Shown piece after piece: positions 1 to 64,000 of a stretch of 64,000 nucleotides of DNA; position 1 is the first letter of the stretch; the number at the start of each line of letters is the position of its first letter. The position numbers and the translations under genes were made by a program. The stretch is from assembly GCA_001179505.1 (NCBI GenBank), contig CDMY01000488.1, positions 62,001 through 126,000 of the forward strand, written 5' to 3'. The stretch is from Vitrella brassicaformis CCMP3155. Lineage: Eukaryota > Protista > Chromerida. The notes below the pieces were generated by a model. The model had not been told where the DNA came from. It did no database searches and was given only the letters and a program-made list of their open reading frames with translations.

Positions 1-799
1 GTCTCGATGGCAACTGTCGTCTCATGTGCGTGGGCAGCCGGTGGCGGTGTGGTTGTTGTCGACTCGGTGAAGTATGGGCCAAGGCTGTTTGCAAGGGTGA
101 CGTTGAATGGCGCCCCACCGCGAGCAGCGGGACCTGCCTGAGTAGCAGTGGTTGTCCCCGGTGCTTCTGATGTGGGTGCTGCTGTGGACGACGGGCCAAT
201 CGTAACATTCATGGTCGCCGCAGGCGAAGCTCTAACTTCGGGGCCGACCGTCGGGGCACTCACAGTCGAGAGGTGCACGGGAGCAAGCGTGCTGACACCA
301 GCCGCCCCAACAGCAACGGCAATTGTGGTCTCTGACACAGTGGCATTCGTGACGTTCAGACCGGAAGTTGGCATCGCCGTCGGCGCTGCTCCGAAATGTG
401 CTGTTGTAACGTTGGGCGGGACAGTGGTATGTAGCAGAGTTGGCGGAAAGAGTGTGGGTGGGGCGATCGTCGTCGACAGAGACACAGGTGCACCAGTCGA
501 GGCGGCCGCCGAAGGAAGCGGTGTTGGTGCTCCTGTCCCTTCAGGTGTCGGCCCAGCTGTCAAATTGGCACCAGTCGTGGGCGCCACTGGCGAGGGAGTC
601 GACTCATTGAGTGGAGCTCCCCTTGCTGCGAAGGGCTGTGGTGCTGGAGCGTGAGTGGCGTTTGCAGGGGCCGTCGTGGGCATGCCTTCAGATGGGGCTG
701 GGGATGGAGTAGGGCTTGGTGACGTCGGCAGATATACGTTGGACGGAGGCAGTGTAGTCGTTGTTCCTTCTTCATAGACAGGAGACGGTGTTGTCGTCG
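1..799 (-). repeat. Thr/Pro/Ala/Ser-rich mucin-like exon with many N-x-S/T sequons (part of the Sushi gene)
   Basis: After the acceptor at 800-802 the minus frame reads ATTTPSPVYEEGTTTTLPPSNVYLPTSPSPTPSPAPSEGMPTTAPANATHAPAP...ESTTTTPPPAAHAHETTVAHRD with no stop to base 1; NAT/NES/NLT/NVT sequons recur. Confidence 0.8.
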
Positions 800-3700
800 C
801 TGGACGAAAAATCACACAGATGGAATTCCCAAACGCACGGAACCCTATCGTGATCACCTACCATTTTTCTTGAGTTCTTCCAGGAGTTTGGGCGCCCGCA
901 GCTGCACGACTGCCTTCTTGATTGGATTCTCCCATGGGTCCTGGTGCCTCAGCGTGCAGTTGGCCTCTACGCCAGTGCTCTCGCCTGCGTCGCTGGCCAG
1001 CTGGCTGTCCTTGGGGAGTGTCAAAACGACGAAGGGCACAAAGTGATGGTTCTCGTTCAGCTCATACTGAAGCACAAAGCGGAACGTCGCAGAAAAGCTG
1101 TCTTTCTCCCTTGGGAGTGTGTGCACAGATATACCGTAAGCGTCGCGTTTGCCTCTCTGGGTAGCATCTTGACCGGTGTGCCGGCCGCCGTTGCCATTCT
1201 GATGGGTGCAGTGGGTTCCAGGGCAGAGCTGAAGGGGATCGCTACCTTAGCCTCGATGACTTCCTCCTCTCCCGTTGTAGTGTTTCGCTTCACGCGGGTG
1301 ACCGTGCCGTGGCCTTGGTAGGGCTTCTCAGGGGCCACTTCAAACCCTGATCACACGGACGGAAGATGGCAGTCGGTGGGTGGAGTGAATGGTGCACTCT
1401 GTATGTCTCACTTGTGTTGACGTATTCGACTTCGAGAGACTTTGTGTGCTCGGGGAGGATCTTTCGCCAGTGGCTGATGAGAGTGTCCTTGGCGCGAATG
1501 TCCACACGGAGAGTGGCCTTGCCATCGAGCGTCTCAAACTACAAGCAAGTGCAGGTGCACAAATGAGAAGAGAAGAGTCCCCCGCGCATGTCTTTGTTCC
1601 GCTTCTCACCCGTGGCGTCACCATGATGATGCCGTTCTGCTTGGGGTCGATGTACACAAACTCATCGGCAGTTGAGGCTGATGTGTTGCCCGTGCTGAAC
1701 CGCCCGGATGTCTCACTGTGGATGAGGAGCGGCTGCTTGACGTCCATTCGCGCGTCAGGCGGCAGCGTGATGACTATGCCCTCCTTGTCGTGGATGTCAA
1801 CATCGGCCCTCGTCTCCTGTATGGGGCTGCGTGAGCGGGGCACCGGCACCACCAACACCTCAATGCTCGAGTCGTTTGTTAGACGGCTGAGCTCTTTGAG
1901 CAGCTCATCTGCGCGTGGTCCTTCAGGGATCACTTGAAGAAAGACAGCCAAATGAGACCCGTAAAGCCCATACTGACAGATAGCATCAGATAGCCAGACA
2001 TGAGATGACTTATATAGGGAATGTGGGGCATTGATTGCGTACCCTGCGTCGATATGCGGCATTGGTCGGCCCTGTGGCGATCCGTCGGCCGCCCGCTGTG
2101 ATAATGACGACGGGCCGGTTGAGGTCGACGTCGACATTGCTGGGAAGCTTGATCTCCACTCCACCTTCATCGAGTCGCAACGCAGGTCCCCGAAACGGCT
2201 TGCCCTCGCCCTTCTTCCTGGCCTCCTCCTCTGAAAGTCACAGAAGAATGCGTCTTCAAGGGACGCATTTGTGTCTCTCTGAGCGACTGTAGATTGCTCA
2301 CCAGGGCGGAGAGCGCGGTAGACGTCCTCAGACTGAGGCGTCTTCCAGCTGGCGACCCCTGACAGCGGATCGACGATGCATTCTGCCTCAGGAGGAATTG
2401 GGCCGCGTGTCTGTGGGATTGTATCGTAGCCCTTGTTGCAGTACAGCCGCCTCTTGGCTCCCCTGCCGTGGCCAAACCCTTGCAGATTGATCGCTGGGGA
2501 GTCGGGATAGCCCGGACACTCCTCTGTAGAAAAGGCACAGGAGAGAATGTGACCGGCTGTGAGAAAAATAATGACGGCCTCGTCTTACGTTTGGCGGCGA
2601 CGCTGGACTTGGGGCCGCCTTTCAGCGAGTCGAGGAGAGCGACAAGGTTCTTCGAGAGGCTGGTGGACAGGTTGATGTTGCCACGAAACACGAGGACGAA
2701 GGACAGGTTGCCAGCAAAGCCAAACCCGCTCGTGTCCCAACCCAGCATGAGGCTCTGCTGGTGCTTCTTGTCGCCATCGCGAATGCACCCATTCGTGGAT
2801 GCCATGTCAGCTGGCGAGAGCTTCGGGGAGGAGTCGTTGGCCGTGTAGAACTGCGTCACGGTCAGCTGCTCACTGCTGTTGTCGATGGCGGGCTTGGTGG
2901 GCTGGTTGACGCGCATGGCGAAGACGGCCTATCGGTCGGTCTGTTTTGGATCTGCGACGGCCTGCACCTTGAGCTTGCAGTCACGATGGGACCACAGGTG
3001 GCCATCTGATTGACCGAGACACAAGGCAGGTCAAACAACCAAGATGGCGACAGGACGATCGGTGTGTGCTCAAATGTGCGCCATGCCTTGGAATCCGAAT
3101 GCGAAAGTGGTGTCCTTCATGACTGCTCCGTGAGCACCCACAGAGGCGATGCCGCTGACCACACTGTGTGGCTTCACCAACTGCATCCATATCACATGCA
3201 GAGCAACAAAGCAACCATGTCTCCGACCCTTCCCCTTGTGTATTTGTGTGTGCCACCGTTCGGTTCTCGGGCATGAGTCCGAAGACCATGGTGAAGTCAG
3301 GGTCAGCCAGCAGCGAATAGTCCCGCGAGCCGACCAGAAACTCACCCTCATCGAACACAAGCGATCCACTGCACACACACTCACACAACACGACACAGAG
3401 AGAGATAGTCACCCGCGTCAAGCAATACATGTCGCTCTCTCGCCGACTTACCCGTCGAACCGTGGCAGCTTATGGTGATCGATGCTCACGCCTGACTGAT
3501 GTCCAGGCAGGAAGTCCCCAAAGCCATATGTGGTCCCCGCCATGTTCTGCCACTTGAGCACGCGAGACAGCTCATTCTTTTCGACCGCCCCGAGACTCAG
3601 CGTGTCAGGATCAGCCACGTAGAAGCCCATGAGCTTCGACTCATCAGATGGAGACAGCTTCAGCTTGTCCAGATAGGCACCATACGATCCGAGAGCTGAT

Positions 3701-6700
3701 CAGCAATCACGCACGTGCATTCGGGTAGGGAGATGTGACTCTATTCTCTGTTATGTATTGAGTGAGTGTCTGTCTGTCTCACGTGAGCAGGTTGGGACCG
3801 GTGCACTGAGGTTGCCGTTGCCGAGACACGTGAGGGCCGCGCTCGTGTCGGGGATCATCTCATACCCCTTGTCGCAGGTGAATGTCACCGTCGTGCCCGG
3901 ACCGACATTTAGTCCGGGCTCGACCACACCATGCGCCAGCGGCTCCACGGTGCAATTTGCTGACAATCAGACGACAAAATCCAGCGAGATCCATACGAAA
4001 GGAGTGTGTGTTTGGTTGTGTGTACTGACTTGGGGCAGGTGCGCCGGGGACGCTGTGAGCGATGACCGAATACCACTTCTTGTCGACGAAGCGCACATTG
4101 TCCACACGGATGCTCCGATCGCCAACGAGGGCCTAAACGTGAGGAGGCACAATGCCGAAACACATTCCGCGTAAGAGTGTGCTGACCTGGCCTGCGGGAA
4201 CTCTGAAGCTGTTGTCTGGCGCTTCTCTGGGCGAGAATGAGTAGTGGTCCATGGCGTCCACAGCGAAGGTGGATGGCAGGCGAAACACCAAAGAGCTGCC
4301 GTTGGCCTGATACTCGCCCAGATCTGACACCAACCAGCCAACCAACCAACAGCACAAAATGGAAGATGACGATCCATGCGTCTGTAGCGCATGGTGTCAC
4401 TCACATTCCTTCTTTGGCGGCAATGGCTGCGCTTCAGGCGGGCGGCCTCCCGGCGGCGGCACTGCCTCCTTCTTGAGGATGAGGAATACGTCATACACCA
4501 CATCCTCCTCTATCGAAGGACTGTACGCGTGAAGCATGTGGTCGGCCGGCGACCAGGTGAACTGAAGTTACCTCCACAGACACGTATGCAGAGAAAGCGG
4601 TCACCCACTTTTCCTGTAGCCTCACGTTTTTCGTGCGGTAGACGCTGGAGCCGACTTCGAACTCGACAGCCATGATCCTGTCTGCCTTGCTCCATAAATG
4701 CATCGGCAGCTCCAGTGAGACCTCGCCGGGCGCGCCAGTAGCCTGGAGATTCTCTGACTTTTCCTCCTTCTGCCTGCGGATGACCAGGAACATTTCATAC
4801 TCGACGTCCTGCCGGATCCGGGGGCTCTTGACGAGAAGCGTGTGGTCATCAGGATTCCATGCGAACTGCAATCAAGACAGCAGGCAGGTCAGACACACTG
4901 TGTACGGATCATGTGCGCATTCTGCTTACGTTTTCGCTGGCGAATGCCTCAGTGGCCTCTTCGACTTCGACCTTGAGGATGTCGTCAACAAGCTTCCAGA
5001 GGTGTTGTGGTACGGGCATGATGATGTATCCCTCGTTGCCGACGGCCCTCACTGGCTCGCTCCTCCGTGTGGGGCCAGACCTCACCGTGAATGAGGCCTC
5101 GTACGCCTTGCCTGCCTGGATCGCAGGGCTGTACACCGTCGCAATGTTGGTCGCGTCATCGATGACAAACTGAGTGGCACCAGAAAGAGAGGAGACATAA
5201 AGTGTGTGCCTCGTCCTGGCTTGCTCGCACCTGATCGCTCCAGGACTGCTCGCGCCCGTCGCTGAGTTGGACGGACACAATGTTGGGTTTCTCCCTCAGC
5301 ACACTCTCCGGGAGCGGCACCTCCAGCCTGCCGTCCTGCCCGGCGATTGCCTGGACGCTCTCACTCTGCCGCTCGGCCTCCTCCTCAGCCTCGCTTTCCC
5401 TCATCAGCACACTGCAATCGTACTTGACGCCATCGAGGATGTCAGGGCTGCGGACCACCAGCTCATGCGAGTCATAGTCCGGTGTGAAGTCGGTAGAGGA
5501 GAAGGCGCTCGTGCCGTCTTTAATCTCGACCTCCACTATGTCGTCCACACGCGCCCATAGCGGTTTGGTCAGCGGGAGGAAGAGCTTCCCCTTGTGTGCG
5601 GTGACTGTGCCGGCGTCCTTCTTGGTCGTGTGTGTGCCGCCTGCTGGTGTGTCGTCCTTGTGTGGATGGTGCGGCCGCCCGCCTGCGGGAGGCCTTGGCG
5701 TTGTTGTCGGTCCAGGAGACACCCCCTTCTGCAGATTGACGTCGATGTCATACAGTCCTGGGCCGATGTTGTCGTCTCGAAGCGTGGCTTCATAGAGACC
5801 GCTCTGGAGCTCCCTGTAGGTGCACTGGAGCAGCGAGAGGCGAGAGACAGGCAGTGATAACAGGCTTGCAGAGGTGTGCGTGTCTATGGATATTCTTACA
5901 GCTGAGCTCATGACTGTGATGCCCCTGTCATTGGTTCCCACAGGGGTGACGGTGAATGACTTGACTTGTGGAGGGGTCACGCCCTCGGACAGTCGTGTCG
6001 TGAGCTCCCCGTCAGCCAGCGTCATGGCCGTCCCGAGATCGTGCTTATTCTCCTCACCTGAATCAAGGGAGCCGGCCGGCACTTCTTGTTCGCGCAAGTC
6101 CGTATGTATGTTTCATCTTCCTACCGATCAGTTCGTCCACTTGTTTCTGGAGGTTGTCCAGCTCTGAGTCCGCCGCGCCTATGGCCTTGTCCACTGAAGG
6201 CACGCAAACGGCCGCAGAGACACATCATTCACATCAGACGTTTGGCTCACGCTGCCTCTTCCTTCCTTTGTTACCGTCTTGGTTTTTGAGGAAGCTGAGC
6301 ATGAGCGATGAGACGATCCTCATCACCTCGGGGCTGTCGTCGCGCAAAGGGCGCTTCCACACCGCGATTAGACGGATGTCACCTGACGACCACAGTTGTT
6401 GAGCAAGTCTTCACCTGATTCTCTCTCGTCCCGTGTCTCCCTCACCGACAAAGCCTTGCAGAGGGTCTTTTTCCGATGGCTCGGGTGCCTCCATCGTCCG
6501 TCTCCCCACCAACAGATTCACCGGCAGCCGCTGCTTGCTGAGTTCCTGCCCGCCATAGCTCGGGAAGTCCCTCTCGCCAGTTATGTCCACCACAGTCTCG
6601 CTGCTGGCTCCCGTCCTGTCTGCGTATATGTAGATTCCTGCGGGCTCGCCGGTCTCGTGGTCAGATGTTGCATTCGCGGCCTTGGCCGCGTCCGGCTCGG

Positions 6701-9700
6701 CTAGATGGACGCCGAAGAGGCACCACTCACCGTTGATGCAGCTGTCGGGGATCTGCGTGCTGTCTGCCCTCAGCGACTTGGTGCCTGGGGCAAAACGATG
6801 TCCTTGTGCGTGTCATGGTCTCACTTGTGTCTGTGTGTGTCTGTGTCTGTGTGTGTCACCTTCCGGTGCTTCCTCCCAGACGCCGAACACCTGGAAGGGG
6901 TTCTGCTTGGTCTGGTCGCTGGGCGGGTCCACACCGAAACGAATGCCCTTTACTCGCTGCCCAGGTGTGGCGAGGTTGACCAGTGTCTTGCTGCGCGACG
7001 GACCTGCCGTGGTCTGGGCCTCCGGCTGGCTTCGAAAACCGACAAAGACTGTCGCACCCCGCTTGCCGACCACGTTGAGTGCTGTAGAGAGGAGGCCCTC
7101 CTGACCGGTGAATGTCACCAGCGATTGGTTGCCGGTGCTGAGCAGACGGTGAAGGAGAAAGAGATCCATGTGCTGTGTGTCGGTCGCTGCTTACATAGTG
7201 AATGTGGGGCACTCTCCGGCCTGCCGGGGATCGCTGCAGTCGCCCGGCGCAGCCAAAGACGCGAACCCGCCGCACCCCCAGTTGTGCCAGGTCTGCACGT
7301 ACCTCTTGCCTTCCGGCCCGTCGACAATGTCCAGGTGCTCCTCGTCAGCCACATAGACGCCCATCAGACCCTGCGTCACCAGGGGAGGCAACACGCCCGT
7401 CCAGGGATTCAGCTGCTCTACGAATCACATGCAGAGAAGGGATGCGTACATGTCAGTGTCTCTCGCGTTGGCTGACAGGGTGGCTTACTGGCGGGAGCGC
7501 AGAATGGGATCCCCTCCCCACCAGCGGTGAATTCGCCCTTCTCCGTGCACGCAAGTGTCCCCCCTGATGGCTCAAAGCTGCCCTTGCAGCAGAGTGCGGC
7601 CTCATCGCCAGCAACGAAGCCCTCCGAGCTGTGCGGCCCCGCAATGCGGTAGAAGAACCCATCAGGTACGACGGGAGGGTCGCACTTGGCTGAACATGAA
7701 TGAGTGACACAGGCACATGCAATGCTGATCAAGGAAACCTAAACGCTTCATGTGGTTGGTTGGTCACCTCTGCACGAGGGGTAGTACTGAGAGGACACTG
7801 GTGGCATCCACATCCCCTTCCCGTTTTTGTCTTCAGCCGTCTTCAGAGCCGACGGATCGACGCCATCTTGCGGCATACAGGTGAGGGCACTCACACCAGC
7901 CTGAAAACAAATGTGGACACGTGAAACACGCAGGCAGGGAGCACACTTGGCTCCTCACCACTGCGAGGCCAGTCTTGCACACAAAGGCCATCGATCGCCA
8001 AAGTCGTACTTGTCCTGAAGAGGCACCACGGTATCGATGTTGTCGTCCAGCGTCAGGTCGCCACACGGACCCTCAGCACGACCGAGACCTGGGACACACG
8101 AGACGGCCAAAGTCGTCGCTCATGTAACATCGTGATGCAGTTCTTTGTTCCCTCTGTGCTCACCGCGGACGGGTTCTTCAACGCACTGAATGGTTGCTGG
8201 GTCCGGCTCCAGCTGCCCCTCGCCGTTGCAAGTGATGACCAGGTCTTGTTTGGGGAAGAGCACATAGCCGTCGTCGCACACGCCCTTGATCTCCTGGCCT
8301 TCAAGCATCGTGAAGTCGGGGTCCGTCGAGTGCCCGTCCTCAAACATCAGATAGCCGTGAGACAGAAGGTCGCTGGCCGGCTGCACACACACCGGACGAT
8401 CAACTGCACACACAAACAAAGAGAACACACACAGCTGTGCTGTCTGCCCATGTCTGTCTGTCTGTCTGTGTCCGGCGGGTTATTGACATACCGAAGACGC
8501 AGTAGGGGGTCGGCCTGTCGTAGGATCCATCCTCCTGGCAGAGCAGTGTGGTAGGTCCCCTGAGCTCATAGGAACCATTGCAGCCCATCGTGACGTTGGT
8601 GCCGATGGCGAAGCTCTGGTTGCCCCTGGGAGCGGCCAACCTCCAGTTGGACAGCGTGTTGACGTCGGTGGGCTCGGGCGGCAGACCGCACTTGCCGCCC
8701 TCCACCACTGCAAGCACACAGCCAGAAACACCCTCCTGCTGCTTCAAAGACTTTTGTGTGACGCGTCGTACCACAATGGGGTATTTCTTCTGGGTCGGCC
8801 TCCGCGGCATCTTCGTCCGAGAGTCCTGGTTGGATGAGGCGGGGGCCTCTCGCCTTCTGCAAGAGGTTTTTCAGACCTCCAAGCCCAAGAATCGACTCCT
8901 CGACAGATAGCTCCAAGGCAGCTCTGCAGGGAGTACGCAAGACGACTGCATGGAGACATTGCACATGTGGCAGATGGACTCACCAGGGGCATAGCACATG
9001 AGCTCGTGGGCCCTTTTCGGTGACAGGTCCAGCCCATTCGGACACTTGAACTTGACGATCGACCCGTGACGCACCTGAGGGTCCGAGTACCGCACCTCCA
9101 GATGGTCCCGCGTCTCCAAGCCAGTCATCGGACAGAAAACTGATGATGCAGCCAACAGAAAAGCCGTGACACTCACTGGAGCACACGACTAATGCCTGTG
9201 TCTCTGTTACTGATGCATTTAGGCACATCCCCCCTGAACTCTCCCTTGGCTTCGATGCACACGACCTTCTCGTCCCCGCGAGACAAGACGCTGCCGTTCG
9301 GACAGGCGAAGTTTATCTCGCCGCCAGCTGCAAAAGAGTCGTCGTTGAGGAGCTGCTGCACAGGCACCTCGCCCACAGCCTCGACCTTGGGCGGCTCCAG
9401 CTCCTTGCACACCATGGCCGTGTAATCTGAAGGGACGACAAGACGGAGATGCGAGAAGCAAGCCGATTTCTGCTGCTGTACTGAGGCAGCTGGGAATGTC
9501 TGTGACGTTGGGGAATGCATCCCAGGTGCCGTCGATTGTGCACTGGGTCTTGAAGGGATACGCTGTCGGCACGTCGAACAGACATCGATAGACCGATGGC
9601 TGGCTGGATGGACGACGTCTCATTGCTTTACCTTTTGGCCACGATAGTCCCTTGTTGCACCTGAAGATAGCGATGGCACCACACTCTGTCGCGTTGAGGC

Positions 9701-11624
9701 CAGGGATGTTGGCATAGTCGATGACGCCGTCCTTCGGCTCCTTCAAGCGGCCGCAATCGACTACACACACACATACACACACGCGCACGCACGCACGCAC
9801 CCAGAGGTGCTTTCGCCTACATGGACTAAACATTCGTGTTGTGCCGGGCATTACTTTTCCTGTAGAGCTCCTTCGGATTTTCCAGTGTAAAGTTGAGCAC
9901 ACTGCTGGTCATCTTGAGCTCATCGTCGGGCACGAAGCGGGAGTAGATCAGCAAGGAGTGCACCACACCATCTGACAGACGGAAAGAGAACGTCCTGTCC
10001 GTGGCAGGAGAACACGCGAGTGATTTCCTACCCATGAAGCATTGTGAGAGCATGGCGTCGACGTTTCTGTGGGTGCGGGGGGTCTCGGGGAGCTCCGGTG
10101 GCGGTTTGGGGGAGTCGACTCGACAGCCAAGGTCAAGGATAGCACCCTTCTTCGCATTCTTGTCCATCCATGTGATGTCGTCAGCATTGGGGAGCGCCTT
10201 GCCGTCTCTGACCAAAGACGTGACAGCAATTGTGTCCGTCTTTATCGCATTTCAGTAGACTTGCACTCACATGATGATTTCCGTCTTAGGTGGCTCGGTG
10301 GAGGGGATGCCTCTCTCCTCTTTGGGCTTGATGCGGCGGATGACGATAGTGCTGGTCGTCTGTGTGACCAGCTGTACATCCTCTAGCCTGATTTTCTTGG
10401 CTGGTGAAGGGCCAGCCCCGAAGGAAAATCTCCCGCTGAGATAAGACAGAGACGCATGCACTGCATCGTCCCGTGAGTCCGCAGTGATAGGTCCCTCGTC
10501 TCACACTGGATTATCGTCTTCCCGATCGAATCCGATCTCAAGGTTGGCGTCCTTGGTCGCCATGTCAAAATTTAGGATGACGGCTGACCCGTTGTCGAGG
10601 TCGACAGCGTGGCCGTTGTCATACTCCATCCGGGGCCACGTGACCAGGAATATGACTGTCACGTTGCCCTTCTCGAAAAGTGTGTAGGACCGCTCCCCCA
10701 CCATCCATGTGCCGTTTCTGAATCTCAGTCCGCCCCATTGGGGCTGCTTTGGGTCCCTGCCCATCTTGATCAGCTCTATGGAATCTGTAATCGTCCTATC
10801 GGTCGGAACACACAACAAATAGCCCGCCACAGAAGACTCTGTTTCCACATACCTCTCGAAGGTTGGGGCATTGGCACTCGTGGGCTGCTCGAGACTGCCA
10901 AATCCATCGGGACATGCCGACCTGAAAGGAACGGTGTTTGGCAAAAGATGGAGCAAGGCGATCATTTCTAGTCCATGAGTAGTCATGTTCTCACCCTCTT
11001 GCATCAGCCCAGTTCTGCACCGCCTCTTCCCCCCCTCTCTTCGCAATGGCCAGCCGGTCCTCGTCCGCAATGTAGACATTCTCCAGATCGCTACAGGACA
11101 CCTTCAGCCTCTTGCGACATGCCTCACCTGAACCCGCCCACCCCAATGGATATAACTGCTGCCGTCAGTCAGATGTCACGGATTCCTCCTTATTGTCTGA
11201 CCCCTCCAGCAGATGCCCCTCGCCTTCTTCTGCTCCTCCTTGAGATAGGCCTGGATGTCTACGAGTGACGGCACCTGGATTGCTTCGGTGTCGTTGTCAG
11301 CTGGCGTCGCAACTGCTGCCCTGGCACTTCTGCGATACCTTGAGATAAAACTAAAGGGGTCAAAGTCACCTGATTGGCAGATCCCAGACAGAACACATGA
11401 TTTCCCACTGCAATCAAGGGCATCGTCATGGCGTTACTGTACCCATCGAGAGAAGAAATGACTTTGAAGGGGCATTGGCACCACCCAGTGCAAACTACAA
11501 CAGCACGGGACCAAATGCAGACGTGCGATAGCGTCGTTCTCTCAGTGCAAACAGGGCGTACCAAGAGCCCCTCAAGCATGAAGATACCCTGCAGGGCAGC
11601 AAAAGCTCTTCTTAACCGTTTCAT
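1..11624 (-). CDS. Very large multi-exon secreted protein: signal peptide, about 8 Sushi/CCP modules, possible LamG/ConA-like segments, 4x novel repeat, Thr/Pro-rich mucin-like stalk; 3' end runs off the window
   Basis: Manual splicing from ATG 11624 gives MKRLRRAFAALQGIFMLEGLL|FALGGANA (signal-peptide-like), with phase-consistent GT-AG junctions over the first exons. Sushi-type Cys spacing, e.g. CGLPPEP..GTNVTMGCNGSYELRGPTTLLCQEDGSYDRPTPYC (about 8505-8690), CKELEPPK..GEINFACPNG..VVCIEAKGEF..VPKC (about 9205-9410), CTVEPLAHG..GTTVTFTCDKGYE..LTCLGNGNLSAPVPTC (about 3775-3955). Not every internal junction was checked, so continuity as one gene is inferred. Confidence 0.75.
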
Positions 11625-11935
11625 CTTCTGCGATAGACTGCGCAGCTCCGACGATCATTCAACGCAGAACCGACAGAAGAACCGCCTGTGCTGCGATGCG
11701 ATTGCGCCTCGGATTGCGCCAGGCGATTGCGCTGCAAGACGTGCTGCAAGGCTGCTCCAGATTATGAGGACGCCCACGCAAAGAAGGCAGCAGCTACGGA
11801 ATGAGTCCGTGCACGTGTGGAGGGGAAACTTGAAGGCCCCAAACTCGGTGGGGCCCATAAGGATCGCGCGCTTGAGGCGGTTCGCAGTGGGGTGGCAGCA
11901 TTGGGCGGCCGAGTACTCGGCCCTCTTCGTGAGGG

Positions 11936-13779
11936 ATGGAGTGTGCGCTACGGGAAGAAAGTGAGGGAAATGTCAACGTTTTCATCGGCCACATCCCACA
12001 CGACGTCCCAGAGGTACTTAACGAAGAATGAACAAGCGACGCGATACTAGTATGCCATGAGTGGTTGGCTTCCTTTTTCCTTGTACCTTATCTCTCCTTC
12101 CCCCCCTCCCCCCAGGCTCTCCTTCGTAAGCTTCTCACCCAGTCTGGCAACGTTACCCATCTACGGTACTCCCTACGAAGCTGCTGCGTCAGGGGCAATG
12201 CAGTCCATGCTGTTGTCGGTCTCTCTGTGTGCACTCACTCACTGCAGGTACAACAGGTCGAAGAGGAGGTCAAAGATGGGCAACGCAGCCGTCACATTCG
12301 CAGACGAGGAGGCATGTCTAGACTGCATCAAGAGGTTCAACTCCCGACCGGTCTTCCCAGTATGCTTGATGGGGGGAAGACAGAAAGAAAGGAGAGGTTC
12401 AAACCCCTCTCTCTTTTTCAATCACCAGGGATGCAGTCGCGTAGCATCTGCCGAGCTCTTCGACAACTCCAGGCTCATGTGGAAGAACAAAACCAATTAT
12501 CTTCATTTCTCCTGGCACAGTCCCACACGCAGTTGCCCTGCCGACGACCCTCCCTGCGTCTCCCACACGCCATCCACTCCCTCCCCCGGCCCCTCACACA
12601 ACTCGCCCAACCTAGCCCCCTCCCAAGCGGCGGACGGCAAAATTGCCTCTCGCATCGAGAAATTGGCGCGACGAAGGCCGGTACAGACGCCTTCGACACT
12701 GTCATTTCTCGCGGAGTGCGAAGACAGACAAAGGGAGACATTGACAGACACCTTGCGGCCCTTGTCGTTCTCTATCACTGCCATGATGCCGCGCGCTGGC
12801 CGACCAGGAACAGTGGTGAGTCGAGAGACATACAGATGCCCAGAAAGGTCTCCTTTTTGATCGTTTCTGTGGTCGCGTGTTGCAGGCAAGTCCCGAAATG
12901 CAGCAAGTGCCGGCGATCAGTCGACGCCCAACTTCCGACGAGCCCCCGACTCACGACGACGGCCTTGGAGAGCTGCGCCAGGGTAGCGAGATCATCCCAC
13001 TCGCTTCGATTGCAAAGACATCCGGGATGTCTCCAATCGGCCCCGCGAAGCCTCTGACCGCGGCCGAGTGGAGGAGCTTCGGCCCAACGGATTGGACGCC
13101 CCTGACCGCCGGATTGCAAAACGGCTTGTATTGGTTGCGCCGCGAGAAGGTCGCCCTGATGCAGATGCGCATGCTCAAGGCCATCTGGGAGCGGTGGGGG
13201 GGCCACAACAATCGAATGAATGCACCAGCGCTCGTATGGCCTGCTGCGAATAGCGGGAGGGCCAGCAACAGTATGGAGTACCCCTACCAGTTCCCGCTTT
13301 GTCCGCTGGTCACCAAGAGCCGTCAGAGCAGCCTGCAGCTGACCAACGCCGGCAGTGACGACCCCCCGTCGCCTTTCTCGCTCAACAGTCTAGCTGACCG
13401 GCAGGAGGAGATGGCCGAGCGAGAGAGGGACAAGAGCAAAGACAATGCCCTGCATGCCCTGTTTGGTGATGGGACAACCACGAATGGGACGGTGCCGTCT
13501 CACACAGCAGCAGAAGCAGGACCAACGATCCGCATCAGCAACGTTCTGGCTGCCCAGGCCGCCCCTGCAGCGTCGTTTGTGCGTGCGATGGCCGAGGGGG
13601 CGGCTTCTGAGGTGTCAAGACTGTCAAGACAGTCCTCACAGAGGCAGTGGAGGAGCCGGTCGACGAACCAGGGCACCGGCCATGTGGGGAGGAAGAAACG
13701 GGGCGGGAGGAGAGGGAAACGATCCCTGCAGCAGGTCAGTCATGTCACGCAGGCAGAGGGAAAGAACAGAAATGCATAA
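11936..13779 (+). CDS. RRM-domain RNA-binding protein with long low-complexity C-terminus
   Basis: Spliced: MECALREESEGNVNVFIGHIPHDVPE|ALLRKLLTQSGNVTHLR|YNRSKRRSKMGNAAVTFADEEACLDCIKRFNSRPVF. RNP2 (VFIGHIP) and RNP1 (KMGNAAVTF) fit an RRM. The 3' end is uncertain. Confidence 0.7.
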
Positions 13780-13970
13780 CTGTGTCTCTCTTGGCTCTGT
13801 AGGTGAAAGCCCCCCGCGCTTCTTTCCTGTGTCCTGCTGACTGACGAGCCCCCCGACTGGGCTGTTTGTTGTCTGACTGAATGAAGCATGTACAAAGAAC
13901 AGCAATTGCCTGGTGGTCTCTTGTGAGCTTGGAATTGCAGTGGACGTGAAACTGAGGCGCAATGGTCCGG

Positions 13971-14270
13971 NNNNNNNNNNNNNNNNNNNNNNNNNNNNNN
14001 NNNNNNNNNNNNNNNNNNNNNNNNNNNNNNNNNNNNNNNNNNNNNNNNNNNNNNNNNNNNNNNNNNNNNNNNNNNNNNNNNNNNNNNNNNNNNNNNNNNN
14101 NNNNNNNNNNNNNNNNNNNNNNNNNNNNNNNNNNNNNNNNNNNNNNNNNNNNNNNNNNNNNNNNNNNNNNNNNNNNNNNNNNNNNNNNNNNNNNNNNNNN
14201 NNNNNNNNNNNNNNNNNNNNNNNNNNNNNNNNNNNNNNNNNNNNNNNNNNNNNNNNNNNNNNNNNNNNNN
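13971..14270. other. Assembly gap (300 N)
   Basis: Run of N. Confidence 1.
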
Positions 14271-15096
14271 AGGGGGGTGGTGGTGAGGGGTGTAAGTAAC
14301 TACCGTACGTATGTACTTATGTCTATCTCTTGGCTTGGCGACCGATTCAGTCACTCGCTTGTTGATTGGTTGACTGCGCTGCTCTGCTGTCTCGGTTTGA
14401 CTGTCCAGCGTCTATAGAATACGTATGTTTACAGATATGTACATACATACCATTCATATTACTGCATGAATGACTGCTCAGGGAGAGGTTGAGTGGGGTG
14501 CCGTGAGCAATGGCCAATGATCGGCACATCCCTCAACCTATCCAGTACTAACCTACCTTCCTACCTACCTACCTACCTGTCTGTCTGTCAGTGTCTCTAT
14601 CCGGATGTCGGTCGTTGCCTCGTATACGGAGAATTCGCTGGGGTTGGCATATACATATACATATTATGTGTGTGCATCGAGTGGATACGTACACACATAC
14701 ATACGTACACACATACGTATATACATACAAATGCGTGTAGTGCGCTCAGTGCACCCATCCTACCATGACCGACTGACATGACACTATACGCGCTTCCTCT
14801 GAAGGCTGTCCGGTGTGTTCAAGATGAGTAAGGTGTCCTCTATGTTCCGCACACAACCGCGGTACATTCATAGAATGTTCGTCTCCGTCTTGATGTGACG
14901 GCCGATGCCGTGTCATCGGCCCGCGGCCGATAACGGGGCCAATGAAACGGCTCCGGACGGGGCATCAAGACGGAAATGAACACGCACACAGAAGTTGGAC
15001 TGTATGAGGCAAGACACACTCTCTTATACACACAAATCCATCCAGAGCCACTCGTCCAACGCGCCTGTCCGCCACTATCTACATACTCGTCGGTGG

Positions 15097-16577
15097 CTAT
15101 CTCTTGACCCTCTTGGCGGCAGGCTCCTCTCCCTGTCCACCGCCCTCCCCTGCAGCAGCCCCATGAACAACATTGCCGCCACCACCACCACTGCCAGTGG
15201 CACCACCAGTGTCAGAACGCCTCATCCTCTCAGGCAGCTCGGGCACTACAGGCGTCTCCACACCTGTTTTCTGCTGCAGCTGCTGCAGATAGCCCAGGAG
15301 GAATGCCGGCCACTTCTCTTCCTCGTAGACCAATGGGTGCCTGCAAAGGACAGCACATGACTGTAAAAATGGACGCTCGCCGCGGTGTGGCGCTCACTTG
15401 TCGTAGATGTCACTCGACGATGCTCCAAAGGGACGGGAGGGGATGCTCAATGGCCTGGACCACACGGACGGCAGGAGCCATCTGACACGCTTTGTTGTTG
15501 GTCAGTTTGTGTCCTCACTCACACTGGGAAGGCGGTGAGCACTTTCCGGAAGGTCAGCTGCGCCTCGTATACGGCATCCGTCTTGGTGTGCTCAAACTGA
15601 CACATCAACACACACACGCACACACGCACACACAACATTGGCACCTCCTTTGTGTCGTAGGTCAAGGGCTCCGTCATGTGTCACTCACCAGCAGCAGCGG
15701 TGCTGCAGGAGATCCGAACCTAGTGCCCTTGACGCCTTGGAAGTAGACGGTGCCAACGATGACCCGAATGCCCTCCCAGTAAGGCCCCTCAGGCATCTCC
15801 AGCCGCTCACCAGACACGACAGTGCTCGGCCTGAGCAGACACACAGACAACACAGGACACATACGCTAGTTCGCCCTCCCCTCATTTGTGTCTGTCCTTC
15901 TGTTTGCCGACTTCTCCTCAAATATGCCGAGTGCCTCCAGCAATGAAGGCAGCCTCAGGTCGCCACCAAACAGCTGCCATGGGCCGCTCGACGCATCATC
16001 GTCACGAGAGATGGAGGTGAAGGGGTCGGCGGCCAGGCCCCACGGATCACCGGCAACCTCGGCCCTGATTCTCCTGCGCTTGAGCGTCCTCGGGGTCAGA
16101 TCACCAGCCTGCATTCAGGACAAGAGAGCGGTGGTGCTATAGTGGGAGGCTGACCGTCCTCGTGTACCTTCTTGGTGTTTGACAGAATGTAGGCCCGCCC
16201 CGGGCAGTCTGACAGCTCCATCGTGTAGAACTCCCGCCCCGCACCGCCGGCGTCTGCCGTGACAGCAGCTCTGTTGAAGAAGTGGCGGAACGAAGCCGAC
16301 CAGCTGCCGCTGCTCACTGCACCATAGCCCTGCAGTAGCAACACAGATGCGGACGGTGCCTGAGATCTCAAGTGTGTCTGCCTTTTTGACAAGTGTGTCT
16401 GTCTGACCATGAGTGCCTTCTTGACTGCCTCGGCCGTCTCCGATGGCTGCAGAGGGGGCTGCCCTGGTGTGCGGATGAAGTCAACAGACCTGACACATAC
16501 ATGGGACAACAACAACAGCGGTGTCAAGTGAAATGCATCCCGGAGCCCTGCATCTCGACCTACCACTTGACGACCAT
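15097..16577 (-). CDS. Probable Mediator subunit Med20-like protein
   Basis: Spliced: MVVKW|SVDFIRTPGQPP..KKALM|GYGAVSSGSWSASFRHF..GREFYTMELSDCPGRAYIL..LLEALGIFEEK..GIRVIVGTVYF. From memory this resembles plant Med20 (M-x-V-K-W start, G-x-W motif, R-[DE]-F-x-x-x-x-L-x-D-x-P-x-x-x-Y). Phases are consistent to TAG at 15097. No search was run. Confidence 0.6.
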
Positions 16578-16696
16578 TTGGCTCAGCGCATCCACAGATC
16601 TTCGGGGGAAAGGGAGAGGTCAAGCAACTTCCTTGAATCATTGCGAGCTCGGTGCTGAGGGAGGAGAGTGAAAGATCTCTGCGATTCTGTTCCGCG

Positions 16697-17008
16697 ATGC
16701 CTCAGCAGCCCACCCCTGTCGCGCCGAAGGCTGTGCAGCCGTCCCAGTCGCCCAACGCAGTACCGCCGCAGCAGATTCCCAACCACGCAGGGATGCACCC
16801 AACACCCATCCCCAACCACGCTGGCTTCGCCAGCGCACCACCCCAGCACCAGATGGTCGGCCAGACAGCCACAGCAGCTGATGCGCCAACTCCTAACCCC
16901 GCGATGGCGCTGGGCAGCCCTGACCCCTTCATCGCTCTGTCAGGTCAGAATGGGAAGCGCAGGGACGTCCGAGATGGATGGATGGCACATGACACGTGTG
17001 TGTGCGTG

Positions 17009-17042
<34 letters not shown>

Positions 17043-18205
17043 ATGCCACCCTGCAGGTATGAACAAGGTGCAGGTGAGTGAGAAGGTGCGAGCCCTCGAG
17101 GCCGTCATCGGATGGGAGCAGAACAATGTGTAAGCCACGCAAGGCAGCCAGTGAGTGAATGAATGATGCGACGGGCCAGCGACGTATAGGCAGGCAGGCG
17201 CACGTGGTGTGTGTGTGTGTGTGTGTGTTTCTGTGTGGCTGTCTGTCGTGTGCGCGTCAGGTTTCGCATCAAGAATGAGTTTGGTGCTGACGTGATGGTG
17301 GCCAAGGAGGAGACCGAGTGGTACAAGAGGAACTGCTGCCTGTAAGCACACCACACTGACTGACAACACCACTGACAGACAAGCTGTGTATTGGCTGGCT
17401 GATTGCTTTGTTAACCATCTTCAGTGGTGACTGCCGTCCGTGGGACGTTGATGTCGCTCTCTGCCCGGTGGCTGGCGCACCGCCCGCGCCCTTTATCCAT
17501 CTGCAGCGGAAGTGGTCCCTGACCTGCTGCTGCATCGGACGGCCAAAGGTCACCGTCACCGACGTCACCACAAGTGAGGGAGGGCAAGAGTGCAGCCAGA
17601 AGGAAGGAGTTAAAGAAATGCCTGTACGTATTTGTTGTCGCCGCTCATGTGTGGGTGGGTGCAGATCAGAAGTTGGGATCGGTGTCTGACCCGTGGCACT
17701 GCTGCGATGTCACCTTCGTCATCAGGGACCACCAGGGCCGCAAGATAATGCGCGTGAGGGGCGGCGGCTGCCAGTGCGGGTGGTGCTGCCACTGTCCATG
17801 CGGTCAGCCAGCAGACAGACGGGCCAGGCCACAAAACACACCCCAAACACACACGCCACACGGATGTCTCTCTCTGCGTGTTCAGGTCCGTGCCGGAAGA
17901 TCAAGTTTCCCGTCTTCGACGCCAAGACGGGCAGGGAGATTGCGTCCATCAGACACGTCAGCCCAGCCCTGACAGACCGATATCACTCACGACACGCATC
18001 CCCATGGGATGGGCGTGTGTGTCGTTGTCTGTCTGTGTGTCAGGAGTGGGGCGGGCTGTTCAAGTCGATGTGCACCGACGCCGACGACTACTGGATTGAC
18101 TTCGGTGAGGTGCAGGACCCCCGGTGGAAGAGCCTCCTCATCGCCACGGCCCTGTTCCTCGACTTCCGCTACTTCAGCAGAGGGGCCGACGGGCTGGCCG
18201 CCTGA
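16697..18205 (+). CDS. Phospholipid scramblase (PLSCR family)
   Basis: Pro/Gln-rich N-terminus, then VQVSEKVRALEAVIGWEQNNV|FRIKNEFG..KEETEWYKRNCC, Cys clusters (TCCC, HCC, CQCGWCCHCPC), and EWGGLFKSMCTDADDYWIDF..KSLLIATALFLDFRYF, which is the scramblase signature. Confidence 0.92.
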
Positions 18206-19256
18206 GTGATCTGTGTGTGTGTAGTGGGCGGCTCTCGCACCGTCCTTGTACCTGTATATCTATCTCCGTGTAGAGGTCGGCAGATGGCCAGTGAGTGAGG
18301 TGGTGTGATTGATGTGCGGATGCGGGGCCTGCAGTGTTCTTTATCAGTCAGTTGTGATCGATATCCTTTTAATTAAATGGCAGAAGGGAAGGCATCACGG
18401 TGTAGAGTTGTGAGCCCGTGTGTGTGTGTATTGTTTTATCAAGGCGGGTCGCTCCGAAGGATAGTGAAGGAGTGTTTGTCTGGTGACTTATTTCTTCGTC
18501 TGGGGTGGGTGTCGCCTTCACTTTTTATCACATGGCGCTGTGCTGTGTCTAGGAGACTCACTGGATGACGCAAAGAGAACGAAATGAGGGACCAACTGGC
18601 TGGGAGGGGAGAATGAACCAAATCCATTACACTAATGGAAGAGTCAATCAATCGTCCAGGCACACCACACGAGTGCATCACACACTCCAGGCTGTCGTGT
18701 GTGTTGTCCGTGCATTGCGCCGGCATGCGGCACGCAAAGTGAAAACCTCGCGAAACAAGGCTCTCACCTGACGTGCCCACTCCCAGAGCCACGCCCGAAC
18801 ACCAACAGAAAGCCAGCGTGAGACGGACCAACCACTGGGGCGTACAGACAGATACACTCTCCCCTCGCCATTCTGTACATCAAGGAAGACTTCATTGCGC
18901 AGACTCGTCCAACAATCCGCCACGCACATGCCACACCACACCACATCACGTCACACGCCACGGCTATCTGCCTGTCTGTCACCTCCGCTTCGAGTGAGTC
19001 GGTAAAAAATCAAAAGCGCTATCACAATAAACCCACCCACTCAACACATGGCGACTTTCCTGTCTGTCTGTCCGTTCATCTGACTGCGCGTGCCGTGCCG
19101 TGCCGTGCCGCCTTGAAGCCAGTGCTGGCCGCCATTATTCTATTTATGTACAGAGACCCTCGCGCGGGATATGTGCCGAGGGGGGAGGCCGGGGGGGTGA
19201 GGGTTGGCCGGCGGGCGGGCGGAGCGTTGTGTGCCGCGATTGATGGGATGGGACCG

Positions 19257-19877
19257 TTACGCCGATCCCTTGCCCTTTCCCTTGCCTTTGCCCTTCCCCG
19301 CACCTGGCGGCTTGGTCTCCAGAACCTAGAGGGAGGGGCACACACGCACACAAAAGTCGGTGCATCGATCTGACAGGGCTATGTGTGGCCGCGTGTGTGT
19401 GGATGTGACTGACCGACCTCGTCAAGGGCGAAGTTGTTAGTATTGACGCCAGCGTAGTTGATGGCAGTGAAGCGGACAGTGACGGGATACCGCACCTCGG
19501 GGTTCTTGTCAACCACCACAACATTGCCCTCCTTACCGTACCTGACAAACAAGATCACACACATCAGTCACACACAACACAATCACGACAGATGCACCAA
19601 CCACACTCAGTCGTGATTCCCTCTCGCATCCCTCCGCCCTCTATGCCTTTCTGCTGACATACCAGTAGCTCTCTGGTCGTGTGATCCTCACAGTGGACCC
19701 CTTGGCGACCATCTGTGGCGCGGTCTTCGGTGCAGGTCTCGCCGCAGCAGCATTGGACGCACCCACACCCAGCCTGGTCGGTGGCACGAAAGCAGAGCCA
19801 CTGGCGCGGCGCAGCGACACGCAAGACGACAGCACCACCAGGGACGCCAAGACGGCGACAGACACCAGGAGCTTCAT
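19257..19877 (-). CDS. psaE: Photosystem I subunit IV, nuclear-encoded, with bipartite plastid-targeting leader
   Basis: Three exons: [44 protein letters not shown]|[40 protein letters not shown]|[22 protein letters not shown]. The PsaE motifs R-x-ESYWY, RYPVxVRF and NTNNF are intact. Confidence 0.93.
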
Positions 19878-20304
19878 CGTGTTGCTTGCCTCACGGAAAA
19901 TCGGGGGGGTAGAGCCGCTCAAGTGGGCCTTTTGCTTGTCCCTACGACTGCCTTCCAATGCCTTCAGAGATCTGCAGGGGGGGAACGCGAATCGCTTCAG
20001 GAGGTCGTAAATTGACGCGGATCGATGGCCTAAAAGGGCGAATTCGCGGCTTTGGTCGGCTGGATCTCTCGCGGCACAGGTTTGTGCACGCGCTGGCGCA
20101 CCGTCTGCAATGATAGAGCGGGCTTGATTATCCCCTCTGAAACCCTGAAACCCCATAAACCCTGCAGAATGCATGTGTGTTTGCCGTTGCTGGTGTCTGC
20201 CTCTGTGTTTGGATCCATAGGTGACCATGCAGACAGCCATTGTCGGCCCCAGCCGAATCCTTTGCCTCTCACGCCTGTACATCTGTTATTCTGCAGGTCG
20301 CAAG

Positions 20305-21482
20305 ATGGGTCAGGTGCTTGAGGTGATGGCCAGGTCCAGGCCGGTCAACTCGTCCAGCAAGAGCCTTCACGAGCTCAGTGCCAAGACACTCGACGGGTGA
20401 GTGAGTACAAGAGGGGGCAACTGTTTTACAGCGCCGCTACTACAGCAGGCGAGGAACTGACTGATTCATGTCGTGTGTCTGTGTGTCTGTGTGTGGGGAT
20501 GTAATGTCTACGGCACGCAGGGCCACGGTCAACTTCAAGGACTATGCGGGCAAGGTCCTGCTCGTCACCAACGTGGCATCCAAATGAGGCCTCACCAAGG
20601 TGAGGTGACAACAACACCATACACACAAGAGGCGAAAGACCCGGTATTCTTCACCCACCGCCTGTCTGGCTGCCTGTCTGCCTGTCTGCCTGTGTCTGTT
20701 GATGGCTTCCTTCAGGCCCACTACACCCAATTCACGGAGATCTGGCAGCAGTACCAGGACCGCTTCAAGGGAGGGGAGGGGAAGGAGGAGGGCGGCTTCG
20801 AGATATTCGCTTTTCCGTGCGCTCAGTTTGCCAACCAGGTAGGTACAGACACACACATGCGACGTCCACTGCCACCAGGCTGCACGTGGTGTGGTGCTGT
20901 TCGGCTGGCATGGCAGGAGTTCCCAGACGCGGCCGACATCAAGAAATTCGTCGCGGCTTACAACATTCCTGAGAAGTACAATGTCAGAATGATGGAGAAA
21001 ATCGACGGTGCGTCACTCGTCAGGCCATTGGTCGATCTCGCTGCATGGGTGGGTGGCTGTTGCCTTGTCGGTTTGTGTGGGTGCAGTGAACGGTCCGAAT
21101 ATGCATCCGGTGTTTTCGTTTCTCAAGTACCACTCCAGCCTCTATGACGACCAGTCCAAGACGGCCAAGGACATCTCGTGGAACTTCGGTAGTCACACAG
21201 AGACGACAGCGGTTGACACACACGAGACAGACAGACGCTGTTGCTTCTGCTGGTCGTCAATCACTCACCAGGGAAGTTTTTGGTGGACCAGGAGGGCCAT
21301 GTCGTCAAGTACTACGGGCCGCAAGTCATGCCTAAGTAAGTGAAGCGACCACCGTTGATGTGATGTCACGAACCTATCTCTCTTTCACGCTGCCATTCCC
21401 AACTGTCAGGTCGTTCATTCCGGACATCGACCAGGTCATCGCTCGTGCGCTGCGCGGGTTCGTCCGCCCACCCCCACAGTGA
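20305..21482 (+). CDS. GPX: Selenocysteine-containing glutathione peroxidase
   Basis: Spliced: ..SLHELSAKTLDG|ATVNFKDYAGKVLLVTNVASK-U-GLTK|AHYTQF..FEIFAFPCAQFANQ|EFP..KID|VNG..HPVFSFLK..DISWNFG|KFLVDQEGHVVKYY... All three GPx signature motifs are present. An in-frame upstream ATG at 20227 could add 26 aa. Confidence 0.95.
20585..20587 (+). other. In-frame UGA at the GPx catalytic position (Sec codon)
   Basis: AAC GTG GCA TCC AAA TGA GGC CTC ACC AAG|gt = NVASK-U-GLTK, mid-exon, at the residue that is Cys or Sec in GPx enzymes. Confidence 0.93.
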
Positions 21483-21573
21483 GTGAACAATCGAAAGAGG
21501 TAGCCCGGTTGCCCTGACGCCCGCCGTCTCCCTCTCCGCCCTCCTGCCCCCATCTTCGCTTGCCTTGCCGCGG

Positions 21574-21624
21574 ATGATGGCTGCACCGTCAAACCCCCCA
21601 TAACGGGGCTCGGTGCGGCCTGAG
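21574..21624 (+). promoter_or_regulatory. SECIS element (form II) in the GPx 3' UTR
   Basis: ATGA-T core (21574-78); 10-bp helix ggctgcaccg (21579-88) pairing with cggtgcggcc (21611-20, one G-U); unpaired AAA (21591-93); cccc/gggg mini-stem; closing TGAG (21621-24). Starts about 90 nt after the stop codon. Confidence 0.9.
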
Positions 21625-22155
21625 AGCTTCCCTGGCCTGCCGGTCGGCTGTGTGGCTCCCTATGGGTGTAGGGGGGGCTGCGCCGCCGGCCGGTGGAAAG
21701 GGGAGGAGAGCGAGGCAACGTGACTTGGGGGAGGGAGGGAGGGGGAGAGGGAGATGGGGATGACGGGCGGTCCGAGGTTTTTTCGGTGCGGGCTCGTTTC
21801 GTGCGGTATGTATTTTGGTATTGTGTGTGTGTGTGTCTGTTGCGCAAGTTTGTATTTGTCGGTCGGTCGATCGTGAGGCTAGGACTGATGGATGGATGGA
21901 TGGTCGATGGCTGCAATGCAGCTACATGTAATTGTATTCTGTTTGGATGACTGTGAGCGACTCGAGATCGATTCAACGCGATTGCTGCTGGTGTCCATCA
22001 TTCGCCTTTAATCATTCGCCCATCCCTCTTAGAAAAGAGGCGTCAGCCACGACAGCGCAGAAGCAGCCAGCCAGACAGGCAGGTCGGCAGGCAGGCAGGC
22101 AGGCAGCTATGGGACATCCATCTACCTATCTACATCTAATCAGCCAGTGAGTCAG

Positions 22156-25100
22156 TCAGTCAGTCAGATTGCCGCGGAACTCCTGGAATGTGAGGAACCG
22201 ACCTGCACCCACACACCAACAGACACAACACCCTTGATGCGTGTGCCGCGCCGGTGTGTGGATGGATGGATGGATGGATGGGAGTGGGTGGGTGTATACC
22301 TTTTTCCGCCGTCTGTTTGACCACCTCCAGTGCGAACTCCTTGGCCGTGCGGCCAACGCTGATAATTGGATGGATGGATGGATGGACACACACATGTGAC
22401 CAGACAGACAGACACAATGGGGTTGGGTTGACTTGGGTTGCTGTGCGTACGCACCCACTCACGTACCTCTCCTTTTTGGCGTCTTTGGCGAGTGAATCGA
22501 GTAGCTGGAACATGGGGGCGTTCTCGGCTATGGGGGGCGACAGCTTCCAGGTCTTGAGGCCGTGGATGAGGGACCCTCCGTGAACCGCCAACGACACGTC
22601 TACCTGCATCCATCGGGACACACACACACACACACACACACATGAGGCTGGATGGGTGTGTGGAGGTGCGGTGGGGTGGGGTTTGGCTCACTCTGAGGGT
22701 GATGGTGACGCGCTGCAGCGGCGGCCCCTTCTTGAACAGCTGCACCTCTATGAACAACTGGCGGCCCTTGTCCTTCTTGACAACACCTGACACACACACA
22801 AATCTATGTGCCTCCATCTCCCTGTGACTCCACCCTCCCCCCCCTCCTCACCTCCCTCCTCTGTGTGTGCGGCATTGTTGGTCTTGTTGGTCTTGTTGGT
22901 GTCCCGTGATGTGACGGTGGCCATGAGGGTCTCCCACATCTCGGCCAGCTCCCCCGCCACACGCCGCCACTTCTGCACCCAACCCACTAACCAATCCAGC
23001 TTAGTCGACAGATCAACAGGCACCTGCACAAGCACCAATCCACGGACAAGCAACACAAGCTGGACAAGTGTGTGTCGGCGGATGGTTCTTCCTCTTTCTC
23101 TGCTCACCTGTATGTCTCCCTGCTGTTCGATTCCGTCCATGGTGGGTCGCCCCTGGCCCCCCTGGTTGAGTGCGGCCATGACGGCCTGCTCGAGTGCCGC
23201 CTCCCACACGCCAGGCGACTTGAAATACGCCGAATCGCAGGGTAGCTCAGTCGCTAACGATATCACCTCACGACCGCCACCACCGCTACCACCACCACCC
23301 CCGTTGCCACTATCCCCCTCTCCCTCTTCTCCTCCCTCCTGACGCTGTCCGAACCCATTCAGCTCAACTGTCAATGGCTGATGCTGCTGGACCTCACTAC
23401 TCCCACCAACCGCCCCGTCCGCCCCCTCTCCCGGCCGCACCACATTGACGGTGTATTGCCCGTTGTGCGTCCATGCGAGCTTGAGTGTGGGGGCCGGGGT
23501 GAGGTCGTTGGTGGGCTGAAGGGCCAGCAGCACGTGGGACTGCCCCAGCTGCAGGGAAGTGAGGCCGAGCTTGTGCAGGGAGCTGCGGAGGAGGGCGTGG
23601 GCCTGCCGGGACTTGCTTGCCAATGACTGAATGACGCACACAGCACAGGTAAGTGGGAAAGAGGGGGGGTTTCCAGGTCATGTGGGATGACCTGGTCTGG
23701 TCTGGTCTGGTCTGGCTGGTGTGGCTGGTGTGTGCTGGTACGCACCTGTAGTTTCTTGACTTGGTCGGCGGCTGCCTGTGCGGCCGCCCTCTTGTGTTGG
23801 AGCCGAACCTCAGCCTGGCATATGGGAGGGGAGGGGGGGGGGGCAGNNNNNNNNNNNNNNNNNNNNNNNNNNNNNNNNNNNNNNNNNNNNNNNNNNNNNN
23901 NNNNNNNNNNNNNNNNNNNNNNNNNNNNNNNNNNNNNNNNNNNNNNNNNNNNNNNNNNNNNNNNNNNNNNNNNNNNNNNNNNNNNNNNNNNNNNNNNNNN
24001 NNNNNNNNNNNNNNNNNNNNNNNNNNNNNNNNNNNNNNNNNNNNNNNNNNNNNNNNNNNNNNNNNNNNNNNNNNNNNNNNNNNNNNNNNNNNNNNNNNNN
24101 NNNNNNNNNNNNNNNNNNNNNNNNNNNNNNNNNNNNNNNNNNNNNNGGGGGGGGGGGCAGAGAACGAACGAAAAGATGGATGGAATATCCATGCTGAGTG
24201 TCTCTGCTGTGTGTGTGTGTGTGTGTTCACTTCATTCATTGTACCTGCTCTCTGTCTCTCTTGAGGTCGTGCAGCTTGTCCTGCAGCCTGGCCCTCTCCG
24301 CCTGCAGCTTGCGACCCTGATCCTCGTAGAACTTCGCGTTGTCACTGCACATCCACACACACACACACACACACACACATGCACCAGGGGATTGATTCTT
24401 TGTTTGGGTTTCGCGCACCCACCCACCGTTGGTACTCCAGGCTGCAGCTCTTGGCCTTGCGAACCGAATCGAGCTGCATAGCATACACACTTGTGTGTGT
24501 TGTGGTGTGTTGTGGTGTGTTGTGGCGTGGTGTGGTGACATACGTGTTGGAGTTCGTTGGCGATAGCGTTGATCTGTCCGTCGATCTCCGTCAGCTTGGC
24601 ACTGCGGTTCTGCTCACGCTCAGACCCACCCTGACATTGACACAACACAACACATCAACACACACAAGAGGGCGGGGCGACGTGTGGGGTGTGGTGCAGG
24701 GGAGGAAGGGAGGAGTGCAGAAAGTGTGTGGTGTGTCCCGCTCGCTGGCTGACCTTGATCTTGTCTGTTTCCTTCTGCAGGTACTCGAGGACCAGCTGTC
24801 GGTGCTCCACCTCCACGCTGTCGCGCCACCGCTGGGCCGCCTCCTTCTGACACCGCTCGTACAAGGCATTGACAGCCGACACTATCAACGACCCACCCTG
24901 ACAACACAATGAATGCATCACACACAGACACACACGCAGACACAGACACAGAGAAGGGATGATGTATGTGCACGACTAGGCTCTCTTGCTGATGGTTTTA
25001 CTTACCACTTGGTCGTCGCTATTGCCCCTCTCCTGCCCCTGGAGGCGCTTCGCCAGTGCGGCCGCGATGGGCGGGGGCTTGTTGTCGAATTCCTGTGCGT

Positions 25101-28100
25101 CCTCGGCCACCAGCTGCCGGCCCTGCGCCACCGCGTCAGCCATCTTGCCCTCAAGCGCGGCCCACGCCTGACGCGACGCCCGCACCACCAGTGCCTGCAT
25201 CCGGTCGCTCAGACCCAGCGCCGATATCCACTCCTCCCCCTGGGCTATGGAGGCCGCGGTGTCGTCCTTATCGTCCTCCTTGCTGTCTTTGTCTCTGTCT
25301 TTGTCCTTGCGCGGCGTCTGTGAGGCCCGCTTGCGTGCTTTGTCGGCCTGGTACTGGGAGAGCTTGAGCGACGCCTCGTAGTTGATGGCGCACTCCTGCG
25401 TGAATCTGGCCCATGACAGGGGCGGCGGAGGGGGCGAGGGCGGAGGAGGCGGCTCTCGCTCTTGCTGCTGCTCTTGCTGTTGGGATGGCTCCTTCTGAGA
25501 GGGTCGTCTGCCGCCAGTGCTGCGGCGGGGTGTGGGGGACTTCGCCCCCGCTCCCGCCCCTGCCCCGTCCCCGACCTCGGCCTCGGCCATGTGTTGGTCG
25601 GCCTGCTGGCGACGCTCAGACAGGCGAGGCGACCGACGGGCGCTCTCACGTCTCTCCATGTCTTCGTCCCTGACCTCCTCCTGGCGTTCACGCTGCTCCT
25701 CATCCATCTGCTCGTGCTCATGCTCATGCTCATGCCCGTGGTCGCATTGGTCGCATGGCCCCCGCCGCTGCTGCTGCTGCTGGTCTTCGTCGGTTGGCTG
25801 CACGAAATCCTCACCTCTGTGGAGGCGGTGGGCCGTGCAGCGCCACGAGGACGAGGGGCTGTTCTCGTGCGATCGGCCGGGGGAGCGGCCTTTGGGTGAG
25901 CGGGGAGGCGTCCTCGGCTGATGAAGCTCTGATAGGGGCGGGGACACGGCGGGCGAGCACTTGAGTATCAAGCCGTCGGGCTTGGTGACGATCTCCTCAG
26001 CCTCCTCGGGGATGGGCGACAGGCGGTGGCCGTGGCCGTCCTCATGCATCAGCGACTCCAGCCCTCTCCCCCCACCTCCCTCCACACCCTCACCCGCACC
26101 TGCACCCTCTGTCCCGCGCCGAGGCGACGACCCACGAGATGATTTCTTACGTCCGCGAGCGCCCTTCGATGGTGGTGGTGTGCCGTCGGCCGATTCTCCT
26201 CCTTCTTGCCTCTCGTCGGGGGGCAGCCCTGAGAGCCTACGCGATCGGCGGCGCGACGGCGTGTCGGAATCGACCGACTCGTTGTCATCGGATTGGTATG
26301 GGGGCGGCGGGGGGCGGGGGCTCTGGCGGGAAGAGCGCGGAGAGGGAGGCGACGGACGAGGGGACCTGGGGCGCCGGAACTCGTATGGGCTCTCCTCTGG
26401 TGTCGTCTCGTTCTCCTTCTTCTCGGGCACGCCATCCTCCTCCTCGACTTTCATCTCGTCGTCACGCACCTCCGAAGCCGCCGCGCCTCTCTGTTCGTCC
26501 TCCACGGCGATCGATGGCTGCTCGGCTGCAGCTACCGCCGCTGCTGGTGGGCTCTTGGGCGGCGCGCGGCTGAGTCGGATAGGCGGGGGTGAGTTGATCT
26601 GGTATGCGTTGCCCATGTCATCGTCTTCGTCTTGGCCCTGGTGGGTGGCCTGGGGGAGTGGCAAGGGAGCCATCGAGACGTCAGAGCGCTGAGCTGGTGA
26701 CGGGAAAGGGTGTGGCTGGGCTGGGAGGGAAACGACGCTACGGGGGGCAGCAGCCGCCTGAAGAAACAAACAGCCGAACGAACGAACGGATAATGAAAAT
26801 TAGTATGTCCCATTTCCGCCGTCCTCTTTGTTTCAGTATCTTGCCTGCATGGATTGGTTTCGTCTGAGGGTTCCCAGCCCCAGGCCGCGGCCGTCGTAGT
26901 CTGCCGGCTGCTCGTCGAAGGGCGACCGAGATGGCGTGCGATTGGCTAAACCCTGCGGACGGAACGGCTCAGATGCCTGACCACACACAGACACACGCAC
27001 ACGCATATAAGGGTGTCGTGTGCGGCAGGTCTCTGTGGTGGCTGGTGAAGCTTACGCGCTCGTGTCGTGGTATGGCAGCAACAGCAGGAGCCGCAGCTGC
27101 TGCAGCAGCAGCAGCCTCCGACACAACAGGGGATGGAGTCGTCAACAACTCAAGAGGGGGATACTGCACCACGCACACCGACACACGGACACAAGGACAC
27201 TGATCCACCACACGCAACCTTTGATGTCGCCGCGCCTTCCTTACCGCGCCACTAACGCCACCACCCCCAGCAGCAGCAGCAGCAGCCGCCCCGGTGCTCT
27301 GCTCTCCTCTGCCACCAACACCGGGAGGAGGAGGGGGCACCACCACACCAACGCCAGGAAACGCACCACCACCAGTGCCACCCCCAACACCATAAGCAGC
27401 TCCGCTGCCTCCCGCCCCCATCTCTATCTCTCCCCCCTGCCCCCCGGCGCCCTCTCCATCTCCCTCGTCGGAGAGACCGAAATGGGGACTTGACACGCCG
27501 TCCTCTCGCTGCTTCTGCGGCGATGATAGACCGAACGAAGGCAGTCGTGACCCACCACGGGGGCTCACCAGACGCGCGCCGCTCTTCCCAGACCCGACAG
27601 TGGACGCCACTTTGACAGGGACCTTCGACTGCAGGGGGCCAGCCGCAGCCGCAGCCGCAGCCGCAGCGGCGGCGGCGGCGGCTGCACCAGTGTCCTCACA
27701 GCTGGGGGTCTCCTGTGCAGAGGCCGTCAGCAGTGGGTCCGGGCTGAGAGGGGTGGGGCCCGCCTGCTCCTGCCCTTGTCCCTGTCCTTGGCCTTGCTCA
27801 CCTACGCCGATCTGTGGCGTGTCAGTGTCCATGGGGATGGGTGGCGAGTGGCCGCCGACGATGGCTTGGCCCTCTGCGGGAGGGGTGGCCTCTCCGCTGT
27901 GCAGGGGTGGTGGGGTGGCCATGGGGGGCGAGATGGGCGGCATCTCGGCGTCAGGGGCGAGCGACGGGCGCGCAGAGGGAACGTCGTTGGGAGCCAGGGA
28001 GGGCCGCCACGTCACGGGCTGGTCTTTCTGATGACATCAAGACGCACAAGGATACGTTTGTTTGTTCCACATTGCACGTGAGTGTGTCTGTCTGTCTGTC

Positions 28101-29312
28101 TGCCGGGTTGAGTCACTGACTCCTTGTGCCTGTTGCCATGCGTCATCGATGCCCTGCACCATGGGGTTGGGGAGCGACTCGCGGGGCACTCGCGGGTTCT
28201 GAGAGGTCGGACTGCGGTTCGGACTGCGACCCGTCCCCACCAACTCTACCAAACTGACAGACATCAATGAATGACACGCATAAGCGAGAAAGATCCATCC
28301 ACACACTCACTAACCACGGCACGTGTGTGTGTGTATGTGACCTGGGGAAGTTGCCCTCCATTGCATCGCTGTCTCTACGGCCCCTGCCCTTGCTGCGCAC
28401 GTTGTCCTCAGGAGTGTGTGTGGTGGCCTGGCCGCCCCGCCCCACGACCGTCGCAGGTCCGCCATCCCCGTACCCCATGGGGGTGTCATCCTCACCCTCA
28501 TCGGCAACCGCCACACCTCTGACACACACCACCACCACCACCACCACACACCATCCCACAGGTGTGTGGATGTGCTATGTACATCCACACGTCATGGGGG
28601 GATGCATTCATCTCACCCGTTTTGGTTCAGGGCACTGGAGGACGATGCCGCTGGCGCAGCGGCTGCAGCTGCAGCAGCAGCGGCAGCAGCAGGCTGTGCG
28701 TCATCGGCTTTGCCCAGATGCACCTGAGAAACGGGCTGCTCGGCCATGTCCTCATAGTCCCTGAGTGACACAAAACCAAACGCCGTTGGCACCGTTTCGC
28801 ATCTCCTCCTTCTCTGCCCTTCCCATCCCATTCGGCAAGTACTTACTCTCCGACTTCATATGTGGATGTCACTCCCCACTGCACCCGCTTGCTGGGCGAG
28901 GGATCCCCCTCCTGCCGGGGAGACCTCAGGCACGACGGACCGGGCTCACGCTGCCGGCGGGGGGATACATCTGCGAGGCTGCGCCGGGGAGATGCGTCAC
29001 GACGGGGGCTGAAACGACCCACAAAAACCATTCGATTCATCGGTTGGGCCTTAGTGTTGTTTGTTTGTACCCGGCGTCTGGTTTAGCGTTCTGCAGGCGA
29101 GCGGCAGCGGTGCCTCGTCGGGTGGCGTGGACCGGCTTGGCAGCTGCAGCAGGCTGGGCAGCACCGCTCGACGAATCCCCCTGACCATCCTGACAACACA
29201 TGACATGAGTGCATGATGGGCGGTTGGATGCATATGTATACGTGCGTACCTGCGGCTCAAGTGAAGGGTACACCGACTTGGAACGCTGCGATTTCATCCT
29301 CTCCTCCTCCAC
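22156..29312 (-). CDS. Large multi-exon protein: long disordered N-terminal region, coiled coil, folded C-terminal domain; candidate KNL1/Spc105-like kinetochore scaffold
   Basis: Phase-consistent exons from MEEERMKSQ (29312) through the 26969-28015 and 24976-26769 ORFs, then coiled-coil exons (AKLTEIDGQINAIANELQ, RKLQAERARLQDKLHDLK) and beta-rich C-terminal exons to the stop at 22156. Contains SCLR..KRVQW near the N-terminus. It spans a gap; the family call is inference. Confidence 0.65.
23847..24146. other. Assembly gap (300 N) flanked by poly-G, inside the KNL1-like gene
   Basis: Run of N. Confidence 1.
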
Positions 29313-29383
29313 ATGCTCATGACACGTCAGATCGAATGACGTCTGCCGGTTGTCCCTTCATCGAATGAACACCTCACAGCACG

Positions 29384-30695
29384 ATGGACGCCAGCTGGCG
29401 CAACGCTAAAGGAAGGAAAAGGCGACACTTTCTGAAACTTTGGGTTTCGAGGAAGCTCGCATTGGCAGGTCTGTGTCGGCCCTTCTCGGCAGCATACGCA
29501 CAGGATGGACACTGCAGCATTCCCATCTGCAGCACCAAACTCGCTGGCAAAGGAGATCTCGCGCAGTGGAGATATCGCACGGTGCGCACGTATCTCCACG
29601 TGTACAGGGTTCAGCTGCTCACACGTGTGCGTGTGTGTGTGTGTGCGTGTCAGTGTGTGAAGCGTGAGGCGTTCGATCAGGGCGGTGGAAAAGACAACCA
29701 TGTGCCCCAAATGCAGCCAGGTAGCCCGGCCCTGAAGCACCAGCTGCTGACACTTATCCTGTGGATTATGTATTCTGCCCTGTCTGCGTGTGTGCGTGTG
29801 TGGTGGGTGCAGCTGTGCGTGCTCATCGAGCGCATCCCGAAGGCCTCTGGGTCGCTGGTGGCCGATCCCTTCGGCGGCCCGCTCCGCGACGTGACGGTCC
29901 ACCAGGCTGACGCGCAGGGCGGCTTCACCATGGCTGACTCGACGTGGAAGGCCTCCTACTACTCCGCCACGATCAAGGACCACTGCCTCCCCATGATCGC
30001 CACGCAGTCCATCAAGTCGTCACCATGGTGGGTCAACACAGATACTCCGCAAGGGGCTGGCTGCTCAGGTGTGGCCGAAAGTGATGACTGCCCATGAGAG
30101 GATCGAGGACGCTCTTAGGGCCCTGAAATGAGATGCAGGTCAGCGGACTGTATTGTAGGCGTCATAGCCAATGGTAGGTGGGTGTCATGTGTTTGTTCAG
30201 AGGCGAAGGCATTTCGTGCACTCATTCGCAGCTGCGACATCCTACTCGACGCCTGCCGACAGCGGCTGGGCCCGTGGGTGAGCTGAGTGAGACGCGTGAA
30301 GGTGTGCCTCAGCGCACTCATTGCCCGTGTCTGTGTGGATGACGTAGGACTGATGGGGGGAACCTGTCTGTCGGCAACAAGGTGTGGGTATTCGGTCTCG
30401 TCAACGGCCCCGAGTACAACGGGCTGTCGGGTTGGCTGACAGCCCGGCAACAACACAAACAAAATACGGTGAGCTACTGCGGCAGATAATGTCATCACGT
30501 GTGCGTGTAGGTCCACCCATCCGTGTGTGTGCTGTGCATGCGTGCAGGTATGGCGTGACGTTGTCTGTGGGTGGTGTGGTGAGATCTTTCGCTCGGAGTA
30601 GCCTCCGCCTCGCGGATCAGCTGCCGATCGATGACGACAAGCTTATCACGATCATGAACCTACTTATGCCTGGCATGAATATCGCGATGAGCTGA
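29384..30695 (+). CDS. Hypothetical multi-exon protein with a GLVNGPEYNG..RYGVTL motif near the C-terminus
   Basis: Coding-like exons LCVLIERIPKASGSLVADPFGGPLRDVTVHQAD.., LSVGNKVWVFGLVNGPEYNGLSG and YGVTL..LPIDDDKLITIMNLL. The start and exon chain are unresolved. Confidence 0.45.
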
Positions 30696-30906
30696 CAGAC
30701 CAGACAGGCAGAGGGAGAGAGGGTGGAGGGATAGGTACGTTACACACACTTGCGCTGGCCGACGAACTGACTGTATAGCCTTTCTTGCTTCTCTGTATAC
30801 CTACTGATGTGGCGGGCGAGACCTCGCAATGGCCACGTGGCGCGTGAGGCTGTAGGAGATAAAGGGCCTTTGTACATACTTTGCCGTGTGCGGTGCCATG
30901 CCTTCC

Positions 30907-30939
<33 letters not shown>

Positions 30940-31438
30940 TCTGCGCCACTCTGTGCCACGAGTCTCCCCGTGAATCACTTATGTGGCTTAGGTAGCTTTC
31001 TTGCGCGCGCCGCGTGCGGCCATAACAACAGACAGACGACACTCGTCGCCCTCGGCCATCGGTTTTTCTGAGCGGTGCGTGCCGTAGGGCGCTTCCCTCT
31101 CTCTCTCCATGTCTTTTCCTCCCTCGCGTGTCACCATCGCATGTGCGTGCATGTCGTGGCGGAGAGAGCGGGGCAGGGCTGCATTCCTTCATCACACGCG
31201 CCGCGTGAGTGAATGTTCAGACTGAAAAATGGTGAGCATGTCGTGTGTCCGGAAGACGCATTTGATGTCCATACATGATTCGAATGAATCCACATATCAC
31301 TCACGCACGCCGCCGCATCCGAAAATAAACCAAAATCACTCCACACCTATGGCCCAGCTACTGGTGACAGACACAGATCATCAGCTAACCCGAATGTCTC
31401 TCGTCCACCCCATCCCCCCGTATGCATGCATTCATGTC

Positions 31439-33191
31439 TCACTGAGACTTCTTCTTGCACACCAGTACAACAGAGACGTACTGAAAGCTCCAATCCACTG
31501 CGCCTTCATTTCCTGCATAACGAGTCATGGGTGCTCGAACCACAGCGTTATAGCCAAGGTGGTCGCGAAGGCCGGGAATGCGTTGCTCGCCTGGTGGACC
31601 AACTCGGTAGATAAAGCTCGTCTCTGGCGGTAGCTTGCTGGGGCCTCTCAGAAAGCCGTAAAGATTGAGCCCCGGTCCCCCTTCGCCCTCCATGTCCCAC
31701 TCGTCTACAATCGAGGGGTTTGTCAGCAGCTCCCCTATCTCTGGCAGATAATATTTGGCGTCGATCTCCCGGTAGTGAGTCAAATTTTTGGCAAACTCCT
31801 CCTCATCTCGCTCCTCTTCACCCTCGCCGCGATCTTGATAGTATTCAGCAACCTTCTTCATGTCCTCTGTCACGGACTTGTTGACGACTCTGAACTCGGG
31901 GTCGCCATCCCAGTCCATGTAGGCGCTCAGCAGGGTGGTGTGGCAGTCGAAGTGCTGAGAGAGCAGCTGGTAGAGTGCGCTGTCGACGCCTTTGAGGTGA
32001 GCTGGCGTCATGCTGGACAGGGTATAGTCGTGCGATAGCTGGAACACCCAGGACTGGTTGGCCTGAAGAGAACAGAGACACATCGAGCAATGCATAGGCC
32101 ATACACATGAGAAGGAGCGGATGACGACCGTCCGTCTATGTACCTGGGGAGAGTCGAAGTGCTCCTTCATGCCATCCACCAGCCGCTGCAATGGGGGCGC
32201 CAGCGGGCCGTCCTTCGTGAACCTCTCCCCGGTCTCGTGACGGCGCAAGTTGTAGGCGAGCGCGAGGCGATATCCCGACACAACAGGCTTGACGCTGTGG
32301 ACAATGTCGGAGTAGAAAGCGATCCATCGGGCTTGCTGGTGCCCGAGGGCGTCTTGCGTCTCCTTGTTGAATCTGTCGCCATCGAAGTCCCCATCATCGT
32401 GCAGCAAGAAGTCGCCTCCAGTATACTCGGTGGGCAGGAAGACCAGCAGAGAGGCGAAGTGGTCGTTCGAGCGCTGCGTGTCCTTGTGCACCTCAAAGAA
32501 GTCTCCTTCGCCGTAGAGCAGCATCCTGTACCAATCGGCCTGCACACGGCTGGTGGGCCCCGACATCTCTTCCTCCACCTGCCGGCAGATGCCCTCGATC
32601 ACCCTGGTCCAGTTGCCAGCCTGGCTCTTGAGCGCGACGAGTCCTCCCGCCACCTCCCGCGACTTGCGTGCCTCCAGATCCATGACCGTGTCCATGCCCT
32701 TGCCCACGGGAGACTGAGCAACTGCTCTTCGTACAGCGCCTTCAGTGCAGACGACTGCATGCAAAAACACACACAGACGGAGTCATCAGCACGTGCCACG
32801 AGATGCTGTGTTTTCTGCCTATCATGCTTGCCGAGAAGGGGGCGTCTGTCATCGTCTCACATCTCGGTTCCAACGTCCATGAGGGCCCGTGGATGGACGG
32901 CAGGAGGTCCAGGGTGCCCGAGAGGAACGGCTTGGGGCTCTCATGCTCCTTTAGGTACCTCACAGCGTCGCCAACGGCCGTCCACGCCTCCTCCTTCGTG
33001 AGCTGCCTCATTGCCAGACCAGATCTGAGGTGAGGCCTCACGCGCGACACTCCCTGCTTCGGTGAGGGGAAGCCTTGGTGCTGACGAAGCTTGCGCGACA
33101 GCCAAGAGGACGAGGGTAGGAACGCACCATTGACGTCGACGACGGGACAAAGCGAAGCCAGGGTAAGGACAACAAAGATCTGACTCATCAT
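31439..33191 (-). CDS. 2-oxoglutarate/Fe(II) dioxygenase (P4H-like) with putative plastid-targeting leader
   Basis: YRMLLYGEGDFFEVHKDT (HxD), FASLLVFLPTEYTGGDF, WIAFYSDIVHSVKPVVSGYRLALAYNL (H..R). N-terminus MMSQIFVVLTLASLCPVVDVNG-AFLPSSSWLSRKLR. An alternative ATG lies at 33215. Confidence 0.88.
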
Positions 33192-33379
33192 CGCGAGACG
33201 GTAAGATGAGCTCATCCACAGGACATCCGAAGGGATAGACGTGGACGTTTCGCTGGCAGAACGGGGCATAAAGACTCGCCGATCGCGAGCTTAGCTCGCA
33301 ACAGGAGAGGGAAGAGAAGAGGGAAAGGGGCTTGTGGGCGGTATCGTGTGGGCAGCGCATATCGATATCAGATCTCGCG

Positions 33380-36300
33380 ATGGTGGCTCCCGCGAAGTCC
33401 TCTTATCCGATGCTGTCAGTGGCTGAAGGGCTGCAGCACGTGATGGAGGCAGTCAAGAAGAGAGGCCCCGCCACGACTGACACCGTGGCCATCCAGTCGG
33501 CGTTCGGACGCACCCTGGTCACAAAGGAAGATCACAGACGGAGATGGCCGGATCACACTTTGCAGTGTGTGCAAGGGTCCGTTCTTCTGCTTGTGTGTGT
33601 GTGACAGGCGGAGGACGTGACGGCTCCGTTCCCCCATCCCGCATTCCCTGCATCCATCGTGGTGAGCCAACACGCACTCAGCGAACGACGTGAGCTGCTT
33701 ATGTGTGATGGTGTCTGTCTGTGTGGGGTGGTCAATCCATCCATCCATCAGGACGGCTATGCACTTCACTTGGGAGGGAGTGGATCAGGTAGGCAAAGAG
33801 AGGGCTGGCCGCCTTCAGCACTGTCAAACGACTTGATCGTCTGATCCTTGGTTTGTGTCAGCAGCGTATTCCGTCGTCAGCGAGAGCTTTGCCGGCGCCG
33901 AGGGGATCGTTACGCTCAAGCCCGGTGAGAGAGAGGTGTGTCTGCGAGGGCAGCGCGAGATGGCCCATACCTCCCTGTGTCTGTCCGTGTTGTGCAGGCG
34001 AGGCATCTTACATCACGACGGGCGCGAAAGTGCCAGACGGCGCAACCGCTGTGGTGAGTGCAGTGCGAGATCCAATGCGGAAAGACCCCAGCCAGTTGCC
34101 CATCCTCCACGTGTGTGTATGGGTGTCAATCACTTCCCGCTCAGGTGCCTGTGGAGCAGTGCAGTGTGGACAAGCAGACGGTGACCATCCTGACCTGTGA
34201 GTGAGCAGAGGGCACTCATTTCTGTGTCTGTGGACTGACTGCGTGCCATGTGTACGCCTATGTGAATGGCCAGGCGATGTGAGTGCGGGTCAGAACATCC
34301 GCCCGGTGGGGTCTGACATCCCGCAGGGCACTGTCGTACTCAACAAGGGGCTCAAGATGGGAAGCGCTGAAATCGGTACGCAGTGGGATGTGTGTATGCT
34401 ATGCTATGAGCTGCTCATCCTTGCTTGCCGTGTGCTGGTGTGCGTGCGGTGCGCCATGCAGGTGTGTGCTGCACTGTGGGTAAGGCCTCTGTGCTCGTCT
34501 ACCGGCCTCCAAGGATCGCCATCCTCTCCACAGGTGGGTGGGTGGCTGGGGATGGCACACCACAAGGGTCACACGGCCATGAGTCCAGACCTGGGTGCTC
34601 CTTTCCTTTGCTCCCACAATAGGCAATGAGGTTGTTTCCATCGGCAACCAGGCATCGCTGCGCAGCGGGCAGATATTCGACAGCAACGGGCCCATGCTCA
34701 AGGCACAGGTGGAGGGCGATGGCGCAGTCGTGACGGAGCTCACGCACCTCAACGACGACAAGGTGGGCAAAGGAGGAAGGTTACGCATGGGAACGCACTC
34801 ACGGTGTATGTGTTGGTCTGTCAGGGTGTGATCGGGGAGTATTTCCGGAAGCAGCAGGAGAGTGATGTGGACATCATCATCACGACCGGAGGAGTCAGGT
34901 GACTCACACAAACAGAACAGACAGAGAGTGTGCGAGCGAACGCAACAATCAATCGTGTGATGTGATGCCTGTGTCTGTCCAGCATGGGTCGGAGTGACTA
35001 CGTCAAGCCCCTGCTCGAAGAGATGGGCCAAGTCATCTTCGGGAGACTCAACCTCAAACCAGGCAAACCAGCTGACAATGAATGGCACACACATCACACC
35101 ACTGCACACCTATACATCTGCCATCCCCAATGACAGGCAAGCCGACGACGTACGGCCACCTGCCGTCCAAGGGGCGTCCAGAAAGCCCCATCCAGGTGTT
35201 CGCCCTGCCCGGCAACCCCGTGTCTGTGTGGGTGACGTACCACCTTTTTGTGGTGCCCGTGATGCGAGCCATGCAGGGAGGTGAGCAGAGGGGAGAGAAG
35301 AGATGCTATTCTCAGTGTCTCACTCACCTCATTCGTGTGTGTGTGTGTGTGTGTGTGATTTTGTGTTTCAGTGGATGTGGGTGCGGTAGGGTGGCCGTGT
35401 GTGGATGTCGAGGTGCAGCAGGACCTGCAGCTGGACAAGGAGCGACCCGAGTACCACCGCTGCGTCGTCTATGCGGAGGACACGGCACCATCATGGGGCA
35501 GACGGAAGCTCAAAGCCATCTCCACCGGACACCAGGTCCGCGCCCTCCGCAATGGTGACGCCCAACAGACGCCTTTGTTGTTCATCAGATCTCCAGTCGC
35601 CTGTTGAGCTCTGTGGGTGCGAACGGCCTACTGCAACTGCCGGCGCAGAAGGACACCAAGGGCAGCAAGATCCCCCGGGGCTCCACCATCTCGGCTTTGC
35701 TCATCGGTGCCATCGCCAGTGTGCCCCCGCCGATGGAGGTGCCGCCGGTGCCCTCAGGCCCCGTGTGCAAGTGCGGCATGGTTCACGAGGAAGGGACGCC
35801 ACACGCACACCAGACCAACGGAACCAAGCCCAAGCCGACGGCGGCAGTGCATCCGAGTTTGGTTCATGCCGCTGTGAGTGAGAGAGATGACAAAGGAGAT
35901 GGGCAGATGCGATGCGACGCAAGGCGGATATGGTTGCTCTGTTGATTGAAATCAGAGTGCTGGCGCGCCAATGCCCAAGGACGGTGCCGGATACTCGGCT
36001 GCAGTGCTGGTCTGCTCGGACCGCTGCAGCAGGGGGGAGGCAGAGGACAGATCAGGGGTGAGCTCAGCTGAGCTCGGCTCACACACACAAAAGAGAGAGC
36101 CCCATCTGTCTGTCGACGAGTCATGCATGTCTGCCTGCCTCCCTGTGTGTGCACGTGTGTGTGCAGCCCGTTGCTGTCGAGTACCTGAGCGAGCATGCGG
36201 GGTTCCCCCTGACGGTCCACGAGCTGGCCATCGTGCCGGACGAGATCGACGCCATACGCACACAAGTCAACAAATGGTACACACAGATGTCTGTCCGGGC

Positions 36301-36989
36301 GGGGATGGAGGGAGGAAGGCATTGGTCTGGTCGAGCCGTGATGTGTGTGTGTGTGTGTGTGTAGGGTGTCCGAGGGCATGCAGCTGATCGTCACATCGGG
36401 CGGCACCGGATTCGCCGTAAGTGAAGTGCCTGCACCCATTCTATATTTCATTCTGTGTGTTGCTGCGCTGATTGGTCAGCCCCGCGACCGCACCCCCGAG
36501 GCGTTGGAGCCGCTGTTTGACCGCCGATGCCATGGGCTCACGCACCAGATGATGGACGCAAGCCTCCAGGTACACACGGCCTACATCACTCACATCTCAT
36601 CCATGTGTGTGCGTCGGAATGACGTGTGTGTATGCCTTTGGCGCAGGCGACGCCGACTGCAGGCCTCTCCCGGCTGACTGCAGGGATTATCAAACTCACG
36701 TATGTACGATAAGATCGCCAGCGGCAGCAGCAAACGATTGAAGGGACAGCCACCTGTTTGTTCTCTTCATGTCTGCCGTGTGCTGTGTTGGCTGCCCAGG
36801 TTGGTCCTGGCTCTTCCCGGTTCACCCAAAGCGGTAAGTGAGTGAGTTGAACAACACGCGGCACGTGGCAGGCCGTTTGTGTGGTGTGTGTGTCTGTGTG
36901 TCCTGTCTGCCTGTGTGTGTCAGGTGCGGGAGTGTCTGGACGCCGTCAAGGTGCCCCTGCCACATGCTCTGAGGCTCATCAACTCCTGA
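33380..36989 (+). CDS. CNX1: Molybdopterin molybdenum-insertase, MoeA(E)-MogA(G) fusion (CNX1/gephyrin family)
   Basis: MoeA motifs: PAFPASIV|DGYA, YITTGAKVPDGATAVV, NIRPVGSDI, RIAILSTG|NE, DSNGPML, IITTGG|VSMG, LNLKPGKP, FALPGNPVS, RPEYHRC, TGHQ|ISSRLLS. MogA motifs follow: AVLVCSDRCS..DRSG|P, IVPDE, LIVTSGGTGFA|PRDRTPEA. Stop at 36987-89. Confidence 0.92.
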
Positions 36990-36999
36990 GTAGTGAGTC

Positions 37000-38200
37000 A
37001 AGGCGACAGAGAGCTTTTCTGTGAGTGGGAGTTTTTGCCACCTGTCCATCATGCCGGTGTTGGTGCATACGTATCAGTAGACAGGGAAAAAGGTGTGCGG
37101 TGTCCTCCGTGTGTGTGTTTGCGTGTTCGTGCACTCGAAAAGAGTCGGTGGACGAATCAGTGTCAAGTGTGTCGAAAGAGCAGCCCAGTGTGTGTGATTG
37201 TGGTGGTCAATGACACACGCAGGAATGGATGGATGGATGGATGGATAATGGACCAACAATCGCAGAATGACTAATAAGACACATACACGACTGAAATCGC
37301 ATTGCTCACACACACACGAAGTGACACACACACACACACGAAGTGACATGGATGGCATGCTCGCGCGCGGCGGGCCCTTGACGGATGGCTGAGCAGATGG
37401 ATGGCTGAACGGATGGCTGGCCTATAGGTCTACACACAGTGACTGAGTGATTGCGGAACGCCTACGTACTTAATGGTCTGTCTATCCCTATACAGACAGA
37501 TAGATAGCAGGATGGCACTGCACTCCTTACTTCTTCCTTGCCTTGCCTTGCTGCCATCCTACGGGCTACACAAAACCCCACACACACACACGACACGACA
37601 CACGTGCACTGCAGTGTGTATCAGCGACCTGTTTCAGCCAGCCTAGCCTGCAGTGAGTGCATGGATGTGTGTACGTGTGTGGGTGAGGAGGAGAGAGGCA
37701 AAAACCGCCTTATGCACACATCCGACATATACACCAAGATCGTTCGCTGTACGCAGTACGGAACGGTCGATTGGTCTATGATGTGATACAAATGAATGGA
37801 TTGATAGATGGATGGATACTTACAAAATCCCCTCTGTCTGTCTTTCTTTCTTTCTTTCTTTCTTTCTGAAATGTAGGTGAGTGGTGCCCCCCGACCCCCC
37901 AACCCTCCCTCCCTCCGACTTACATACATAGATATCCATTTGTGTCACTCACATGACATGATACATGGTGGTGAAGTGACGTGACATGTGTGTATGAAAA
38001 CGCGGCTATGCTATGCGTGTGCACACACCATCACCGCACACACAGCATACAACATAGCATAGACACTCACACACGTACACGCCACACATACCTACCTTAC
38101 GTAAATTATGCAGCCAGCAACGAATAAATAACGCATCGCCCATCCCTCCGATCCACGATAGACACCCCCCACCCCACACCACCACCGATTCCCTTCCCAC
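37000..38200. repeat. Microsatellite-rich intergenic tract between convergent 3' ends
   Basis: (GGAT)n near 37225, a duplicated cacacacacgaagtgaca unit near 37305-37350, (CTTT)n near 37843-37868, and CA runs. No coherent ORF. Confidence 0.6.
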
Positions 38201-38216
38201 CGCAGAAACATTCATG

Positions 38217-39734
38217 TCACACGCGCCCTGGCCCGGCGGCCTTTATCCTTATCAGGTCTGGCTTCACCGGAGGAGAGGGCACCTTTGCCGGCGGCTGTAG
38301 CGCTGTCTCATTCTCCCACGCGCTGTCCCAGTAGATGGCTATTCCCTTCTCACCTACAAGGAAGGATAGGCCAGGCAACACGCAGTCAAAAACACAAAGA
38401 GGCGTCTGTCTGTCTGCATACAAATCGACCGCCTTTCATTTCACCCTCACCCTCACCAGGCGGGCACTCGGTCGTCACCGACGGCAGCACGTGGCAGAAG
38501 CGGCAGCACAGGTGGTTCAGGGCGTTGCACGTCTCCTCGGGCACATGTGTGGCATTTGTCCCATCGCCCGCACACGAGGGGTCGAACGTCAGCAGGCGGT
38601 AGTCCAGCAGCTGGTTGACCCCCACACAGGCGCTCGGCTGCTCGGAGGTGTCGCCACACACGTGTGAGAGGCGGACAGGGGGCAAGAGCTGCTGCGTTGG
38701 TTCTTCCTCTTTGGGCGGCGGCTTGATAACGATATCGGCGGGAGGGGTGACGCGGATGAGCCACTCCTGCGTGCGGGCGATGGGCAGCATGGCCATCCGG
38801 ACCTTCTCGGCACACTCGTCAAAGGTCTTGGTGTTGCGCGGCAATACGTTCTCCGCAAACGCGCCCACTGATCCACACACACAGCAACAAGAGCTCAGCT
38901 CCACACATAGACCCGGCTTGCCTGCCTGGACGGTGAGCGAATGTGACGTACTTACGTGTGTTTGGTGTGGTCGAATCTTTGGTGTCGCTCCCCTTGTAGC
39001 GGCAGACGTACAAGACCGAAGACGGTGCCTACACAGACAGGTATGTAATGTGCGGGGGAGAGGGTAGGGTGTTTGCCGGAGGAAGAACGGTGCCCGTCAG
39101 GTCACACCTACCTTTGCACTGTTGTCGCCACACCCAATCTCTGTGGCGCCCTTCCACACCATCGCGGTGCTGCAGCCACATGACAGACAGTCAGGAAATG
39201 TAATTAATGGGGGGTGACAGACACTGTGTGGGACGGCGATGTTCTCAGACTCTCAAAACTCACAAGTGCCCGGCTCCTGAACGGAAGTCGTTGCTGCCCT
39301 CTGGCCAGAGGTCCACCTCATCGTACCACGCATCGATGGCCGAGTCGAAGTCCGTGAAGCCTGACACAAACACACACACACACACACACACACATCCTCT
39401 CTCATCGCCTTGACTGTTGGCCGTGCTCGTTTCTTGTACCCCACGCAAGGTTTTCCCCAGCCGGCCCCGCTGGTGGTGCGAGGTTATAGCTGTCCGAGTG
39501 CTCAAACACGCCCTTGTCTGCCCAGGCCTGGGCGCTGGTCGCCATCGCGCTGCTCCACGTCAGGGCAGGGGCGTCGTGACTGTTAAGAGCAGCCAGGCAA
39601 AGGCAGAGGCAGAAACCCGTGGCTGGCTGTGTGTGTGCTTAATTGTCCGTCTGCTTTGCTTTGCTTGCTTACAGGCATCTGTATGTGTTGTGGAGAGCCA
39701 GCACCGCCGCGACCTGCGTCGCACTGAGTGCCAT
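38217..39734 (-). CDS. CAP/SCP/PR-1 domain protein with Cys-rich C-terminal extension
   Basis: MALSATQVAAVLALHNTYRCL.., GENLAW, AIDAWYDEV, GHF|TAMVWKGATEIGCG, LYVCRY are CAP signatures. Upstream exons in 39900-40700 cannot be excluded. Confidence 0.85.
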
Positions 39735-40301
39735 GGCCGGCGCCGGGAGGGACAGAGGGAGAGGGAGAGAGGGAGGGAGAGGGAGAGAGGGAGGGAGGGA
39801 GAGGGAGAGGGAGACCAGGCAAGAAGAGAAGGAATGGCGGCCGGGAGGTGCTGTAGGGAAAAAGCGGAGTGTTCGTTGTTTCGTTGCCACCCACGCCGTT
39901 AAGGGTCGGCCCGAGCGACACGTTTCCATGAGGCGTGTAAACAGAGACGACAGGGCGACCTGATTGCTTGGGGTCAAAGTTGAGGAGAGAAGTTGCACGA
40001 GAATGTCACAACACAAACACACACACACACACACACACGACCGGACGCATCAAGGGTCCGATGCGCCCCACTACATACATAGTTAACGCACACCGCACGA
40101 CACACACACACACACCGCCACGAATCGGGATGGGTGATGCAGGCAGGTCAGCGTAGACGAAGCCCATCCCACGGGGGGCTGAAGGGCTGGGGAGGTGAGA
40201 TGAGCTGGCTGTCTGCGGGTTGCTAAGATACACACGGGAGGGAGAGAGATAAGGGAGTGAGTGACCCGCCTACCTGTCAGGAAGGCAGCCATGCAGGCAA
40301 G

Positions 40302-40333
<32 letters not shown>

Positions 40334-41430
40334 TGTGCTACCTATATCAACACCAACGCTCACGCGATGCGTGTGGAGGCGCGTGGGTGTGGTGCGTGTG
40401 CCACAAAATCGGATCGTCAGGCAAGACAAAGAGGAAAGGCCCAGAGGCGCGAAGCACGGAGTGATTTGATGAATGATGATGATGATGAACGGCTGGTAGG
40501 TCAGTCGGTCCATCATTCCATCATTCCATCCAGGCATCCAATGGAATGGGTGCACACACATTCTCCTCATCCCTCCGCCCTGACACGACGGTTGACACAG
40601 GGCAAGTGACGACCACTGTGACTGTTCCTTGGCAGCCGCAGTGACATCAACCGACCCTGGTGCGGCCGTGTGGTGCCAAGAAAAGGGAGAGAGAGAGACA
40701 GAGAGAGAGGAAACATGGCAACAACCGATTCATCAAGACAGTGTACCAGAGGGGGAGAGGGAGAGGAAGGGAGAGAAGAGAGAGACAGCAGACCAAAACC
40801 TCGCGAGCGCACTCCATATGCACCCTTCCATCCATCCATCCATCGATCGATCGACGTCCAATCAGAAAAGATCGGTCACACACATCATGCGGCCATGCGC
40901 ATAAAAATGGCGTCGCTGCAGCCAAATGAATGAATGAATGAGTGAGCAAACCAGCCAACCGCACACACAGACACTCAGACAGACGGAGGACGGACAGTCA
41001 TGGAACGAACAGCCAACTGCGATGACAAATTGCTCGCTCTCGCCCGCGCCATCATCCCACCCGACCAAACCACCCCACCACCACCATGGACGCGGTGGCC
41101 GGGCGGCCGTCTGGCTGTCTAGACACCCGCCCCGCCCCCCACCCATCCATCCCTCCCTCAGCCGCTCAGCGGTGAGTGAGAGGGTCAACGTCAACACACA
41201 CAGCAGCAGGTTAGGTTGGCATGGCAGCGGGTGGGTGGCAAGGGAGGGAGGGAAGTGGTGTTGAAAAAGCGTCCGTCCATCACACATCACACGCGTGTAT
41301 GTATGGATGGATGGATCGATGGATCGAGTATGATGGTATGGATGGTGAGGATGATCCCTGTACATGGTCTAACAAGACCCCAAAAACGCCCCTCTCCCTC
41401 CCTCCCACCTCCCTCCCTCCCGCCTCCCGC

Positions 41431-42338
41431 TTAAAACCATGATGCCAGTTTAGCGAGCGCGAGCACGACAATGACGAGAAAGACCACCTGCCAGAGCTCC
41501 CACCCCTTCTTGGGCTTGTTGCTGCTGAGCGTCTTGAGCTGCTCGCTCAGCGAGTCCCTCTCCTGCTCCAGCTTGGCCACCGTCTGCACCAGCTCGTCGT
41601 ACCGCACCTTGAGCGAACGGCTGTCACCACCCACCCCCTGTGCGCTCGCCACCGACGCCTCGCTCGCACCCGGCCCGCCGTACACGGCCGCGTTTTCCGA
41701 GTACGACTCGGACGCACCCGCACCCGCACCGCCCTCCTTCCGGAACACCACGTCGAGGCGGTAGTCCTCGATGTTCTCCTTGGCCACATGGGTCCAGTCG
41801 TCGCGCGACAGTGGCATGTCGCTCTCAACTGCACCACACATCACAGAGAAGGGATATTTGTGTGAGTGTGGTGTTTTGAGCGTGTGACGGCAGTGCTTGT
41901 TGTGTGTGTGCCCACCTACCTCGTGTGGCCTGGACGAGGAACCGATCAGTGGAGGGCGGAGGATCCGCCGTCAGCGGCTGCAGAATGATCTGTTCATCCA
42001 TCGACACACACACCAACCATACACAAAAGATCAGCCATCCCGAGACACGCAAACCGCGCCACGCAGCCGCCTCCCTGCCTCCCTCGTCAAGCCCCGCATC
42101 TGACTCCCCTCTCTGCCTGTCCATATCAGCACCCACCCACCTGAATCTCCTGTGTGCCCTTCTCCTTGAGCACGCCCGAGGAGGGCCGCACGAGGTAGTT
42201 TTTGGGCGCCGTAGTCTTGATCTTGTAGGCCACGATGGCATTGGATGCGTTCTCGAGGCGCAGGCTGGCAGTGACGGTGCTGTAGAGCTGCACCGGGAAC
42301 TCTATCGTCTTCTCTGGCGACACCGACAGCAGCGGCAT
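41431..42338 (-). CDS. VAP: VAMP-associated protein (MSP domain, coiled coil, C-terminal TM anchor)
   Basis: VAYKIKTTAPKNYLVRPSSGVL and DRFLVQ (MSP domain), YDELVQTVAKLEQERDSL (coiled coil), WQVVFLVIVVLALAKL (tail anchor). Confidence 0.93.
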
Positions 42339-42547
42339 CGTCAACACCGAGGGCCAACCGGGTCGCAACCTACGCGTTTGGTTGTTTCCTCTACTCAAAA
42401 ACACCTCGATCTGAGCTCGCAATGAGATGGCGCCGTAAGCTTTGAAATGGCGCCGTGACTTCTGGCGTGATTCTGTGCTTCACCAGACGAGTGGGAGCCC
42501 TCTGCACATCCGCGGCTTGAGATCTCTATCTCGCGAGGCGTTCCACC

Positions 42548-43591
42548 ATGACGGCTTATCAGCTGCCTGCTGATCTTTGGCGGCAGCGAGTGCTGCCGTT
42601 CCTCACCATTATCGAGCTGCTAGCCCTCCGCAGCACCAGCAGCACCATTGGAGCCTCCATCGTCACGGCCATCCTGCTGCTGCATCGCATCGACGGCTCT
42701 CTCGCCCGGCACGCCCTCTTGGGACTCATCGATATGGACCGCACACACAAGGGCCCTCTGCTGTTCAGCTACCTGCTGCGAGTGGCCTATGTGTTGGACC
42801 AGGGCGGCAGGGAGTGGCGTGTGATGGGCACATTCATCCGTCTGGCCGTCATCCATGGTCTGACTCCCAACGGTACCGCGCCCCTGGTGCTGTCGGCTGA
42901 GTGGCTGGCCGCCCATCTGCCCACCAGCAGCGCCTTCCACCAGCTGCCTCTCATGTTGGCCATTTACCGCTTGTGCGGCCAGCAGCTCAGAGACGGGGCA
43001 GAGAGCCTGGCGCTGCAACCAGAGGCCCAGGAGGGACGGCATCGGATCGGTCAGTGCGTGATTCGTGTGGTGTCATTGGCTGACTTGCCTGTCGGCCACT
43101 CGTACCGTGACAGCTACAGCCCGACGGATCCCGCTATCTTCTATTCGGAGGGGCTCAGCCAGGGACTGTCATCACCCTCTTTCTCGTCGTTTCTGTTCCA
43201 CGGGGTGTGCCGCTTGTGGGGTCAGGGGTGGCGTCTGAGGGCCCTGCTATGGTTACAGATGGCCCGGCGAGACGACCACTGCTCGCGAGCCCTGCGGACT
43301 GCAAACATCGACCCGGCTGACGGCATGGTGGTGGACTACTGCACGGGCAATATCGGTAATTATCTATGGCGCGAGGTGATCGTGAGTGGCTTCCGGCCAG
43401 GCGAGACCGTCGCTGCCCACTTGACGGTTTCCCGCTACCACGTCATGCTGTTCACAACAGAGTCTGCCACCACCGACAACACCCACTCGCTCGACAGCCG
43501 GTTCCCCGTGTCGATGCCACGGCTCCGTGCTGTGCTGCGGCACTGCGGTGTGGAGCAGCAGGTCATCAGCAGAGGGGAGGTCCGGGTGTGA
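42548..43591 (+). CDS. Intronless hypothetical protein with F-box-like N-terminus
   Basis: Single 347-aa ORF beginning MTAYQLPADLWRQRVLPFLTIIELLALRSTS (LP-x-D-x-W-x-x-x-x-L-P-x-L-x-x-x-E-L-x-x-L-R pattern). The rest is not recognised. Confidence 0.65.
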   Translation: MTAYQLPADLWRQRVLPFLTIIELLALRSTSSTIGASIVTAILLLHRIDGSLARHALLGLIDMDRTHKGPLLFSYLLRVAYVLDQGGREWRVMGTFIRLAVIHGLTPNGTAPLVLSAEWLAAHLPTSSAFHQLPLMLAIYRLCGQQLRDGAESLALQPEAQEGRHRIGQCVIRVVSLADLPVGHSYRDSYSPTDPAIFYSEGLSQGLSSPSFSSFLFHGVCRLWGQGWRLRALLWLQMARRDDHCSRALRTANIDPADGMVVDYCTGNIGNYLWREVIVSGFRPGETVAAHLTVSRYHVMLFTTESATTDNTHSLDSRFPVSMPRLRAVLRHCGVEQQVISRGEVRV

Positions 43592-44244
43592 CTGACCCAC
43601 ACACACCAGCCGTCACGACCTGAGTGAGTGAGGCGTTGGGAACGAGTAGACAGTAATTAGAGAGATGTCAATGAGGGCGTTAGGCAGTGATTGGTTAGGT
43701 GTGGCATCCATCCTTTGTGTGTGTGTGCTCTCTTGTGTCTGACTGAGAGTGGAGAGGGGGTGGAGGTGGGCAGGTGGTGGTGTGTCATCGTGACTGACTG
43801 ATGGACAGGGTTTAGGCTTTAGGAATCATGATCACGCTGTGTGTACCTGAGTGCTTTGATAAAGTCAATCAATGAAATAACGGTCTCTGTGAAACTATCA
43901 CACGTCGTCTAGTGGCCCCCCCCCCACACACATGCACCCGGCTGGCTGACCCCATGAAGGACACTCACACCACCTCACACCACACTCGACTGATTGCGGG
44001 AAACAGTGCCCGCCTCTCGCTGCGGCTTTCTGTACAATTGCTCGAGAGGCGCGCAGTTGATCCAGGCAACCAACAGCCACAGATAGATAACAAAGCACAT
44101 ACAGCAGACACACACACAGATCGACAGACAAGTCAAACAGACACAACAAGGGCTGCAGGCAGGTAGGCAGGCCCGCGTACACATCACGAATGAACGAACG
44201 AATGAACGAACGAATGACCCAGCCCACACCCATACAAAGATTTC

Positions 44245-45011
44245 TCACACGCTTCGGGCGTCGGCAGTGTAGAGCTGCTGCCGTTCAGACCGGATCGCCG
44301 AGAGCTGATTCTGCTGCTCCTGCCTGTGGCACTCGCGAAGAAGGAAGTCCCTCCCCGACAAAGTCATCAACGTCATGCGGGATCTCCTGGCGGTGGTGGG
44401 TGGAGTCCCATCTGACGATGATGACGAGCGTGTGCTGGCGTCGGTGGGGCAGGGTGAGGGGGAGCGGTCGTGTGGATGCTCCTCGCCCTCCTCCTCAGGC
44501 AGCAGCCGCAGCAGCATCGTGTGCGCGAGCCAGATGCGGTCCAGGGCAAGCGCGTCCTTGACCCAGCGGCCGTCAATGGCCATCTCCTCCTGTCCGTCGT
44601 CGTTAATGCGTCGTGTCCAGCCGACTGCTTCGAGCAGCTGACATGCGGCCAGGTGCCGCATGATGGTCTCCTGGATCTTGGGATTGCTGGTCTGCAGACA
44701 CCACACACAGACACACACCGGGTGTGCTCTACAGCTGCTGTCAGGTGTGTGTGTGGGTGTGTGTGTGTGTGTACCTTGAAGGAGCGATACTTCTTGCTTC
44801 TTGGATGCTTGAGCAGGTTCCCGTGAAGCCGGGCGAGAGTTGCAGCGCACTCCTGTCGCTCCTCAAGCAAAGCGATGGTGTTGAGCGCAGTGGCAGCTCG
44901 GCTGATCTGCACCTCCATCGCCTCAATCGCATCTTCCGGCTCGGTCTGATACACAGCAGCGACGTCCATATGTGGCTGCGTGTCGCCCTGGATGAGCTCT
45001 GCAGGATCCAT
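44245..45011 (-). CDS. PUB-domain protein (p97/Cdc48 cofactor-like)
   Basis: LARLHGNLLKHPRSKKYRSFK|TSNPKIQETIMRHLAACQLLEAVGW matches the PUB pattern N-x3-P-x3-KYR-x-I-x-x-x-N...L-x-x-x-G-[FW]. Both ends are uncertain. Confidence 0.7.
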
Positions 45012-45471
45012 GAGGCTGAACGAGTTGTTGTGTGACAGCTGTTGGAGGCAGTGAACGAGGGCAGAGATCTGTGGCTTGTCGTGCGAAGGGGTGCTGCGAC
45101 AGGGATCGACAGACGGAATGCAGGGAGGGAGGAGGGGGGAGGAGGGAGGGGAGAGGTCGCCCCTCCCCTCCCGAAACCCTGAGCCCTAAACCCTGCACCC
45201 TGCCGAGGTGCAGCTGAGCACGGTACTGACCAGGCTGTTTGACTGACACAGATAGACATCGGTTCTTTTGTCTTGGTCTCAGCACAGCCCATCCACAGCC
45301 CACCCATCGCGCGGCATGGTTGCACCCATAGCGCGAGAGGCGTGGGCTGTGGACAGCCAATGCATGGACCAGGACAAGGGAACGATCACAATGTCGGACG
45401 ACTCATAGTACGCACAGGCTGTCTGATCCACACAAGGAGCACTCCCGCTCAATCTCCCCCTAGTATCTTTG

Positions 45472-46703
45472 TCAAGCCACCCCCCCGCCACCCCCGCTGC
45501 CCCCTGGATCATTCCTGTCGTCGTCGTATCTCTCGTACCGCTGCACACCATAGTGCGCACCCCACGACTGAAGCTGTGACGTAGCCGCCTCCTGGCAACG
45601 CACTCGGACAGCACGACTGCTCGACATCTGGCCAATCACACGCGGCACAGGGAAAACAGACACGGAGTGAGAGTTCCGTTCGTTCGATGTGCGTCTTGTT
45701 GTCGCGTACTGACTCACTGACTCACCGGGTCGACATAGCAGAAGAGGGTGCCTGGCTCCAGGAAGGTGTGCCCGCCGTCCACGCTCACTTGGAGGGACAC
45801 AACGCCGGCAGGGTGTGGGGGTGCGATGCAGCGGATCTGGTGCCGCGACTGAAATGTGGCCGGCACCACAATGCGGCCAAAGCGGCACGACAAATAGCGG
45901 CTGTTGACGAAATAGTCGCCAAACACATTGATCACACGGCCACCTGCACACATTGACACACACGATGAGCAGCCATCTGATCTGTGACTGTCTTGTGGTG
46001 TGTTCTCACCTTCTGTTAGACATTGTGCAGGCACTGGCTGCAGCTCCACTTGCGTGTCTGTCCACTTGAGCTGGACCACACAGTTGAGGATGCTCCCGTC
46101 GCCCAGTGAGTGATCGCTGAGGCGGACAGACTCCTCATCTTCGACCGACAATGCCCTCCCGCACACGACGAAGGTGAAGTCGGCCTTGCCATCGTTGATC
46201 TGCTGCAGCACCCACGCGTGGCTCTCCTCCATCCCCTCCAGGCCCCTCACGCCCACTGCACCGCTGCCCCGCCTGGCGAGATCAGCATTCTCGTCGTCCG
46301 GCAGCCGCTCAGACAAGGAGCGATTGAACCGGCGGCCGCCATGGAGCCGACCAGAAGACGAGGATGAAGAAGCCCCGGATTCCTCAGTGTCGTCGTCATC
46401 GGAAGATCCAGTTTGTGCCGCATTCCTTCCTCGCCAAAGTGTGCCATACTCCTTGAGTTTGAGCTTGACGAGCTGCCTACACTGCTTGAAGGTGCACGTG
46501 GGCCGCACGAGCAGGGGGAGGCCCGGGAGGGGAGCAGAGGGGCGGGAGGAGGATGCTGCTGAAGGGCTGCTGTCGTCAGTGTGAGAGTCGCGTGACGTGG
46601 CTGGGCTCTGAGTGGTGTCTGCGGTTGGCGAGAGCGGCTCTAGGGAGCCGAACGAAATGGATCCCTCGAAGGGCAGTGTCGCGTTGAAGAACACACGGAT
46701 CAT
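45472..46703 (-). CDS. Ubiquitin-like domain (with insertions) plus IPT/TIG domain protein
   Basis: FTFVVCGRALSVEDEESVRLSDHSLGDGSILNCVVQL resembles the ubiquitin C-terminal half. VELQPVPAQCLTEG|GRVINVFGDYF..SCRFG..VVPATF..QIRCIAPPHPAGVVSLQVSVDGG is an IPT/TIG pattern. Confidence 0.72.
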
Positions 46704-46927
46704 GCTTGTCTGCGCCCTCAGCCTTTCTGGCGATCCACACCTTCAAGCTCGCACAACAAGAAGAGCGGAGCGGAAGGGATCTGGACGACAGAAGCCGTGT
46801 ATGTGACGACACTCTCGTCAGCTGGAAGATTCACCGATTAGTTGCGACTTTCAAGCGATTTCCGTCGCCTGTGGTCATCGGGCATCGCTGCATTCGCCCC
46901 CTTCCGCCGCTTCAACGGCGGTTTGTG

Positions 46928-47077
46928 ATGATGGACGACTTCCAGGCCCGCAAGCGTCGGATCATGGAGGGCATCTCATCCCTGTGCAGCACGGATGATG
47001 ACGCGGTAAGCAGACGTCAAAGTGCAGCTTCAAAGGGGCAGCTTCATGCTTCCTACTCGTTCCTACGTGCGCCTGCC

Positions 47078-47115
<38 letters not shown>

Positions 47116-49174
47116 TGTCTGTTTGTAGCACGGCGAGAGGAAAGAGGACAGGTCTCTGAAGGGCAGCATCGACGAAGATCTGCGGGACACAGTGGACGCC
47201 GTCAATGCCCATCCCTCGTTCGTCACCACCAGCTGCTGCTCAGGCCGAATCGTCCTCTATCTCGAGGGCGATGCCAATCGCAAGAAGGGCGGCAAGCTAC
47301 TCTTCGTCAGCCACTCACCCATCGGCGTGACGGAGGATAGCAGTGGCGACGGTACTGAATCATTCGGCTCTCTTACGCACGCCCTCAAGCAGAGGGAGGC
47401 CTTCTACGAGGCGCCAAAGGACGACTCCGGGCCCCAGACGCCACCATTGCCATCAGCAGCCGACGGCCACCGGCTGATCTACTTCAAGCTGGAGCCGCTG
47501 ATTCTCCACATCGAGTGCCACAGCCTCTCGGCGGCCAAGACGCTGCTCGACGTGGCTCACCACTGCGGCCTGAAGCAGTCGGGCGCCAACTCGTTCGCAA
47601 AGCGCAAGGTCATCGCCGTCCGCGGCGCTCTGCGGCTGGACGTGCCAGTGGCCACGTGTGAGCACATGCTGGTGACCTCCGAGTATCTGCGTCAGCTTGT
47701 GGGCATTGCCAATGAGAAGATGGAGCAGAACAGGGCTCAGATTGACCGCTTCCTGGCGACTTTTCGGCGAGTGGTGGGGGAGAAGGAGCTCCCTGATGAG
47801 GATGGGGAGAGGCGGCCGCGTAATGGTGGGAAGAGGGCTGAGGGAATGGACCAGCCGCTGTTGACCTGGACGCACATCGGCCAACAGGTGAGTGAATGGA
47901 CACTGAGAGAGAGAGAGAGAGAGAGAGAGAGTTGGTACATTGCCATCTGCAGACACTGCTTGCTATCCTCCTGCAGGGGCTGGATGATGCCTCCCATTTG
48001 CAGCTGTGGGGTGCGGCCGTCGCCTTCGCAGACCCCTTCCTGTGTGTGTTCGGGGGCTTCGGGGGCCCCGGGCAGCTGGCAAGGCAGAGGGCTCTGCTGA
48101 TATATGACGCCAGGAAGGGTACCTGGAGGAACGCCACGGCAGCTGAAAACCACGCAGGTCGGCCGCAAGAAGAAAGACAGCACGGACATGAGCCAAGCCC
48201 ACTCTCTCTGTTTCAGGTCCGTGTGCCCGTGTGCATGCGACGTTCGTGCCCTGCCCGCCCCACGGCCTTCTTCTGTTCGGCGGACGAACCTCCCCATCCA
48301 CGCCGCTCAATGACTTGTGGCTGCTCGACACCCGCGCGGCCACATGGACACCGATGATCTCTTCCACCCCGCCCCCGGCTCGATACAGATATGCAATGTG
48401 TCAGGTCGGCAGCAGCGGCAAGAATGAGTACGTCCTGAGTGGGGGAGTTGGGAGCGACGGACGGGTGCTGGGCGACGTGTGGAGGCTGCGGGTGGATGGC
48501 ACTGAGGCGGCATGGGAGGAGATCGTCACGCCTGCCGATGACGAGTGTGGCGGCCCGGGCGCTGTCCACTCCCACACGTTGGCCTTTGACGAGTCCACCA
48601 ACCGCGTCATGCTCTTTGGGGGTATCGATGGGTACCAGTCCATTCGGCGGTGCCGTCAGCCCTTCCCACTGCACACCCTACCGGCCCTCGACCTTGCCAC
48701 ACACACGTGGGCGCATACGCCCACACAGGCGAGCGGCGACCAGGCGACAGGCAGCTTCCCGTGTGGCCGCTTCAGCCACTGCTCGACGGTGACGAGAAGC
48801 GGCGATGTGATTGTGGTGGGTGGGTGCGGCGGACACTCAGCGCTCAATGACGTGTGGCTCTACAAGGTCAGCCACAGCCAACAACCACGCGCACACATCC
48901 ACGCGCAGTGTTACTGTTGTCTGTGCAGGTGTGCGGGTCATCGTGGCACCATCTCGGCCACCTCCCCGGCGCCGCCAACATGTGTGTGCGCGCGTCGTGT
49001 GCGTGGGGGTCGAATAAGCTGTATGTCGTGGGCGGCGGTGCGGTGTGCTTCACGTTTGGGTCGCATTTCGACGGACCTCTGTCTTGTTACGTGAAGTTCA
49101 AGGGTCTGGGGCAGACGAGGGCAGAGAGAGAAAAGGCCGAGAGGAAGAGGCTAGAGCGAGAGGAGGGCAAGTGA
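46928..49174 (+). CDS. TYW3: tRNA wybutosine methyltransferase TYW3 fused to kelch repeats
   Basis: DRSLKGSIDE..VNAHPSFVTTSCCSGRI and YFKLEPLILHIECHSLSAAKTLLDVAHHCGLKQSG (TYW3). Kelch blades VFGGFG, LLFGGR..LNDLWLLD, LSGGV..LGDVW, LFGGI, VVGG..LNDVW, and terminal YVVGGGAVCFTFGSHF. Confidence 0.88.
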
Positions 49175-49546
49175 GGGCGTGTTGGTGGGTGAAAGTGCAT
49201 GTGTGTGAATCGCTTCTGAATCAATGGACGGAGCAAAAGTCCTGAGAATGTGGCGGATGGGGCGAATGGGTGGCCGCCGGCTCCATATGGCTGAGCAGAT
49301 TCACTCTCTGTGTGCACAGATGCGGTGGTTGTCGACCAAAATTGAGACACGCAGACATGAAAGGTCAATCCATCTGTCAGTCCGTGCAATGCAATGCATG
49401 CACGCGAATCGGTCTGTCGTGTGTGTACAAGGCTGTGTCCTTCGTTGCTGCTGCTGCTGCCACACTGGCTCCTGCTCGCTCGCTCACTCATCAGCCCGAC
49501 TTCACCTGAAAAACACAAGCAGACGTCCATTGAATTATCTGCTGCT

Positions 49547-51770
49547 TCATTCATCCATCCATCTTGCCCAGTGCCGCCCACCCACCTGATAGATAGCGAT
49601 CTCCTTCGCGGTGAAATCCCATGTGCCCGCCAGTGTGCCCTCGTCGCCGTCGTCGTTGAGTTGGCCGAGGTAGCCGTCCATGGGCAGGTGCTCCTTCTTA
49701 ACCCACTGATTCATGCTGCGCACGTCGTCTGCCGGGAAGGGGCTGGCCCAGCCAAACCACAAATACCCACGGCCAATGGCCAACTACACACAGGACAGGT
49801 GACAGCCAGTCAGTTGGTTCAGTGCCATTCACTGCACTGACACCCATTGTGTATACCCGCCACCCACCTTGCCGCGGTAGTCAATATTGCTGGCCTTGAT
49901 GGAGGCGTCGCGGCCAGCGACCGCCGCCCTCTGTTTGGCCTCTGGGATGGGAATCTTAGTGATCTTGGCGTATGCACCGCTGATGGAAATGAAGGAGGTC
50001 GGCACCTTGTAGCTGCCGCTGGTCCGTGTGGGGTCGGCGGGCGACTTGAGTTGGCCCCCGACGAAGGCTCCGAATCGGTGTGTGTCGTTGTGGTTGATGA
50101 GGAACAGCAGACCGCTCGCGTCGCCCACCTTGTCCACCATCGTGCCGAAGTGACCACCATCACGCGTCGAACTGACAGGAGAGCAGAGGGGAGTGGGGGT
50201 GGGAGTGACTTTGCGAGAGATTAGCTTGACCGTCTTTAGTTACCTGTAGAGGAGTTTGATAGAGGGGTTGGGTATCTCCGTCATGGCCAGCACCTCCTGC
50301 GTCTCCTCGAAGGTGAGGAAGGGGGCCGGGGGCCGATACACGTCCCCCATCGTGAGGCCATACATCTCCACATCCTTCTGCACACACACACACACACACA
50401 CACACAATTGCACATGGCGGCTTGCACCCGTGCTCAAGGGACCTTCAACTGAGCGAGTTGCTTGGGCTTGGCCGTGGGCTTCTTGACCACACGACCCGGT
50501 CGGGTCTCGAATCGCTGTCTACGGGCAAAATCCACCACCTTCACTACAGACAAAGGACATCGGCCAAGTGATACAGACAAGTCCTTTTCCCCTCGCGCGC
50601 GCGCACGCGCGTGACTGTGTGTCACCTTCATGAAGTGCTCAACGGATGTCTGCCGGATGGGTGCATTCCCCTGCACCACCTCGCCACTGCACACCTCGCG
50701 CCCAAAAGGAAAGGCAACACAATGCGTCCATCCAGCCGCAATGCGTGTGCGGTGCAGTGCCTTAAGCTGACCTGAATCGTCTGTAGAGGAGGCTGTTGGG
50801 TCCCAGCCGCGCTAGCGTCGCCTCGGTGGTCGACACCGTCTGCTGGGAGATGGTGACGCTCCTGACGGTGTGGTTGCTGCCGTCGTCTGCCCGGAGGAAT
50901 GGCCCCATGACCGCACCGAATCCCTCCAAATCCACCACCGCTTTCTCCAACACCGTCACCGCATCGGTGTAGTTGGCCACATACTCACGCAGCCGACTGC
51001 CCGCCCCGCTGCTATCCCCTGCCCGCTCCCCATCGCCCCCCTCCTTCTCTCCCCCCTCCTTATTGCCTTCCGCCGCCCCTCTGTCGTCCATGTCGACGTC
51101 CTCCGTGCGCACGTCGATGTCGAGCGATGCCCTGGTGAGGAACAGCTCGTGGTACAAGGCGACGGTGGGGTCCTCCTTCTGTGTGTCGTCCAACTCGATC
51201 TCATACTCCTCGCCCTGGGCGTCAGCGCCCTCAACGAGGTAAATCTGGTCCACCAACCTGAGGAGCACAAACGAACAACGCACACAATGAACACAATCCA
51301 AACGAAACGCATTCCCGCTCGGCCTACCACTTGACATATCCGGGGTCAGCGTCAAGGAAGGGCCGGCCCTCCTCATCGCGGGGCAGGGCGTCGACACAGG
51401 AGAGCAGCAGATGGGCGAAGTAGGTGTGGCGGAGCTGATCCAGCATCAGCCCCTTGCGCGACACACCCACCACCTTCCCGCCCACATTGAGAGCCACCTC
51501 CCCCTCGATGCTGCCCTTTAGCTCCAGCTTGCCTCCCGTGGTCTCAATCTGCTCTTTGATGGCCTCGGCTTTGCTCTGCAGCTGCTGGATGGCGGCCGTG
51601 GCGGCGGTTTTGATGGCCTGGAGGGCGGCGATAGCCGATGCGAGGGGCCTGTCGAGCGATTGGCGGCCGATACGGGGAGCGGGGTGGTGCTGGTCATCGT
51701 CATCTTGCTGCCCGGCTGCCGCCGCCGCAGCAGCAACACCATCATTCACTTTGCGCTTCTTGCCGAGCAT
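49547..51770 (-). CDS. BTB/POZ (KCTD-type, two copies) plus TLDc domain protein, copy A
   Basis: EVALNVGGKVVGVSRKGL..YFAHLL..LPRDEEGRPFLDADP (BTB), VTISQQTVSTTEATLARLGPNSLLYRRF (second BTB-like), LLY|SSTRDGGHFGTMVDKVG..LFLI..HRFGAFV..FTAKEIAIY (TLDc). Confidence 0.8.
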
Positions 51771-52252
51771 TTTGCGATGGATGAATGCGTGAGTCAACGG
51801 TACAAGCTAATCGCCACACACGAAGGACGCCTCGCGGCTAGATTCATGAGTTGTTTCCTGCCGCCTCTCAAAATGCGAGCTTAGAAAGTGCTTCGGAAGC
51901 TAAGTGACCTCCTCCTCCCTTCTCTCTCCGACCTCACTGGCGGTAGATCTCTGCTGAACAGCCCTGCTGAATCGTGGTTCTTCGCCCACCGAGATCAATC
52001 ACTACGACCGTTTTGACATTGGCCGGCGTCATCCGGCTTGAGCGACGACGCACGACAGTCGACGACACAGCCAACAACGCAGCAGCAACAAGAGTGACGA
52101 TGGCGACCCAAGCCACCCATCTCGGTTAACCGCCTTCATCCGCTGATGCCGCTGCTCTATGTTCATCCCGGGCTGAGGCTGCCTGCGTCGTTCCAGCCAT
52201 GCAGAATCCCACAGCGGCTCATTAGCCATCTGCAGCAGCCTCAGTAGCGGTG

Positions 52253-55200
52253 ATGGACATCGACCAGGAGGGCCACTCTCCTGGTGGCGTGCGCCAGGAC
52301 AGTGCGGCAGGCGGGGCGGAGGGCCACCGTGGGGCTTGTGATGGAGGCGCTGCAGCTGGAGGCCCATCGGCTGCCGCTTCGACGCCCACCGTCCCCCATC
52401 CACAGTCAATGTCAGCGGCCGCCACATACCCCTCCCCCTCCCCACCTCACTCGAACGGCCCTCCCTCCCAGCAAGATGGTCTTCTTGTACAACTGCGGCA
52501 GCTGCTGTAGAAGCGAGGCGACCCCACCAGGACGACCGGCTACCATCCGGCCTATCAAGAAGTGCAGTCCTCTGTGCGTCGCGTCGATGGCGCAAAGGGC
52601 GGCGCGTATGAGGTGCTCGCAGGGCCCTTCTACGACAGCCAGGGGGAGCTGTTCGCCGCCGAGTGGGGCGTGACNNNNNNNNNNNNNNNNNNNNNNNNNN
52701 NNNNNNNNNNNNNNNNNNNNNNNNNNNNNNNNNNNNNNNNNNNNNNNNNNNNNNNNNNNNNNNNNNNNNNNNNNNNNNNNNNNNNNNNNNNNNNNNNNNN
52801 NNNNNNNNNNNNNNNNNNNNNNNNNNNNNNNNNNNNNNNNNNNNNNNNNNNNNNNNNNNNNNNNNNNNNNNNNNNNNNNNNNNNNNNNNNNNNNNNNNNN
52901 NNNNNNNNNNNNNNNNNNNNNNNNNNNNNNNNNNNNNNNNNNNNNNNNNNNNNNNNNNNNNNNNNNNNNNNNNNCCCACGGGCAACGCAGCAGGTGAGAG
53001 AGAGGGAGGGGGAGAAGAACACTGAACAGCGTGTCGGCTCCCGTATCTGTCGTCTCTGTTGCGTGCATTGACTTAGGTCCAACGTCACCCGCATCCCCAC
53101 CCCCACCTCCCGTAGCCTCACGTCACGCGGACAGCGGTCGGACAGCCAACCACATGGAGCTGCAAGGCGCCACCGGCCGGTCAGCACGTGACAGGGCCCC
53201 CTCGCCTATTGCCAATAGGAAGGCGGTCGACACGCCACCGCCCTCGCCCCCACCAGCTGACGGTTCATCCAACCATCGCTCTCCCGCCGCAGCGGTAGGT
53301 GGTCCGGGTGACGAGAGGAACACCGTTGGGCAGCTCCTGAGGACGATACGACACAAGCAGGACCCCGGCCACAAGGCGTACTGGGCGGCCTACGAGGGCA
53401 TGCAGTTCAGTGCCGAGAAGATGGCGGACGGGCGGCACTTTCTGGTCACCGGCTGGCCATCTGAGAGCGGCGCCGACCAGCCCCTGTGTGTGCGGGCGGC
53501 GGTGTATCGCGACTCCAACGGGACGGTCACTGGGTGGGAGCTGTGGCGATTGACGGACATGCTGGCGGTGGTGCGGGCGGGATCGGTGGACACCGACGAT
53601 CGGTTTGAGATCGTCACTGATGTGGTGGCTGGCGAGGAGAGACGAGTGGTGCAGTGGAGGGCTCCGCAGCGTGGGAGGAAGCCAGCGGTGTCGCGGCCTC
53701 GCAAACACAAGAAGACGGCCAGCCCATGGCACGACACAGGTGAGATCAATGACACAGACCACACCAATGTACGATTAGCTCTCATCTTGCCTGCTGTTGT
53801 GTCCCCTTTCAGGCCTTGGCGATCGTCCCAAGCAACGCCCGTCATGCGACCCATCCTCTCTCCCCTCCCTCGACGGCGATGGTGATGGACGTGATGGCTT
53901 CCTCAACCACAGCCGCCCTCTGAAGCGCCAGCGCGGTCCACGCGGCCACGGCCCCGCCAAGCGGGCCCAGGAGCACCATGGCCCACATCGAGAGCTGACG
54001 AGTCTGGATGGGCTGTGTGGCGACGAGCTGGCTCGGATATTGATGCGGCGGATGCGGGAGGAGCAGCCGGACGACTTCCCTGCTCCAGACAGAGGCGGGT
54101 GAGTATGACCAAGGGCATGATTGACGGTCTCATGCTGACAGTGGCATCTGTGTGTGTGTGTCAGGATTGGCATTGCGTGGCGGACCAACTACACTTACGA
54201 GGCCTACTTCTGGGACAACGACACATCGACGACCGTCGATCTGCGTCAGTTCCCTGTCGGCTATGGCGCCTCCCCTGAGGCCATCTTCACGGCCTTCCGT
54301 GAGGCTGTGGAGTACAGCAATGCACTCCACTGGTCGCGTGGGGGCGATCGGGCGATGGCCATCGATCTGTCGTGGCTGCAGCGAGCACAGCAGGGGGAGG
54401 GACAGATGGACGGCGGGATGCGTGGGGGGCAATTCGGCTGCAGCCCACCCCCGCAGCGTCGCAAGCGCACCAAGGGGCCCAGGGACGACCCGCTCCTCGA
54501 CCCCTCTCCCCCCTCCCGCCCTCATGGGCGTCGAGAAGGCGACGCAACGATGGGCCGCGGTGGTCGGCAGAGGAACAGCGTGGCTCGGGCGGCCGGTCAG
54601 TCTGACAGCTGTGACGACCATCATGACGGCAGCAGCTCCCCATCTCCCCAGCCACGTCGGAGGCCCAAGGCAGTCAAGAGGAATGGTGAGTCGCTGCCTG
54701 CCGGTGATCTGCCGTCGTCCGTCTATGCGTCCAATCGGCAGTGGGCCCCCGACAGAGACAAGAAGGGCAGCGCTAAGGGCACCCTCATCACCAAATCAGG
54801 TGAGGAACCCAAGAAGCCAATTCAACGCGATCAGAGCGTCGACGTTTGTATGTCCCGCCAACTGCAGAGCATCAGTCGGATGTGACGGGCGTGCAGTGGC
54901 AGGAGGAGCACCAGCGCTGGAGGGCAACATGGTACGAGAAGGGCGACCCGAAGACGAAGCAAAAGTACTTCTACGTCAAAGACCATGGTTTCGACAAAGC
55001 CAAGGTGCGCATGAAGCCGCCCATTCCCTCTGTCTCTCTCTGAGCGTGTGTCCCTCCGTCCGTCAGACGTTGGCCGAGCAGCATCGTCGTGAGATGGAGC
55101 GCACCGGACGGGCGGCGACGCAGAAGCGATCGGAGCACCAGAGCGGCGTCAAGGGCGTCAGCTATCAGAAGGGCAGCAACTCATGGATCGCCAGCTGGCA

Positions 55201-55348
55201 CGAGGGCGGCAAGAGGAAGTTTAAGCCGTTCTCTGTGCGTCAGCTGGGTATGGAGGGCGCCAAGCAGGCTGCGATAGCCCACCGCCGTGCGATGAAGGAA
55301 AGGCACTACACCTTCAAGACAAGGGAGCGAAGGAAGGCTGATGAGTGA
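52253..55348 (+). CDS. ApiAP2 transcription factor: two canonical AP2 domains, one divergent AP2-like domain, and a duplicated N-terminal module
   Basis: HQSDVTGVQWQEEHQRWRATWYE..KYFYVKDHGFDKAK|TLAEQHR (about 54868-55090) and HQSGVKGVSYQKGSNSWIASWHEGGKRKFKPFSVRQLGMEGAKQAAIAHRR (about 55135-55295). A spliced exon emerges from the gap (donor near 52992), so the 5' end lies before the gap; the start at 52253 is tentative. Confidence 0.85.
52675..52974. other. Assembly gap (300 N) inside the AP2 gene
   Basis: Run of N. Confidence 1.
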
Positions 55349-55726
55349 GACAGGCACACGTAGCGTGAGGGGAAGGGGTGGTCTTCAGTGGGCTGTGTCG
55401 TGTTAATCGTGCTGCTCCATGTCGTCATCGGATTTTGACCATGTGGATTTAAGCTGGCCAGTGAATGTATGGCATATCAAATGTTTCTCTCTGCCCATCT
55501 GGTTCTAATGCAACATTGGCCCCCATGGCATCCTGAACACAGGCAGCCAGGATGAGACCGTCTCTGGGGCGCATCAACGTGACGGCACGACACAGCAGGA
55601 ACGCTTAAATGGATAGCTATGTAGATGACGAGTGTCACCGTCAGATAGAGGTCTATGCACACGATTGATAAAGCCATCAAGTCTACACACATACGGATAA
55701 ATCTAAACGTGGCCGATGCACTTGAG

Positions 55727-58165
55727 CTACTGCATGGCACACTTGTCGGCCGCCAGGCCACTGAGGTCACCCAGCCTGCGCCTCTTGAGCACCACGTCCA
55801 TCCGGCCGTCTGTCCAGTCTGTGTGGCCTCGGTAGTCGCCCCTGGCCCCGCAGTGGCACATGCGATATCTCGTGCGGATGTCGCCGGTGAATCCCTTGAG
55901 GAAGGGATACTTGGCCTCGTTGGGCTCGATGTCGGCTCCGTCATCGCTCCATGAGAGCACCGGCTTGGCATCTGCGGACCACATAGATGGACGCAGTCTC
56001 TACATGTATGCCTTTGTGGGTCGATTCTCACTCACGTAGCGACGTGTTGACGGTGAGCACCACGGCGTTGGCCTGCAGCATGAGGATGAGGTCGTAGTAC
56101 ACTCGGAAATGGTCGGGCGTGTAGGAAGGGAAGCCACGGGTGAGAGGCTCGAAAAACTGAAAGTAAAAAGAACACACTTGGTCCAAGAAGGCAGAGGAAA
56201 ATGTTTATTATGAGTGCAGTCAGCGCACCTCTGTCTTGACGTCCATGCTGAGTTGTCGACCGAGAGGCGCTCCTGCATGGCACTCCACAAGGCGCCGCCC
56301 TTCTCAGGCACCACCAGGGGGCTGTCCTGCACCTCCGTCCGGACCTCCAGCTCGTCCAGACACACACGCTTGGTGCCCCCCTCCCCTGGCTGAGCCGCCG
56401 TGCCCTCAGACAGACACACAAACGCGTGGAAGGCCGCCCACCTGAATGAGTGCACCACATACACCACACAAGTCTCACGGTGACTCAAGGTGTGCGCCCA
56501 CCCACTCACTCACCAGGGCACATCGATGAGTCGGACGGTGTGTAGTGTGGGTGGCATGGTCTTGAGCAGCCGCTGCAGGGGGTCCGAGAGCACGTAGTGG
56601 TTCGTGGGAGGTGGAGGGCGCACCGGCGTGGGCACACCAGCAGCTGCGTATGCCGCCTGCTCTGCCGCATGCTGCTGCGTCATGGGGAGCTGAGGAGGGA
56701 GGGGCTTCTCGTAGACGCCCTCAGCCGTGAACCGGTGCTTGTGGAAAGAGACGTGGTCCTTGACGCTCTGCAGCTCGACCCTCTCGAGGGTGAGCACCTC
56801 GACCCTCGTCCAGCCCCCAGCCGTCCAACCGGCAATCTACAAGACGGGACGGATAGCAAGGGAGAGGGAGAGGGATGCATGGTGGATGGACGCATGCGCG
56901 AGTCTATCCCCCTGCCCCTTCTCACCGCATCATGACCGACGTAGCCACGGAGTGTGTCGAGGCACTTGATGATGAGATGCTTGGTCTTGTCGAACACGAT
57001 CAGTCGGCCACTGGAGCCGGTTAGCTCCCAGGAGTCGTCCCAGGGCTGCGACTGTTCACCGTAGCTCATCACGATGGTCTCGGCCTGGCAGATGGCGCGC
57101 TTGACGATGTCGCGGATGGAGCCCTCCACCGCTGCAGGACACACGTCAGCAGACTCAGGGGCTCCCTTGAGCTCGACAAGCCGCCCTTTCGGCAGCGCGC
57201 AGTAGCCTGACATGAAGGCAACAAACCCATACCACGGCCCACCCCTCCATCCGTAGTGTGTGTCTGTGTGTACCGCGATTTTGCAGTTCGACCAGCAGCT
57301 GCAAGAATGTCCGTCCGGCCGGGTTATATGAGGCCGGCAGGGTCGACTCAAAGGCCAGGTTCCGGTCGAAGATGCCGATGCGCTTGCTTGTGGCCGGCGG
57401 CTGGACGCTCGGCAGGCCCGCCACGAACCCCTCCATCTCCTGATCGTGTGTGATGAAGACCATGTCGCCCACCGCCTCCAGGCTGTCTGCACGTGTGTCG
57501 AGTGCCGTGCCGCAGACGAGTGTGGACAGAGGGAATACGTCAATGTGGCGGATGAGGGGCGATTGGGCCAGCATGTGGCTCAGCGACTGTTGAAAGCCGC
57601 CAGGAAAGCTGCTTATTTGCGTTAGATCCAGCAGTGGCTGCCACTGCCAGCGCACCCTGGCCTTGAGTGTCTTGAGGTTGGGTGTCTTCCAGTCAAAGTG
57701 ACGAAAGGCTTTGACAACAGGCACAAGGCCCACATCGATGTCGGTGAGCAAAGGAAACGTCCGCGGCGTGCCTCGCAGGCCCACCCTCCCAGTGTCCCAG
57801 TAATTGGACCTCTCGTCAAATGCCGACTGGACCGACTTGATGGTCTTGATCTTGTCGCCGTGCTGCCTCATTGCGTCGATGAAGAACTGCAGCACATCCG
57901 CCGCAAGGCTGGTCTTGCCCTTGGCGACCACGAGAATGATCTTCTGCGGCCCATGGGAGCACAGAAGGACGCGCCGAAGCCGAGGGACGGCCGGGCCGAT
58001 GACGAGGGTGGACGAGCAGATGGACTCGAAGCAGCTCTCGTCCAGGACAGACAGACGCATGGTCTCCTTGTCGGTGAGTGTGCCGGAGAGGTTGAGCACC
58101 CAGAGATCTGACGGAAGGCGGGCGAGGCCGTGCATGCCGCGAGTCGACGACGCCATAACAGGCAT
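55727..58165 (-). CDS. Multi-exon hypothetical protein with F-box-like N-terminus
   Basis: ARLPSDLWVLNLSGTLTDKETMRLSVLD at the N-terminus, a long first exon (ORF 57155-58306), further coding-like exons, and a stop at 55727. Confidence 0.6.
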
Positions 58166-58272
58166 CTGGCGCTTCTTTCGATGAACCCCTCGGCTCGCAA
58201 TCGTTGCGAGCTCGAGCTTGTCCCAGGAGTTATTCCTGCGAATTTCTGCAGATCTGTGCTTCTGTGGTGACA

Positions 58273-60218
58273 ATGACGATGCCAGCGTCGCTTTCCGACT
58301 GCCCATCTGTCGCGCGACTCATCAGCGACTGCGACGCATCACTCGACGCGCTTCGTGAGCAAGAGACCGGGGCCAGAGATGGCGCCAAGCAGCTGGCAGA
58401 GGAGATCATGGCTTCCGTGGCAGCCAAGGGCGGCGTGTGGCAGCCTCCCGAGACCACTGGCGAGGTGCTCGTCAACGCAGGTCAACACACGCAAGACGAC
58501 CTCAGTCGTGCGTTGATGTATGCACCGATGTGTCCTGTTGTCGTGTGTGCAATGCAGGCGGGGTGGTCTTTCCGGTGAGCCGTCGAGGCCTGCTGATGCC
58601 TCTCATGCGCAACCGATACATCTCGGTGTTGCTCATGCATTTCGCTGACGGCCTGCCCAGAGACTCAAACGGCCATATGTATCTGGAGGTGTCTAGCGCC
58701 TACTTCGACGCCTTCCTGGACGCGCTGACCCTCTACGAGACCGGCCGTGCGAACACGGTGACCCTCCTCGCACCCAAGGCAGCCGACCCCGCATACGCCG
58801 AGTACGACTCCCTCTTCATGCGCGAGGTCAAGGTCTTCTCCCCATCAGATGACCAGCAGCAGGCACCGCTCGATGCCGTTACGGCCAACACTGGAGGCGG
58901 CCAGCCATGGGATTCGACTGCGGCTCTGGATGAGGCCACCCAGCAGCACCTTGACGCTGCTCAGCGGTCGATTCGCGCCTATGCAAAGCCTCTCAAGACA
59001 CTGTGGCGGCTCAAGGAGGACATCAAGGCATTCCTGGCGGCCATGGAGCCCTTCATGAAGACACCTGAGGATGGCGACAAGGTGCTGCTGAGTGTGACCA
59101 TCCTCGGCCGGCAGGTGGTGATGATGAAGAGCACGCTGCTCCGGCTGGGCGCCAACCATCCGCTGCTCACGCGATTCTCCGAGTAAGGAGGGGGCAGAAG
59201 CGATTAATCGCTATGGATTTCTGTGTCCATTTGTGTGTGCAGCACCCCACCGAACTGGCCGGACCGACACATCCGACAGACGCCCGCCAAGCATTTCATT
59301 ACCACAGTGGAGTTTGCCAGGCGCATCGCGACCATGCCGCATTCGCAGCTCATCCACCCCCCACTGCTCGACGAGGGCGAGCGACGGCTGTGCATCGAGG
59401 ACATGGAGATGTACGGCATCGCCTACGCCCCGCTCTGCCATCTGCCACCCGGTGGCGAGTTCATCGTCAAGTCGTCAGAGGAGTGGGGGAGTGTGCTGGA
59501 CATGATCGACAAACCGGCATGCAGGGCGTCGCTTTTGTACAAGTGAGCTGGGCACTCACGAAGGCTCCATGGCGTCGAATGGAAGCAACTCACGGCTGGT
59601 TGATCAGGTCTAGCCGTGACGGTGGTGACTTCGGCACGATGATGGACAAGGTGGGCGATGCGAGCGGTCTGCTGTTCCTCATCAACCACAACGACACACA
59701 CCGATTCGGCGCCTTCGTCGACGGCCAACTCAAGCCGCCCGCTGACCCCACCCAGATCAGCGCCAACTACAAGGTGCAGCAGTTCCTCATTTCCATCAGC
59801 GGTGCATACCCCAAGATCACAAAGGTGCCCCTCCCCGAGGTTAGGCAGTGGGTGGGGGTCGCCGGCAGCGACGCCTCCATCAACGCCAGCAATACGGACT
59901 CACGTGGCAAGGTGGGTGGAGGTATACACAATTGGTGTCAGTGCAATGACTGGCACTGACCAGCTGACTGGTTGTCACGTGTCCTGTGTGCAGTTGTTTT
60001 TGGGTAACGGGTATCTGTGGTTTGCCTGGGCCAGCCCCGGCCCGGTAGATGACGTGCGCAGCATGACTCAGTGGATCAGGGAGAAGGACGACCTGCCCGA
60101 CGGCTACCTCGGCCAATTCAACGACCAAAACCACGGCACACTGGCGGCGGACTTGCATTTGACCGCCAAGGAGATCGAGGTATGGCAGGTGACGGGCGGC
60201 GGTGCGACGAGCGCGTGA
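58273..60218 (+). CDS. BTB/POZ (two copies) plus TLDc domain protein, copy B
   Basis: EVLVNAG|GVVFPVSRRGLL..LPRDSNGHMYLEVS, VTILGRQVVMMKSTLLRLGANHPLLTRF, LLYK|SSRDGGDFGTMMDKVGDASGLLFLINHNDTHRFGAFV..LTAKEIEVWQV. Junction phases were checked. Confidence 0.82.
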
Positions 60219-60644
60219 GTCAGGTGTCCCCATAGCCGCTGTGTTTGACCTGGCTGTACCACATCGTTCTGTCGGAAGATGGACCAACTCGATTTTTGCA
60301 AAGACAACTTCGTGTTTGTGCTCTCTGTGTCTCTGACGATGCAGCCGACGTGGTGGCCTGAATACCTTCACACACGTATTGGCCTACCTGAAGTGTCTGT
60401 GCGGTACGACTATATGTGGACGTGTTATGAGATCGATGAATGCTTAAGCTCAACTTCAGCAAACACGCGCACCCCTTTGTCTGTCTGACCTTTCGTCTTC
60501 TCTTCCCACATCCATCCACATAGCCTACCAACACGCCGCGCCCATCTGTGCGTGTGAAGCACTCACATGAATGCAACCAGTCGTCAGGGGCAGCCGAACC
60601 GAGCCGAGCCAAAACATTAAAACCACTTGATGCCCGCATGATGG

Positions 60645-62019
60645 TTATACCCCCACACCCCTACACACCCCCCGCCCTCCACCACCCGGCCGAGAGATAG
60701 AAGTGTCAGTGAAGGTGGCCGCAGTCATCGAGCCACCCGGCCCACTGTACAGACACCAAAGTGTGGAGGAGCTGAGCTGCCTGTCTATGGACAAGAGAGA
60801 GGCGACAAGGGCAGCTAGCACAACACAAAAGGCCAGCAGAAGGAAGCTGACGAGAGAGAGAGAGAGAGAGCGAGCGAACAACACAACAACGCGGGGGAGA
60901 GGAAGAGAGGGAAGAGACGACTTGCGAGAGGGTACTCACACGAGCAGACAGATGTGCCTGCGCCTGCCGGTCGGCAGCAGCGGCATCTGTTATGTCTAAA
61001 TGGTTACATATATATATACAGACACACATACACGTGAGCAATGGATGTTCCCGTCCTCCTGTCTGTCGGTCTGTCTGTCTGTACATAACCAAACAGCAAA
61101 TGGTCCCGTCCCCATTGCTCTGTGTGTGTGTGTGTGTGTGTGTGTGGTGCCCCGACCCCTTCCTACGCAACCAGACGAACCAAGAGGAAAACGGATAGAG
61201 TGTGACCGACCCTCCCACCCACACCAATCCATCGCTCCTCTGGGCGTGCTGCATGGTGTGTGGGGGTGTGTAAGTGTGGCTCTATCCAATGGCTCACTAA
61301 GTCCATCCATCCATCCATCCGTCTGGAGACACATACACACGTACGGCCAGGCAGGGAGGCAGGCAAGCGGGAAGCGAGCTAACACACACAGGGCGCCGAT
61401 CTCACACGGCATGAACTAATCATACCCTCCCTCTCCCCCTCACCCACACATCACTCACCGATAAAATGCCCACACGTCACGCAGTTGATTCACTCACTCA
61501 CTGACTATGCACTTCTTCCCCTTTTCTGAGCTCTTGATCGTCTGGAGGTAATCCTCTACCAGCCGGACAGGCACACGCGTCTTTGCCTTCTTGGCTGCCT
61601 GCCGGTCCTGCAGACACACAAACAAAGGGGTGCAGATGGATCGATGGCATCCATGTGTGGCGGGCAGGGCAGGCTGACCTTGGTGAGCTGCTGTGCTATT
61701 CTCTTGCTGTCGAGCCGGCGGCCGGCGAGTTCCTCTATCTGTTTCTTCTCCTCATCAGCCAGCTCCTCAGTTGACTCCCCGGCCTGTGTGTCGTGTGGAC
61801 AAGACACCAACGCACCAACATCCTCAAGCACACCACACCACAAGTGGACAGGCAGCCTCCCCGGCTGACCTTGAGGGTGGGTTCGCTGAAGCAGAATAGG
61901 ATGTCGCTCTCGGGCAGCACCATCGTGCCATTGCCCTGCCCGCCGGCGCCGGCCGTGGCGGATGCGGTCGGCGTCCTGGCAGGCTCATAGGGGTCCAACA
62001 ACGCTACGAGGCAATTCAT
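60645..62019 (-). CDS. Small multi-exon hypothetical protein, possible helix-turn-helix
   Basis: Phase-0 exons MNCLVALLDPYE..FSEPTLK|..DEEKKQIEELAGRRLDSKRIAQQLTK|DRQAAKKAKTRVPVRLVEDYLQTIK. The 3' exons are unresolved. Confidence 0.4.
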
Positions 62020-62240
62020 CTGAACGCATTGCTCTCTGGGGTCAGCAGCTGGGCTGGATGACAGAAGCTCTGGAGCTCACCGGCCGGGGATGAGTGGCTT
62101 GAAGCAAGGCAGCTGCAAGTTAACACGTCGCTCAGGCCGACAGACCACCACGACACACGCGAATACACCTGGACTGGACGTGCTTGCCTGCCTGCAGCCC
62201 AGCCTGTAGTGCACACCAACCAGCGACGCGCACGACGACA

Positions 62241-63761
62241 ATGAATGAGTCCGCCCAGAGATCTGGCGGATGGTGGGCGAGGCCGTGCATGCTGCCAGTC
62301 ATGGAGGCCACGGCAAGGGGAAAAGCTCTGGAGCCGATCGGGCGTGCGAGCTTGAAGCCAAAGATCTTGCGAGGCTGTCTGCCTTGTGTTGGGTGTAAAA
62401 CGATGGGTGGCGCCCTTCCAAGTGGCCAAAAGATCACTCATCCTTGATCTCTGTAGCTGAGAGCGTGTGAGCAGACCTTCCCGTTTGTCTGCCTGCCTGC
62501 CGTGGCAGGGCCGTGCAATCATGGGGGTACTCGCACTGAGGACACTGGTCTGTAAGCAGACATGAACATGAAACAGAGTTGGATGATAACGCTCTTCGTG
62601 AGTGTGGTGTTTGTGTTGTTTTGTGTTGCTGCAGCGTTGTTTGCTCATCTACGCAGATGACCCCATGAACGCAGGATGCATCGCCCTCCGCCGCAGCCGC
62701 GTGGACGACATCATTGACAAACTCCACTCACACGGCCTGCCAGGTCGGCCAGCCAGGAGTCTGCCCTGACAGACAGACAGACAGACAGACAGATGGCTGT
62801 CACGGTCTGGTTCTTCAGTCGACTCGTGGGACGCTGCGGCTCTCAATCTGCCGAGGGGGCTGCTTAGAGGCAACTATGACGCTGTGCTGCTGTGGACAGG
62901 TGAGGGGACGAAATGCAGTGAATTGAGGGTGAATGAGCCCAATCTATCGTATGTTTCATCAGCTGACGACACTTTCTGTGATCGCAAGCGGCTCGGTGAC
63001 GAGCTGGCCGACTATGTCGATGCAGGAGGGTGCGCAACACCCCCAGCCACACACACACAGAGACAGAGGAACAATCCTGTTCGTTCTGCTCTCCTGTTGG
63101 TTGCTGGTATGGGTGCATGGGATGACTGCAGTGGTGTGGTGTGCATGTACGTGGAGCCGGGCACGCAGCCGTCCGGCAGGTGGCTGCGGGAGGAGTATCA
63201 TCCCCTCGAGCACGTATCCATCACCACTGGGCGGCACCTCGGCATCGGCAAGATACACAGAGGCCAACACCCAATACTGAGCGGTGGGTGCGGTGAGCAC
63301 CCATATATCCATCTGCCTACGAGATTGATGAGATGGATTGAATGCACTGCCTGTGAGTAGGTGTGGGCGACTTTCGTGGCGGCCGTCAGTCGTGGCACAA
63401 CGTGGGAGTCTTGAGGCCTTCAGCGAGAAGGATAGCAGACTGGACAGATGGGGTGCCGGTGAGTGAGCTACACATGCCATGCAGGTGGCCGCATGTTGCA
63501 CATCACATCCCTCTCTGCCTCTTCAGTTCCTCGCCGAATCACGGGACACACGGGTCGTCTTCCTCAACTTCTACCCCTGTAAGTACGGCACACAAAAGAC
63601 GGGATCAGCAGCTTGAGTGACAATGATCCGCCCGTGTGTGTGGTGTGTTGTATGCAGGTTCCTCCGACCTGCATCCTGGCTACTGGGACTCGTCGGGCGA
63701 CGGGACGCGTCTGATAGCCAACGCGCTGTGCTACGCCGCCAGGCGGACACACCTCATATGA
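62241..63761 (+). CDS. Hypothetical alpha/beta protein, possibly class-I glutamine-amidotransferase-like fold
   Basis: Exons from about 62657: RVDDIIDKLHSHGLP|VDSWDAA..NYDAVLLWT, ..KRLGDELADYVDAGG|GVVCMY..GRWLREEYHPL, ..RVVFLNFYP, SSDLHPGYWDSSGDGTRLIANALCYAA. The start codon and some phases are uncertain; the fold call is from memory. Confidence 0.55.
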
Positions 63762-64000
63762 GTGTGTTTGACGATGAGAATGGCTTTTTGCCTCCGTGAG
63801 TGTACATTAGGGCGGTCTCTTTGTCTGTGAGTGGTGTGGTGCCATCTTGAGCGTAGTTGTGGCTATGTGGATGGACACGATTGACCCGATCAACAACTGT
63901 TGGTAGATGCGATTGATGTGTGTGGTCTGTCACTCAATGCATGCATCGCATCGCTAGCCGCCCCGCCCGTGCAGTCAGTGCACGACAGATGGATGACGGC

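What the first reader, a model, noticed from the sequence alone, without database searches (positions are those of the whole stretch)
20305..21624. Hidden selenoprotein: GPx with in-frame UGA at the active site and a SECIS hairpin
Seen: TGA at 20585-87 sits mid-exon in NVASK-x-GLTK, downstream exons continue in frame with PCAQF and SWNF, and a form-II SECIS (AUGA..10-bp helix..AAA+mini-stem..UGAG) lies about 90 nt past the stop. Established: eukaryotic Sec insertion needs this UGA plus a 3'-UTR SECIS. Inference: this organism decodes Sec, and the enzyme is probably GSH-dependent because no resolving Cys is visible in DIKKFVAAYN. Stop-codon-based gene callers would truncate or mis-splice it; the ORF track breaks here.
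Basis: partly seen in the sequence, partly recalled or inferred. Interest (0 to 1): 0.85.

Follow-up and report, generated by a model that had tools for sequence, protein, structure and literature searches.

The report
Mis-annotated selenium peroxidase in Vitrella
The alga Vitrella brassicaformis, a free-living relative of malaria parasites, expresses a glutathione peroxidase gene whose internal "stop" codon almost certainly encodes selenocysteine; the public annotation cuts this active site out, but such enzymes are among the commonest selenoproteins in algae.

Summary
Confirmed. The window is V. brassicaformis contig CDMY01000488.1. Spliced transcripts keep TGA 20585-87 in exon 2, and it aligns with the catalytic Cys of homologues. 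A type II SECIS lies 92 nt after the stop, in the 3' UTR; it is the only SECIS-pattern hit in 64 kb, but scores below Rfam's gathering cut-off. The public model CEM17300.1 uses a false donor at 20573 and deletes nine residues, including the active site; transcriptome ORF callers split the protein in two. The enzyme is GPx4-like, with no resolving Cys, as in 39 of 46 Sec homologues; glutathione use is likely but untested. Sec machinery could not be tested. The scan already has two Sec-GPx notes on other DNA of this genome, one probably the paralogue. A new member of a known kind; a link to the malaria parasite's Cys enzyme TPxGl is plausible but unproven.

The parts
20169..20220 (+). Upstream coding exon part: in-frame ATG 20169; with the first 8 nt of the next exon it encodes a 20-aa leader with a hydrophobic core
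   Evidence: Spliced transcripts L130/L131; public model starts here; hydropathy maximum 2.4 over 9 aa. Use of this ATG in vivo not shown.
20221..20296 (+). Intron 0 (76 nt, GT..AG)
   Evidence: Joint in X8, X9, X12; L130/L131
20297..20396 (+).
20521..20599 (+). Exon 2, containing the active-site loop
   Evidence: 100% match to spliced transcript L131 over 20520-20600; Pfam GSHPx E 9e-4 on the part before the TGA
20585..20587 (+). In-frame TGA = selenocysteine (residue 53 from ATG 20305, 73 from ATG 20169)
   Evidence: Kept in RNA; aligns with the peroxidatic Cys of homologues; same TGA in the paralogue
20573..20574 (+). False GT donor used by the public model CEM17300.1, which removes 27 nt (9 residues, including Sec)
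   Evidence: Public protein lacks the nine residues; no such joint among those listed in RNA
20716..20838 (+). Exon 3: FPC motif Cys and catalytic Gln (codon 20836-20838); short Gly/Glu/Lys insertion before the FPC strand
20917..21007 (+). Exon 4: helix alpha-2 region, with no resolving Cys
21087..21188 (+). Exon 5: ends with catalytic Trp and Asn (WNF, 21179-21187)
21272..21335 (+). Exon 6
   Evidence: MMETSP ORF P0015 is identical to the window's C-terminal 85 aa
21410..21482 (+). Exon 7, coding part; terminal stop TGA 21480-21482
21574..21624 (+). Type II SECIS element in the 3' UTR
   Evidence: paralogue copy differs at 3 apical-loop bases only
21483..21891 (+). 3' UTR (at least this far)
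   Evidence: RNA contigs identical to the window at 21421-21563 and 21691-21891 flank the SECIS

Best explanation
An expressed nuclear gene of Vitrella brassicaformis for a monomeric, GPx4-like selenocysteine glutathione peroxidase. Shown: the spliced mRNA keeps UGA in the active-site loop and carries a type II SECIS about 560 nt downstream of it in the 3' UTR. Inferred from the established eukaryotic pathway: SBP2 binds the SECIS, eEFSec delivers Sec-tRNA, and UGA is read as Sec. The selenolate, held by the Gln/Trp/Asn of the catalytic tetrad (all present), reduces H2O2 or lipid hydroperoxides. With no resolving Cys, the oxidised selenium is most likely reduced by two glutathione molecules, as in GPx4 (about 65% likely; other thiols are possible). 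Two in-frame starts probably give a long form with a hydrophobic leader (endomembrane or plastid; about 50% that this ATG is used) and a short cytosolic form. A recent DNA-level duplicate elsewhere in the genome encodes a leaderless form.
For: TGA retained in two spliced transcript assemblies. No A>C or A>T change anywhere in three spliced runs, which excludes TGC/TGT in the contigs laid (table 1). TGA occupies the Cys column of relatives. At least 120 metagenome loci hold the same motif with TGA, most in open GPx frames, and 9 bacterial genomes have TGC/TGT there. 101 of 101 Cys-type homologues have a Cys in the helix alpha-2 block, 39 of 46 Sec-type lack it, and so does this protein. SECIS: unique in 64 kb and matches the full SECIS_1 model. 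The paralogue keeps the TGA, all six shared intron positions and the SECIS core; five tested coding differences between the copies are synonymous. Best solved-structure matches are GPx4 and GPx4-derived designs (E about 1e-25) over GPx1 (5e-12). GPX is among the most widespread Sec proteins of algae (PMC7539508). GPx4 is monomeric, lost the resolving Cys and uses GSH (PMC8614756).
Against: No direct evidence of selenium incorporation. tRNA-Sec, SBP2, eEFSec, SecS and PSTK could not be looked up, and I found no paper on a chromerid selenoproteome. The SECIS is below Rfam's gathering score. RNA contigs over the SECIS show the paralogue's loop bases, so the window's exact loop was not seen in RNA, although window-type UTR is seen on both sides of it. 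The paralogue is too close to give covariation. The leader is only moderately hydrophobic and an out-of-frame ATG (20173) overlaps it.
Confidence: 0.95

Rival explanations
1. The public model is right: a donor at 20573 splices out the TGA and gives a 218-aa GPx-fold protein with no catalytic residue (a pseudo-peroxidase).
For: CEM17300.1 and the paralogue CEL96942.1 are both modelled this way; a GT is present at 20573.
Against: RNA joins 20599 to 20716 (L131). No 20572-20716 joint is among the listed joints. The deletion would remove the most conserved loop of the family and leave the SECIS without a purpose.
Confidence: 0.02
2. The TGA is a true premature stop: a transcribed pseudogene, or a 72-aa peptide.
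For: UGA is also used as the terminal stop of this mRNA. Transcriptome ORF callers stop there.
Against: The frame downstream is intact in both paralogues, with in-frame indels only and mostly synonymous changes. The stop lies exactly at the Sec/Cys site shared with many homologues, and a SECIS is present.
Confidence: 0.02
3. UGA is read as Cys or Trp through a changed nuclear code or plain readthrough, not as Sec.
For: Some alveolates (ciliates) reassign UGA (own knowledge).
Against: Both paralogues end at a UGA and their sequences after it are not conserved. A Cys enzyme of this family would be expected to keep a resolving Cys (101 of 101).
Confidence: 0.01
4. It is a selenoenzyme, but it is reduced mainly by thioredoxin or another protein thiol rather than glutathione. 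This rival concerns the reductant only.
For: It lacks the tetramer loop of classical GPx1. The apicomplexan GPx-family enzyme PfTPxGl is a thioredoxin peroxidase (PMC3009606), and the closest Cys-type relatives have a candidate resolving Cys. GPx4 lacks the GSH-binding residues of classical GPx (PMC8614756).
Against: No Cys is available for the intramolecular bond of the thioredoxin-type cycle. The only Cys of the catalytic domain is the one in the FPC motif.
Confidence: 0.3

Closest known systems
Vertebrate GPx4 (phospholipid hydroperoxide glutathione peroxidase)
   Same: Best natural matches among solved structures (E about 1e-25); Sec-Gln-Trp-Asn tetrad; short loop before WNF; no resolving Cys; similar helix alpha-2 sequence; UGA plus 3' UTR SECIS; several in-frame starts (the last from own knowledge).
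   Different: No orthology shown. It has a ~10-aa Gly/Glu/Lys insertion before the FPC strand, a slightly longer loop before WNF (28 aa against a median of 23-24), and a hydrophobic leader unlike a mitochondrial presequence.
Sec-containing GPX of algae and other protists (PMC7539508)
   Same: Same NVA[S/C]K-U-GLT motif and architecture; at least 120 metagenome loci share it.
   Different: Chromerids were not in that survey (0 mentions). This gene falls in a separate group, with WNFGKFL and HPVF.FLKY[HN]S motifs, that holds two apicomplexan sequences.
Plasmodium TPxGl (PF3D7_1212000) and Toxoplasma TPx1
   Same: GPx fold; N-terminal hydrophobic signal anchor followed by internal in-frame Met; cytosolic and plastid forms (PMC6212639, PMC3009606). 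The Vitrella pair of forms has the same outline.
   Different: Those are thioredoxin peroxidases, and Plasmodium has no genuine glutathione peroxidase (PMC3009606); that TPxGl is Cys-type is from my own knowledge. Orthology was not tested because no tool supplied their sequences.
Paralogue CEL96942.1, V. brassicaformis contig CDMY01000249.1
   Same: About 95% DNA identity, same six intron positions, same TGA, same SECIS core, and the same mis-splicing in the public model.
   Different: No leader and a different start; catalytic Gln replaced by Glu; 6-nt and 18-nt in-frame deletions; three loop changes in the SECIS.

Membership tests
Eukaryotic selenoprotein | In-frame UGA retained in the mature mRNA | tested here: met
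   L130, L131; spliced runs X8, X9, X12
Eukaryotic selenoprotein | UGA aligns with Cys/Sec of homologues, with conservation on both sides | tested here: met
Eukaryotic selenoprotein | SECIS with RUGA/GA core, helix II of about 10 bp and apical AA, in the 3' UTR on the sense strand | tested here: met
   21574-21624; flanked by transcribed window-type UTR
Eukaryotic selenoprotein | SECIS reaches the curated Rfam SECIS_1 score | tested here: inconclusive
   25.8 bits against 35; full-length match, best hit in the region. The SECIS-like elements of two Sec-type relatives also miss the cut-off
Eukaryotic selenoprotein | tRNA-Sec, SecS, PSTK, eEFSec and SBP2 in the genome | not testable with these tools
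   Only the 64-kb window is searchable as DNA; no tRNA in it; papers and scan notes gave nothing
Eukaryotic selenoprotein | Selenium incorporated into the protein | not testable with these tools
   Needs 75Se labelling or mass spectrometry
Glutathione peroxidase family (PF00255) | GSHPx domain | tested here: met
   Exon pieces hit PF00255 (E 9e-4 and 3e-4); public model carries PF00255; 263 homologues at E<=1e-10; Atlas model TM 0.76-0.79 to GPx clusters
Glutathione peroxidase family (PF00255) | Catalytic tetrad Sec/Cys, Gln, Trp, Asn | tested here: met
   U53, Q98, W160, N161, numbered from ATG 20305. The paralogue has Glu for Gln
GPx4/PHGPx-like monomeric Sec-GPx | No tetramer (oligomerisation) loop; no resolving Cys | tested here: met
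   28 aa between the VNG motif and WNF, close to the 23-24 median of homologues; aligns to GPx4 with a 3-aa gap there
GPx4/PHGPx-like monomeric Sec-GPx | Reduces phospholipid hydroperoxides with GSH | not testable with these tools
   Needs enzyme assays
Thioredoxin-dependent two-Cys GPx (plant, fungal, bacterial) | Peroxidatic Cys plus resolving Cys in helix alpha-2 | tested here: not met
   TGA at the peroxidatic site and no Cys in the block, against 101 of 101 Cys homologues
Classical tetrameric GPx1-type | Long oligomerisation loop before WNF | tested here: not met
   Short loop; GPx1 is a much weaker match than GPx4
Orthologue of apicomplexan TPxGl/TPx1 | Groups with apicomplexan GPx-family proteins in a tree | tested here: inconclusive
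Orthologue of apicomplexan TPxGl/TPx1 | Hydrophobic N-terminal leader followed by an internal in-frame Met | tested here: met
   ATG 20169, 20305 and 20326 in frame. Function of the leader not tested

The most novel reading that the evidence does not exclude
The gene is the selenocysteine-containing orthologue of the Plasmodium/Toxoplasma thioredoxin peroxidase TPxGl/TPx1, and its leader takes it into the photosynthetic plastid or its membranes. The apicomplexan ancestor would then have had a plastid-associated Sec/glutathione peroxidase that parasites converted to a Cys/thioredoxin enzyme by gaining a resolving Cys. The young Vitrella paralogue pair (leader + Gln against leaderless + Glu) would show a split of compartments in progress.
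Probability: 0.25. Interest if true: 0.55.

Novelty: new member of a known kind. Interest (0 to 1): 0.3.

Why it matters
It corrects two public protein models (CEM17300.1, CEL96942.1) that lack their catalytic residue and would be read as dead enzymes. It adds to the evidence that Vitrella uses selenocysteine; I found no published chromerid selenoproteome. Because Plasmodium has no true glutathione peroxidase, a Sec enzyme of the same group in the closest photosynthetic relative is a usable starting point to study the switch from Sec to Cys and from glutathione to thioredoxin in parasites. The mechanism itself is textbook, and Sec-GPx is among the commonest algal selenoproteins.

Tried and rejected
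Searches with the open genomic frame across exon 3, intron 3 and exon 4 failed. The word-based search was blank because the cluster holding the public model has an 85-aa representative, outside the length window. The HMMER search returned repeat proteins matched mainly through the translated intron, and the PDB search returned picornavirus capsid chains at E>0.08; both were rejected as artefacts. I first took the second sequence form in the RNA for an allele; it is a paralogue on another contig. L130 and L131 are chimeras of the two paralogues, so they were used for the TGA and the splice sites only, not as the window's exact mRNA. A pair count on the SECIS alignment was abandoned (one search failed on length; no paired base varies, so it could show nothing). 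Literature searches for chromerid selenoproteins or Sec machinery gave nothing. Following the operators' note, the joined spliced model was never used as a search or fold query: I translated it in a script only to check frame, and searched with exon pieces by reference and with the public model by its id. No structure was predicted, because the only full-length protein available by reference lacks the active-site loop.

Full report
Source. The window is part of Vitrella brassicaformis CCMP3155 contig CDMY01000488.1: locus L133, fetched through the public protein CEM17300.1, is identical to the window over its whole 11.3 kb. The scan's notes had named the organism; this confirms it independently.

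Observation. The gene has seven coding exons from ATG 20305: 20305-20396, 20521-20599, 20716-20838, 20917-21007, 21087-21188, 21272-21335 and 21410-21482. All introns are GT..AG. The frame is 207 codons, with one internal stop, TGA 20585-87 at codon 53, and one Cys (residue 92, in the FPC motif). A type II SECIS occupies 21574-21624, 92 nt after the stop. It has the AUGA/UGAG core, a 10-bp helix II, AAA and a 4-bp mini-stem. It is the only match to my SECIS pattern on either strand of the window, where shuffles give 0.55 per 64 kb. Rfam SECIS_1 aligns over the full model at 25.8 bits, under the gathering score of 35.

RNA. Three runs with spliced contigs show the joints of introns 1-4 and of a further 76-nt intron at 20221-20296. 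These runs are not on record as RNA; the spliced joints are the evidence. None of them has an A>C or A>T change anywhere in the stretch, so TGC or TGT is excluded in the contigs laid; X8 has no unexplained T>C and X12 no unexplained G>A. Two JGI transcript assemblies (L130, L131) have all seven introns removed and keep the TGA; L131 is 100% identical to the window over exon 2. Contigs identical to the window at 21421-21563 and 21691-21891 place the SECIS inside the 3' UTR. The contigs across the hairpin itself carry the paralogue's three loop bases, so the window's own loop was not seen in RNA.

Annotation failures. CEM17300.1 (218 aa) uses the GT at 20573 as a donor and loses nine residues, including the Sec. 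ORF callers on the transcripts split the protein into 72-aa and 85-aa pieces.

Intron 20221-20296 joins an upstream ATG (20169) in frame. This adds 20 residues with a hydrophobic core (maximum 2.4 over 9 residues, against 3.0 for the neighbouring PsaE leader) and gives 227 aa. Some of the closest relatives have the same plan, a hydrophobic leader followed by a Met-Gly start (P0019, P0028, P0141), while others have no leader. Plasmodium TPxGl has a signal anchor and internal in-frame Met codons, and is found in the apicoplast and cytosol (PMC6212639, PMC3009606). I put use of the upstream ATG at about 50%; a short out-of-frame ORF (ATG 20173) overlaps it.

CEL96942.1 on contig CDMY01000249.1 is a DNA-level duplicate of about 20347-22038, about 95% identical, with the same intron positions, TGA and SECIS. 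The SECIS differs at three bases, all in the apical loop, and has no indel, whereas every intron and the other UTR segments have indels. This agrees with selection on the hairpin but is weak on its own (about 0.09 by chance). The paralogue has no leader, has Glu in place of the catalytic Gln, and is mis-spliced in the same way in the public model. Both junction forms of intron 2 appear at similar contig depth in X8, and transcript ORFs exist for both copies.

Family. The TGA falls in the column of the peroxidatic Cys, and Gln, Trp and Asn of the tetrad are in place. At least 120 metagenome loci have the same motif with TGA, most in open GPx frames; nine bacterial genomes have TGC/TGT there. 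All 101 Cys-type homologues that could be scored have a Cys in the helix alpha-2 block; 39 of 46 Sec-type ones do not, and neither does this protein. The best solved-structure matches are GPx4 and GPx4-derived designs, far ahead of GPx1, and the loop before WNF is short, so a monomer is likely. In trees of the part after the catalytic site, the Vitrella pair groups with Rhytidocystis, the gregarine Protomagalhaensia (Cys), Cys-type proteins of unidentified microbial eukaryotes, and Sec-type metagenome genes from AT-rich contigs. Support is 100/97 with 93 rows and only 72/73 to 86/77 with 27 rows; the inner order is unresolved, and the trees were rooted at the midpoint for drawing only. Most bacterial hits were left out. 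The group holds both Sec and Cys forms, but the direction of change is not shown.

Mechanism. Shown: UGA and SECIS in one transcription unit, an intact GPx frame in two copies, the tetrad, and no resolving Cys. Inferred from the established eukaryotic pathway: SECIS-dependent insertion of Sec (0.95). Inferred from GPx4 (PMC8614756): selenolate attack on the peroxide, then reduction by glutathione (about 0.65); a protein thiol is the rival. Inferred weakly: a leader-bearing form for the endomembrane system or plastid, and a cytosolic form. Not tested: the Sec machinery, because the rest of the genome cannot be searched as DNA here and no paper was found.

Comparison and novelty. GPX is one of the four most widespread Sec proteins in algae, including the alveolate Symbiodinium among the species with selenoproteins; chromerids were not in that survey (PMC7539508). 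I found no paper describing this gene as a selenoprotein, but the library is incomplete. The scan already holds many selenoprotein notes for this genome and two Sec-GPx notes on other pieces; one spans 1128 letters, exactly the span of the paralogue's public model. These notes are unchecked and are not used as support. Verdict: a real and well-supported selenoprotein gene, a new member of a known kind, interest 0.3. The possible link to the Cys-type TPxGl of malaria parasites and a possible plastid location are the only points that could raise it.

Method note. The joined spliced model was not used for any search or fold; that step was left out.

Noticed in passing
window 19877 (ATG, minus strand) and downstream exons to about 19290: A nucleus-encoded PsaE (photosystem I subunit IV) with a signal-peptide-like leader lies head to head with the GPx gene, 292 nt from ATG to ATG; transcript contigs of the two genes abut or overlap near 19980-20000.
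   Followed up: partly
L132:5001-6258 (contig CDMY01000249.1): Recent paralogue CEL96942.1 with the same TGA and SECIS, no leader, catalytic Gln replaced by Glu (only 1 of 46 Sec-type homologues has Glu there), also mis-spliced in the public model.
   Followed up: yes
window 21480-21503: The terminal stop is also UGA, 92 nt before the SECIS (80 nt in the paralogue). Both copies have an in-frame TAG seven codons later, with unconserved residues between; some readthrough of the terminal UGA is possible.
   Followed up: partly
window 20839-20916: Intron 3 is 78 nt, in frame and free of stops; if retained it would add 26 residues right after the catalytic Gln. Only the spliced form was seen in RNA contigs.
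   Followed up: partly
window 20110-20220: Two short out-of-frame upstream ORFs (ATG 20110, 5 codons; ATG 20173, 15 codons, ending at the last base of the exon) could influence which GPx start is used.
   Followed up: no
L134, L135, L136: The closest full-length relatives are Cys-type GPx genes on compact, intron-poor eukaryotic contigs with conserved neighbours (phytochelatin synthase, ODAD1, a WD40 gene); the organisms were not identified.
   Followed up: partly
protein P0017 (Rhytidocystis pertsovi, GHVQ01041538.1): This ORF begins after the catalytic site and lacks a resolving Cys, as expected of a Sec-GPx cut at its UGA: a candidate apicomplexan Sec-GPx.
   Followed up: no
protein P0099: A GPx with Trp at the Sec/Cys position, possibly a TGA translated with the wrong code by the source.
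   Followed up: no
window 19657-20031, 19995-20309, 20700-20896, 21122-21279 (run X11): A 2025 marine sediment metagenome holds near-identical Vitrella DNA, including pieces of both GPx copies.
   Followed up: no
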